Part shown: piece by piece, positions 1 through 32,000 of the stretch | Numbering within the stretch: position 1 is the first letter of the stretch | Layout of the letters: each line of letters begins with the position of its first letter | NCBI GenBank assembly: GCA_023136205.1 | Contig: JAGLRQ010000042.1 | Location: 1-32,000 of the forward strand | Reading direction: 5' to 3' | Source: Candidatus Auribacterota bacterium | Lineage (GTDB): Bacteria > Auribacterota > UBA6266 | DNA: 32,000 nt | The notes under the pieces: model-generated | Told to the model about the DNA's origin: nothing | Seen by the model: the letters and a program-made list of their open reading frames with translations, nothing else | The model's database searches: none | Program-made: the position numbers and the translations under genes

Positions 1-606
1 AAAACAGTCATCATCGCCTCAGGTTCAAAACCAACCGCTCTTGGAATACCCGGAGAAAAGAAGTTCATGGGAAAAGGTGTTTCAACATGCAGCACCTGTG
101 ACGGAGCCCTTTTTAAAGATAAAAAGGTATTTGTAATAGGGGGCGGTGACACCGCCATAGATGAGAGCCTGTTTCTTACAAAATTCGTTTCATCCCTTAT
201 AGTTGTACACCGCAGGGATAAATTAAAAGCTTCTCCATATCTTTCAGAAAAAGCTTTTAAAAACAAAAAAATTTCTTTTATATGGAATACTATTCCCGTT
301 GAAATCAAAGGAACAGAAAAAATTGAAAAATTCGTATTGAAGAATAAGAAAACCGGAGAACTTTCCGAACATGCGGCCGATGGTATATTCGTATTCATCG
401 GACATAAACCGAATACCGTTTTTTTAAAAGATATTTTAAAGCTGGATGATACCGGACATATTATTGTAGATAAAGATATGAAAACAAGAATGGAGGGAAT
501 ATTCGCCGCCGGAGATGTTCGCAGCGGCTCAATGAAACAGATAAGCACGTCGGCAGGAGACGGTGTCTGCGCCGCACTCAGCGCGCAGAAATATTTAGAA
601 GCCTAA
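1..606 (+). CDS. trxB: Thioredoxin-disulfide reductase, C-terminal part (5' end lies outside the window)
   Basis: Frame 1 is open from base 1 (KTVIIASGSKPTALGIPGEKKF...), so the ATG at 67 is internal. It has the redox C-x-x-C (CSTCDG), the NADPH Rossmann motif VIGGGDTAIDE and the C-terminal FAAGDV FAD motif. Confidence 0.9.
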   Translation, partial: KTVIIASGSKPTALGIPGEKKFMGKGVSTCSTCDGALFKDKKVFVIGGGDTAIDESLFLTKFVSSLIVVHRRDKLKASPYLSEKAFKNKKISFIWNTIPVEIKGTEKIEKFVLKNKKTGELSEHAADGIFVFIGHKPNTVFLKDILKLDDTGHIIVDKDMKTRMEGIFAAGDVRSGSMKQISTSAGDGVCAALSAQKYLEA

Positions 607-619
607 ACAGGATAATCAC

Positions 620-2404
620 ATGATGAAATTCAGAAAAAGAAACATGGTTATTATAGTAATGTTTTCTTTTCTTATAATCACCATTATGCTGGCGTTCACT
701 TCTTATTCTTCTTCAAAAAGGCGAGCCCTTGACACCTATAGCCAACAGCTTCTCCTCCTGTCAAGCCAGATGGCTAACAGTATTCAACAGTTTGTTAACA
801 CCAGAGCAATGGCAGTAAACCTTATATCAAATGTAATTCATCCCGATAACAAATTAAACATAGCCGGCAACTTGAAATACCTCTATGATATTTACGGCGG
901 TTTTACAGTGGTAGTTTTCTGTGACCCGGAAGGGAAAATTACAGGGTGCTATCCTGATAAAGCATTCCCCGGCAATACATACATTAGAAACATCGCGGAA
1001 CCAGAGGTGGTTCGAAAAATACTTACAGCTCAAAAAAATAAAAAACTGGTAATAACCGATGGCTTGAGTATCCAACCCAGCCAATTCGCGCCGCTTATTA
1101 TCGCGCCGGCATTCAGCAAAAACAAAACAACTGCTCCCGTATTAGAAGGTACTATTATTGCCGTGATTTCCCTTGAAAAAATAAAAAGCGAATATATTAA
1201 TCAGGTAGCGCCTGGAAAATCGGGACATTCCTGGCTCTGGGACAGCAAAGGGGCAGAACTAGCGGGCGAATACAGTGCCAATAAAGGCATAAATTTCTTC
1301 GAGATTGAAAGAGGCCGCAATGATCCGTCCCTTACCTCTGCCATATCCAACATGAAAAACGGCATGCATGGGACAATGGAATACTGGTGGAAGGATCCGG
1401 ATAAAGATACTCTGATAAAAAAGATAGGAGCACACTGCCCCGTAGATATATGGGGATTAAAATGGACTGCTGGTGTCAGCACTTACCGGTCGGAAATAAC
1501 GCGCACGGTTCGAAAAAATTTCAGGCATACTCTTGGCATGATAGCTGCAACTATACTGGTTATAACCGGGGGGCTGAGTTGTGTCTTCTACATTGAAAGA
1601 CAGAGGATGGGAGCCGCTGAAAATGTAAGAATCATAAAAACCCTTGAAGAAAAAGTATCCGAAAGAACATCAAAACTGGAAAAACTCAATAAAGAACTCA
1701 CCATAATGAACGAGGTAAAAAATAATTTTCTTTCCATGGTATCGCATGAATTAAGGACACCGTTGACCACCATTCAGGGTTACTTAACTTTTATTTTAAG
1801 CGGAAAAGCGGGGAATGTTTCCGATGTTCAGGAGAAAAGTTTAAAAATCGCCGACTCTCAGGTTATGCGCCTGGACGAAATGATTTCAGAGCTTCTCGAT
1901 GTCACAAGAATTGAATCAGGGAGCATAAACCTTGAATACGAACTCGTCAATATGAAGGGGCTGGTTGATTCATGCATCGAATGGCTGGCTCCCATATACG
2001 GCAAAAAGGCAATAGCGGTTGAAAACAAAATGGAAGACAATGAAAAATCATTTGCCCAGGTTGACCGGAAAAAAATGAGCAGGGTATTTATCAACCTTAT
2101 TTCAAATGCCGTTAAGTTTACATCTAAAAACGGCAAAATAGAAGTTTCCAAGACAGAGGCCAAGGAATCTTTTATCTTTTGCGTAAGCGACAACGGCATC
2201 GGAATACCGGGATCACATATGGATAAAGTATTTGATAAGTTTTATCAGGTTGACAGCAGTACCACAAGAAAGTACAAGGGAAGCGGACTCGGCCTTCTAA
2301 TCGCGAAAGAGATTGTCGAGCTTCACGGCGGAAAAATATGGGCCGAGAGTGAAGAAGGCACAGGTTCTAAATTCTTCTTCACCGTTCCCAAACCCGTAAC
2401 GTAA
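620..2404 (+). CDS. Sensor histidine kinase with a large extracytoplasmic (Cache-like) domain
   Basis: An N-terminal TM segment is followed by ~270 aa between two TM segments and then a coiled coil. The H-box is SHELRTPL and the HATPase boxes are NLISNAVKFT, DNGIGIP and GSGLGL. No response regulator gene is adjacent. Confidence 0.85.
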   Translation: MMKFRKRNMVIIVMFSFLIITIMLAFTSYSSSKRRALDTYSQQLLLLSSQMANSIQQFVNTRAMAVNLISNVIHPDNKLNIAGNLKYLYDIYGGFTVVVFCDPEGKITGCYPDKAFPGNTYIRNIAEPEVVRKILTAQKNKKLVITDGLSIQPSQFAPLIIAPAFSKNKTTAPVLEGTIIAVISLEKIKSEYINQVAPGKSGHSWLWDSKGAELAGEYSANKGINFFEIERGRNDPSLTSAISNMKNGMHGTMEYWWKDPDKDTLIKKIGAHCPVDIWGLKWTAGVSTYRSEITRTVRKNFRHTLGMIAATILVITGGLSCVFYIERQRMGAAENVRIIKTLEEKVSERTSKLEKLNKELTIMNEVKNNFLSMVSHELRTPLTTIQGYLTFILSGKAGNVSDVQEKSLKIADSQVMRLDEMISELLDVTRIESGSINLEYELVNMKGLVDSCIEWLAPIYGKKAIAVENKMEDNEKSFAQVDRKKMSRVFINLISNAVKFTSKNGKIEVSKTEAKESFIFCVSDNGIGIPGSHMDKVFDKFYQVDSSTTRKYKGSGLGLLIAKEIVELHGGKIWAESEEGTGSKFFFTVPKPVT

Positions 2405-2412
2405 AATTGCAT

Positions 2413-2817
2413 TTAAGCCGAAAAAATTACAACAGACAGCACTATAAGCCCTATTGCCACTCCAACCGCGCAAAGAATACGAAAATATTTATCATCAAGC
2501 GGATCTATGTACTTTTCTATAACATGTCTGAACATCTGAAGGTACAGCATAACAAACCCGGCAAAAATCATAACCGAGCCTATCAGAAGAGCAACGACAT
2601 AAAGCCATGGAAGTTTACTGTAAAAAGCGGAAGCTACAATAAAATAAAATCCCACTACGGCAACACTTATACCCGCGATTTTTGAGGCAGAATCGGATAT
2701 GTTTTTAAAAGAAGCTATCAGTTTCCTTGCAATGGCCGGATTTACAAGCCCGATTCCTCTTGTTATAATAATGATTAAACCAACTGCTCCCAGAACAATC
2801 TTTAGCAAAGCTTCCAT
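2413..2817 (-). CDS. Small multi-pass membrane protein, unknown function
   Basis: The minus-strand ATG is preceded by GGAGGG (reverse complement of ccctcc at 2823-2828). The product is 134 aa with about four hydrophobic helices. The overlapping plus-strand ORF 2407-2685 has a non-protein-like composition. Confidence 0.6.
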   Translation of the reverse strand: MEALLKIVLGAVGLIIIITRGIGLVNPAIARKLIASFKNISDSASKIAGISVAVVGFYFIVASAFYSKLPWLYVVALLIGSVMIFAGFVMLYLQMFRHVIEKYIDPLDDKYFRILCAVGVAIGLIVLSVVIFSA

Positions 2818-2978
2818 TTGAACCCTCCTTTTACCAATTTAAATTGACATAAAACTAAAAATTATGTTTAATTATCAGGAAAACTTGAGATAATTATAGC
2901 TCAATTTTAAAAAATTAGAAATAATTTAATAAAAAAATATCAACCCTTAAGATTAAAACTTTATTATCGGAGGTAATC

Positions 2979-3539
2979 ATGCAAAACGATATTCAAATCC
3001 AGACAACCCTGGAAGAAAAAGTAACAAGCGCCCAGGACGAGCTTTCCAAGCTTAAATCAAAGCAGGACCAGCTTGAAAAAGAACAGTCCAAACTTCAAAA
3101 ACTTAAGGTTAAGCTCGATGCAATGGCTGATGGTAAATCAGAACTGCAGCCTTCTCTGAACAAGGCTGTACTTTCTCTTGAGAGGGCAATTGAATCAAAC
3201 AATAAGATGAATGAAGAACTCATCCTTCTGTGTGAAAAACTAAAAGAGGACCAGAAAAACATCTCTTCTATTGACGAACCTGAAATTGATTCTCCCGACA
3301 TTGAAAACAATCTTGATAAAGCGCTGATAATAATCGATGAGGCAAAGGCAGATTTTAAAAAAGCCATGTCCAGAATAGAAGCATTGTCAAAGGTAGCAGG
3401 AACAGAAATAGTTGAAAAATCCGGGGATATTCCACAGCCATCCAAAATTGCGCTTATGAAAATAGGTTTTTATGCCGGAGTTCCTGTAGCTATTCTGGCA
3501 CTGATCGTCGCCATTTTATACAGCATATTTTTGAAATAA
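2979..3539 (+). CDS. Coiled-coil protein with a C-terminal membrane anchor, unknown function
   Basis: A GGAGG Shine-Dalgarno sits 5 nt upstream. The sequence is E/K/L/Q-rich and heptad-like, and it ends in one hydrophobic helix (FYAGVPVAILALIVAILYSIFL). Confidence 0.6.
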   Translation: MQNDIQIQTTLEEKVTSAQDELSKLKSKQDQLEKEQSKLQKLKVKLDAMADGKSELQPSLNKAVLSLERAIESNNKMNEELILLCEKLKEDQKNISSIDEPEIDSPDIENNLDKALIIIDEAKADFKKAMSRIEALSKVAGTEIVEKSGDIPQPSKIALMKIGFYAGVPVAILALIVAILYSIFLK

Positions 3540-3575
3540 AAAAACCAAACAGCAAACACCAATGGAAAATTTACC

Positions 3576-3899
3576 ATGAAATTACCGTTTATGAAAAACA
3601 AGAACTCATACAAGAAGAAACTTCTGAACATCAGAAAAAAAATAAAAAGCGTTGAAAAAGAAATACAGGCCCTTACTTCTTATGACAGTTCGTCAAAAAG
3701 AGAAACATCATCACATAAAAGTGCTCCGGTAGAAAAAAATACGAATGACAGAAAAAGGTTCGCAAACTATCTCGGCGCGGGCAGTATTCAAACAGTTGGG
3801 ATGCATAAATATCACAGGCAGGATATAATAAATAAAAGTATATATATAGTGGCCGGCACCTTATTTGTTCTACTGTTAATCTGGCTCATATTCAGGTAG
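3576..3899 (+). CDS. Small basic protein with a C-terminal membrane anchor, unknown function
   Basis: The 107-aa ORF has a lysine-rich N-terminal half and a terminal hydrophobic helix (IYIVAGTLFVLLLIWLIF). The Shine-Dalgarno is weak. Confidence 0.45.
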   Translation: MKLPFMKNKNSYKKKLLNIRKKIKSVEKEIQALTSYDSSSKRETSSHKSAPVEKNTNDRKRFANYLGAGSIQTVGMHKYHRQDIINKSIYIVAGTLFVLLLIWLIFR

Positions 3900-3921
3900 C
3901 ATCGCGAAATGACATAACTCA

Positions 3922-4419
3922 ATGTACCTTAAAGGAAAAACTCCAAAAGTTATCTACAGTCCAGTTGCAACTCCATTCGGAATATTCACATTATGTCACA
4001 ATGAGAAAGAAGTTCTTGAATTTTGTTTCCCTGAAAAGTTCAGAATACCTATAAATCTAAAAAGAACGCGTTTTTCTAATAGAATCGAATCACGGCTGAA
4101 AAGTATGTTTCTTCACGGAAAGCCTCTGCCGAGAATACCTGTTAAATTAGAGGGAAGCGCCTTTGAGTTAAAGGTTTTAAAAGAAATCCGCAAAATACCA
4201 CATGGAAAAACAAAAACATACTCTGATATATCAACAAGGACAAACTTTCCGAAAAGCGCGCGGGCAGTCGGGAATGTCTGCGGAAAAAACAGGATGCCGA
4301 TTTTTATACCCTGCCACAGGGTAGTCACTAAAAACGCAGGCATTGGAAATTACTCTTCCGGGAAAAAGTGGAAGAAACTATTACTGGATATTGAGAAAAA
4401 ACATGAAATGCCGGATTAA
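3922..4419 (+). CDS. ogt: Methylated-DNA--protein-cysteine methyltransferase
   Basis: The active-site motif IPCHRVV is present, with the upstream KTKTYSDIS...ARAVGNVCGKN helix-turn-helix region typical of the Ogt/Ada C-terminal domain. Confidence 0.85.
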   Translation: MYLKGKTPKVIYSPVATPFGIFTLCHNEKEVLEFCFPEKFRIPINLKRTRFSNRIESRLKSMFLHGKPLPRIPVKLEGSAFELKVLKEIRKIPHGKTKTYSDISTRTNFPKSARAVGNVCGKNRMPIFIPCHRVVTKNAGIGNYSSGKKWKKLLLDIEKKHEMPD

Positions 4420-7400
4420 ATACTTTTTTGCGTTTGTTTTAATGCTAATCTCCAACCTGTTGATTGCATCCGAAGATACCGATTTTCTTGAAGGGTTACA
4501 GTACTTCAGGTCATCGGAACCGGAAAAAGCAGCAACGGCTTTTTCGCGGAGCAACTCTCCCGGATCTCTTTACTACCGGCACCTGATTGCTCTGATGAAA
4601 GGAGAAGGAGAAAAGGCGCTGGCAATCGGAATGGAGTATTTAACCAGGTGCGGAGATGAGAACTCAGCTATTATGCCTTATATAACCACCAATGTGCTGA
4701 ACCTGTCGGACGATACGGCAAAAAGCGAAAAAACAACGGAGAAATTATTTTTAAGGTTCATTTCAAGAAACAATACCTTTCCATATCCGGCCATTAATTT
4801 CAGTCTCGGCAAGTTGCTTCTCAGGCAAGGGAAAATCAGTCAGGCAAAAAAGGCTTTTCACTCCCTGTTTCCGATCACAGACTGGTATATCATAGGGGGA
4901 TTTGATAATACGGCAGATTCGGGGTTTGACCGGAAATATCCACCCGAAAAAGAGATCGATCTTAATAAAAAATACATGGGGAAAGATTTTGATATCAAAT
5001 GGAGAAAATACCCCGTTAATTCAATCAGCGGAATAATCGACCTGCTGCAGGTTATAAGGCCGCAAAACTGGGCCGTTGCTTATGCTTTTACGGTTATAAA
5101 CTCAAAAGAAGAGATAGCCTGCTACATTTCCTGCGGAAGCGATGACGGAATTAAAGTCTGGCTAAACGGTGATCTGGTAATAAAAAACCAAAACGGCAGA
5201 GCCCTGGTTATCGATCAGGATTATGCCCCGGCAAAGATTAAAAAAGGCAGTAATCACATTCTTTTGAAGGTCGCGCAAAAAGGAGGGGATTGGAATTTCA
5301 TAATCCGGTTCATCAGCGAACAGGGGCTGCCCATAGAATTTTCACCGGCAGGCTCAGAAGAAATAACTACATACGGACTATCCGGCTCCGAAACCGCTTA
5401 TGAACCTCAAACCTGCCCTTTTTATGAAATACATTCTTTAGACGAGGAGGAGAAAACATTAAAACAGGCCATTATAAAACTGTATCTAAACGACAATAAA
5501 AGCGCGGCAAAAGATTTTGAAAATCTTATAAAAATAAACGCGGGCTGCTGGCTGTACCATCATTATCTGGGAGTGGCTTATGGGCGGGATTTAAAAGGGC
5601 CCAGGGCAATAATGTGTTTTAAAAAGGCGCTTTCCATATACCCGGGGTCTATAAAAACAATAGACGAGATAATAAAATATTACTATGATAAAGAGCTTTT
5701 TAAACCGGCAGAGACATATATCAAACAGTGTATACAATTAAAGCCCTCGTTTTATCCTGCCAAACTTTATAAAGCCCTGATTTACGCGGAAAGGCAGTGG
5801 TATGAAAAAGCCCTGGAAATCGTTAAAAAAATACATTCACAGCATCCTGAAAACCCATGGGTCATTTACTCTCTTTCCTGGCATAAAAAAAACATGGGCT
5901 ATAAAAAAGAAGCGGAGAAACACCTTAAAAAAGCACTGGGAAGGAACCGTATTTACAACGCGGCGGAGAAAGACCTTTTAAAATGTTACATAGAACAGCA
6001 GGATTACTCCAATGCTCTTAGGTTTATGGAAAAATCAGTAAGCCGGGAACTTACCCCGCTAAACACATATACTTCAATGTCATCGGTTTATATGATGAGG
6101 AAGCAATTTTCCAAAGCGAAAAAGATTTTGAAAGAAGCGCTTCAATTATGTCCCGATGATTCCAATATTTATTTTAATCTGGGAAGGATTGCTCTTCTTG
6201 AGAAAAACGAGAAAAAGACCTTTGAATACTGGGAAAAAGCGCTCGAATTAAGGCCTGACTATCTGTGGCTGAAAGATTATTTAAATGATTTAAAACCCCG
6301 GCAAAAAACCATCTTTGACAAATACGAAGAAACTGATATTTCCGCGCTCAGCCTTTTATCAAATAGCCCCGGACAGGAGGATTACCCCGAGGCTTCGGCA
6401 ATAGTCCTTCTCGATAAGTCAATTATTCAATTAAATGTTGACGGTTCAAACACCGAAAAAACACACCGGATTGTAAAAATCCTAAACGAAAAAGGCAGAA
6501 CCGCTTACAGCCAGGTTTCAATACCATATTCCACAAGTTTAAAATTAGAAAAAGCCGTTACCATAACTTCTGAGGGAGAAGAACATGAAGCTACGGAGAT
6601 AAAGGGCGGAAAAATATCCTTTCCTATGGTAAACGTCGGGGCAACCATAGAATACAAGTATTCGATAAACAGATATTCCGGGGGCTGGCTTGACCAACAC
6701 TATTATGAAACATGGATTTTCCAGGACTGGGTACCGGTTTTAAAAAGCAAATATATACTCGCGCTCCCGAAAGGAATGGATATAGTTACCTACCTCAGCA
6801 GTGACAAAATCAAACACACAGTAGAAAATTTCAACGGGTATGATGTAAACATATGGAAAACAAAAAACCTTCCGGAGATATACCATGAAACTGATTCTCC
6901 TCCAATCCAGGATCTTACCGCGAAGGTAATGGTGTCCACAATCCTGTCCTGGGACGAGCTCGCCAGATGGCAGAACAGTTTGATAGATGGCCAATTTGAC
7001 ATGGATGAAAAAATAAGAGAAACCGTAGAACAAATCATTTCCGGAACAAAAAACAGAAAAGAAATTATAAGAAGAATATATGAATACCTTGTTACAGAAA
7101 TAAGATACCTGTACACCGGAGAAGGTATTTTCGGCAAAAAACCGCATAACGCGATAAATATATTCGCGAACAGGTATGGGGACTGTAAAGACAAGGCAAC
7201 ACTTATGATAGCCATGTTGAAGGAATCGGGGATTAAATCTTATTACGCGGGCCTTCCTGTGAGGGGCACAGGGCAGGTAATAAAAAGTGTTCCATGCCCT
7301 CAGACAAACCATATAATTGTTTATATACCTGACTCCGACAAAAAAGGAACCCCCATGTTTGTTGACCCTACCAGCAGATATCTGCCATTTGACATTCTGC

Positions 7401-8182
7401 CGGCAGGGGACCAGGACGTTGACGCGTTAATTTTAAAAAGGCCCGGGTATGAATTTATACGAACACCTGTTGAACCGCCGGATAAATCCACAAAAACCCA
7501 TTCATTCGACATGAAAATCGATGAAAATGGAAATATGCTGTGCTCCTCAAAATTAACGGGGACAGGAGAATTCGCGTCTACATATAGAAACATGTTCAGG
7601 GCTCCCGGGAAAAGGGCTGAACTTCTTGAAAAATCCCTTAACTCTATTATCCGGGGCGCTCATCTAGTAGAACATGACTTTAAAAACTTTGAAAATATAC
7701 AGCCTCCCGTCAAAATAGAATGCGTATTTTCTGCCCCGAATTTTGCCAGGCAGTCAGGTAATGAGCTGAGAATTCCCTCCTTTAACAACTTTAAAATCGC
7801 GCAGACATTCGCGCTTAAATCGAAAAGGCACTATGCAATCTATATGGATGGCATGTACACCCGTAAATATGAAAACATTTACAGGGCACCTGACAGCTAC
7901 CAAACTTATGAGGTACCGGATGACATCAGTCTTGACTGCGGATATATGAGTTTTAGTTCAAAATACAACAGGGGAAAAGATTATGTAAAAAATACTAAAA
8001 TCCTGGTCATAAAAAGCCTGAAAATTCCCCGCGAAGACTATAAAAAGTTCCGAAATTTCTGCATTGAGGTTGACAGGGCCGAAGAAAGAGAAATATCTTT
8101 TAAAAAATCTCCCGTGAAAAATAATGTTGAAATTAATCCTGAAAAAGGTAAAGATACATCATTAGCGAATAGTGAATCGTGA
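4403..8182 (+). CDS. Large secreted TPR / PA14-like / transglutaminase-like protein
   Basis: I prefer the ATG at 4403 because it begins a signal-peptide-like sequence (MKCRIKYFFAFVLMLISNLLIASE). The protein has TPR-like repeats, a PA14-like stretch (GSDDGIKVWLNGDLVI...GSNHILLKVAQKGGDWNF) and a transglutaminase-like core (YGDCKDKATLMIAMLKESGI ... TNHIIVYIP ... FVDPT). Confidence 0.85.
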   Translation: MKCRIKYFFAFVLMLISNLLIASEDTDFLEGLQYFRSSEPEKAATAFSRSNSPGSLYYRHLIALMKGEGEKALAIGMEYLTRCGDENSAIMPYITTNVLNLSDDTAKSEKTTEKLFLRFISRNNTFPYPAINFSLGKLLLRQGKISQAKKAFHSLFPITDWYIIGGFDNTADSGFDRKYPPEKEIDLNKKYMGKDFDIKWRKYPVNSISGIIDLLQVIRPQNWAVAYAFTVINSKEEIACYISCGSDDGIKVWLNGDLVIKNQNGRALVIDQDYAPAKIKKGSNHILLKVAQKGGDWNFIIRFISEQGLPIEFSPAGSEEITTYGLSGSETAYEPQTCPFYEIHSLDEEEKTLKQAIIKLYLNDNKSAAKDFENLIKINAGCWLYHHYLGVAYGRDLKGPRAIMCFKKALSIYPGSIKTIDEIIKYYYDKELFKPAETYIKQCIQLKPSFYPAKLYKALIYAERQWYEKALEIVKKIHSQHPENPWVIYSLSWHKKNMGYKKEAEKHLKKALGRNRIYNAAEKDLLKCYIEQQDYSNALRFMEKSVSRELTPLNTYTSMSSVYMMRKQFSKAKKILKEALQLCPDDSNIYFNLGRIALLEKNEKKTFEYWEKALELRPDYLWLKDYLNDLKPRQKTIFDKYEETDISALSLLSNSPGQEDYPEASAIVLLDKSIIQLNVDGSNTEKTHRIVKILNEKGRTAYSQVSIPYSTSLKLEKAVTITSEGEEHEATEIKGGKISFPMVNVGATIEYKYSINRYSGGWLDQHYYETWIFQDWVPVLKSKYILALPKGMDIVTYLSSDKIKHTVENFNGYDVNIWKTKNLPEIYHETDSPPIQDLTAKVMVSTILSWDELARWQNSLIDGQFDMDEKIRETVEQIISGTKNRKEIIRRIYEYLVTEIRYLYTGEGIFGKKPHNAINIFANRYGDCKDKATLMIAMLKESGIKSYYAGLPVRGTGQVIKSVPCPQTNHIIVYIPDSDKKGTPMFVDPTSRYLPFDILPAGDQDVDALILKRPGYEFIRTPVEPPDKSTKTHSFDMKIDENGNMLCSSKLTGTGEFASTYRNMFRAPGKRAELLEKSLNSIIRGAHLVEHDFKNFENIQPPVKIECVFSAPNFARQSGNELRIPSFNNFKIAQTFALKSKRHYAIYMDGMYTRKYENIYRAPDSYQTYEVPDDISLDCGYMSFSSKYNRGKDYVKNTKILVIKSLKIPREDYKKFRNFCIEVDRAEEREISFKKSPVKNNVEINPEKGKDTSLANSES

Positions 8183-8210
8183 ATAGGAAATCGAAAAAAA
8201 CTATTCACGA
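8177..8210 (+). terminator. Hairpin overlapping the stop codon of the large protein gene (possible terminator)
   Basis: TCGTGAATAG (8177-8186) pairs perfectly with CTATTCACGA (8201-8210) across a 14-nt loop. No U-tract follows, so this is not a classical intrinsic terminator. Confidence 0.3.
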
Positions 8211-8276
8211 AATAGTGCGGAGCACAGCGTAGCCTCCCCTGAGGGGACAAAATACTAAATACAGCATATATAAATA

Positions 8277-10028
8277 ATGAAAATTAAAGTCGCGTATTTA
8301 TCAGGTTTTTGCATGGGGGTAAGAAGAGCCGTAAACATGGTTTATTCCCTGGCAAAAACTAACGCTGGAAAAAAAATATATACTTACGGCCCTCTGATTC
8401 ACAACCCCAAGGTACTTGAAAATCTTGATAAAAAAGGAATATCCAGCATCGGAGCTCCGGAAGAAGCAGACAAAAACAGTATTATAGTAATAAGGGCCCA
8501 CGGAGTACCGCCGCAGGTAGGGAAGGATTTAGCTGCCAGCGGCGCGGAAATATGTAATGCGACATGCCCTGATGTAATGAAGGTTCAAGGGCTTATCAAA
8601 AAATACGCGGGGAAAGATTACCTGGTGGTCATTGTAGGTGACAAGGGACACGCCGAAGTAACAGGGCTCATGGGTTTTTCTAACGGCAAAGGAATCGTAA
8701 TAAGCAGTGTTGAACAAATATCAAATATCCCCGCAGGAAAAAGCGGTATTGCCGTACTGGCTCAAACAACCCAGGACACTAAGCTATACAACGATATCAC
8801 AGCAAAAATCCTGGTAAAATTCCCGGATGCAAAAATATTCAATACTATCTGTAAATCTACATTAAAAAGGCAGAAGGAAACCACCAGGCTGGCAAAAGAG
8901 GTTAACGCTATGATTGTTCTCGGCGGAAAAAACAGCGCCAACACCCGGCGCCTCTTTCATATATGTAAAAACTTGTGCGCTGATACTTTTTATGTAGAAA
9001 AGGCCCGGGACCTGGATATGGATAAAATTCTAAAATATAAAAAAATCGGGATTACAGCCGGGGCTTCGACCCCTAACTGGCAGATAAAAGAACTCGTCAC
9101 TGCACTTAAAAAAAGTACTCATAAAAAACGTTTTAAAATCCTGGAAAAGATTGATGCTCTTATCTATTTTATTGTCAGGACAAACATTTTTATAGCCATA
9201 GGCGCCGGTGTTTTGTCCTATATGGCTACAAAATTTTTAAAACTTCAGAACCCTTCATTGCTGTACCCGATAATAGCGGGCTTATATGTGTTTTCCATGC
9301 ATACATTCAACAAGCTTTTTGATAAAACCCTTGGAGAACTTGAAGACTCGACAAGAATAGCTTTTTTTGATTCACATCATGAAGAGTTTAAAATACTATC
9401 AATAACCGCAATGGCATGCGCGATAATTGCTTCATTGCTGCTGGGGTTTCCGGCTTTCTTAATAACGCTCATTGCTTCGGTTGCCGGAATTTCTTACAGC
9501 ACAAAGTTTTTCCCAAAAAACTGGCCCATAAGAAGATTAAAGGACATACAGATGTCTAAAGATTTATTCGTCAGCCTGGCCTGGACATCGGTCACTGTAT
9601 TTCTCCCGCTTCTCGGATATAAGGGAGTATCTCCGCACCCGATACCGCTGTTTCTTATTATATTTACTTTCCTTTATATTTTCATGCTTGTTTTTATAAG
9701 ATGTTTAACTTACGACCTCCTGGAAATCCATGCCGACAGGATGGTTGGAAGAGAATCGCTGGTCGTGTGCAAAGGAAAATCATTTACAAAAAGGACTATG
9801 GTATATCTTACAACCATAACAGCTATAATGGTGTTCGCCGCGGCGGCCTATAATTTAATACCGGGTTTCGGGTACTTTCTGCCGCTGCTTTCTCTTTATT
9901 CACTGCTGTACCTGGCGCTTTATCACAAAAGGCATTTCTCGCAGGAAATTACGTTTGACCTGATGGTCGATGGAAAATTTATAATAGGCGGAATCATAAT
10001 CTATCTCTGGACATCATTTGCCGGATAA
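8277..10028 (+). CDS. ispH: 4-hydroxy-3-methylbut-2-enyl diphosphate reductase (IspH/LytB) fused to a C-terminal polytopic UbiA-like membrane domain
   Basis: The N-terminal ~285 aa carry IspH hallmarks (GFCMGVRRAV, IHNPKV, RAHGVPP, ATCPDV, GHAEV, AQTTQ, NTICKST, GGKNSANTRRL, GITAGASTP). The C-terminal ~295 aa have about 8 TM helices and the motif YDLLEIHADRMVGRESLVV, which aligns with the second Asp-rich motif of UbiA prenyltransferases. Confidence 0.85.
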   Translation: MKIKVAYLSGFCMGVRRAVNMVYSLAKTNAGKKIYTYGPLIHNPKVLENLDKKGISSIGAPEEADKNSIIVIRAHGVPPQVGKDLAASGAEICNATCPDVMKVQGLIKKYAGKDYLVVIVGDKGHAEVTGLMGFSNGKGIVISSVEQISNIPAGKSGIAVLAQTTQDTKLYNDITAKILVKFPDAKIFNTICKSTLKRQKETTRLAKEVNAMIVLGGKNSANTRRLFHICKNLCADTFYVEKARDLDMDKILKYKKIGITAGASTPNWQIKELVTALKKSTHKKRFKILEKIDALIYFIVRTNIFIAIGAGVLSYMATKFLKLQNPSLLYPIIAGLYVFSMHTFNKLFDKTLGELEDSTRIAFFDSHHEEFKILSITAMACAIIASLLLGFPAFLITLIASVAGISYSTKFFPKNWPIRRLKDIQMSKDLFVSLAWTSVTVFLPLLGYKGVSPHPIPLFLIIFTFLYIFMLVFIRCLTYDLLEIHADRMVGRESLVVCKGKSFTKRTMVYLTTITAIMVFAAAAYNLIPGFGYFLPLLSLYSLLYLALYHKRHFSQEITFDLMVDGKFIIGGIIIYLWTSFAG

Positions 10029-10071
10029 ACAGGCAAATTTATAAACAATAAACCCTATAAGAGGCGCGACA

Positions 10072-10440
10072 ATGATATGCCAAAAATGCGGATATGAAAA
10101 CAGCAGGGTAAACTTTTGCCCAAAGTGCAAAATCCAAATGTATCCTGCGGGGAGTACCATTCTCAAAAAAAAGAGAGGTACAGGATTTGTTGAATTTTTA
10201 AACATGGTTTTTAGATTTATATTTAACGTAATCCTTAGAATAGTTGAGTCAATAGCTTTCTCTTTTCTTTTCTACTGGTTTTTATACGGGCTGATATTCG
10301 GGCTTGGATTTATAGCTAAAAACGTCGAATCGGACCTTGCCGTTTATTTGGATATCGCGCGTATTCCGCAGATTGCCTTATATGGCTGTTATATTGTCAT
10401 AACCTTTATGACCTTTAAATACAGATGGCCAAAAACCTGA
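10072..10440 (+). CDS. Zinc-ribbon membrane protein, unknown function
   Basis: The N-terminus has CxxC-N11-CxxC (MICQKCGYENSRVNFCPKCK), followed by 2-3 hydrophobic helices. Confidence 0.55.
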   Translation: MICQKCGYENSRVNFCPKCKIQMYPAGSTILKKKRGTGFVEFLNMVFRFIFNVILRIVESIAFSFLFYWFLYGLIFGLGFIAKNVESDLAVYLDIARIPQIALYGCYIVITFMTFKYRWPKT

Positions 10441-10456
10441 TGAAAAGATTCTAAAG

Positions 10457-11932
10457 ATGAATCACGGGGAACTAATCATATCCGGGTTTCGCGGAACAGC
10501 ATTCAATAAAGAACTCGAAAAAAAAATACTTGTCGATAAGGCCGCAGGGCTTATCCTGTTCGCAAGAAACATCTCAACTTTAAAATCGCTAAAGAAACTT
10601 ACCACCTGCTGCCAGAGCGCAAGAAAATCAATTTCCAGATCACCGCTAATAATAGCAATTGACCATGAGGGAGGCAGGGTAAACAGGTTCGGCGGCCTTT
10701 TAACATCCATACCATCTTCTATGGCTATCGCATCAGCCGCATCTGAAGAGGAAACAAACAAACTCGGTAAACTCATGGCTTGCGAACTGCTTGCCTGCGG
10801 AATAAATCTTAACCTTGCTCCTGTTCTTGATATAAACGACGTTGAAGAAAATCCAGGAATCGGCATAAGATCCTTTGGCTCTAATGCGCGTACGGTTTCA
10901 AAATTCGCGAATAAACTCATCGAGGGAATGGCGAAAAATGGACTCCAGGCCTGCCCGAAACATTTCCCGGGGAAGGGAAGCGCAAGAAAAGATGCTCACT
11001 ATGTACTGCCTTACATCAATAAAACCTCGAAAAAACTTTTTAACCACGATATTGTTCCTTTTAAAAACACCATAAAAAAAGGCAGGGCAAAATGTGTAAT
11101 GGTATCACACGCAATTTATCCCGCGCTTGACAAAAACTTTCCCGCGAGCATGTCAAAAAAGATTATCGATAAAATACTTATAAAAAAATTGGGTTACACC
11201 GGGCTTATTATCACAGATGACATTGAAATGGGGGCAATCAAAAATAATTATGACCTGTCGTATTTTTCAACGCAGTCGCTAAAAGCAGGAGCAGACATAC
11301 TCCTTGTCTGCCACTCGAAAAACGCGTTTAAAAAGGCGAAAACAGGGATATCAAAATTACCTGACTCAATCATAGAAAAACGCATTGCCAAAATAACCGC
11401 GTGGAAAGAACAGCACCTGTGTTTTCAAAAACATCCTGTTAACAACAGGAACCTGACAGCCGCGGCAAGAACGGTATCCGAAAAAGCCATTGAAATAAAA
11501 ATTAACAGAAAAATTACAGCGAAAAAGAGATGTCTCTTGATAAGCTTTACCGGTGATGCTTCTGCGGTAGAATCTTATTCAAAAACCTGCATGGAAGAAA
11601 TATCCACCCTCTGTAGAAAATACATACCCGGCACAAAAAAAATATTTCTGCCTTTAAACCCATCTTCCTGCCGGTACAAGGAAATTTCTTTAAGCGTAAG
11701 AACTCCGATTATACTGTCAAACAACGCGCACCTCCATAAAAACCAGGAAAAAGCCATCCAGACAATACTTAAAAAAACAAAAGGCAATTGTTTTGCTTTT
11801 GCAATTTCAAACCCTTATGATAAAAAATATTTTAAAAAGTGCGCGGTATCCGGAGCAACATATTCTCCCGGCAGATATTCGCTTGAAAAGATTTTTAAAT
11901 TTTTAAAAGAACAGTTAAATGGATACAATTAA
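10457..11932 (+). CDS. nagZ: Beta-N-acetylhexosaminidase (glycoside hydrolase family 3, NagZ-like) with a ~150-aa C-terminal extension
   Basis: GH3 motifs are present: IDHEGGRVNRF, KHFPGKG and ITDDIEMGAI. Confidence 0.85.
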   Translation: MNHGELIISGFRGTAFNKELEKKILVDKAAGLILFARNISTLKSLKKLTTCCQSARKSISRSPLIIAIDHEGGRVNRFGGLLTSIPSSMAIASAASEEETNKLGKLMACELLACGINLNLAPVLDINDVEENPGIGIRSFGSNARTVSKFANKLIEGMAKNGLQACPKHFPGKGSARKDAHYVLPYINKTSKKLFNHDIVPFKNTIKKGRAKCVMVSHAIYPALDKNFPASMSKKIIDKILIKKLGYTGLIITDDIEMGAIKNNYDLSYFSTQSLKAGADILLVCHSKNAFKKAKTGISKLPDSIIEKRIAKITAWKEQHLCFQKHPVNNRNLTAAARTVSEKAIEIKINRKITAKKRCLLISFTGDASAVESYSKTCMEEISTLCRKYIPGTKKIFLPLNPSSCRYKEISLSVRTPIILSNNAHLHKNQEKAIQTILKKTKGNCFAFAISNPYDKKYFKKCAVSGATYSPGRYSLEKIFKFLKEQLNGYN

Positions 11933-11978
11933 ATTCAGTGTAAATCAGTTTTATTTTTATACTCAATACTAATTTGTT

Positions 11979-13289
11979 ATGAAAACTAATTTGTTTGCAA
12001 TAGAAAACCTTTATAAAAAAATAACTCTGTGCCTCTGTGCCTCTGCGGCCATTCTATGCCTTTTATCACAGGGATGTTCTAACATAGAAAAAAACGGCAC
12101 AACTATTGTCTACCACACGATAGAATCCCTGCCCGAGCAGATTGACGCGCTGAAACTGCTGGTTAAAGAATTCGAAAAGAAAAATCCTGATATCAAGGTC
12201 AGGATAGAAACTGCCCCTTCGGGGACAGCATCGGTTTTCCAAAAACTAAAAATCAGTATCGCGGGACAAAATCCCCCGGATGTTTTTTACATGGTGACAG
12301 ACAGACTGGATGAATATATCCAAAAAGGGGCCATCCTTGATATTTCTGATTATGTGAAAAATGATTTTCCCTCAATTGAAAATGTATACTTTCCACAGGC
12401 AGTCAAAAGCTGTTATAAAAACGGCAGGATTTACTGTTTCCCGTTCCATTTCAGCACCGATATACTATTTTACAATAAAGACCTGTTTGATTCGGCAGGT
12501 GTCGATTACCCAAAAGACAAATGGAACTGGAATGACCTTTTAAAAACCGCTGAAAAAACAAGGGTGCGGGATAACCGGAGAATAAAGGTTTTCGGGGTAC
12601 TTCAGCCAAGGCCGCTGATGATCATCCGCTCTTTTGGCGGCGAAGTCTTTAAAATCAATCCTCTGAGGTGCACTATTAACTCTGAGGAAACAAAACAGGC
12701 GCTTCGATTCTTAATAGACCTTAATAAAAAATACCAGGTCTCTCCCATAAATGCCGCTTTAAACCCCGGGGAAAGAAGCCAGGTTGAAATGGACATGTTT
12801 AAATCCGGAAAGGTCGCAATGTTTACAGGCAGGACTTATATGCTCATCGATTTTGCCGGCATTAAAGATTTTAACTGGGACATAGCGTTTATTCCGACAG
12901 GGAAAAAACATTACTCGCGGTTGGCGGTAGGCGGCAACTGTATATCATCCGTAACCGAAAATCCCGAAGCCGCCTGGAAATTTGTCAAATTCTATTCATC
13001 CGTTGAGGGCTCAAAAATAATGGGACAGAAACGCAATTGTGTTCCGGCTTGTATTGATATCGCGAAGTCTGATATTTTTCTTGCTCCGCCGCCGAAAAAC
13101 ATAGAAAAAGCAATTCTGCAGATTAAAACGTCTGAAATGGAAATTTACCCCGTGAAAGGATGGAGAGAGTTCCTGGAAAAAGAATTTATGCCCACAATCG
13201 ACAAAATCCTCCTCGGAAAAATATCCGTTGAAAAAGGAGTCTCTTCGCTGGAAAGAAAGGCAAAAAATCTTTTGTCGACTAAAAACTGA
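11979..13289 (+). CDS. ABC transporter extracellular solute-binding lipoprotein (sugar-type family 1)
   Basis: It has a lipobox (LLSQGC) and the typical family-1 SBP layout ([19 protein letters not shown]). No permease or ATPase gene is adjacent. Confidence 0.8.
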   Translation: MKTNLFAIENLYKKITLCLCASAAILCLLSQGCSNIEKNGTTIVYHTIESLPEQIDALKLLVKEFEKKNPDIKVRIETAPSGTASVFQKLKISIAGQNPPDVFYMVTDRLDEYIQKGAILDISDYVKNDFPSIENVYFPQAVKSCYKNGRIYCFPFHFSTDILFYNKDLFDSAGVDYPKDKWNWNDLLKTAEKTRVRDNRRIKVFGVLQPRPLMIIRSFGGEVFKINPLRCTINSEETKQALRFLIDLNKKYQVSPINAALNPGERSQVEMDMFKSGKVAMFTGRTYMLIDFAGIKDFNWDIAFIPTGKKHYSRLAVGGNCISSVTENPEAAWKFVKFYSSVEGSKIMGQKRNCVPACIDIAKSDIFLAPPPKNIEKAILQIKTSEMEIYPVKGWREFLEKEFMPTIDKILLGKISVEKGVSSLERKAKNLLSTKN

Positions 13290-13507
13290 CCCTGTCAGGG
13301 CTAATACGTTTTTAGCTTTTTAAAAACCTCTGTAGATTTATCTTGACTATTTATGGCAAAAGTTAATAATCCATATGAGTTGACATGTTGTTAGTTCATG
13401 CAATTTGTCGCCTAAAAAAAACAATAAAAAAAGATTGAATCCGCTTATCCATTGTGATAAGTTTGTGTCTAAGTAAATACAAAAGCAGTAATGGAGGATA
13501 ACAACTT

Positions 13508-13864
13508 ATGAAAAGAATTATTGTTACGCTTGTCATTTCGGTACTCTTTTTGAACATTTGTGCACCAGCAGCATTAGCTGAAAACGAATCTGTTCCTGGT
13601 AAAATGGCACGTAAACTTGGGCGTGGTGTATGCAACGTGGCTCTGGCCTGGGGCGAAATCCCCAAGAACATTGTGACCGCGTGTGAAGAGATCAATCCTT
13701 ATGCCGGATGGTTTATCGGCCTTATAAAAGGTGTTTTTATGACCATCGGAAGAACGCTTGCGGGAGCATGGGACATTGCGACTTTTCTTTTTCCGCTTCC
13801 AAGCGATTATGAACCGGTAATGGAACCGGAGTTCGTGTTTGAAAGTATGTCTTATTTAGAATAA
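13508..13864 (+). CDS. Small secreted protein, paralog 1 of 3 (resembles exosortase-associated family TIGR04073)
   Basis: A GGAGG Shine-Dalgarno and a signal peptide ending ALA-E are present. It shares the motifs KLGRGxxNxxxxWGEIPKN and GRTxxGxWDxxTFxFPxPSDYEPxxEPEF. Confidence 0.8.
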   Translation: MKRIIVTLVISVLFLNICAPAALAENESVPGKMARKLGRGVCNVALAWGEIPKNIVTACEEINPYAGWFIGLIKGVFMTIGRTLAGAWDIATFLFPLPSDYEPVMEPEFVFESMSYLE

Positions 13865-13890
13865 TAACCATAAACAAGGGGGAGTAACTG

Positions 13891-14217
13891 ATGAAAAAAG
13901 CGTTTATAACAATGCTGGTACTGGCTCTTTTTCTTGGTATGTCTATTCCGGCATCCGCTGAGCCAAGCACCAACAATGCCGGGAGAAAACTATGCCGCGG
14001 CATAGCAAATGTTGCCACGGGCTGGGTTGAAATCATACGCCAGCCTTATGAAGAATCCATAGCATCTAATCCGCTAAGAGGCCTCACCGTCGGCCTATTC
14101 AAGGGTCTTGTTATGGCAGTGGCAAGAACAGGTTCCGGAGCTTATGATATAGTAACATTTCCAGTACCTTTTCCTAACGACTATGATTCTTTAGTGCAAC
14201 CTGAATTTATACTTTAA
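13891..14217 (+). CDS. Small secreted protein, paralog 2 of 3 (TIGR04073-like)
   Basis: A GGGGGAG Shine-Dalgarno and a signal peptide ending ASA-E are present. It carries KLCRGIANVATGWVEI and ARTGSGAYDIVTFPVPFPNDYDSLVQPEF. Confidence 0.8.
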   Translation: MKKAFITMLVLALFLGMSIPASAEPSTNNAGRKLCRGIANVATGWVEIIRQPYEESIASNPLRGLTVGLFKGLVMAVARTGSGAYDIVTFPVPFPNDYDSLVQPEFIL

Positions 14218-14247
14218 CAGGCAGCACCCAGAAAGGAGGCAATCCTA

Positions 14248-14580
14248 ATGATTCAATGTTCAAAAGTAGCAATTGTGATTCTTGTAGTAACGGCTATTCT
14301 TAGTTCAACAACAACGGCATCGGCAGAATTATATCAAGACATAACTCACAAGCTTTTTAGGGGCATTGCCAATATCCTCACAGGTTGGATAGAAATTCCT
14401 AAAAACATGTATGATGATATGGTTGAGGTAAGCCCGTGGTACGGATGGCTTACCGGTCTTTTTAAAGGACTTGGGTACGGAATTGCTAGAACCGGTACCG
14501 GTGTGTGGGACACAGTAACGTTCCTTTTTCCGATTCCGTCAGACTATGAACCTGTTTGGGAACCGGAATTCGTGTTCTAA
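14248..14580 (+). CDS. Small secreted protein, paralog 3 of 3 (TIGR04073-like)
   Basis: An AGGAGG Shine-Dalgarno and a signal peptide ending ASA-E are present. It carries KLFRGIANILTGWIEIPKN and ARTGTGVWDTVTFLFPIPSDYEPVWEPEF. Confidence 0.8.
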   Translation: MIQCSKVAIVILVVTAILSSTTTASAELYQDITHKLFRGIANILTGWIEIPKNMYDDMVEVSPWYGWLTGLFKGLGYGIARTGTGVWDTVTFLFPIPSDYEPVWEPEFVF

Positions 14581-14610
14581 TAACTTTTGCTGTTTTATTA
14601 TAAAAAATAT

Positions 14611-14649
14611 AAAGGGATTCACGGATGTATGGTGAGTCCCTTTATTCGT
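14611..14649 (+). terminator. Intrinsic terminator after the three-paralog operon
   Basis: AAAGGGATTCAC (14611-14622) pairs with GTGAGTCCCTTT (14632-14643), giving 12 bp with one G-U pair and a 9-nt loop. A T-rich tail follows. Confidence 0.55.
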
Positions 14650-14672
14650 CAATAATGTAAAGGGAAAAAACA

Positions 14673-14897
14673 ATGGAAGAAAAAGTAAAAGATGTACTGA
14701 ATAATGAAATACGGCCCTATCTCCAATCGCATGGGGGGGACGTAGAATTTGTATCCGCGGACGAAGAGGGTAATGTAAGCGTAAAATTAAAAGGGGCATG
14801 CGCGGGTTGTCCCGGCGCCATGATGACATTAAAAAATCTTGTGGAACAGGCTTTAAAAGAAAAGCTTCCGGAAATAAAATCCGTGAAAGCTGTCTAA
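14673..14897 (+). CDS. NifU C-terminal-domain (Nfu-type) Fe-S cluster protein
   Basis: The 74-aa product has IRPYLQSHGGDVEFV and the CxxC motif GACAGCPGAMMTL, typical of the NifU C-terminal domain. Confidence 0.85.
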   Translation: MEEKVKDVLNNEIRPYLQSHGGDVEFVSADEEGNVSVKLKGACAGCPGAMMTLKNLVEQALKEKLPEIKSVKAV

Positions 14898-14898
14898 A

Positions 14899-16086
14899 AT
14901 GCAAAAAGAACACGAGCAAAAAGACAGATTTATCGATAAGTTTATAAGAAATATTGATAAAATCGACAGGATTGATGTTGAAAGGCAGTTTGTAAACCTC
15001 ACCCGGGAAAAAGGTTTCCTTGAATCAATTTTCAACAACCTGAATGAAGGTATTTCTGTGCTTGGAAACACCGGTTTGGTTATTTATCTTAATCCCGAAG
15101 CAAAAAGGGTACTTGGAATATTTTCTGAAGATTACAGAGGAAAACATTTCTCGGAAATAATAAAAGACGAAAACCTGGTATCATCAATACCGGTCATACC
15201 AAAAGATTTTCACAGGGTAATTGATAAAGAAGTAAAAGTAAATTTTCCCAGAAATATTTTGTTAAACACTACTATTATACCTTTTAAACAGGGTACATCT
15301 CAGTTAATGGTTATTGTTTTAAAGGATATAACCGCTAAAAAAACACACGAGCGGAATGAAGAACAGTCCAAGATCCTTGAAACTTTCTCTCAACTGGCAG
15401 CCGGTATGGCCCATGAAATAGGCAACCCCTTAGATTCTTTAAACATTCATCTGCAGTTAATATCCCGCGAGCTGAAAAAAGAGAACAAAAGAAAAACAAG
15501 CGTGGCCAATAATCTTGCTATCTGTCAGGATGAATTAAAAAGGCTTGACGAAATTGTAAACCGTTTTCTATCAGCCCTGAGGTCTTCAAAGAGAGAGCTG
15601 GAAGAAAAAAACCTGAACAAGATAATATTATATACAGTCAAGCTCATGCAGCCCGAATTTAACGCCAGGAAAATATCCCTTACTGTTAAGCTCAGCAACG
15701 CTCTGTCCGAAACTCTTCTGGATGAGGCGCAAATAAAACAGCTGATCATAAATATCCTGAAAAACTCTATTCAGGCCATTTATCATGAAAAGGGTAATAT
15801 TACTGTCTCAACCTCACAGGAGCCTTATTACATACTGATGGAAATAACCGATAACGGATGCGGAATATCCAAAAGCGTTAAAAATAAAATATTTGAACCG
15901 TATTATTCAACAAAAGAATCCGGCTCAGGGCTTGGCCTTCTTATCGCCTCAAGAATCGTTACAGAACACGGGGGGACAATTGAGCTTGAAAGTACTGAAG
16001 GCCTGGGAACAACGGTAAAAGTCAGAATACCAATAAGGATTAAGAAAATAAGGTTGCTGCCGGAGGGAAAGAGAAGAAGGCTTTAG
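14899..16086 (+). CDS. PAS-domain sensor histidine kinase (NtrB/AtoS-like, cytoplasmic)
   Basis: It starts 1 nt after the NifU stop. It has a PAS-like region (LNEGISVLGNTGLVIYLNPEA), the H-box AHEIGNPL and the HATPase boxes DNGCGIS and GSGLGL. There are no TM segments. Confidence 0.85.
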   Translation: MQKEHEQKDRFIDKFIRNIDKIDRIDVERQFVNLTREKGFLESIFNNLNEGISVLGNTGLVIYLNPEAKRVLGIFSEDYRGKHFSEIIKDENLVSSIPVIPKDFHRVIDKEVKVNFPRNILLNTTIIPFKQGTSQLMVIVLKDITAKKTHERNEEQSKILETFSQLAAGMAHEIGNPLDSLNIHLQLISRELKKENKRKTSVANNLAICQDELKRLDEIVNRFLSALRSSKRELEEKNLNKIILYTVKLMQPEFNARKISLTVKLSNALSETLLDEAQIKQLIINILKNSIQAIYHEKGNITVSTSQEPYYILMEITDNGCGISKSVKNKIFEPYYSTKESGSGLGLLIASRIVTEHGGTIELESTEGLGTTVKVRIPIRIKKIRLLPEGKRRRL

Positions 16087-16107
16087 GGTCAAGGGTGTAG
16101 GAAACAA

Positions 16108-17409
16108 ATGGATAAAAAAACTATATTGATTGTTGAAGATGAAGTAAATATCCGCAAGGGGCTTGCGGCAACTTTGTCAGATAATTATAGGGTTCTTTCC
16201 GCTGAAAACGGAGAGGAAGCCTATGAAATCTTCAAAAAGCAGCACCCTGACCTTGTCTTAACTGACATAAGAATGCCGAAGATGGGGGGATTGTCTCTCC
16301 TGGATAAAATTAAACTGGAAAATAAAAAAATTCCGGTAATTTTAATAACCGCCTATGGAACCATAGACAGCGCGGTCGATTCCATGAAAAGGGGAGCCGC
16401 TGATTATATAACAAAACCTGTTAACCTCGATAAACTTGAAGCCGTTATTAAAAAAGCACTAACCCATAAAAAAACTCCTTCGAAAACTAATCCGGAATCA
16501 TCAATAATCGGTACGTCACCATTAATGAAAACCCTGTACAGTCAGATAACTAAGGTTGCGCTTTCCAACGCTACAATTCTTATAACAGGAGAAAGCGGAA
16601 CAGGAAAAGAAGTCCTTGCGCGGGATATCCACGACTTAAGCATGCGGCCGGGAAAACTTGTTCCTGTACATTGTTCATCCCTCCCCGAAACACTTCTTGA
16701 AAGCGAACTTTTCGGATATGAGAAAGGCGCCTTCACGGGCGCGGCTTCAAGAAAACTGGGGCGCTTTGATATGGCGGCAAAAGGAACTCTTTTCTTAGAC
16801 GAAATAAGTGAAATATCTCCACTTATTCAGATAAAGCTGCTAAGGGTTCTTCACGATAAAACTTTTGAAATGGTAGGGGGAACAGAAACTCGTAAAGCTG
16901 ATATAAGAATCATAGCTGCAACAAATAAAAACCTTGAGCCGCTGATAAAGAGCGGTCAATTCAGGGAGGACCTTTATTACAGGCTTAATGTTATCCATTT
17001 TCATTTGCCGCCTTTAAGACAGAGAAAAACGGACATCCCATTATTTGTAAACCGTTTTATAGAAGAACTTGGAAAATCATCGGGTAAATTGATAGAAATC
17101 ATATCAGAAGACGCGTTAAAGATACTTGTGAATTATTCTTGGCCCGGGAATATCAGGCAGCTTAAAAATGTTCTCGAAAGGATGATTTTGCTTACGTCTT
17201 CAAGGATATTAGATATTAAAGACATACCGCAGGAAATTACGGCCGTGGAAGGCGTCGCTTCCAACGCTGGAACAACAATTAAAAATGCCGAAAAGGACCT
17301 GATTATAAAGGAGCTTGAGAATACAGGCGGCAATAAGACAGAAACCGCAAAACGCCTGGGAATAAGCCGTAAGACCTTATACAGGAAGATGGAAGAGTTC
17401 GGTTTGTAA
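16108..17409 (+). CDS. Sigma-54-dependent response regulator (NtrC-family bacterial enhancer-binding protein)
   Basis: It has a receiver domain (DLVLTDIRMP), an AAA+ domain with Walker A GESGTGKE, an intact sigma-54 contact loop GAFTGA, and a C-terminal Fis-type HTH (AKRLGISRKTLYRKM). Confidence 0.9.
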   Translation: MDKKTILIVEDEVNIRKGLAATLSDNYRVLSAENGEEAYEIFKKQHPDLVLTDIRMPKMGGLSLLDKIKLENKKIPVILITAYGTIDSAVDSMKRGAADYITKPVNLDKLEAVIKKALTHKKTPSKTNPESSIIGTSPLMKTLYSQITKVALSNATILITGESGTGKEVLARDIHDLSMRPGKLVPVHCSSLPETLLESELFGYEKGAFTGAASRKLGRFDMAAKGTLFLDEISEISPLIQIKLLRVLHDKTFEMVGGTETRKADIRIIAATNKNLEPLIKSGQFREDLYYRLNVIHFHLPPLRQRKTDIPLFVNRFIEELGKSSGKLIEIISEDALKILVNYSWPGNIRQLKNVLERMILLTSSRILDIKDIPQEITAVEGVASNAGTTIKNAEKDLIIKELENTGGNKTETAKRLGISRKTLYRKMEEFGL

Positions 17410-17476
17410 CCCTTTGATACACCCTCATTGTAGCCTTATGACACATAGAAAACTCATTTAAAGAATTAACTTATTC

Positions 17477-17492
17477 TTGCAACTACCTGCAA
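17477..17492. promoter_or_regulatory. Inverted repeat TTGCA-N6-TGCAA, candidate enhancer-binding-protein site
   Basis: This perfect 5-N6-5 inverted repeat lies ~45 bp upstream of the -24 element. A related TTGCAAT occurs at 17521. Confidence 0.3.
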
Positions 17493-17530
17493 AACAATGT
17501 GTTACAATAATATTATATAATTGCAATACT

Positions 17531-17547
17531 TTGGCACATATATTGCT
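17531..17547 (+). promoter_or_regulatory. Sigma-54 (-24/-12) promoter of dnaK-groES-groEL
   Basis: TTGGCACATATATTGCT matches TGGCAC-N5-TTGC exactly, with GG and GC separated by 10 nt. It lies 51 nt upstream of the dnaK ATG and 122 nt downstream of the activator gene. Confidence 0.75.
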
Positions 17548-17597
17548 CTTAATAATTGTAATTAAAATACAGCAAACATAATTTAGGAGGTGCTGAT

Positions 17598-19535
17598 ATG
17601 TCCAAAATAATCGGTATAGATTTAGGAACTACAAATTCATGTGTTGCTTTCATGGAGGGCGGTAAACCTTCGGTTATTCCCAATGCTGAAGGTGACCGGA
17701 CAACTCCGTCAGTTGTCGCCTTTACAAAAGGCGGTGAAAAACTGGTTGGGAAAACCGCAAAAAGACAGGCTATTACAAATCCTGCCAACACGGTTTTTTC
17801 AATTAAGAGATTTATGGGAAGGAAATTCGGCGAGGTAGGCTCGGAAATCAAAGAAGTTCCTTTTAAGGTAGGTGCCAGCGCGAACAACGATGCGGCCGTT
17901 GAAATTGGGAAAAAGCAATACACACCGCCGGAAATATCCGCGATGATTCTTCAGAAACTTAAAACCGACGCGGAAGCATACATCGGGGACAAAGTAACAA
18001 AAGCCGTAATAACGGTACCTGCTTACTTTAACGACAGCCAGAGACAGGCTACGAAGGACGCGGGTAAAATCGCCGGGCTTGAAGTAGAAAGAATAATAAA
18101 CGAACCAACAGCCGCGTCTTTAGCATACGGGCTTGATAAGAAAAAGGATGAAAAAATTGCGGTCTATGATTTAGGCGGCGGTACATTTGATATATCCATT
18201 CTTGATATCGGAGAAGGTGTTTTTGAAGTAAAGGCAACAAACGGGAACACACACCTTGGCGGAGATGATTTTGACCAGAGAATTATCGACTGGCTTCTTG
18301 AAGTATTCAAAAAAGATAACGGTATAGACCTGAAAAAAGATCCTATGGCTTTACAGAGGCTTAAAGAAGCGGCTGAAAAAGCAAAGATAGAACTTTCGTC
18401 TTCAACTGAAACTGAAATCAATTTACCGTTTATTACAGCCGATTCCACCGGGCCGAAACACCTTGTTGTAAAGCTTTCCAGGTCTAAACTGGAACAGCTT
18501 GTTGACGATTTAATACAGTCAACCGTTGAACCATGTAAAAAAGCTCTTGCTGACGCAAGCCTTAAGGCAGGGGAAATAGATGAGGTGATTCTTGTCGGCG
18601 GAATGACAAGAATGCCGAAGGTCATTGAAGTGGTAAAAAAATTCTTTGGCAAGGAACCACATAAGGGAGTAAACCCTGATGAGGTAGTTGCTACAGGAGC
18701 TGCTATCCAGGCAGGAGTGATACAGGGAGATGTACAGGATGTGGTCTTGCTTGACGTAACTCCTCTTTCCCTGGGAATAGAAACACTAGGAGGAGTTTTT
18801 ACAAAACTTATAGAAAGAAATACCACTATTCCCGTGGATAAAAGCGAAATATTCTCCACGGCTGCCGACAGTCAGCCAAGTGTGGATATACATGTCCTGC
18901 AGGGGGAACGCCCTATGGCAACAGGTAACAAAACCATAGGAAAATTCCAGCTTGTCGGAATACCGCCTGCGCCAAGGGGAGTTCCTCAAATCGAAGTAAA
19001 ATTTAGCATAGACAGAAATGGTATTATCAATGTTTCAGCAAAAGATCTTGGAACCGGAAAAGAACAGAATATTACCATTAAGGCTTCCAGCGGCCTTTCC
19101 GAAAAAGACATAGACCGCATGGTTCAAGATGCTGAAGCGCATGCTTCGGAAGATACAAAACTGAAAGAAAAAGTAGAAGCAAAAAACAGCGCGGAGAATG
19201 CTGTATACCAAGCTGAAAAAACACTGAAAGAACACAAGGATAAAATCCCTGATGATAAGAAAGCACCGGTAGAAAGCGCTATCAAAGATGTAAAAGATGC
19301 AATTGCCTCGGATGATACTGAAAAAATAAAATCCACGACGGAAGCGCTGATGAATGCTTTCCACGCGATTTCTCAGGAGATATACAAGAAAGCCACACAG
19401 GATCAGCAAGCGCAGCAGCAGCCGGGACAACAGCCTGATACAGGCCCTGAAGATAAACCAAAAAGCTCCGATGAAAATGTAGTAGATGCTGATTTTAAAG
19501 TTGTTGATGATGATAAAAATAATAAACAAAAGTAA
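17598..19535 (+). CDS. dnaK: Molecular chaperone DnaK (Hsp70)
   Basis: An AGGAGG Shine-Dalgarno is present. Canonical Hsp70 signatures are [25 protein letters not shown] and [13 protein letters not shown], with an acidic C-terminal tail. Confidence 0.97.
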
Positions 19536-19553
19536 AAGAAGGGAGGAAAACGC

Positions 19554-21523
<1,970 letters not shown>

Positions 21524-21557
21524 TCTGCCACCAGCAGCAAAATAAAAAAACCAAAAA

Positions 21558-21588
21558 GGCTCCCTGAAGTTCAGGGGGCCTTTTTTAT
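21558..21588 (+). terminator. Intrinsic terminator of the dnaK-groESL operon
   Basis: GGCTCCCTG pairs with CAGGGGGCC (9 bp, one G-U pair) across loop AAGTT. TTTTTTATT follows. Confidence 0.8.
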
Positions 21589-21603
21589 TAAGTTTCGATA
21601 TTG

Positions 21604-21660
21604 TCCCAAATTTTGGGATTACCCCGCCGTTCGCCAAAATTTCCCATGGAAATTTTGGCG
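21604..21660. promoter_or_regulatory. Two palindromes sharing a CCAAA(A)TTT core upstream of ktrB
   Basis: TCCCAAA-T-TTTGGGA lies at 21604-21618. CGCCAAAATTTCC-CAT-GGAAATTTTGGCG lies at 21632-21660, with a perfect 13-bp stem. No U-tract follows either one. Confidence 0.4.
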
Positions 21661-21707
21661 GCAAAAAAGAGTGGAAATAGCCGGTTGCAACCTTTATAAT
21701 TTCACAA

Positions 21708-23114
21708 ATGAACGAAATTCTAAAAAAGAAAACAAAAAAGATTAATCCGCCCAAGCTGATATTTTTTTCCTATCTGGCAATAATAATACTGGGTGCTTTT
21801 TTACTTTCCCTTCCTGCTTCAGTAGCGGGGGAGGAAAGACTGCAATTTGTTGATGCTGTTTTCCTGTCCACGTCCGCCACCTGTGTCACCGGTCTCGTTG
21901 TAAAAAACATTGGAGTTGATTTAAGTATCTTCGGACAGATTGTAATCCTGGCGCTCATACAGATAGGCGGCCTCGGCATAATGACAATGTCCACTTTCTT
22001 CCTGCTAATTATCGGCAAAAAATTATCAATGAGGGATCAGCTTATAATAAGGGACAGCCTTGATAAAACAAAAAGGGGGGGGGTAACCAGCCTGATAAAA
22101 TCAGTCCTGCTATTCACTTTTATAACCGAGCTTTTAGGGGCTGCTTTCTTATATATAAGATTCAAGGTTTCTGACAATCCGGTTCTTCCATACGGCTCGG
22201 AAATAAAACTTATCTACTATTCTGTGTTCCACGCGGTTTCCGCTTTCTGCAACGCGGGATTTACTCTTTTTACCAATAACCTCGAGGCTTTTTCCTCGGA
22301 TCCTGCGGTTATTTCTATTATGGCAGCTTTGATAATCCTCGGAGGCTTGGGGTTTTTGGTAGTGTTTAATATCCAGAAAATGCGGTTCTGGAAAACCGAT
22401 AAAACAATAAAAGGAAGATTAAGCCTTCATTCAAAAATTGTACTTACTTCAACATTGATACTGCTTGTCTTCGGAGCAGTAATAATCGGATCAATAGAAT
22501 GGGATAATACCCTGAAGGACCTCAGTATTTACCAGAAAATACAATCTTCCATCTTCTGCGCCACCACACCCAGAACCGCGGGATTTAATATAATCAATAC
22601 GAATTCAATGAAAACCGCTACTCTTTTCTTTATTATGTTCCTCATGTTTGTAGGGGCATCGCCTGGTTCCACGGGAGGAGGGATTAAAACATGCACTCTG
22701 GCCATACTGGTTGCCACTACATATTCAATGATCAAGGGAAATCCGCATGTTACTATTTACAAAAGGACTGTGCCTCACAGAATTGTCCAGGAAGCCATTT
22801 CCATTGTCATAATATCCACATATATTATCCTTATCGCGGCAACCTTTCTTTTAATTACGGAGCAGGTTTCTGAAGTAAGGACAATGGTGGCCAACGGCTA
22901 CCTTGCCAAGATTTTATTTGAGGTTATATCCGCGTTCGGAACTGTCGGCCTTTCCACAGGAATAACACCTTATCTTTCGACTATAGGAAAATTTCTTGTT
23001 ATAATAATAATGCTTGTTGGAAGGATAAGCCCGTTGACAATTGCGCTGATAGTTGGGAAAACGGAGGATTATCCTTCAATAAAATACCCTGAAGAAACGG
23101 TAATGGTAGGATAG
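21708..23114 (+). CDS. ktrB: TrkH/KtrB-family potassium transporter membrane subunit
   Basis: The 468-aa polytopic protein has repeated selectivity-filter-like segments (TCVTGL, NAGF, RTAGFN, TVGLSTG). Confidence 0.9.
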   Translation: MNEILKKKTKKINPPKLIFFSYLAIIILGAFLLSLPASVAGEERLQFVDAVFLSTSATCVTGLVVKNIGVDLSIFGQIVILALIQIGGLGIMTMSTFFLLIIGKKLSMRDQLIIRDSLDKTKRGGVTSLIKSVLLFTFITELLGAAFLYIRFKVSDNPVLPYGSEIKLIYYSVFHAVSAFCNAGFTLFTNNLEAFSSDPAVISIMAALIILGGLGFLVVFNIQKMRFWKTDKTIKGRLSLHSKIVLTSTLILLVFGAVIIGSIEWDNTLKDLSIYQKIQSSIFCATTPRTAGFNIINTNSMKTATLFFIMFLMFVGASPGSTGGGIKTCTLAILVATTYSMIKGNPHVTIYKRTVPHRIVQEAISIVIISTYIILIAATFLLITEQVSEVRTMVANGYLAKILFEVISAFGTVGLSTGITPYLSTIGKFLVIIIMLVGRISPLTIALIVGKTEDYPSIKYPEETVMVG

Positions 23115-23127
23115 AAAGGAGGATATA

Positions 23128-23796
23128 ATGCAGTTTGCTGTAATAGGAGCCGGCAGGTTTGGGGCAAGCGTTTCACAGGCGCTGAGCCAGAAAGGATACG
23201 AAGTGCTGGCGATAGACTCCGATCCTGACAGGGTTCAGGAGATGAATGAAATAGCAACCCATGCTGTTACAATGGATGCTACTGATGAAAAAGCTCTTAA
23301 GGCTGTCGGAATTGAAAACATTGATGTGGCTATAGTTTCTATAGCAGAAAAGTTAGAATCAAGTATCCTTGTCACGATGATTTTAAAAGAACTTGGAGTC
23401 AACACTGTTATTTCCAAGGCAAGGAGCCTTTCTCACGGAAAGGTCCTGCAGAAGGTAGGGGCGGACAGGGTTATTTTCCCGGAAAGAGATATGGGAATCC
23501 GGCTTGCTAACAGCCTTGTTTCACCGGATATTTTCGAGCAGATAGAAATATCTCCCGGATTTAATATTGCCGAAGTCGAAATATCTGCTTCTCTTAACGG
23601 CAAAACTCTCAAAGAAAGCCAGTTGAGACAGAACTACAACATTAATGTTATCGCGGTGAAAAGCAAACAGAATAAAAATTCAAAAGGGAAAATTTCAATT
23701 AATATAACCCCGGAACCAAACCACGTGCTTAAAGAAGGAAATATGCTCGTTGTAATTGGGGAAACCGATAAAATCGAAAAGTTTAAGGAGATTTAA
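23128..23796 (+). CDS. ktrA: TrkA/KtrA-family potassium uptake regulatory (RCK) subunit
   Basis: An AGGAGG Shine-Dalgarno is present. The 222-aa product has the Rossmann motif VIGAGRFG and TrkA-N plus TrkA-C domains. Confidence 0.9.
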   Translation: MQFAVIGAGRFGASVSQALSQKGYEVLAIDSDPDRVQEMNEIATHAVTMDATDEKALKAVGIENIDVAIVSIAEKLESSILVTMILKELGVNTVISKARSLSHGKVLQKVGADRVIFPERDMGIRLANSLVSPDIFEQIEISPGFNIAEVEISASLNGKTLKESQLRQNYNINVIAVKSKQNKNSKGKISINITPEPNHVLKEGNMLVVIGETDKIEKFKEI

Positions 23797-23797
23797 A

Positions 23798-24400
23798 GTG
23801 AAAAAACTCGCACTTATGTGTGCATTGTTTACCGCTTCATTATTCCTGTGTGCTTTCTTGTCTTCTCCTCCAAGCAAAAATATCACAACCACATCGGGGG
23901 ATTTTAATGCCCTTAATGTAAAAATACACACTGTCGCTGTCCTTCCCATAGATAATACAACAAATAAAAAGGCAGCAGGGAAGTGGGTCAGGAAAGCTTT
24001 AATTGAAGGATTCAAATCTTTCCGGTATTACACCGTACTGAACGAAGAAATTACCGACAAAAAATTAAAAGAAGCCGGTATCTCTGATATACACGCGTCT
24101 TCTCCAAGAAAGATCGGCACTGTACTTGGAGCGGACGCTATCATTTACACCAGGCTTGCAAAATTCAAAGAAAGTGTTAATCTCGCTTTTGGTTCAGTAG
24201 AAACCAGCGCGAGGATTCAAATGGTGGATATTTCCGCACAAAAAATAATTTACGATTCCCAGCAAACTGATACTACCACCGGAATCACGCCGGGGGGGAT
24301 AATATTCGCGTCACTACAGGCAGTAAGAAACTTGCGGGATAAACTTTTAAAAAAGTACCCTCTCAAGAAGAAAGTTGAAACATATAAGCGTAGGAAATAA
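23798..24400 (+). CDS. Putative lipoprotein, unknown function
   Basis: I prefer the GTG at 23798, which lies 8 nt after AAGGAG and 1 nt after the ktrA stop. The signal peptide is lipobox-like (LFTASLFLC). Confidence 0.55.
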   Translation: MKKLALMCALFTASLFLCAFLSSPPSKNITTTSGDFNALNVKIHTVAVLPIDNTTNKKAAGKWVRKALIEGFKSFRYYTVLNEEITDKKLKEAGISDIHASSPRKIGTVLGADAIIYTRLAKFKESVNLAFGSVETSARIQMVDISAQKIIYDSQQTDTTTGITPGGIIFASLQAVRNLRDKLLKKYPLKKKVETYKRRK

Positions 24401-24409
24401 AGGGTTGAT

Positions 24410-25141
24410 TTATAGTTTGCCCTTTTCTCTAATAAGGCTGTGAAGTTCACGCAAGGCTTCAGGAACTCCTATATCGCCCCAGTAACCCTTGAGGTCAAAA
24501 CCTCTGACGTCCATCTTATCTCTAATCATCATGAGTATGGCATCAGTAAGTTCGTACTCACCACGGATAGATTTTTTAAGCCTGGCTGTATAATCAAAGA
24601 TGGCCGGTTTAAATATATATATACCGGCATTCTCTTTGTGGGAAACAATTTTATCGGGGTCAGGTTTTTCTACAAGATCGGTAATACGGTTATTTCTGTC
24701 CAGGGTTATAGCTCCGCCGCTGGATGCGTCAGGAACATTTTTAAAGGATACAAGAGCATCGCAATTGGTCTTTGTAAAATAGTGAGAAATCGCGGGATAG
24801 TTATCATGTATGGTCAAGACATCCCCATAGGAAAGAAGAAATGGGTCATCCCCGATAAAATCTCTTGCAAGTTCCGGAGCCTTGCCTGTTCCATCCTGAA
24901 TCAACTGGCGCTTATATAATATATCCAGTCCGAATTTTGACCCGTTCCCGAAGTAACCTTCAATTACTTCAGCCTGATATCCGGTAATCAGCATAATCTT
25001 CTTAATACCCATATGCTTTAAGGAAAGAACTATGTATTCCAGAACGGGGGACCCATGGGCCTTGAGCATGGGCTTTGGGCAGTCCTTTGTAAGTTCTTTC
25101 ATTCTTTTCCCTTGCCCTGCCGCTAAAATCACCGCTTTCAT
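24410..25141 (-). CDS. Sugar-phosphate nucleotidyltransferase (RmlA / mannose-1-P guanylyltransferase-like fold)
   Basis: The N-terminus MKAVILAAGQGKRM...PKPML is the classic NTP-transferase signature. A GGAGA Shine-Dalgarno is present on the minus strand. Confidence 0.85.
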   Translation of the reverse strand: MKAVILAAGQGKRMKELTKDCPKPMLKAHGSPVLEYIVLSLKHMGIKKIMLITGYQAEVIEGYFGNGSKFGLDILYKRQLIQDGTGKAPELARDFIGDDPFLLSYGDVLTIHDNYPAISHYFTKTNCDALVSFKNVPDASSGGAITLDRNNRITDLVEKPDPDKIVSHKENAGIYIFKPAIFDYTARLKKSIRGEYELTDAILMMIRDKMDVRGFDLKGYWGDIGVPEALRELHSLIREKGKL

Positions 25142-25247
25142 AAGTTTCTCCTCTTTGTCTGATAAATCATTTTTTTCTATATCAACGGGATACTATTAAA
25201 AGAACCGCGTAAAATCAAGGATTAATTTTAGGTCATCCACAAAATGG

Positions 25248-25276
25248 TTGACATGCGGCAATATATAATTCAGAAT
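25248..25276 (+). promoter_or_regulatory. Candidate sigma-70 promoter for the second solute-binding protein operon
   Basis: TTGACA (25248-25253), a 17-nt spacer, then CAGAAT (25271-25276). A perfect TATAAT also sits at 25264-25269. Confidence 0.35.
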
Positions 25277-25327
25277 ATTTTGCTAGTCGTTATTGAGAAA
25301 ATCAAGGAAAAGGGGAGGATAAACAGC

Positions 25328-26608
25328 ATGAACAGACTATTATCTATTATTGTTCTAACCGCTGTAATTATTTCATTTCTTGGCGGATGCGCTAAGGTCG
25401 GAAAACAGGACGATGCAATAAAAATTGAGGTGGCCTACTGGGGTTCACCCGAAGAAATAGACATTATTACCGCCACAATCAGGAACTGGGAAAAAGACCA
25501 CCCGAATATCAAGGTTGTTTTAAGCCACGTAGCCGGCGGCGGCTATGAGTCAAAAATACTTACTCGTATAGTAGCCGGTTCGGCTCCGGACATAATGTTT
25601 GCCGAGGTTAATATATTTACATCGTTCATGACAAAAGGCGCTTTCCTCAATCTTACGCCTTTTGTTGAACGCGACCCTGAAATTTCAATAGAGAACTTTT
25701 TTCCGGAGGTCGTTAACCGTTTTACAATAGACGGACAATTATACTGTATCCCAAGGGACACAGCTCCGTTTGCCTGCGTGTTTTATAACAAAGACCTCTT
25801 TGATATGGCAGATGTACCTTATCCTTCCGATGACTGGACGCTTGACGAAATGCTTGAGATCGCGAAAAAACTCACCGTAAGAAAAGGCCATCGGCTTACG
25901 CAATACGGATTTTACTCATGGTGCTGGATGAATTTCATACACGCTTTTGGGGGTAGTATTGTTGACAATGTAGAAAATCCTACAAAATTTACCCTCGGCA
26001 AAAGGGAATCTATAGACGGCCTTCAGTTTTACGCGGACTTAATGAACAAACACGAGGTTATGCCCGACGCAACCACACTGGCCAATGTCGGGATGGCATT
26101 AAATGAATTATTCGTCTCCGGTAAACTGGCAATGTACAACTCCGGTATCTGGGAAACGCCTCAATTCAGAAAAATAAAAACTTTTGACTGGGACGTCGCA
26201 ATGTTTCCAAAAGGCCCTTCAGGAATCCGGGCATTCGGAACCGGAGGTTCAGGCTACTGCATATACAACAAAACCAAGCATCCTGAAGAAGCCTGGGAGG
26301 TCCTGAAAGCGCTCAGCGGGTCTTATGGGCAGGGAAGACTGGCTGAAAACGGCCTTGCCCAACCGGCGAATAGAACAATTGCCGAAGGGAAAGACTGGGC
26401 CTTAAGCCCTAAAAAACCAAAGAACAAGAAAATGCTGAATGACGCTGTAAAATACGCTGTTTATGAGCCTTTTACTCCCAAATGGAGAGAAATACTGGAC
26501 AACGTAATAACAAAAAAACTCGACCTGGTTTTCAATGGCAAAGAAAAGATGGAAGACATCGCCCCTCAAATTGATAAACACGCTGATGCTATACTACACG
26601 AAAAATAG
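25328..26608 (+). CDS. ABC transporter extracellular solute-binding lipoprotein (sugar-type family 1)
   Basis: I prefer the ATG at 25328, which follows AGGGGAGG and begins a lipoprotein signal ([21 protein letters not shown]). The upstream part of ORF 25244 overlaps the predicted promoter. No permease or ATPase gene is adjacent. Confidence 0.85.
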
Positions 26609-26634
26609 GCCGCGTTAAAGGAGGCTTTGCGAAA

Positions 26635-26850
26635 ATGGAATGCGTAAACAAATCAAAAAACATGCAAAATTGCAACTGCACCTATGAACCTTGTTCAAGA
26701 AAAGGTGTTTGCTGTGAATGTATTCAATACCATATGTCTATAGATCAACTTCCTGCGTGTTTTTTTCCGAATGACGCAGAAAAAACATATGACAGGTCAT
26801 TACGATATTTTATCGAACTTCATAAAGATACGGGTAGGTTCAAGCGATGA
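26635..26850 (+). CDS. Small cysteine-rich protein (I recall this pattern as DUF6485-like; unverified)
   Basis: An AGGAGG Shine-Dalgarno is present. The 71-aa product carries the motif [21 protein letters not shown]...LPACFF. Confidence 0.6.
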
Positions 26851-27425
26851 GAAAAACTCTAATCTCTCTTTTTTTAATCTTTGCCGCCTCCTGTTTTTTT
26901 AATCCGGCATACAGTTCCGAAATAGTAGACAGTGAGAAAATTAAAGCTGTGTCATGCTGGATTTATGAATACAAAGGGGCAGAGATAATCGTCTCCTTTT
27001 TCAAACATGAAGACATAAAAGACATTGAAAATAAATGGGCCAAATTAACAAAATCTGAGATAACAATAGGAATGATTTTCATCAATAATATAGGTGGCAG
27101 AAAAAAGGTCATCTTCGACACACAATACGGGGGAGTCAACATTCGAACCTTCTCAGGCGGCGCGCATGTAACCTACGACGCAAGGGCTACTGCCAAATGG
27201 CTTTTCGGAGAGGAATATGAATCAAAATTTTCAGCCGTAACCGTTCTTCCCGGAAAAACCGACAGAAGGCTTATAATGTTCTATGGTTCGGTTAACCCAA
27301 TGGATATTGAATCCGTGGGACTCTGTTTCGGTGGGAAATCCACCTGGAACATGCTAAGATCCAAAAAAGATAAAAAATACAAGGCTATGTCCTACATAAG
27401 CCCGGACAAAATTCTAAACGACTAA
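26847..27425 (+). CDS. Secreted hypothetical protein
   Basis: Its start overlaps the upstream stop in an ATGA overlap. It has a signal peptide ([18 protein letters not shown]). I recognise no family. Confidence 0.55.
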
Positions 27426-27559
27426 TATTTCGCGCAGTGTAATTCTGAACTCCCGGTATCTTAAAACGCCGTATATAAGGGCTAAAACCTTCCATATTTG
27501 ACGCTCTAAGCCACACAAAGAGAGAACTTCGACCATAAATTTCATTGGTTGGTATTTTT

Positions 27560-27605
27560 TTATCAACAACACTTATCAACAGTTTTTCCACACAAGATAT
27601 CCACA
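27560..27605 (+). promoter_or_regulatory. Cluster of four same-orientation DnaA-box-like 9-mers
   Basis: The boxes are TTATCAACA (27560), TTATCAACA (27573), TTTTCCACA (27584) and ATATCCACA (27597). Each matches TTATCCACA at 8 of 9 positions, and starts are spaced 13, 11 and 13 bp apart. Confidence 0.4.
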
Positions 27606-27670
27606 ACTTCTTAACTGTCGATGTCACAATATGTTATGTATGTTTTTCCAGGGGTTTTTAAATAAGCCTA

Positions 27671-27698
27671 AGTTTACATAATATATATTATCGGACGT
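27671..27698 (-). other. dif: dif, the XerC/XerD chromosome dimer resolution site
   Basis: The reverse complement reads ACGTCCGATAA-TATATA-TTATGTAAACT. As I recall it, B. subtilis dif is ACTTCCTAGAA-TATATA-TTATGTAAACT, which gives 25 of 28 matches with an identical central region and XerD arm. The XerD arm also matches E. coli dif at 9 of 11. The site sits at the point where plus-strand and minus-strand gene blocks converge. Confidence 0.75.
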
Positions 27699-28165
27699 TG
27701 TAAAAATAGAATAACCTACACCAAAAAAGTTCTCCAATTGAAAATACATCCTACAAGGTATGACTACCCTTCATCTATTTTTACAACATCCGATAATATC
27801 AGAGGTTTATAAGACGTTCTTGCGAACATCCCATAAACCTCTGACGAATCTGAATTGTAGAATAACCGACACCCAAAAACCTCTCCAATTAAAGAATTAC
27901 ATCCTAAGGTTGGCCTTATAAGGCTCATACTCATCTATTTTTACAACATCCGATAATATCACAGGTTTATAAGACGTTCTTACGAACATCCCATAAACCT
28001 CTAACTGAAACTCGGACGTTGCAAAAATAGAATAACCTGAACCCAAAAACCTCTAACGAAAAGGGTCATTTTTTAATAAACATACTTAAACATCCCTATA
28101 AGCTTTTTCATCCCATATAATAAAAAAGAGATTATATGACGTTTTTGCAAACATCTTATAATCCC
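27685..28165. repeat. Tandem array (~160-bp period, ~2.3 copies plus one diverged copy) of hairpin modules starting inside the dif XerC arm
   Basis: A 26-bp inverted repeat pairs 27685-27710 with 27774-27799, with one mismatch. Segment 27774-27843 repeats at 27934-28003 with 67 of 70 identical. The left-arm sequence recurs at 28012-28037. A diverged copy of the second hairpin lies at 28128-28165. Confidence 0.85.
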
Positions 28166-28181
28166 TTGCTTATAATTTACA

Positions 28182-28211
28182 TTGACAGCGCAAAATGGAT
28201 TTTCTTAATGT
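28182..28211 (+). promoter_or_regulatory. Candidate sigma-70 promoter reading into the GC-rich island
   Basis: TTGACA (28182-28187), an 18-nt spacer, then TAATGT (28206-28211). A possible stop signal follows downstream: CGGCGCG (28258-28264) pairs with CGCGCCG (28300-28306), then TTTTTT (28307-28312). Confidence 0.3.
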
Positions 28212-28333
28212 AACTGTGGTGCTTCGCGCCTATCCTTATCGCTGCGTCTATCCTGCTCGGCGCGCCGCTGCTCACCTTTGCTACGCCTATCTTTGCCCTC
28301 GCGCCGTTTTTTCTCGTTTAGCCGGTCTTCCAT
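28205..28333 (-). CDS. Candidate 42-aa arginine-rich small protein (MEDRLNEKKRREGKDRRSKGEQRRAEQDRRSDKDRREAPQLH)
   Basis: I translated this by hand. The ATG is preceded by GAAGGGGGG 4 nt upstream. It has a repeated DRR(S) motif. It lies 66 nt downstream of the GGDEF gene on the same strand and is below the length cutoff of the ORF track. Confidence 0.3.
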   Translation of the reverse strand: MEDRLNEKKRREGKDRRSKGEQRRAEQDRRSDKDRREAPQLH

Positions 28334-28399
28334 ACCGCCCCCCTTCTATACCGCCATGTTATCATTTAAGGCAGAATTTTAAAATAATATTTTATACGA

Positions 28400-29428
28400 T
28401 TAATCACAGATAATAACTCTATTTCTACCAGTGCTTTTCGCTTTATATAATGCCTCATCGGACTTTTTTATTAACGTATCTAACTCTTTTTTAACATCTG
28501 TCTCAATCACTCCTTTTGCAACGCCAATACTAATCGTCACCGGTAAATCTCCCTTGGTTCCTGTCTCTACCAGCTTACATATCTTTTCAGCTATTTTCTT
28601 TAAAAAACCTACGTCAACAGGGGCAAGAAAAATTAAAAATTCTTCCCCGCCATATCTTCCAATTACATCGGAACTCCTTATATTTCTTTTAATAAGGCCG
28701 GCAACCTGCTGCAGAACTTTATCACCTTTTTGATGGCCGTAGGTATCGTTGATCTCTTTAAAGTGATCAATATCCATCATCATAATCCCAATATTATACC
28801 TGTGCCTTTTTGCCAGGGTTGATAAAAGGTTAATAGCATTGAAAAGCCCCCTTCTATTGAGGACATTGGTCAGAGTATCAATAGTAGTTTGCATTGTTAA
28901 CAACTTGCTGTCATGCCATAATCTTTTGATGGTTTTTCCAAGAAGCTCCAATTCCGAAGTTACCATACCGTATTTCTTTAAAGCATCAATAACCTTTTGG
29001 ATGTGATTTTCATAGTCGTCTTTAGGCTTGCTTTCCTCCGGCAATGTTCTCATAAAGTGAAATAACAATACAAACGCGGGATGCAGTAAATAAAACTCTA
29101 AGCTGTATGCTAAAAGGAAACTATTCGTATGGCCAACCATATTTTCACATTCTTTTAATAAAAGATTGCTTTCGGCATCTATTGTTTCAAGCTCATCTTT
29201 GACCTTAACCGGATCATCAAAAACCTGAGGAATCATGCCTTTTTCCGCGAAGTACAACATTTCCCTCCAGTATTCAACAGGAAATTTCTCTCCTAATGAC
29301 ATCTCCTTCCAAAAATCTCTTAGATTGTTATCTTTTTCAACCTTTGATAATTTTTCATAAATTTTATAGGATTTTCGGTCTATTGATAAACACAGGCTAA
29401 TTATATCCAGTAAAAGATTCTCTGCCAT
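28400..29428 (-). CDS. Diguanylate cyclase (GGEEF) with an N-terminal ~170-aa helical domain of unknown function
   Basis: The C-terminal GGDEF domain has DIDHFKEINDTYGH and an active-site RYGGEEF, preceded by an RSSD I-site. The N-terminal domain is helical with ferritin-like spacing (FWKEMSLGEKFPVEYW) but lacks obvious metal ligands. Confidence 0.85.
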   Translation of the reverse strand: MAENLLLDIISLCLSIDRKSYKIYEKLSKVEKDNNLRDFWKEMSLGEKFPVEYWREMLYFAEKGMIPQVFDDPVKVKDELETIDAESNLLLKECENMVGHTNSFLLAYSLEFYLLHPAFVLLFHFMRTLPEESKPKDDYENHIQKVIDALKKYGMVTSELELLGKTIKRLWHDSKLLTMQTTIDTLTNVLNRRGLFNAINLLSTLAKRHRYNIGIMMMDIDHFKEINDTYGHQKGDKVLQQVAGLIKRNIRSSDVIGRYGGEEFLIFLAPVDVGFLKKIAEKICKLVETGTKGDLPVTISIGVAKGVIETDVKKELDTLIKKSDEALYKAKSTGRNRVIICD

Positions 29429-29454
29429 ATCAACCTCCTCTTTAATAACAATTA

Positions 29455-30384
29455 TTATCCAATGAGGTCTTCTCTATAAATTGATGTTCTGTTTCTTCCG
29501 TTAATCTTTGAATAATACAACGCTTTATCTGACTTTTTCCTTAAATCTTCTCCGTCCATTATGCTCTGCTCAGGATAAGATGAGATTCCCAGGCTAATTG
29601 TCACCTGTACCTTTTTCCCATCATAAATAAATTCTTTTTCTGCCAACTCTTTTCTAAGCCGCTCCACATATACATAAGCTTCTTCCGCGGTAGTTTCCGG
29701 GGCAAGGATAATATATTCATCGCCGGAGGGCCTGAAAATCACATCATTACACCTCTTCCTGTCAAGCATATGCTTCGCTATTCCGATTAGAACACAATCC
29801 CCCGCCGGATGGCCATATAAATCATTAACCCTCTTAAAAAGATCTACATCTATCCCAATACAGCTTAAAGAGCGGCTATACCTTTTGGAACGTTCCAACT
29901 CTTCATTTAAATATTTGTTAAAGTATCTCAGATTATATAACCCGGTAAGGCCATCACGAATTGCCATTTCTGCAAGCTCAGCATTTTTCTCTCTTAATTG
30001 ATCATGTAATTGTTTTAGCCTCAGCATTGACTTAACCCTGGCAATAACTTCCTGAGAAGATACCGGCTTAACAAGAAAATCGTCTCCCCCCTCTTCAAAG
30101 CCTTTAAGCTTGGATTCCTGGTCTCCCTTCGCCGTAAGGAAAATTATGGGTACATAATTATCGCTGGACGAGTGTTTCCTAATTTGCCTGCAGACTTCAA
30201 ATCCATCAATCTCAGGCATCATAATATCAAGCAATACGACATCCGGCGGGTTATTATGATACTGATTCATCGCTTCTTCACCATTTTCAGCCACGTTAAC
30301 CTCGTAACCTTCTGTTTCCAGAAGAACCCTCAAAAGGTGTACTATATCAAGCTCGTCATCGACTATAAGTATTTTCTCTTTCAT
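29455..30384 (-). CDS. Response regulator receiver fused to a GGDEF domain with variant active-site motif SGDEY
   Basis: The receiver domain shows ILIVDDE and DVVLLDIMMPEIDG. A coiled-coil linker leads to a GGDEF domain with DVDLFKRVNDLYGH, an RCND I-site and FRPSGDEYIIL instead of GG(D/E)EF. Confidence 0.85.
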   Translation of the reverse strand: MKEKILIVDDELDIVHLLRVLLETEGYEVNVAENGEEAMNQYHNNPPDVVLLDIMMPEIDGFEVCRQIRKHSSSDNYVPIIFLTAKGDQESKLKGFEEGGDDFLVKPVSSQEVIARVKSMLRLKQLHDQLREKNAELAEMAIRDGLTGLYNLRYFNKYLNEELERSKRYSRSLSCIGIDVDLFKRVNDLYGHPAGDCVLIGIAKHMLDRKRCNDVIFRPSGDEYIILAPETTAEEAYVYVERLRKELAEKEFIYDGKKVQVTISLGISSYPEQSIMDGEDLRKKSDKALYYSKINGRNRTSIYREDLIG

Positions 30385-31283
30385 CTAAGATAACCCCATC
30401 TGCTGGATATCGGAAACCATATAAAAAACGCTCGGCCTAAAATATTTTCCCTTGGTACAAAACCCCAAAATCTGCTGTCTTTGCTCACACCGGTATTATC
30501 ACCCAGTACAAAATACATCCCTTCGGGAATGTTCACAGGTTTGCCCTTCTGTCCGTATTCCCCGCCTCTGGCAGAACCGGCAAAAACAGTGTTTTCATAT
30601 TTTATTTCCTTGCCATCCATTCCTTTCAAATAATCAGGTTTTTTAATATACTTCCCGTTTATATATATATCTCCATCCCGAATTTCCACCGTTTCTCCGG
30701 GAAGGCCAACAACCCTTTTAATAAAATCTTTATACTGGTGCTCAAGCATTGGTATGTTACGCGTCTGAAAGATCATTATATCCCATCTTGCCGGTTCTTT
30801 AATAGGCAAAATAACGGGTGTGTGTTTAACTTCGTATGGTTTCCCTTTTCTTGCGGTATTAATAACAATGTAGGGGATCCTAAAGCCGTAAATTATCCTG
30901 TTTGCGAATATCCTGTCTCCATTCCGGTAATCACCATGTAAGGTGGGCTCCATTGAGCCCGTCGGGATCTTGAACGGTTGGAGAAAAATGCCCCTGACTA
31001 TGAGCGCCAAAATACCTGCCCATATTAATGACTCGATAAAATCTCTCACGGGACCCTTGACGTACCTGTTAAGTTTTTCCTTTTTAAGGCTCATAAGCTT
31101 TTTATAAAGAACATCCGTATTTTTACCGGTTTTAATAGATTCTTTAACATTTTTTAAAAGCTGATTTGCTTCTTTATATCCTTCTACCCCTAAAGCCTTC
31201 CTTCCCCTTCTGATGAGATCTTTCATTTCTTTATATAATTTTTTTAATTCTCTAATCTTCTTCCGGGTTGTTATCTCTTTCAA
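30381..31283 (-). CDS. lepB: Signal peptidase I with a ~80-aa charged N-terminal extension
   Basis: The catalytic Ser motif is PTGSMEPTL. The box E motif is VLGDNTGVSKDSRFWGFV. The stop codon overlaps the start of the next gene (ATGA). Confidence 0.9.
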   Translation of the reverse strand: MKEITTRKKIRELKKLYKEMKDLIRRGRKALGVEGYKEANQLLKNVKESIKTGKNTDVLYKKLMSLKKEKLNRYVKGPVRDFIESLIWAGILALIVRGIFLQPFKIPTGSMEPTLHGDYRNGDRIFANRIIYGFRIPYIVINTARKGKPYEVKHTPVILPIKEPARWDIMIFQTRNIPMLEHQYKDFIKRVVGLPGETVEIRDGDIYINGKYIKKPDYLKGMDGKEIKYENTVFAGSARGGEYGQKGKPVNIPEGMYFVLGDNTGVSKDSRFWGFVPRENILGRAFFIWFPISSRWGYLR

Positions 31284-31324
31284 AATATCCTCACTTTCTT
31301 ACAACACATTATTTTATAAAAAAA

Positions 31325-32000
31325 TTAGTCTGTCTTTAATATTGCAGTAAACGCTTTCTGGGGAATACTGATTTTCCCCACCTGTTTCATCCTTTTCTTT
31401 CCTTCTTTTTGCTTTTCCAGCAACTTCCTTTTCCTTGTTATATCCCCGCCATAACATTTCGCGGTAACATCTTTTCTCATAGCTTTAATTGTTGTCCGGG
31501 CAATAACCCGATTTCCCACTGTCGCTTGAAGAGCTATCTGGAAAAGGTGTCTGGGCATTAACTCTTTTAATTTTTCAATAACCTGCCGGCCTTTTGTCTC
31601 CGCCTTAGAACGATGAACAAGTGTAGAAAAAGCATCTACAGGATCCCCGTTAATAAGAATCTCAAGTTTTCCAATATCAGAGATTTTATATTTTTCAAAC
31701 TCATAATCCATTGAGCCGTATCCCTTTGTCGCGGATTTAATTTTATCGTGAAAATCAATAATTATCTCATTCATGGGGATGTTAAATGTCATCATAACTC
31801 TTTTGGAATCAAGCGTTTCGGTTTGTAAAAGTTCGCCCCTTCTATCCCTGCAGATTTGCATAATAGAACCAATCGAACTTGCAGGACAAATAACATATAC
31901 CTTTACATACGGTTCTTCAATGCTCTCTATGTTATCCTGCTCAGGCAGTTTTAGCGGATTATCTATCAATATACTACTCTGTCCGCCTTTAAGATTCACC
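31325..32000 (-). CDS. lepA: Elongation factor 4 (LepA), C-terminal part (5' end lies outside the window)
   Basis: The C-terminus is LepA-specific (AKCYGGDITRKRKLLEKQKEGKKRMKQVGKISIPQKAF). The reading frame is open to the window edge. Confidence 0.95.
   Translation of the reverse strand, partial: VNLKGGQSSILIDNPLKLPEQDNIESIEEPYVKVYVICPASSIGSIMQICRDRRGELLQTETLDSKRVMMTFNIPMNEIIIDFHDKIKSATKGYGSMDYEFEKYKISDIGKLEILINGDPVDAFSTLVHRSKAETKGRQVIEKLKELMPRHLFQIALQATVGNRVIARTTIKAMRKDVTAKCYGGDITRKRKLLEKQKEGKKRMKQVGKISIPQKAFTAILKTD

Follow-up and report, generated by a model that had tools for sequence, protein, structure and literature searches.

Proteins in which IspH is joined to a UbiA-like domain have been described as "Rosetta stone" fusions by Rao, O'Dowd, Li, Wang and Oldfield (2015, Chem Sci 6:6813; PMC4746011), who reported 47 IspH-UbiA sequences from sulfate reducers, mainly Desulfobacterales. 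The UbiA part was assigned there to the CDD family PT_UbiA_5, the function of which was not known to the authors, and it was proposed that the fusion places IspH at the membrane and provides a local supply of IPP and DMAPP; expression of the full-length protein failed (PMC4746011). The IspH-RPS1 fusions of Firmicutes and Fusobacteria are also covered in the same paper. Within the literature library searched, functional work on IspH-UbiA published after 2015 was not found.

The window analysed here is a stretch of 32,000 nucleotides from a Candidatus Auribacterota bacterium (contig JAGLRQ010000042.1). The product of its ORF at 8277-10028 is a member of the published IspH-UbiA family, and the fusion of IspH to a membrane prenyltransferase domain, which an earlier note on this DNA had taken to be new, was already in print in 2015 (PMC4746011). 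Domain order (IspH N-terminal, a UbiA-like domain of nine transmembrane (TM) helices C-terminal) and a length of about 580 residues are shared with the family of Rao et al., whereas the source is a small-genome uncultured bacterium and not one of their sulfate reducers. The protein is 37-41% identical, at 98-100% coverage, to more than 100 clusters that have both Pfam domains, among them members from Desulfobacterota, Nitrospirota, Nitrospinota and Brocadia. The features of the locus are listed in Table 1.

Table 1. Coordinates of the features at the ispH-ubiA locus, given as positions of the window.
Feature	Position	Strand	Description and basis
ispH-ubiA fusion gene	8277..10028	+	Single ORF; 583 aa plus stop; Pfam LYTB and UbiA
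IspH (LytB) domain	8277..9119	+	Residues 1-281; Pfam, TIGR00216 and structure match
Basic linker helix, K/R-rich, leading into TM1	9120..9176	+	Residues ~282-300; translation and model helices H267-284 and H287-301
UbiA-fold membrane domain	9177..10025	+	Residues ~301-583; nine TM helices; Pfam, structure and profile match
Eroded first Asp-rich motif and next loop	9309..9356	+	Alignment to 6m31; family statistics
Second Asp-rich motif, D480-x2-E483-x3-D487-R-x2-G491-x-E493-S494	9714..9764	+	Aligns with DxxDxxxD of 6m31
Zinc-ribbon plus TM protein, 122 aa	10072..10440	+	43 nt downstream of the fusion; next gene downstream (+1) in 5 of 5 family-f1 loci

The N-terminal part was matched by Pfam LYTB (PF02401) over residues 3-277 with an E-value of 7.8e-88 (294.7 bits against a cut-off of 24.5) and by the NCBIfam model TIGR00216 (ispH_lytB) with 274.5 bits against a cut-off of 187.85. 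The top-scoring NCBIfam model of this half is NF000907 (IspH-RPS1), which reaches 314 bits over profile positions 1-282. The family alignment shows no variation at the three cysteines of the 4Fe-4S cluster (C12, C97 and C192), at the catalytic H42, H125 and E127 or at the diphosphate contacts T164/T165, S220, N222 and S264, all of which the protein has. We take the cluster and catalytic residues among them to be the counterparts of C12, C96, C197, H41, H124 and E126 of E. coli IspH. For the C-terminal part, Pfam UbiA (PF01040) was found over residues 332-552 with an E-value of 3.4e-14 and 53.2 bits against a gathering cut-off of 34.2; scored alone, the domain gives 56.4 bits. Its NCBIfam matches are weak and of the archaeal prenyltransferase type (PRK13591, 27-28 bits against 238; PRK12884, 13.9-16.1 bits against 269), and the matches at E <= 1 include no UbiA or MenA equivalog model, although absence from this match list is no proof. 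The identities of DGGGP synthase, MenA/UbiA, heme O synthase and DPPR synthase were each considered for this half and set aside, as no model comes near its cut-off and the first motif that they require is incomplete. A search of a protein atlas returned generic UbiA clusters only.

An AlphaFold2 model built from 28 family members has a mean pLDDT of 85.4 and contains an alpha/beta IspH trefoil, the linker helix and nine TM helices. Superposition with VIA-align matched residues 1-281 to E. coli IspH (3szu) with a Z-score of 33.4 and an rmsd of 1.7 A over 280 residues. The UbiA half (approximately residues 298-580) matched the Aeropyrum pernix UbiA (4od5; Z 20.9, 262 residues), the A. fulgidus UbiA homologue (4tq4; Z 19.8), the M. 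jannaschii DGGGP synthase (6m31; Z 16.6) and UBIAD1 (8djk; Z 16.1), and Foldseek agreed with VIA-align on both the IspH and the UbiA folds. The complete IspH and the UbiA-like C-terminal domain proposed in the earlier note are thus borne out by profiles and model alike; the exception is its count of about eight TM helices, the number in the model being nine. The ORF is a true in-frame join of IspH to a nine-helix UbiA-fold domain. The linker and IspH would lie on the cytoplasmic side of the membrane, given the N-in topology seen in solved UbiA structures and the positive-inside rule as applied to the basic linker. There is good support for IspH being tethered to the membrane.

The junction, at about 9100-9170, is rich in A-runs (9104-9135), and such homopolymers are where a sequencing frameshift or an assembly join might have fused two separate genes. 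The region shows no stop and no frame change. A search for the same fusion in related genomes, a check that the earlier note had named, found a 584-aa frame with 95% identity across the UbiA half in a genome of the same genus (G001). The domain lies within a fused frame in 22 of 41 genomes of the phylum, mostly of 574-641 aa, three of these frames ending at contig ends. The protein database holds relatives of 99% and 88% identity (the latter P0003, 579 aa), both from other assemblies, and more than 120 clusters of 560-585 aa with both Pfam domains from several phyla. A continuous IspH-UbiA frame is also carried by the complete genome of Ca. Brocadia pituitae. Since the same fused frame is conserved across genomes and assemblies, a frameshift or a false join is excluded, and we give an artefact a negligible probability.

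The nearest named relatives of the protein come from Candidatus Aureabacteria (61-62% identity), and protein matches place further members in Nitrospirae, Nitrospinae, Deltaproteobacteria/Thermodesulfobacteriota and Candidatus Brocadia. Scanning with a hand-made, degenerate DNA pattern of the second motif, which requires D480, D487, G491, E493, T494 and P496, added Syntrophales/Smithella, Desulfarculales, Desulfomonile, Scalinduaceae, Holophagaceae, Solibacteraceae, Spirochaetota, MAGs labelled Verrucomicrobiota, Desulfocarbo indianensis and Ca. Brocadia pituitae. The range of the family is therefore wider than the picture of 2015, in which it was confined to sulfate reducers.

We also asked if this UbiA subtype is ever free-standing. 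Among the 120 loci listed by the pattern scan, the IspH part is in the same ORF in 102; of the other 18, 15 are cut by the end of the locus and three missed a simple IspH check, two of these being 574 and 589 aa long. Run exhaustively with HMMER against 1.84 billion representatives, the C-terminal half gave 821 proteins at E <= 0.001, and the best 150 of these are mostly about 575 aa long with the matching region at about 290-575. Six relatives of about 290 aa begin with Met and keep a canonical first motif (N-R-x-T-D-x-x-E-D); their best NCBIfam scores are to PRK13591/DGGGP-synthase models, below the cut-off. We read these six as genuine stand-alone relatives of a different subtype. A few short metagenome proteins (P0132 and P0164, and P0228 and P0242 of about 290-310 aa) have the fused-type motif, and at least two of them are visibly truncated. 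A word-based search for shorter homologues found one contig-end fragment and nothing else. Wherever it could be judged in the genomes searched, the subtype is always fused; the short P0228 and P0242 keep "never free-standing" from being proven.

For the active-site motifs, a profile of the UbiA-half alignment, which matched the M. jannaschii DGGGP synthase at E 2.5e-6, served to fix the residue equivalences; phmmer run on the PDB with the C-terminal half as a single sequence gave chance matches only. In the alignment to 6m31, N345, D349 and position 353 correspond to the N, D and D of NDxxDxxxD, P358 and R360 to the P.R that follows, and D480, position 483 and D487 to DxxDxxxD, E483 being a conservative change. 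The second Asp-rich motif claimed by the earlier note is thus located (D480-x2-E483-x3-D487-x3-G491, E493). Its remark that the first is only partly kept is also accurate: N345-x3-D349 remain while G353 replaces the last, canonical Asp, followed by E354, E356, D357 and R360. Of the two Asp-rich motifs of the UbiA family, therefore, the second is found here and the first, in its canonical form, is not. In the model, residues 352-356 of the first-motif region have pLDDT values below 50.

Statistics on the first motif were taken from 287 non-identical fused proteins, with the caution that the loop alignment near the motif is uncertain. Position 345 is N in 93%, position 349 is D in 48% and E in 22%, and position 353 is D in 22%. 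The canonical N-D-D combination occurs in 6 of the 287, as compared to all six stand-alone relatives, and N-[DE]-[DE] in 48 (17%). About 70-75% of the family have D or E at position 357. Since the present protein fits this pattern, the erosion of its first motif is a trait of the family and not a defect of this copy. Because the DNA pattern itself demands D480, D487, G491 and E493, all other conservation figures were restricted to 202 sequences that had not been chosen by it. Among these, D487 is conserved in 100%, Y407 in 99.5%, G491 in 99%, E493 in 98%, K428 in 96%, S427 in 95%, R475 in 93% and D480 in 85%, and position 483 is D in 67%. Only the fused subtype has R475 and E493; in the stand-alone relatives the corresponding residues are N/T and K/N/H. 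This conservation suggests that the pocket was reshaped and did not simply decay.

LytB has a single match in this genome (1.76 Mb, 92.65% complete), the fused gene, which at this completeness is the only copy found. The same holds for the fused frames of Ca. Brocadia pituitae, Desulfocarbo indianensis and three MAGs belonging to Desulfobacterales, Planctomycetota and Spirochaetota. Within the phylum, a LytB match is present in 39 of 41 genomes, each with one IspH gene and none with both forms; the frames are either fused (574-641 aa) or unfused (276-412 aa), three copies being cut or split at contig ends, and in two incomplete assemblies the IspH gene is split over contig ends. No match to the UbiA-type domain was found in those of the 41 sampled genomes that have an unfused IspH. 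One family of genomes (f11) holds both states, which points to repeated gain or loss of the domain.

The genome also has IspG, and a single trans-polyprenyl synthase and UppS are the only isoprenoid-chain enzymes found in it. The N-terminal half of the fused gene is a complete HMBPP reductase, and as it is the only IspH found and IspG is present, we infer that it converts HMBPP to IPP and DMAPP. Being the only IspH found, it must supply both products for all isoprenoids. A search of this genome for the UbiA family returned nothing besides the fusion itself; consequently no UbiA-family step for quinone (MenA/UbiA-type) or heme O prenylation was found.

The neighbourhood of the fusion was compared in 120 loci listed by the pattern scan and 18 loci of the phylum. 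The 122-aa zinc-ribbon protein encoded downstream has no Pfam match. A promoter and terminator scan found nothing above shuffles between the two genes, and no terminator-like site; the zinc-ribbon gene is possibly co-transcribed with the fusion. The commonest neighbour in the phylum is an ogt/MGMT-type gene: in 9 of 18 loci it sits right next to the fusion, in some cases with an overlap of 1-4 nt. Between the ogt of the window (3922-4419) and ispH-ubiA stands a 3.8-kb TPR/transglutaminase gene that is confined to this genus. UDG and priA lie downstream in four loci of the phylum. In Desulfobacterota, tlyA (-1), dxs (-2) and ispA (-3) recur as the usual ispA-dxs-tlyA block, along with tmk, PSP1, a YacP-type protein, parB and a convergent plsY, and in Syntrophales a 200-aa lipoprotein is encoded at +1. 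The convergent plsY (17 loci) and the Syntrophales lipoprotein (25 loci) were considered as partners and rejected, both being clade-restricted. The search of the 120 and 18 loci for acceptor-pathway genes, aromatic or lipid, found only housekeeping or single-lineage genes near the fusion.

Taken together, we favour, at about an even chance, a reading in which the UbiA half is a remodelled ligand-binding pocket that serves IspH by tethering or sensing and does not belong to a separate lipid or quinone pathway. The fused IspH would make IPP and DMAPP for all isoprenoids of the cell, and the basic linker together with the N-in topology would put it at the cytoplasmic face of the membrane, beside the UbiA cavity. 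The UbiA half would no longer be a canonical two-motif, Mg-dependent prenyltransferase; instead, a pocket formed by N345, Y407, S427/K428, R475, D480, D487 and E493 may bind a phosphate-bearing, probably prenyl, ligand. It would either tether IspH to the membrane or sense a membrane prenyl (di)phosphate and tune IspH in response. It argues against an active enzyme that the canonical first motif is almost absent, that free-standing orthologues and partner genes are lacking, and that the domain is missing wherever IspH is unfused. However, a real enzyme would equally show strongly conserved polar pocket residues, and the acidic residues near the first motif (D/E in 70% at position 349; E354, E356 and D357 here) could provide a shifted metal site that supports catalysis; the 17% of members with N-[DE]-[DE] also speak against our reading.

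Rao et al. and the earlier note read the protein as a bifunctional enzyme, the note with channelling of isoprenoid units to lipid or quinone prenylation in mind. The prenyltransferase half would then be active and use IspH-derived DMAPP/IPP, or a prenyl diphosphate made downstream, on a membrane acceptor, the fusion serving to raise the local substrate concentration. The retained UbiA fold and cap loops, a second motif, Y407, K428 and R360 conserved as in DGGGP synthase, and the acidic residues which most members keep near the first motif are all in line with this, as is the presence of ispA and dxs upstream in a subset of the Desulfobacterota loci; moreover, an A. fulgidus UbiA homologue that resembles the model has been crystallised with DMAPP and GPP, according to the structure titles. 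On the other hand, the canonical N-D-D is confined to the six members counted above, no acceptor-pathway gene is conserved nearby, genomes of the phylum with an unfused IspH have neither the domain nor a replacement, and quinone prenylation in particular finds no other UbiA-family gene and no such step in this genome. We regard an active prenyltransferase half as possible, if somewhat doubtful. A decayed enzyme kept merely for its helices, as a passive membrane anchor, would fit the eroded first motif, the constant attachment to IspH among the loci judged and the dispensability of the domain within the phylum; but D487, Y407, E493, K428 and R475 are kept at 93-100% across several phyla at about 30% overall identity, and one or two helices would suffice for anchoring, which makes this quite improbable. 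A more specific form of the remodelled pocket is a lipid-sensing regulatory module, in which a prenyl (di)phosphate held by R475, E493, D487 and K428 would adjust the activity or stability of IspH. We consider this form unlikely, and if it were true it would be a bacterial single-chain counterpart of the feedback pair that UBIAD1 and HMG-CoA reductase form in animals, and the MEP pathway would be controlled by its end product at the final reaction.

IspH, an essential enzyme, is a drug target, and little is understood of how flux is controlled over the final steps of the MEP pathway. Anaerobes of several phyla have their sole IspH joined to a UbiA-fold domain with a decayed catalytic motif, and this suggests that they organise or regulate the final MEP reaction at the membrane. 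The ORF itself adds one more member to a family known since 2015, and the job of its membrane half is a family-wide question. What is new stands at the level of the family: the fused gene as sole copy, the constant fusion wherever it can be judged, one IspH per genome, the eroded first motif and the near-invariant R475 and E493. These patterns narrow the choice of worthwhile experiments.

UBIAD1 senses geranylgeranyl diphosphate, and its pairing with HMG-CoA reductase in animals (8djk) likewise couples a UbiA-fold protein to a key isoprenoid-precursor enzyme. The likeness is an analogy only: UBIAD1 is an active prenyltransferase on a polypeptide of its own, it belongs with the mevalonate and not the MEP pathway, and no homology is implied other than the superfamily fold that both share. 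The IspH-RPS1 proteins are likewise C-terminal fusions to a housekeeping IspH, where the partner consists of four to six S1 RNA-binding repeats in place of a membrane domain; the whole-protein cut-off of NF000907 (624 bits) is not reached by the present protein. The C-terminal half is closest to archaeal DGGGP-synthase-like enzymes. With the archaeal UbiA enzymes (DGGGP synthase 6m31/7bpu, 4tq3 and 4od5) it shares the nine-TM fold, the second motif and the N...P.R residues, while it scores far below the cut-offs of the DGGGP-synthase-type models (27 against 238 bits) and has Gly at the third acidic position of the first motif. Within the IspH-UbiA family itself, Rao et al. reported two DXXXD repeats, whereas the first motif is non-canonical in the present protein and in the majority of members, and their sulfate reducers have a separate UbiA/MenA, whereas in this genome the fusion is the sole UbiA-family gene found.

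The ispH-ubiA fusion gene is directly adjoined by an ogt/MGMT-type gene (Pfam DNA_binding_1) in 9 of the 18 same-phylum loci, the two overlapping by 1-4 nt in some of them. The side on which ogt lies varies: one family has it upstream of the fusion gene, other families downstream. The TPR/DUF3857/transglutaminase gene that intervenes in the window's genus is 88% identical to its copy in the congener (G001), and the sister-genus loci have no match to it.

On the other flank, the zinc-ribbon protein is kept right after ispH-ubiA in all five family-f1 loci examined, with 52-89% identity. It combines an N-terminal zinc ribbon (CxxC...CxxC) with hydrophobic helices and has no Pfam match. The order of the GH3 and solute-binding protein genes that follow is likewise kept in those f1 loci which reach far enough.

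Location of genes neighbouring ispH-ubiA in the window and in other loci carrying the fusion (L-numbers)
Feature	Location	Remark
ogt/MGMT-type gene	window 3922-4419	Pfam DNA_binding_1
ogt/MGMT-type gene	L139:8159-8647; L152:10104-10589	
TPR/DUF3857/transglutaminase gene	window 4403-8182	3.8 kb; separates ogt from ispH-ubiA in window's genus
Zinc-ribbon protein	window 10072-10440	122 aa; starts 43 nt 3' of ispH-ubiA
GH3 (NagZ-like) glycosidase, then solute-binding protein	window 10457-13289	same strand
plsY	L128:3441-4130	one of at least 17 loci
ispA - dxs - tlyA - ispH-ubiA row	L113:6679-7998; L104:1703-2440; L133:92-1000	
Predicted lipoprotein	L048:5915-6511 (-)	others include L020, L032, L036

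A convergent plsY (glycerol-3-phosphate acyltransferase) lies just 3' of ispH-ubiA in at least 17 loci, which could reflect a lipid link or merely local gene order. Syntrophales/Smithella-type genomes carry at the 3' side, on the same strand, a predicted lipoprotein of ~200 aa (at least 25 loci) that contains a lipobox-like CGG but matches no Pfam family; the gap to ispH-ubiA is -31 to +42 nt in most loci. Some of the Desulfobacterota have the fusion gene as the last member of an ispA - dxs - tlyA - ispH-ubiA row, and therefore the entry and exit enzymes of the MEP pathway are encoded together there.

Within family f11 of the phylum, some genera possess a fused IspH (genomes G031 and G039) whereas in others it is unfused (G015 and G023). 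This co-occurrence implies that the UbiA-like domain was recently gained or lost within the family.

What the first reader, a model, noticed from the sequence alone, without database searches (positions are those of the whole stretch)
17410..17597. Main chaperone operon dnaK-groES-groEL behind a perfect sigma-54 promoter, next to a dedicated NtrC-type two-component system
TTGGCACATATATTGCT (17531-17547) is an exact TGGCAC-N5-TTGC match. A ten-position match like this is expected far less than once by chance in a window this size. It sits 51 nt upstream of dnaK in a 188-bp intergenic region.

The genes immediately upstream on the same strand are a cytoplasmic PAS histidine kinase and a sigma-54 activator with an intact GAFTGA loop. 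A perfect inverted repeat, TTGCA-N6-TGCAA at 17477-17492, is a candidate activator site.

I could not find a CIRCE element (TTAGCACTC-N9-GAGTGCTAA) before dnaK. Only 18 nt separate dnaK from groES, so groESL has no room for its own control region.

Chaperone operons are normally controlled by sigma-32, HrcA-CIRCE, HspR-HAIR or CtsR. The closest precedent I recall is HsfA/HsfB control of lonD in Myxococcus xanthus. Enhancer-dependent control of the core Hsp70/Hsp60 operon by a phosphorelay would be an unusual heat-shock or proteostasis circuit.
Basis: partly seen in the sequence, partly recalled or inferred. Interest (0 to 1): 0.72.

Follow-up and report, generated by a model that had tools for sequence, protein, structure and literature searches.

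The report
Sigma-54 promoter driving dnaK-groESL operon
In an uncultured Auribacterota bacterium the main protein-folding operon (dnaK-groES-groEL) most likely sits behind a conserved sigma-54 promoter switched on by the two-component activator encoded next door, which is a new variant of a control scheme already reported in Flavobacterium and Chlamydia.

Summary
TGGCAC-N5-TTGC lies at 17532-17546. It is the only exact match in 32 kb and ends 51 nt before the dnaK start codon. A soluble PAS histidine kinase and an NtrC-type activator with an intact GAFTGA loop lie directly upstream.

The element is almost certainly functional. Four other Auribacterota lineages (activator 66-93% identical) keep TTGGCAyAyATmTTGC 48-63 nt before dnaK, while the rest of the spacer has diverged. 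An Omnitrophota-like contig (activator 51%, DnaK 66% identical) also has kinase-activator-dnaK, with TGGCAT-N5-TTGA 49 nt before the start codon.

Better enhancer candidates are two conserved 17-bp dyads, TGTAnC-N5-GnnACA, at 17405-17421 and 17429-17445. They centre about -145 and -121 from the predicted start at 17558. A third conserved block lies at 17481-17505.

There is no CIRCE, no Rfam hit and no RNA thermometer. A strong terminator follows groEL.

The claim of rarity is overstated. Sigma-54 promoters before groESL, dnaK, grpE-dnaJ, clpB, htpG and lon are TSS-mapped in Flavobacterium, predicted in Planctomycetota, and shown for hrcA-grpE in Chlamydia.

What is new is the adjacent dedicated two-component activator and the fused dnaK-groESL operon. 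I could not check whether rpoN is present.

The parts
14673..14897 (+). NifU-like gene (74 aa, CxxC). It abuts the kinase gene and is probably the first gene of a nifU-kinase-activator operon.
   Evidence: PF01106 NifU, E = 5.8e-29. Its stop codon lies 1 nt before the kinase ATG. It holds the same position in all Auribacterota relatives but is absent from the Omnitrophota-like locus L144.
14899..16086 (+). Soluble PAS histidine kinase (395 aa), the presumed sensor.
   Evidence: PAS, HisKA and HATPase_c domains. No transmembrane segment. The best NCBIfam match is AtoS at 245 bits, far below the 646-bit cut-off. Orthologues are 60-98% identical in the syntenic loci.
16108..17409 (+). NtrC-type enhancer-binding response regulator (433 aa): REC, AAA+ sigma-54 interaction domain with GAFTGA, and a Fis-type HTH.
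   Evidence: PF00072, PF00158 (E = 1e-64), PF25601 and PF02954. The GAFTGA loop is visible. Orthologues are 66-69% identical, carry GSFTGA and have a conserved HTH. The closest solved structures are Aquifex NtrC-family proteins 4l4u and 1ny5, and ZraR 1ojl.
17405..17421 (.). Distal candidate enhancer dyad TGTAACCCTTTGATACA. It overlaps the activator's stop codon and centres about -145 from the predicted start.
   Evidence: The motif GTAnCyyTnTGnyAC matches without mismatch only here and at 17430-17444 in 32 kb. An equivalent site lies 126-132 nt upstream of the TGGCA in every Auribacterota lineage.
17429..17445 (.). Proximal candidate enhancer dyad TGTAGCCTTATGACACA, centred about -121 from the predicted start.
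   Evidence: It lies at a fixed distance (102-104 nt) upstream of the TGGCA in four Auribacterota lineages. The core TGT..C.TT.TG is invariant in all six aligned sequences, including the Omnitrophota-like L144.
17477..17492 (.). It is present but not conserved as a repeat.
   Evidence: Found. It is lost in L142 (TTGTAACTGCCTGAAA) and has a different form in L082, L083 and L093.
17481..17505 (.). Conserved middle block AAC-N4-TG-N5-CAA-N4-TTA, at about -77 to -53 from the predicted start. Its role is unknown. It could be an IHF-like bending site (CAA-N4-TTR core) or a further activator contact.
   Evidence: Columns AAC, TG, AA and TT are invariant across all six lineages in alignment A3. The IHF reading is my inference from the known consensus WATCAANNNNTTR and was not tested.
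17531..17547 (+). Sigma-54 (-24/-12) promoter TTGGCACATATATTGCT, with GG at 17533-17534 and GC at 17545-17546.
   Evidence: It is conserved as TTGGCAyAyATmTTGC in L082, L083/L085, L093, L090 and L142. In L144/L145 it reads TTGGCATAAAAATTGA. It ends 48-63 nt before the dnaK ATG in every case.
17558..17597 (+). Predicted transcription start (about 17558, if C17546 is -12) and a 40-nt leader with the Shine-Dalgarno AGGAGG at 17585-17590.
   Evidence: The start position is inferred from the standard -24/-12 geometry. The leader shows no significant structure (z = -0.05, and about 0 in relatives). There is no Rfam hit.
17598..19535 (+). dnaK (645 aa).
   Evidence: PF00012, E = 1e-269. NF001413 scores 1041 bits and TIGR02350 998 bits, both above their cut-offs.
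19554..19844 (+). groES (96 aa), 18 nt after dnaK.
   Evidence: PF00166 Cpn10; coordinates.
19862..21523 (+). groEL (553 aa, with a GGM C-terminal tail).
   Evidence: TIGR02348 scores 844 bits, above its cut-off; PF00118.
21553..21585 (+). Intrinsic terminator that closes the dnaK-groES-groEL unit.
   Evidence: A 15-bp stem with 7 G-C pairs followed by a T run. No terminator-like site lies between the activator gene and dnaK. An equivalent hairpin follows groEL in L082.

Best explanation
dnaK-groES-groEL is one transcription unit. It starts at a sigma-54 (-24/-12) promoter at 17531-17547, with a predicted start near 17558, and ends at the terminator at 21553-21585.

The promoter is most likely activated by the NtrC-type response regulator encoded immediately upstream (16108-17409). 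In the proposed mechanism:
1. The adjacent soluble PAS histidine kinase (14899-16086) phosphorylates the regulator.
2. The regulator binds as dimers to two conserved 17-bp dyads (17405-17421 and 17429-17445, about -145 and -121).
3. It assembles into the AAA+ ring, possibly helped by a bend at the conserved block 17481-17505.
4. ATP hydrolysis then remodels the closed sigma-54 holoenzyme complex into an open complex.

**Shown:**
- The sequence elements and their coordinates.
- The domain make-up of the proteins.
- Conservation of the promoter, the dyads and the gene order across five Auribacterota lineages and one Omnitrophota-like lineage.

**Inferred:**
- That sigma-54 is encoded in the genome.
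- That this particular activator binds these dyads.
- The position of the transcription start.
- The signal. I favour a cytoplasmic proteotoxic or redox cue sensed by the PAS kinase. Basal expression could come from read-through of the nifU-kinase-activator transcript, because no terminator separates it from dnaK.
For: - **Promoter match.** There is one exact TGGCAC-N5-TTGC in 32 kb, and it is intergenic and correctly oriented.
- **Footprint within Auribacterota.** Relatives have kinases 60-63% and activators 66-69% identical. They keep TTGGCAyAyATATTGC while the surrounding spacer diverges. A relative with a 93%-identical activator keeps TGGCATATATCTTGC.
- **Footprint across phyla.** L144/L145 have an activator 51%, kinase 35% and DnaK 66% identical to the window. 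Their DnaK is 83% identical to Candidatus Omnitrophota DnaK. They carry kinase-activator-199 bp-dnaK, with TGGCAT-N5-TTGA ending 49 nt before the ATG.
- **Fixed position.** The motif-to-ATG distance is 48-51 nt in five of six lineages and 63 nt in L142.
- **Enhancer candidates.** The dyad motif occurs twice, without mismatch, only in this spacer. The proximal copy sits 102-104 nt upstream of the TGGCA in all Auribacterota lineages. Its core is invariant even in L144.
- **Intact activator.** It has REC, a sigma-54 interaction domain with GAFTGA (GSFTGA in relatives) and a conserved Fis-type HTH.
- **No rival control element found.** There is no CIRCE, no Rfam family, no leader structure and no good sigma-70 match in the spacer.
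- **Operon boundaries.** A strong terminator follows groEL, and none precedes dnaK.
- **Sigma-54 use in the phylum.** Auribacterota assemblies hold further activator paralogues (P0168, P0187).
- **Precedent.** Sigma-54 promoters lie at mapped transcription starts of the same chaperone genes in Flavobacterium (PMC9723704). CtcC induces hrcA-grpE in Chlamydia (PMC7482065).
Against: - rpoN was not found in the window. I could not search for it in the relatives' genomes.
- No transcription data exist for these uncultured organisms.
- Spacing between the two dyads differs between lineages: 24 bp centre to centre in the window and 28 bp in the others. That is unusual for strictly phased cooperative sites.
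- The Omnitrophota-like promoter has TTGA instead of TTGC at -12.
- A metagenome scan for the dyad plus promoter combination found no further regulon members. The 48 hits are unrelated loci, about the number I estimated for chance (my own rough estimate), and the scan did not return the JGI contig behind L082.
- groESL is essential in most bacteria. Exclusive dependence on an activator would therefore be risky, so a second weak sigma-70 promoter or read-through probably contributes.
- The -10-like TGTTACAAT (17500-17508) overlaps a conserved block. A sigma-70 start there cannot be excluded.
Confidence: 0.72

Rival explanations
1. The chaperone operon has dual control, as in Chlamydia. A constitutive sigma-70-type promoter in the same spacer, or read-through from the nifU-kinase-activator transcript, supplies most of the expression. 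The sigma-54 promoter only adds a conditional boost, or holds bound sigma-54 holoenzyme as a brake.
For: - No terminator lies between the activator gene and dnaK.
- An extended -10-like TGTTACAAT lies at 17500-17508 within a partly conserved block.
- Chlamydia hrcA has tandem sigma-66 and sigma-54 promoters (PMC7482065, PMC8762339).
- Chaperonins are essential in most bacteria (general knowledge).
Against: - The -10-like hexamer is not kept. It reads TGTGAGAAT in L142, TATTAT in L082, TATCTA in L083 and TATTAC in L093.
- No -35 element sits at a workable spacing. The only scan hit in the spacer scores 9 of 12.
- The best-conserved spacer elements are the -24/-12 motif and the dyads.
Confidence: 0.3
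2. The sigma-54 promoter is real, but a different enhancer-binding protein encoded elsewhere activates it. The adjacent two-component system regulates other targets, and the gene adjacency has no regulatory meaning.
For: - Auribacterota encode several activator paralogues.
- Kinase homologues at about 40% identity in Verrucomicrobia pair with an activator next to a glycosyltransferase, not dnaK.
- Activator homologues at 50-51% identity (P0140, P0199) are not next to dnaK.
Against: - The kinase-activator-dnaK adjacency survives from Auribacterota to an Omnitrophota-like lineage, while all other neighbours change.
- The conserved dyads begin at the activator's own stop codon.
- The HTH recognition region is conserved along with the dyads.
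Confidence: 0.1
3. The conserved TTGGCA...TTGC block is not a sigma-54 promoter. It is instead an operator for a repressor, or part of a sigma-70-family promoter, and the resemblance to -24/-12 is coincidental.
For: - A single exact match in one window is only modestly significant; 7 of 100 shuffles had one.
- rpoN was not verified.
- The distant lineage has TTGA at -12.
Against: - The invariant positions are the TTGGCA and TTG of the sigma-54 consensus, at the exact canonical spacing. Most of the five spacer positions vary.
- An intact sigma-54 activator gene always lies directly upstream.
- The block is not palindromic, as most operators are.
- The 48-63 nt distance to the ATG suits a promoter with a short leader.
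Confidence: 0.05

Closest known systems
Sigma-54 chaperone and protease regulon of Flavobacterium psychrophilum, and more widely Bacteroidota and Planctomycetota (PMC9723704, PMC12316311)
   Same: Core cytoplasmic chaperone genes (groES-groEL, dnaK, grpE-dnaJ, htpG, clpB, lon) lie behind -24/-12 promoters. In Flavobacterium these sit at mapped transcription starts. Sigma-54 appears there in place of the usual sigma-32 or HrcA schemes.
   Different: - In those phyla the responsible activator has not been named in the papers I read. PMC9723704 only notes three candidate activators. The chaperone genes are scattered.
- Here a two-component activator is encoded directly upstream with conserved candidate binding sites, and dnaK is fused with groES-groEL in one operon.
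- The phylum is different (Auribacterota, also Omnitrophota-like).
- No transcript data exist here.
Chlamydia trachomatis CtcB/CtcC (AtoS/AtoC-like) sigma-54 system and its target hrcA-grpE(-dnaK) (PMC7482065, PMC8762339)
   Same: - It belongs to the PVC superphylum, where PMC12057145 also places Auribacterota and Omnitrophota.
- A two-component kinase and an NtrC-type regulator activate a sigma-54 promoter in front of an Hsp70-system operon.
- AtoS and AtoC are also the best (sub-threshold) NCBIfam matches of the window proteins.
   Different: - CtcC lacks a DNA-binding domain (PMC7482065). The window activator has a Fis-type HTH and candidate enhancer sites.
- In Chlamydia the sigma-54 promoter is tandem with a sigma-66 promoter and a CIRCE operator. 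No CIRCE is present here.
- Chlamydial groESL is not in that operon.
- I did not test orthology with CtcB/CtcC.
NtrB/NtrC at glnAp2 and the Aquifex NtrC1/NtrC4 and ZraS/ZraR systems (textbook enhancer-dependent two-component circuits)
   Same: - The same protein architecture: REC, AAA+ with GAFTGA, and a Fis-type HTH, with a cognate kinase.
- Two dyad sites more than 100 bp upstream of a -24/-12 promoter.
- The closest solved structures are 4l4u, 1ny5, 3dzd and 1ojl. For the kinase they are ZraS 9jfj and ThkA 3a0r.
   Different: - All NCBIfam equivalog scores are below their cut-offs, so this is not AtoC, NtrC, ZraR or PrsR.
- The target is the cytoplasmic Hsp70/Hsp60 operon, not nitrogen, metal or envelope genes.
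Bradyrhizobium japonicum groESL3, RpoN- and NifA-dependent (PMC4842269; Fischer et al. 1993, from my own knowledge)
   Same: A groES-groEL operon is transcribed from a -24/-12 promoter under an enhancer-binding protein.
   Different: groESL3 is one specialised copy among several. It is co-regulated with nitrogen fixation, and NifA is not a two-component regulator. Here the operon includes dnaK and looks like the housekeeping copy, although I did not verify that.
Myxococcus xanthus HsfA/HsfB control of lonD
   Same: A two-component NtrC-type activator and sigma-54 drive a heat-shock gene.
   Different: The target is a Lon protease paralogue, not the Hsp70/Hsp60 genes.
HrcA-CIRCE and sigma-32 heat-shock regulons (the usual controls of dnaK and groESL)
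   Same: The same target genes.
   Different: No CIRCE is present in the window. The conserved spacer elements are a -24/-12 promoter and upstream dyads, not an operator overlapping a sigma-70 promoter.

Membership tests
Sigma-54-dependent (-24/-12) promoter | GG and GC dinucleotides exactly 10 bp apart within TGGCAC-N5-TTGC(W), on the coding strand upstream of a gene. | tested here: met
   TGGCACATATATTGCT is at 17532-17547, 51 nt before dnaK.
Sigma-54-dependent (-24/-12) promoter | Conservation of the element in orthologous upstream regions. | tested here: met
   Kept in five Auribacterota lineages. A TTGA variant at -12 sits at the same position in an Omnitrophota-like lineage.
Sigma-54-dependent (-24/-12) promoter | rpoN is encoded in the same genome. 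| not testable with these tools
   rpoN is not in the window. The whole genomes of the relatives could not be scanned. Indirect support only: intact activators, and activator paralogues in Auribacterota.
Sigma-54-dependent (-24/-12) promoter | A transcription start about 12 nt downstream of the GC, dependent on an ATP-hydrolysing activator. | not testable with these tools
   The organism is uncultured and no transcript data were available.
[quoted passage not shown] | An N-terminal receiver domain with the phospho-acceptor Asp. | tested here: met
   PF00072, E = 9.7e-31. The LTDIRMP motif, with D53, is invariant in orthologues.
[quoted passage not shown] | A central AAA+ sigma-54 interaction domain with the GAFTGA loop. 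| tested here: met
   PF00158, E = 1e-64. The window has GAFTGA and relatives have GSFTGA, with the F and T kept.
[quoted passage not shown] | A C-terminal Fis-type HTH and upstream dyad binding sites. | tested here: inconclusive
   HTH_8 is present, E = 1.8e-15. Two conserved dyads are good candidate sites, but binding was not tested.
Named equivalogs: AtoS/AtoC, NtrB/NtrC, ZraS/ZraR, PrsK/PrsR | An NCBIfam score above the curated cut-off. | tested here: not met
   Scores against cut-offs: AtoC 456 vs 714; NtrC 414 vs 559; ZraR 407 vs 760; PrsR 366 vs 503; AtoS 245 vs 646.
HrcA-CIRCE regulon | A CIRCE inverted repeat (TTAGCACTC-N9-GAGTGCTAA) upstream of dnaK or groES. | tested here: not met
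   No match in the whole window with up to 3 mismatches.
Bona fide DnaK and GroEL (not HscA or a variant chaperonin) | Equivalog-level scores. | tested here: met
   DnaK: TIGR02350 scores 998 against a cut-off of 823, and the HscA models fall below their cut-offs. GroEL: TIGR02348 scores 844 against 582.
RNA thermometer or other leader RNA element | A structured leader that sequesters the Shine-Dalgarno sequence, or a match to an Rfam family. | tested here: not met
   z-scores are -0.05, 0.22 and -0.17 for three lineages. There is no Rfam hit.

The most novel reading that the evidence does not exclude
This kinase-activator pair is the master proteostasis (heat-shock) regulator of Auribacterota and Omnitrophota. 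It would be an ancestral PVC-type circuit, related to chlamydial CtcB/CtcC, that replaces sigma-32 and HrcA. In this reading the soluble PAS kinase senses protein-folding stress directly. It could do so by titration of DnaK or GroEL away from the kinase or activator, or through a redox or Fe-S signal linked to the co-transcribed NifU-like protein. It would also name the missing activator class for the sigma-54 chaperone regulons seen in Bacteroidota and Planctomycetota.
Probability: 0.25. Interest if true: 0.72.

Novelty: new variant of a known kind. Interest (0 to 1): 0.5.

Why it matters
Heat-shock control is textbook material built on sigma-32, HrcA-CIRCE, HspR and CtsR. Sigma-54 control of the core chaperones has only recently surfaced, through transcription start maps in Flavobacterium and regulon predictions in Planctomycetota. 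The papers I read do not name the activator or the signal.

These loci place a candidate sensor kinase, activator, enhancer sites and promoter together in 3 kb next to dnaK. The arrangement is conserved across two candidate phyla.

That gives a compact system that can be rebuilt in E. coli: promoter fusion, activator, kinase and rpoN. With it one could ask what signal drives an enhancer-dependent chaperone response. One could also ask whether the chlamydial CtcB/CtcC system descends from the same circuit.

Outside that question, this is a regular NtrC-type circuit with an uncommon target.

Tried and rejected
- **Genome scan with the activator.** It was swamped by generic activators (best 48% identity). 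Only L064 had dnaK nearby. That locus has activator-receiver-dnaK without a canonical -24/-12 motif, so I did not use it.
- **Exact look-up of the window's activator.** It found no contig.
- **Kinase homologues at about 40% identity in Verrucomicrobia.** They are followed by a glycosyltransferase, not dnaK. The link to dnaK is therefore not a property of the wider kinase family.
- **Activator homologues at 50-51% identity (P0140, P0199).** They are not next to dnaK either.
- **The one metagenome scan.** I used a combined dyad plus promoter pattern to look for further regulon members. It gave 48 hits, about the number I estimated for chance (my own rough estimate). None were from Auribacterota or next to chaperone genes. 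The scan did not return the JGI contig behind L082, so this negative result is weak.
Rejected because it is not conserved.
- **A sigma-70 promoter at TGTTACAAT.** Not conserved and without a -35 element. I kept it only as a minor rival.
- **RNA thermometer or riboswitch in the leader.** Rejected.
- **CIRCE.** Absent.
- **A sigma-32-like reading of the CCCTCAT between the two dyads (17423-17429).** Considered by eye only. It is poorly conserved in relatives, and I judged it unlikely.
- **rpoN.** A six-frame search for the RpoN box in all held loci found one only in an unrelated locus, L011. The Auribacterota paper does not mention sigma factors, and no supplementary files were held.
- **PrsK/PrsR (PEP-CTERM) identity.** Suggested by the neighbouring TIGR04073 genes, but rejected because scores are below the cut-offs and the kinase is soluble.
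Full report
**1. What is in the window**

The 188-bp spacer 17410-17597 separates an NtrC-type response regulator gene (16108-17409) from dnaK (17598-19535). groES (19554-19844) follows after 18 nt and groEL (19862-21523) after a further 17 nt.

Domain searches confirm the following:
- Bona fide DnaK, Cpn10 and GroEL.
- A kinase with PAS, HisKA and HATPase_c domains (14899-16086).
- A regulator with REC, Sigma54_activat, AAA_lid_14 and HTH_8 domains.

The regulator contains ELFGYEKGAFTGA. The kinase has no hydrophobic segment. A 74-aa NifU-like gene (14673-14897) abuts the kinase gene. A 15-bp-stem terminator follows groEL at 21553-21585, and no terminator-like site lies between the regulator gene and dnaK.

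**2. The observation**

TTGGCACATATATTGCT is at 17531-17547. The exact TGGCAC-N5-TTGC occurs once in the window, against 0.07 expected. Allowing one mismatch adds only an intragenic hit on the other strand. A looser TGGC-N8-TGC scan finds no other intergenic site. On its own, one match is only modest evidence.

**3. Relatives**

A search with the kinase found a 98% relative and a group at 60-61% identity, one of them labelled Candidatus Aureabacteria. Identity then drops sharply to about 40%. A search with the regulator added relatives at 93-100% identity, labelled Candidatus Auribacterota, then 66-68%, then 51% and below.

Contigs carrying these proteins show the same gene order: three TIGR04073 genes, nifU-like, kinase, regulator, dnaK, groES, groEL. 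Either clpB or trkH follows. One of these contigs is a 1.99-Mb contig.

In every lineage the spacer before dnaK holds the same element:
- L082 and L083/L085: TTGGCACACATATTGC.
- L093: TTGGCATACATATTGC.
- L142: TTGGCATATATCTTGC.

The flanking sequence has diverged, and mean column identity is 65-76%.

A more distant pair of contigs, L144 and L145, has a regulator 51%, a kinase 35% and a DnaK 66% identical to the window. Its DnaK is 83% identical to Candidatus Omnitrophota DnaK. It again shows kinase-regulator-199 bp-dnaK, with TTTGGCATAAAAATTGAT. The motif ends 48-51 nt before the ATG in five of six lineages and 63 nt in L142.

By my rough estimate, a TGGCAy-N5-TTGm motif falling within a few bases of the same position by chance has a probability of about 4e-5 per lineage. 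This phylogenetic footprint is the main reason I accept the promoter.

**4. Enhancer candidates**

It is lost in the 93% relative (TTGTAACTGCCTGAAA) and in the 66-69% relatives.

Instead, a 15-nt motif, GTAwCyyTnTGwyAC, occurs twice in each spacer. With its flanking bases it forms the dyad TGTAnC-N5-GnnACA.
- The proximal copy starts 102-104 nt upstream of the TGGCA in all Auribacterota lineages. In the window it is at 17429-17445.
- The distal copy starts 126 nt upstream in the window (17405-17421, overlapping the regulator's stop codon) and 132 nt upstream in the others.

In the window the motif matches without mismatch only at these two places. The core TGT..C.TT.TG of the proximal site is invariant even in the Omnitrophota-like spacer.

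If C17546 is -12, the start is about 17558 and the dyads centre near -121 and -145. That geometry resembles NtrC sites at glnAp2 (my own knowledge). The regulator's HTH region is conserved alongside.

A third conserved block, AAC-N4-TG-N5-CAA-N4-TTA (17481-17505, about -77 to -53), is kept in all six lineages. Its CAA-N4-TTR core and its position would suit an IHF-like bending site. That is inference only.

**5. Other control elements excluded**

- No CIRCE.
- No Rfam family anywhere in the window.
- No significant leader structure in three lineages.
- No convincing sigma-70 promoter in the spacer.
- The extended -10-like TGTTACAAT is not conserved.

Read-through from the upstream operon is possible, because no terminator intervenes.

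**6. Mechanism proposed**

The soluble PAS kinase senses a cytoplasmic signal and phosphorylates the regulator. The regulator binds the two dyads, oligomerises and uses ATP to open the sigma-54 holoenzyme complex at 17531-17547. Transcription runs through dnaK-groES-groEL to the terminator.

The elements, the domains and the conservation are shown. Sigma-54 presence, binding, the start site and the signal are inferred. I put this model at about 0.72.

The main refinement is dual control, with a basal sigma-70 or read-through contribution as in Chlamydia (about 0.3, and not exclusive of the main model). The alternatives that another activator is responsible, or that the motif is not a sigma-54 promoter, are unlikely (0.1 and 0.05).

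**7. What I could not do**

rpoN is not in the window or in any Auribacterota locus I hold. Indirect support comes from the intact, conserved regulators and from further activator paralogues labelled Auribacterota.

The single metagenome scan, for the dyad plus promoter pattern, gave 48 unrelated hits. It did not return the JGI contig behind L082. The size of the regulon therefore remains unknown.

**8. Comparison with what is known**

It is not:
- In Flavobacterium psychrophilum, -24/-12 promoters sit at mapped starts of groES-groEL, lon, dnaK, grpE-dnaJ, htpG and clpB (PMC9723704).
- A 2025 comparative study finds GroEL, GroES, GrpE, DnaJ, DnaK and IbpA enriched in predicted sigma-54 regulons of Bacteroidota and Planctomycetota (PMC12316311).
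- In Chlamydia trachomatis, the hrcA-grpE operon has tandem sigma-66 and sigma-54 promoters. It is induced by the CtcC ATPase domain (PMC7482065, PMC8762339).
- Bradyrhizobium groESL3 is RpoN-dependent (PMC4842269).

Auribacterota and Omnitrophota are counted within the PVC superphylum (PMC12057145). The window therefore fits an emerging pattern across PVC and Bacteroidota.

Three things differ here:
- A dedicated two-component activator is encoded directly upstream with conserved candidate sites. The Flavobacterium paper names no activator, and CtcC has no DNA-binding domain.
- dnaK is fused with groES-groEL in one operon.
- No CIRCE is present.

The proteins are not members of any named equivalog (AtoSC, NtrBC, ZraSR, PrsKR), because all scores fall below the cut-offs. 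The closest solved structures are Aquifex NtrC-family proteins and ZraR, and ZraS and ThkA for the kinase.

**9. Verdict**

I rate this a new variant of a known kind, with interest 0.5. The most novel reading still open is that this pair is the ancestral PVC-type master proteostasis regulator and senses folding stress directly. I give that about 0.25 probability and 0.72 interest if true.

Noticed in passing
window 13508-14580: Three tandem paralogous genes encode small secreted proteins of the exosortase-system-associated family TIGR04073 (108-118 aa, with C-terminal EPEFVF or QPEFIL). They lie just upstream of the nifU-kinase-activator genes. The trio is conserved in all Auribacterota relatives. 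No sigma-54 motif precedes them.
   Followed up: partly
window 14673-14897: A NifU-like Fe-S scaffold gene (CxxC at residues 43 and 46) is tightly coupled to the kinase gene in every Auribacterota lineage, but is absent from the Omnitrophota-like locus L144. This may hint at a redox or Fe-S input to the kinase, or at a DnaK-Nfu functional link.
   Followed up: partly
window 8277-10028: One 583-aa ORF combines an IspH/LytB domain (residues 3-277) with a UbiA-family prenyltransferase domain (332-552). The fusion is also called as a 585-aa gene in L081-L084.
   Followed up: no
L081-L083 14594-14720, compared with window 21524-21707: In the 66-69% clade, clpB follows groEL after a terminator, and I saw no -24/-12 motif in that spacer. 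In the window clade, trkH-trkA follow instead. clpB therefore does not appear to share the sigma-54 promoter type there.
   Followed up: partly
L144 4680-4695 (and L145): The Omnitrophota-like dnaK promoter has TTGA rather than TTGC at the -12 element. There dnaK is followed by an unknown 292-aa gene and a MoxR/DUF58/BatA cluster, not by groESL.
   Followed up: partly
L147 320-1968: An ECF-type sigma-70 gene is followed directly by a short 362-aa protein that hits only the Sigma54_DBD family. They sit in a locus with a HAMP kinase and an activator 51% identical to the window's. My RpoN-box search did not match this protein.
   Followed up: no
L101, L102, L107, L109, L136 and others: Several unrelated metagenome contigs carry a perfect palindrome, GTAAC-N5-GTTAC, 80-110 nt upstream of TGGCAy-N5-TTGC. 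Three of them (L102, L109, L136) also carry an activator gene. The GTAwC-N5-GwwAC type of enhancer site may therefore be common among NtrC-family activators.
   Followed up: no
L064 1860-2490: A Deltaproteobacteria MAG contig has activator, a stand-alone receiver gene, then dnaK. The spacer shows only non-canonical GG/GC motifs: TGGCAC-N3-TTGC and GGGCAC-N5-TTGT.
   Followed up: partly
window 28400-30384 (- strand) and 620-2404 (+): Two adjacent GGDEF proteins are present, one with a receiver domain. A separate dCache histidine kinase lies at the other end of the window. The window is rich in signalling genes.
   Followed up: no

Follow-up and report, generated by a model that had tools for sequence, protein, structure and literature searches.

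What is the array of structured, ~160-bp modules that starts inside the dif site of a Candidatus Auribacterota ("Aureabacteria") chromosome, and how might it have arisen there? The DNA in question, hereafter the window, is a 32-kb stretch of a MAG from this uncultured lineage of the PVC group. An initial annotation drew attention to hairpins that reuse half of the dif sequence, and related them to elements that integrate through the Xer recombinases, to a structure that regulates or titrates Xer, or to a folded RNA. Here we describe the array and its counterparts in related genomes, and weigh the explanations that could account for it.

A dif site at the skew switch

The placement of dif immediately at the array is borne out. 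The 28-mer AGTTTACATAA-TATATA-TTATCGGACGT is of the Firmicute type and occurs once in the 32-kb window, at the GC-skew maximum, where genes switch from the plus to the minus strand. It matches B. subtilis dif at 25 of 28 positions (PMC3025954). Among relatives, the 28-mer is identical in L055 and L001 and carries two substitutions in L047. By BLAST, the matches in the plasmid database were dif-like sites of Firmicute replicons only. Its position, its match to B. subtilis and its conservation in relatives support the view that the 28-mer behaves as dif. On the plus strand, the lagging strand at this position, G makes up 10.8% and C 22.2%. No ORF lies within 27699-28127, and no phage, recombinase, transposase or integrase gene was found in the window.

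Anatomy of the array

About 2.5 modules of ~160 bp lie on the XerC side of dif, followed by a related hairpin, H3 (Table 1). A module is composed of three parts. In the inverted pseudo-dif, the XerC arm is perfect, the 3 nt of central region on its side are the same as in dif, and the arm at the XerD position is degenerate. It is accompanied by a short capped hairpin made from two further XerC-like arms, and by an outer XerC arm with a copy of the dif flank, which pairs with the inverted arm.

Table 1. Features of the dif-linked array and its right-hand neighbour (window coordinates)
Feature	Position	Strand	Description
Chromosomal dif	27671-27698	+	XerD arm AGTTTACATAA 27671-27681, central region TATATA 27682-27687, XerC arm TTATCGGACGT 27688-27698
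IRl, inverted-repeat left arm	27685-27710	.	Last 3 nt of dif central region, XerC arm and 12 nt of flank (TGTAAAAATAGA)
A1 unit	27691-27733	+	Outer XerC arm and flank; orthologous to the dif flank of module-less L055
M1	27711-27773	+	63 nt between the inverted arms; contains degenerate half-site ACATCCTACAA
IRr1, inverted-repeat right arm	27774-27799	.	Inverted XerC arm ACATCCGATAA (27786-27796), then central-region TAT
Hairpin H1 (Ha type)	27799-27844	.	21-bp stem, plus-strand loop TTGC, arms TTATAAGACGT and ACATCCCATAA
A2 unit	27842-27884	+	Degenerate A copy, 63% identity to A1
M2	27885-27933	+	Homologous to the L055 stretch between A and hairpin Hb (GGTTGG..TTATA..AGG.TCATA)
IRr2	27934-27959	.	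Second inverted XerC arm and flank copy (arm 27946-27956); right arm identical to IRr1
Hairpin H2 (Ha type)	27959-28004	.	Core stem 27963-27979 / 27984-28000, plus-strand loop TTAC
A3 unit	28012-28054	+	TCGGACGT and flank; 86% identical to A1; pairs with IRr2
Hairpin H3 (Ha type)	28117-28165	-	Stem 28128-28144 / 28149-28165, minus-strand loop GCAA, then TTTTTTATTAT (28127-28117)
Small ORF, 42 aa	28205-28333	-	Arg/Asp-rich, KDRR/QDRR repeats; context, outside the array

The inverted repeat on which the initial annotation was built, 27685-27710 against 27774-27799, was recovered at exactly these positions, as was the inverted XerC-arm copy ACATCCGATAA located 87 bp from the dif arm. The two 26-nt arms are 96% complementary with 63 nt between them, and their one mismatch is a C-A at 27696/27788. 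Identity starts at 27685, the fourth nucleotide of the dif central region, on the XerC side. Together with 27800-27817, IRr1 forms the inverted pseudo-dif ACATCCGATAA-TATCAGAGGT-TTATAAGACGT. IRr1 is homologous to the right half of hairpin Hb in L055, which reads ACATCCGATAA-CTAGAA-TTATGGACATT. The XerD-position arm is divergent in both species (6/11 for TTATAAGACGT in the window, 8/11 for TTATGGACATT in L055). A 6-bp spacing is found only in dif itself and between the L055 Hb arms; the other sites of the window have spacers of 8-12 bp and no XerD-like arm.

A direct repeat of 75 nt, 27771-27845 and 27931-28005, is 96% identical with a period of 160. The second hairpin described for each module is present as H1 and H2, and the third copy as the stem of H3 at 28128-28165. 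In addition, IRr2 pairs with A3 over 20 bp to form the outer stem of a composite hairpin (27934-28031), whose inner stem is H2 and whose internal loop measures 9x11 nt; only 8 of the 11 XerC-arm nucleotides are paired in it. The A3 junction (AAAC-TCGGACGT) is not a clean hybrid site.

Half-site clustering, folding and covariation

A scan for 11-mers agrees with the earlier description of the modules as assemblies of XerC-arm-like half-sites. The 32-kb window contains 10 such 11-mers against 0.87 expected, nine of them within 27688-28161 (475 bp), and a 20-mer family gave four matches in the window against 0.01 expected. This pattern of repeats and half-sites is far beyond chance. The region 27671-28180 also folds strongly as a single strand, with z-scores of -8.1 (plus strand) and -12.9 (minus strand) as DNA and of -9.3 and -14.0 as RNA. 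The corresponding fold energies are -63 for the plus strand versus -84 kcal/mol for the minus strand as DNA, and -116.6 versus -189.5 kcal/mol as RNA.

Base-pair changes were counted over seven homologous Ha hairpins from four species; Hb hairpins were excluded because their MAFFT alignment was too poor. In this family, compensatory change is seen at 6 of 18 pairs and 94% of cells are paired, a level reached by 0 of 500 shuffles. Five double-sided changes had been reported between H1 and H3; an ungapped comparison gives three, but covariation of the stem stands in the wider family. The stems covary, but the half-site sequence does not vary, nor does one G·T/C·A position; four independent hairpin families have retained the same wobble position, whichever the polarity. 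Stem covariation combined with fixed half-sites is expected of sites that are recognised by structure and sequence together.

The statement that every stem mismatch is C-A does not hold, because H3 has a T-T and the extended H2 stem a C-C. The loops of H1, H2 and H3 (TTGC, TTAC and TTGC on the plus strand) read GCAA, GUAA and GCAA on the minus strand, and the loops of the window and L055 together are GCAA, GUAA, GCAA and GCGA. The minus-strand GNRA loops are real in the window, but the rule and the accompanying G-U polarity do not extend to every hairpin of the relatives: the Ha hairpins of L054 and L056 have no GNRA loops, and the wobble polarity in the Hb hairpins of L047 and L054 is opposite to that of the window.

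Conservation and distribution

XerC-arm palindromes were found at the orthologous locus in all five related species-level genomes examined, a sample of five only in which the contigs of two end inside the array. In the three whose contigs reach dif, palindromes or an inverted pseudo-dif lie 55-100 bp from dif. The spacing of the inverted XerC arms is 87 bp in the window, ~95 bp in L055 and ~55 bp in L047. Copy number ranges from a single hairpin in L047 to at least 2.5 units, in the arrays of the window and L054; modules are patchily present, and the hairpin types differ. The L054 array has a period of 165 nt with 127 identical nt. Across three assemblies of one species, copy number is unchanged, and strain assemblies W and L003 differ only within 27660-27770, in M1, in A1 and at one position just upstream of dif.

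The window corresponds to an L055-like locus plus ~320 bp (two modules) between dif and the A3 flank, and this flank continues into sequence shared with L055. The A units are repeats of the native chromosomal dif flank. The A-M stretch of L055 aligns best to A1-M1 of the window, the first 28 nt being identical. The 14-mer ACATCCGATAATAT of the window recurs unchanged in L056 and L054. The IRr-Ha piece is the sole non-coding DNA of the window's intergenic region that still aligns to the L054 contig (BLAST, ~80%); between these two organisms, LepA is 75% and the S26 peptidase 59% identical.

Modules are linked to dif wherever a contig reaches it, and no dispersed copy was seen in the sampled DNA: ~79 kb from five genomes (the 32-kb window and ~47 kb of four relatives) held none away from the locus. 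In 185,579 representative genomes, the A/IR 20-mer gave one match, the orthologous dif locus of a related MAG, a search that is silent on dispersal of Ha and Hb. BLAST of the array against phage and plasmid databases gave nothing but the dif-like sites of Firmicute replicons. Viral contigs scanned with the hairpin and IRr-Ha patterns yielded chance or coding matches only, those scanned with a dif 23-mer yielded small IMEX-like contigs of other hosts, all without modules, and inverted-arm patterns found only unrelated phage iteron-like clusters. A degenerate hairpin pattern matched 31 loci in metagenomes in which this lineage is not represented; all were unrelated and none had dif. A homologue search with the 192-aa neighbour, aimed at the dif-side contigs of L054 and L056, gave two clusters and no new locus.

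The H3 hairpin and the minus strand

H3 differs from H1 and H2 in its surroundings. Among the hairpins, only H3 combines a stem-loop with a U-run and an upstream gene on the same strand; a U-run is missing from H1 and H2. The H3 hairpin and its T-run are conserved in L055 and L056. An automatic promoter and terminator scan found nothing convincing in the array and did not call H3. We infer that H3, annotated earlier as a third copy of the module hairpin, is indeed of the Ha type but is best read as a putative intrinsic terminator of the transcript carrying the 42-aa ORF and the GGDEF gene. The 42-aa ORF is a gene call in several assemblies, its between-species indels are multiples of 3, and it has no Pfam match. 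A plus-strand coding reading of 28190-28400 was dismissed, given a 2-nt indel relative to L001; it is the minus strand that carries the conserved ORF.

The G-U pairs and GNRA loop of H3 would follow from its being an intrinsic terminator, and the strand asymmetry of the array is predicted by replication skew. These two factors explain the minus-strand RNA signals better than a folded RNA does. Rfam gave no match at the gathering score and only sub-threshold, miRNA-precursor-like hairpins in E-value mode. With no promoter, no Rfam family and a polarity that flips in the Hb hairpins of two relatives, the earlier argument for a folded minus-strand RNA is weak.

Comparison with known systems

The closest parallel is the CTXφ-type IMEX. 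CTXφ integrates through inverted sites ~90 bp apart and leaves a functional dif next to non-functional dif-like sites (PMC3089051). Likewise, the array starts inside dif, as it does in L055 and L047; it offers two inverted dif-like sites ~90 bp apart that are able to form a stem, and its dif-like sites would be non-functional beside the functional one. The duplex spacers are over-long in both cases, 12 and 7 bp in CTXφ (PMC3089051) and 10 and 12 bp for the pair in the window, and the two XerC arms share a G/A difference near their outer end. As a rule, the XerC arm and the homology to the central region are preserved in IMEX attP sites, and the XerD arms are divergent (PMC5357621). The IMEX-like geometry proposed for the window fits this description: counted from the XerC side, repeat identity sets in 3 nt into the central region, homology to dif goes no further than these nucleotides and the XerC arm, and the arm in the XerD position has diverged. 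In the folded CTXφ site, the arms are paired and the central region is bulged; the composite hairpin of the array offers an internal loop and a partly paired arm. Unlike CTXφ, the array has no phage genome, replication protein, morphogenesis genes or source of single-stranded circles. Its unit is only ~160 nt, the dif flank is itself part of the repeat, and it is known from the sequence of an uncultured PVC-group bacterium.

Integron attC sites and CALINs are similar in another way. They are arrays of imperfect palindromes with two binding boxes and an unpaired spacer, recombined in attC as folded single strands. The strand that folds is on the lagging-strand template, and a Xer-related tyrosine recombinase stacks cassettes from a single double-stranded entry site. 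The array differs in having no RYYYAAC/GTTRRRY boxes, intI or ORF cassettes; its entry site is dif, and its recombinases would be XerC and XerD. Readings of the array as attC sites, as CRISPR-like or as a riboswitch were rejected on anatomy. The pdif modules of Acinetobacter resemble it as short modules bounded by Xer-type sites, alternating in orientation and shuffled without a dedicated recombinase. However, pdif sites are complete XerC-6 bp-XerD sites that flank genes on plasmids, whereas the array is chromosomal, gene-less, located at dif and made mostly of XerC-like half-sites with spacers of 7-12 bp. In Lactobacillus delbrueckii ssp. bulgaricus, large inverted repeats with dif occur at the terminus, and a fold-back origin was proposed (PMC5345009). 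They share with the array an inverted duplication of dif-derived sequence at the replication terminus, but span 38-76 kb instead of 26 bp and contain complete dif sites with neither tandem modules nor hairpin families. Rho-independent terminators are matched by H3 alone, which has the stem, the GNRA loop and the minus-strand U-run and follows a conserved small ORF; the U-run is lacking in H1, H2 and the inverted repeats, all of which carry XerC-arm sequence.

Origin of the array

To judge from these likenesses, the array looks like a minimal relative of Xer-hijacking elements. We tentatively favour the possibility, without holding it to be probable, that the modules are gene-less, folded-hairpin Xer cassettes of a CTXφ/attC-like kind, or remnants of such cassettes, tandemly amplified and specific to Candidatus Auribacterota. 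The minus strand, the better folder, is presumably the lagging-strand template to the right of dif, and the modules would fold on it as single strands into a CTXφ/attC-like site whose half-sites may be bound by the Xer proteins. A single-strand exchange on the XerC side, between double-stranded dif and the folded hairpin site, could then create and amplify modules, as in the CTXφ attP(+) mechanism and, formally, in integron attC x attI recombination; homologous or slipped recombination may change copy number later. Several observations support this account. Half-sites cluster at dif in the window and at the same locus in relatives, with no copies elsewhere in ~79 kb and the A/IR 20-mer occurring once, at dif. 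Copy number varies, the duplications are recent (127 identical nt in L054, 96% identity in the window), the window may be described as an L055-like locus with two added modules, and IRr-Ha seems to have been retained at ~80% where other intergenic DNA no longer aligns to L054. Against it stand the absence of genes, of a single-stranded-circle source and of any free or ectopic copy, the unclean A3 junction, the incomplete pairing of the arm (8/11) and the stable copy number in three assemblies. In addition, the A units are copies of the native flank, which simple insertion does not predict and local tandem duplication fits equally. A stronger version, in which XerCD/dif serves this lineage as an integron-like platform and the ~160-nt gene-less cassettes are the smallest Xer-exploiting mobile elements, entering dif or multiplying there in tandem by XerC-only strand exchange, is unlikely; here, the cassettes would persist phylum-wide because they need only the dimer-resolution machinery of the host.

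Other origins have to be weighed against Xer cassettes. The array is unlikely to be a host cis-acting element for Xer/FtsK control at the terminus, whose pseudo-dif and half-sites would bind XerC and, weakly, XerD. Such an element might be a decoy or reservoir, might present an outward XerD-like face that halts FtsK from the XerC side, or might occupy the IMEX target site. What FtsK does at degenerate sites is known to govern IMEX excision (PMC5357621), which counts for this idea. So do the retention of an inverted pseudo-dif at 55-100 bp in the three dif-reaching relatives, deeply diverged as they are, the identity of ACATCCGATAATAT in three genomes, and the lack of a mobile-element gene or ectopic copy. 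Its architecture is not conserved, however: L047 has a single hairpin, the window and L054 have arrays, and the hairpin types differ. Regulatory architecture is usually more stable than this, duplex binding sites do not call for covarying stems beyond the half-sites, and we know of no accessory array of this kind at a chromosomal dif. Somewhat less probable still is a neutral by-product of breakage and repair at the terminus, in which fold-back priming or template switching would produce small inverted and tandem copies of the dif flank and quasi-palindrome correction would maintain the palindromes. The A units and inverted arms do copy the native dif flank, template switching can mimic covariation, strand asymmetry agrees with replication skew, and fold-back synthesis has been proposed for the dif-containing repeats of L. 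delbrueckii (PMC5345009). Neutral DNA would not be expected to keep ~80% identity between organisms as diverged as their LepA and S26 peptidase indicate, to hold one wobble position in four independent hairpin families of either polarity, or to place a repeat boundary exactly in the dif central region.

We consider it quite improbable that the array encodes a structured minus-strand RNA, either an sRNA or a 3' UTR or read-through element downstream of the GGDEF and 42-aa genes. The far lower RNA fold energy of that strand (z -14), the pairing and covariation of the Ha family, the GNRA loops of the window and L055, and the plausibly real terminator at H3 all speak for an RNA. Yet the scan found no promoter between H3 and dif, the objections from U-runs, Rfam, Hb polarity and the loops of L054 and L056 apply, skew predicts the asymmetry, and an RNA leaves the 11/11 XerC-arm identity and the anchoring at dif unexplained. 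Least probable by far is that a generic REP/BIME or MITE of the dispersed sort came to be next to dif by chance, or that a dif-targeting insertion sequence gave rise to a MITE here. The short imperfect palindromes with fixed mismatches are REP-like, contigs break inside the array, and some insertion sequences do target dif on its XerC side (PMC10132070). This reading is opposed by the single genomic match of the A/IR 20-mer, at dif, and by the lack of another copy in the 32-kb window or in ~47 kb of four relatives, none of these being a whole genome. There are also no target-site duplications and no transposase, and the 'terminal repeats' include the XerC arm.

The known Xer-exploiting elements are, to our knowledge, phages, islands and plasmid modules, all of which carry genes. 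A gene-less hairpin module confined to dif would, if our preferred reading as Xer cassettes is right, define the minimum size of such elements. Single-strand hairpin recombination, which as far as we know has been seen so far in CTXφ and integrons, would then also extend to the chromosome terminus in an uncultured phylum of the PVC group. Should the array instead be functional for the host, a chromosomal dif site would for the first time have a described accessory architecture. On the practical side, such arrays break assemblies exactly at dif, where gene callers and RNA finders could mis-annotate them.

Results

Plus-strand genes extend up to 27425 and minus-strand genes begin at 28400, and the cumulative GC skew reaches its maximum at ~27 kb and declines thereafter; this strand switch and the skew peak mark a replication terminus. 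The 28-mer found there is accepted as dif, since its reverse complement agrees with the B. subtilis dif (ACTTCCTAGAATATATATTATGTAAACT, PMC3025954) in 25 of 28 positions, including the whole XerD arm and central region, and it occupies a terminus position. Directly upstream, at 27550-27610 (+), lies a cluster of DnaA-box-like 9-mers (TTATCAACA twice, TTTTCCACA and ATATCCACA), at the terminus and not at an origin; it is kept at orthologous positions in the relatives L055/L001 and L047 (72% identity over 141 nt with L047).

The repeats of the initial annotation are all present in the window and are tabulated together with the A unit (XerC arm plus dif flank).

Features of the dif-adjacent array in the window
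Feature	Position	Strand	Remarks
dif 28-mer	27671-27698	+	AGTTTACATAA-TATATA-TTATCGGACGT; single copy in the 32-kb window
XerC arm of dif	27688-27698		
Inverted repeat, 26 nt	27685-27710 vs 27774-27799, also vs 27934-27959		96% complementary
Direct repeat, 75 nt	27771-27845 and 27931-28005		period 160, 96% identical
A unit (TCGGACGTTGYAAAAATAGAATAACC...)	27691 and 28012; 27842		copy at 27842 degenerate
Hairpin H1	27799-27844		
Hairpin H2	27959-28004		
Hairpin H3	28128-28165		
42-aa small ORF	28205-28333	-	MEDRLNEKKRREGKDRRSKGEQRRAEQDRRSDKDRREAPQLH; Arg/Asp-rich, three (K/Q)DRR repeats, downstream of GGDEF genes

The 32 kb contain ten XerC-arm-like 11-mers (TTATNNGAYGT or a close variant), where 0.87 would be expected; all but one fall within 27688-28161. 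The inverted repeat starts with the 3 XerC-side nt of the central region, the part where XerC-mediated exchange needs homology. Folding of 27671-28180 is far above that of shuffled sequence on both strands (z-scores -8 to -14), with the minus strand at -84 and the plus strand at -63 kcal/mol as DNA, and at -189.5 and -116.6 kcal/mol as RNA. Each module can alternatively pair with the preceding A unit, across the stretch M that follows it, or with the following A unit, giving a composite hairpin (27934-28031) in which a 9x11-nt internal loop separates the 20-bp outer stem from the inner stem, formed by H2. Two details of the initial description did not stand: of five base pairs reported as compensatory between H1 and H3, only three are strictly so in an ungapped alignment, and the claim that all stem mismatches are C-A is contradicted by a T-T in H3 and a C-C in the extended H2 stem.

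Identical or near-identical contigs occur in the MAGs GCA_030639325.1 and GCA_023139245.1 and in two metagenome assemblies. Candidatus Auribacterota, a phylum of the PVC group, corresponds to the 'Candidatus Aureabacteria bacterium' of the NCBI LepA record, and the S26 signal peptidase adjoining the locus has just two relatives above 50% identity (both 58-59%), so the lineage is sparsely sampled. Orthologous loci, retrieved through flanking proteins from four further species-level genomes, share the order LepA-S26-GGDEF-[array]-dif. L055 (equal to L001; LepA 96%) has dif, an A unit, a spacer, a single long hairpin of the Hb type (GGTCATAATTCTAGTTATCGGACGTTTTCCAAACATCCGATAACTAGAATTATGGAC) and H3. 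The contigs of L056 (LepA 93%) and L054 (LepA 75%) end within the array: the former carries an inverted arm, a short hairpin of the Ha type (that of H1-H3) and H3, and in the latter a 165-nt unit (inverted arm ACATCCGATAATAT, Ha hairpin, A unit and Hb hairpin) is present at least 2.5 times, successive units being identical over their initial 127 nt. In L047/L048/L051 (S26 58%), dif has two substitutions and is followed by one Hb hairpin.

In the alignment of L055 with the window, the flank of dif in L055 has its orthologue in the dif-proximal A1-M1, A3 runs into a tail common to both, and the right half of the L055 Hb (ACATCCGATAA-CTAGAA-TTATGGACATT) shows homology with the window's inverted arm together with the left half of H2 (ACATCCGATAA-TATCACAGGT-TTATAAGACGT). 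Thus, in every genome whose contig reaches dif, an inverted pseudo-dif lies 55-100 bp beyond it; the XerC arm of this pseudo-dif is perfect or nearly so, and the arm at its XerD position is degenerate (8/11 in L055, 6/11 in the window). The initial observation is largely confirmed and holds across a whole lineage. Among 185,579 representative genomes the A/IR 20-mer has a single occurrence, at dif, and no half-site cluster was found away from the locus in ~79 kb sampled from five genomes.

Module number is equal in three assemblies of the window's own species; two contigs terminate inside the array or inside dif. The window and the strain-level assembly L003 differ by 9 substitutions and 2 indels, all within the ~110 bp of 27660-27770, which run from a little upstream of dif as far as the first inverted arm; over the other ~860 bp of the intergenic region they do not differ. 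One of these changes (TGT to TGC) makes A1 more like A3, which suggests gene conversion.

Seven Ha-type hairpins from four species were aligned on the minus strand. Compensatory changes occur in 6 of 18 pairs and 94.4% of cells are paired; none of 500 shuffles matched the real values, and slid registers pair at 40-57%. This supports maintenance of the hairpin, with selection unproven since the sequences are only seven and related. The conserved columns are the half-site sequence, and one wobble or mismatch position is fixed, with ACGT on one arm and ACAT on the other, in the Ha family, the large inverted repeat and Hb. A sequence that stays fixed while the outer stem covaries would be expected where recognition depends on structure and sequence alike; the known examples are folded recombination sites. 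A hairpin on an unrelated metagenome contig (GGGGCGAAGCATTATTCGATGTTTCGCGAAACGTCGAATAATGCTTCGCCC, L017 12073-12123), apparently adjoining a tRNA gene, has ACGT/ATGT at the same wobble position; the likeness is probably coincidence, since the contig has no dif-like site.

Discussion

CTXφ integrates through a forked hairpin of two inverted dif-like sites ~90 bp apart, whose central regions as duplex DNA are 12 and 7 bp, with strand exchange by XerC only (PMC3089051). In Xer-exploiting elements (IMEX) generally, attP has a homologous XerC arm and central region and a divergent XerD arm (PMC5357621). The window modules, with spacers of 10 and 12 bp, homology to dif confined to the XerC side and an inverted copy 87 bp away, fit this pattern, and for this reason we favour their being gene-less Xer hairpin cassettes, or remnants of them, amplified in tandem. 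The initial proposal is partly supported: its Xer-linked and IMEX-like readings hold up. Such cassettes would have multiplied beside dif, and their folding strand would be the lagging-strand template, as it is for integron attC sites. Several observations count against the cassettes: the array has neither a gene nor a source of single-stranded circles; no free module copy was found, nor a related sequence in viral, phage and plasmid collections; and the native dif flank recurs in the modules, for which local duplication is an equally good explanation. Searches of literature and databases brought up no element described as having this form. The chief alternatives are a host element controlling Xer/FtsK and a neutral outcome of repair at the terminus, by fold-back or template switching (compare PMC5345009). 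The right inverted arm with its adjoining hairpin, alone of the window's intergenic non-coding DNA, still aligns with the L054 contig, at ~80% identity although LepA is just 75% identical, and this weakens the neutral model.

A folded minus-strand RNA, also proposed initially, is a weak explanation for the array and a plausible one for H3. The strand asymmetry behind it is real (10.8% G against 22.2% C on the plus strand of the array), but the plus strand right of dif is the lagging strand, and replication mutational skew is a simpler explanation: acting on perfect palindromes, it would leave C-A mismatches in the plus strand and G-T pairs in the minus strand. Moreover, wobble polarity is inverted in the Hb hairpins of two species (L047 and L054), GNRA loops are limited to the window and L055, and the array yielded no promoter in a promoter scan and no Rfam match. 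On the minus strand, the H3 stem is followed by TTTTTTATTAT, downstream of the 42-aa ORF, and this T-run is conserved in L055 and L056. From its sequence, H3 is read as an Ha-type hairpin serving as an intrinsic terminator; this would explain why it has RNA-like features and, given their common ancestry, why H1 and H2 have them too. The ORF keeps its reading frame in three species (indels are multiples of 3) and has no Pfam match; its DNA on the plus strand resembles a GC-rich triple repeat CGCCTATCC.

Small viral contigs or viral-contig stretches from IMG/VR (L009-L015, about 2.6-11 kb) carry TTTACATAATATATATTATCGGA(C/A)GT, frequently close to one end. Their appearance is that of phages that exploit Xer, or of prophage junctions, from other hosts with the same dif type, and array modules are absent from all of them. 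Three large, GC-rich phage contigs have iteron-like clusters of TTATCGGACGT / TTATCGGACC in both orientations (L058 5215-5450, L062 3890-4190, L060 10352-10440), the clustered 11-mer being the same as the window XerC arm; these may form a binding-site array for a phage protein. Elsewhere in the window, one ORF (8277-10028, +) has both a LytB/IspH and a UbiA prenyltransferase domain and appears to encode a fusion protein.
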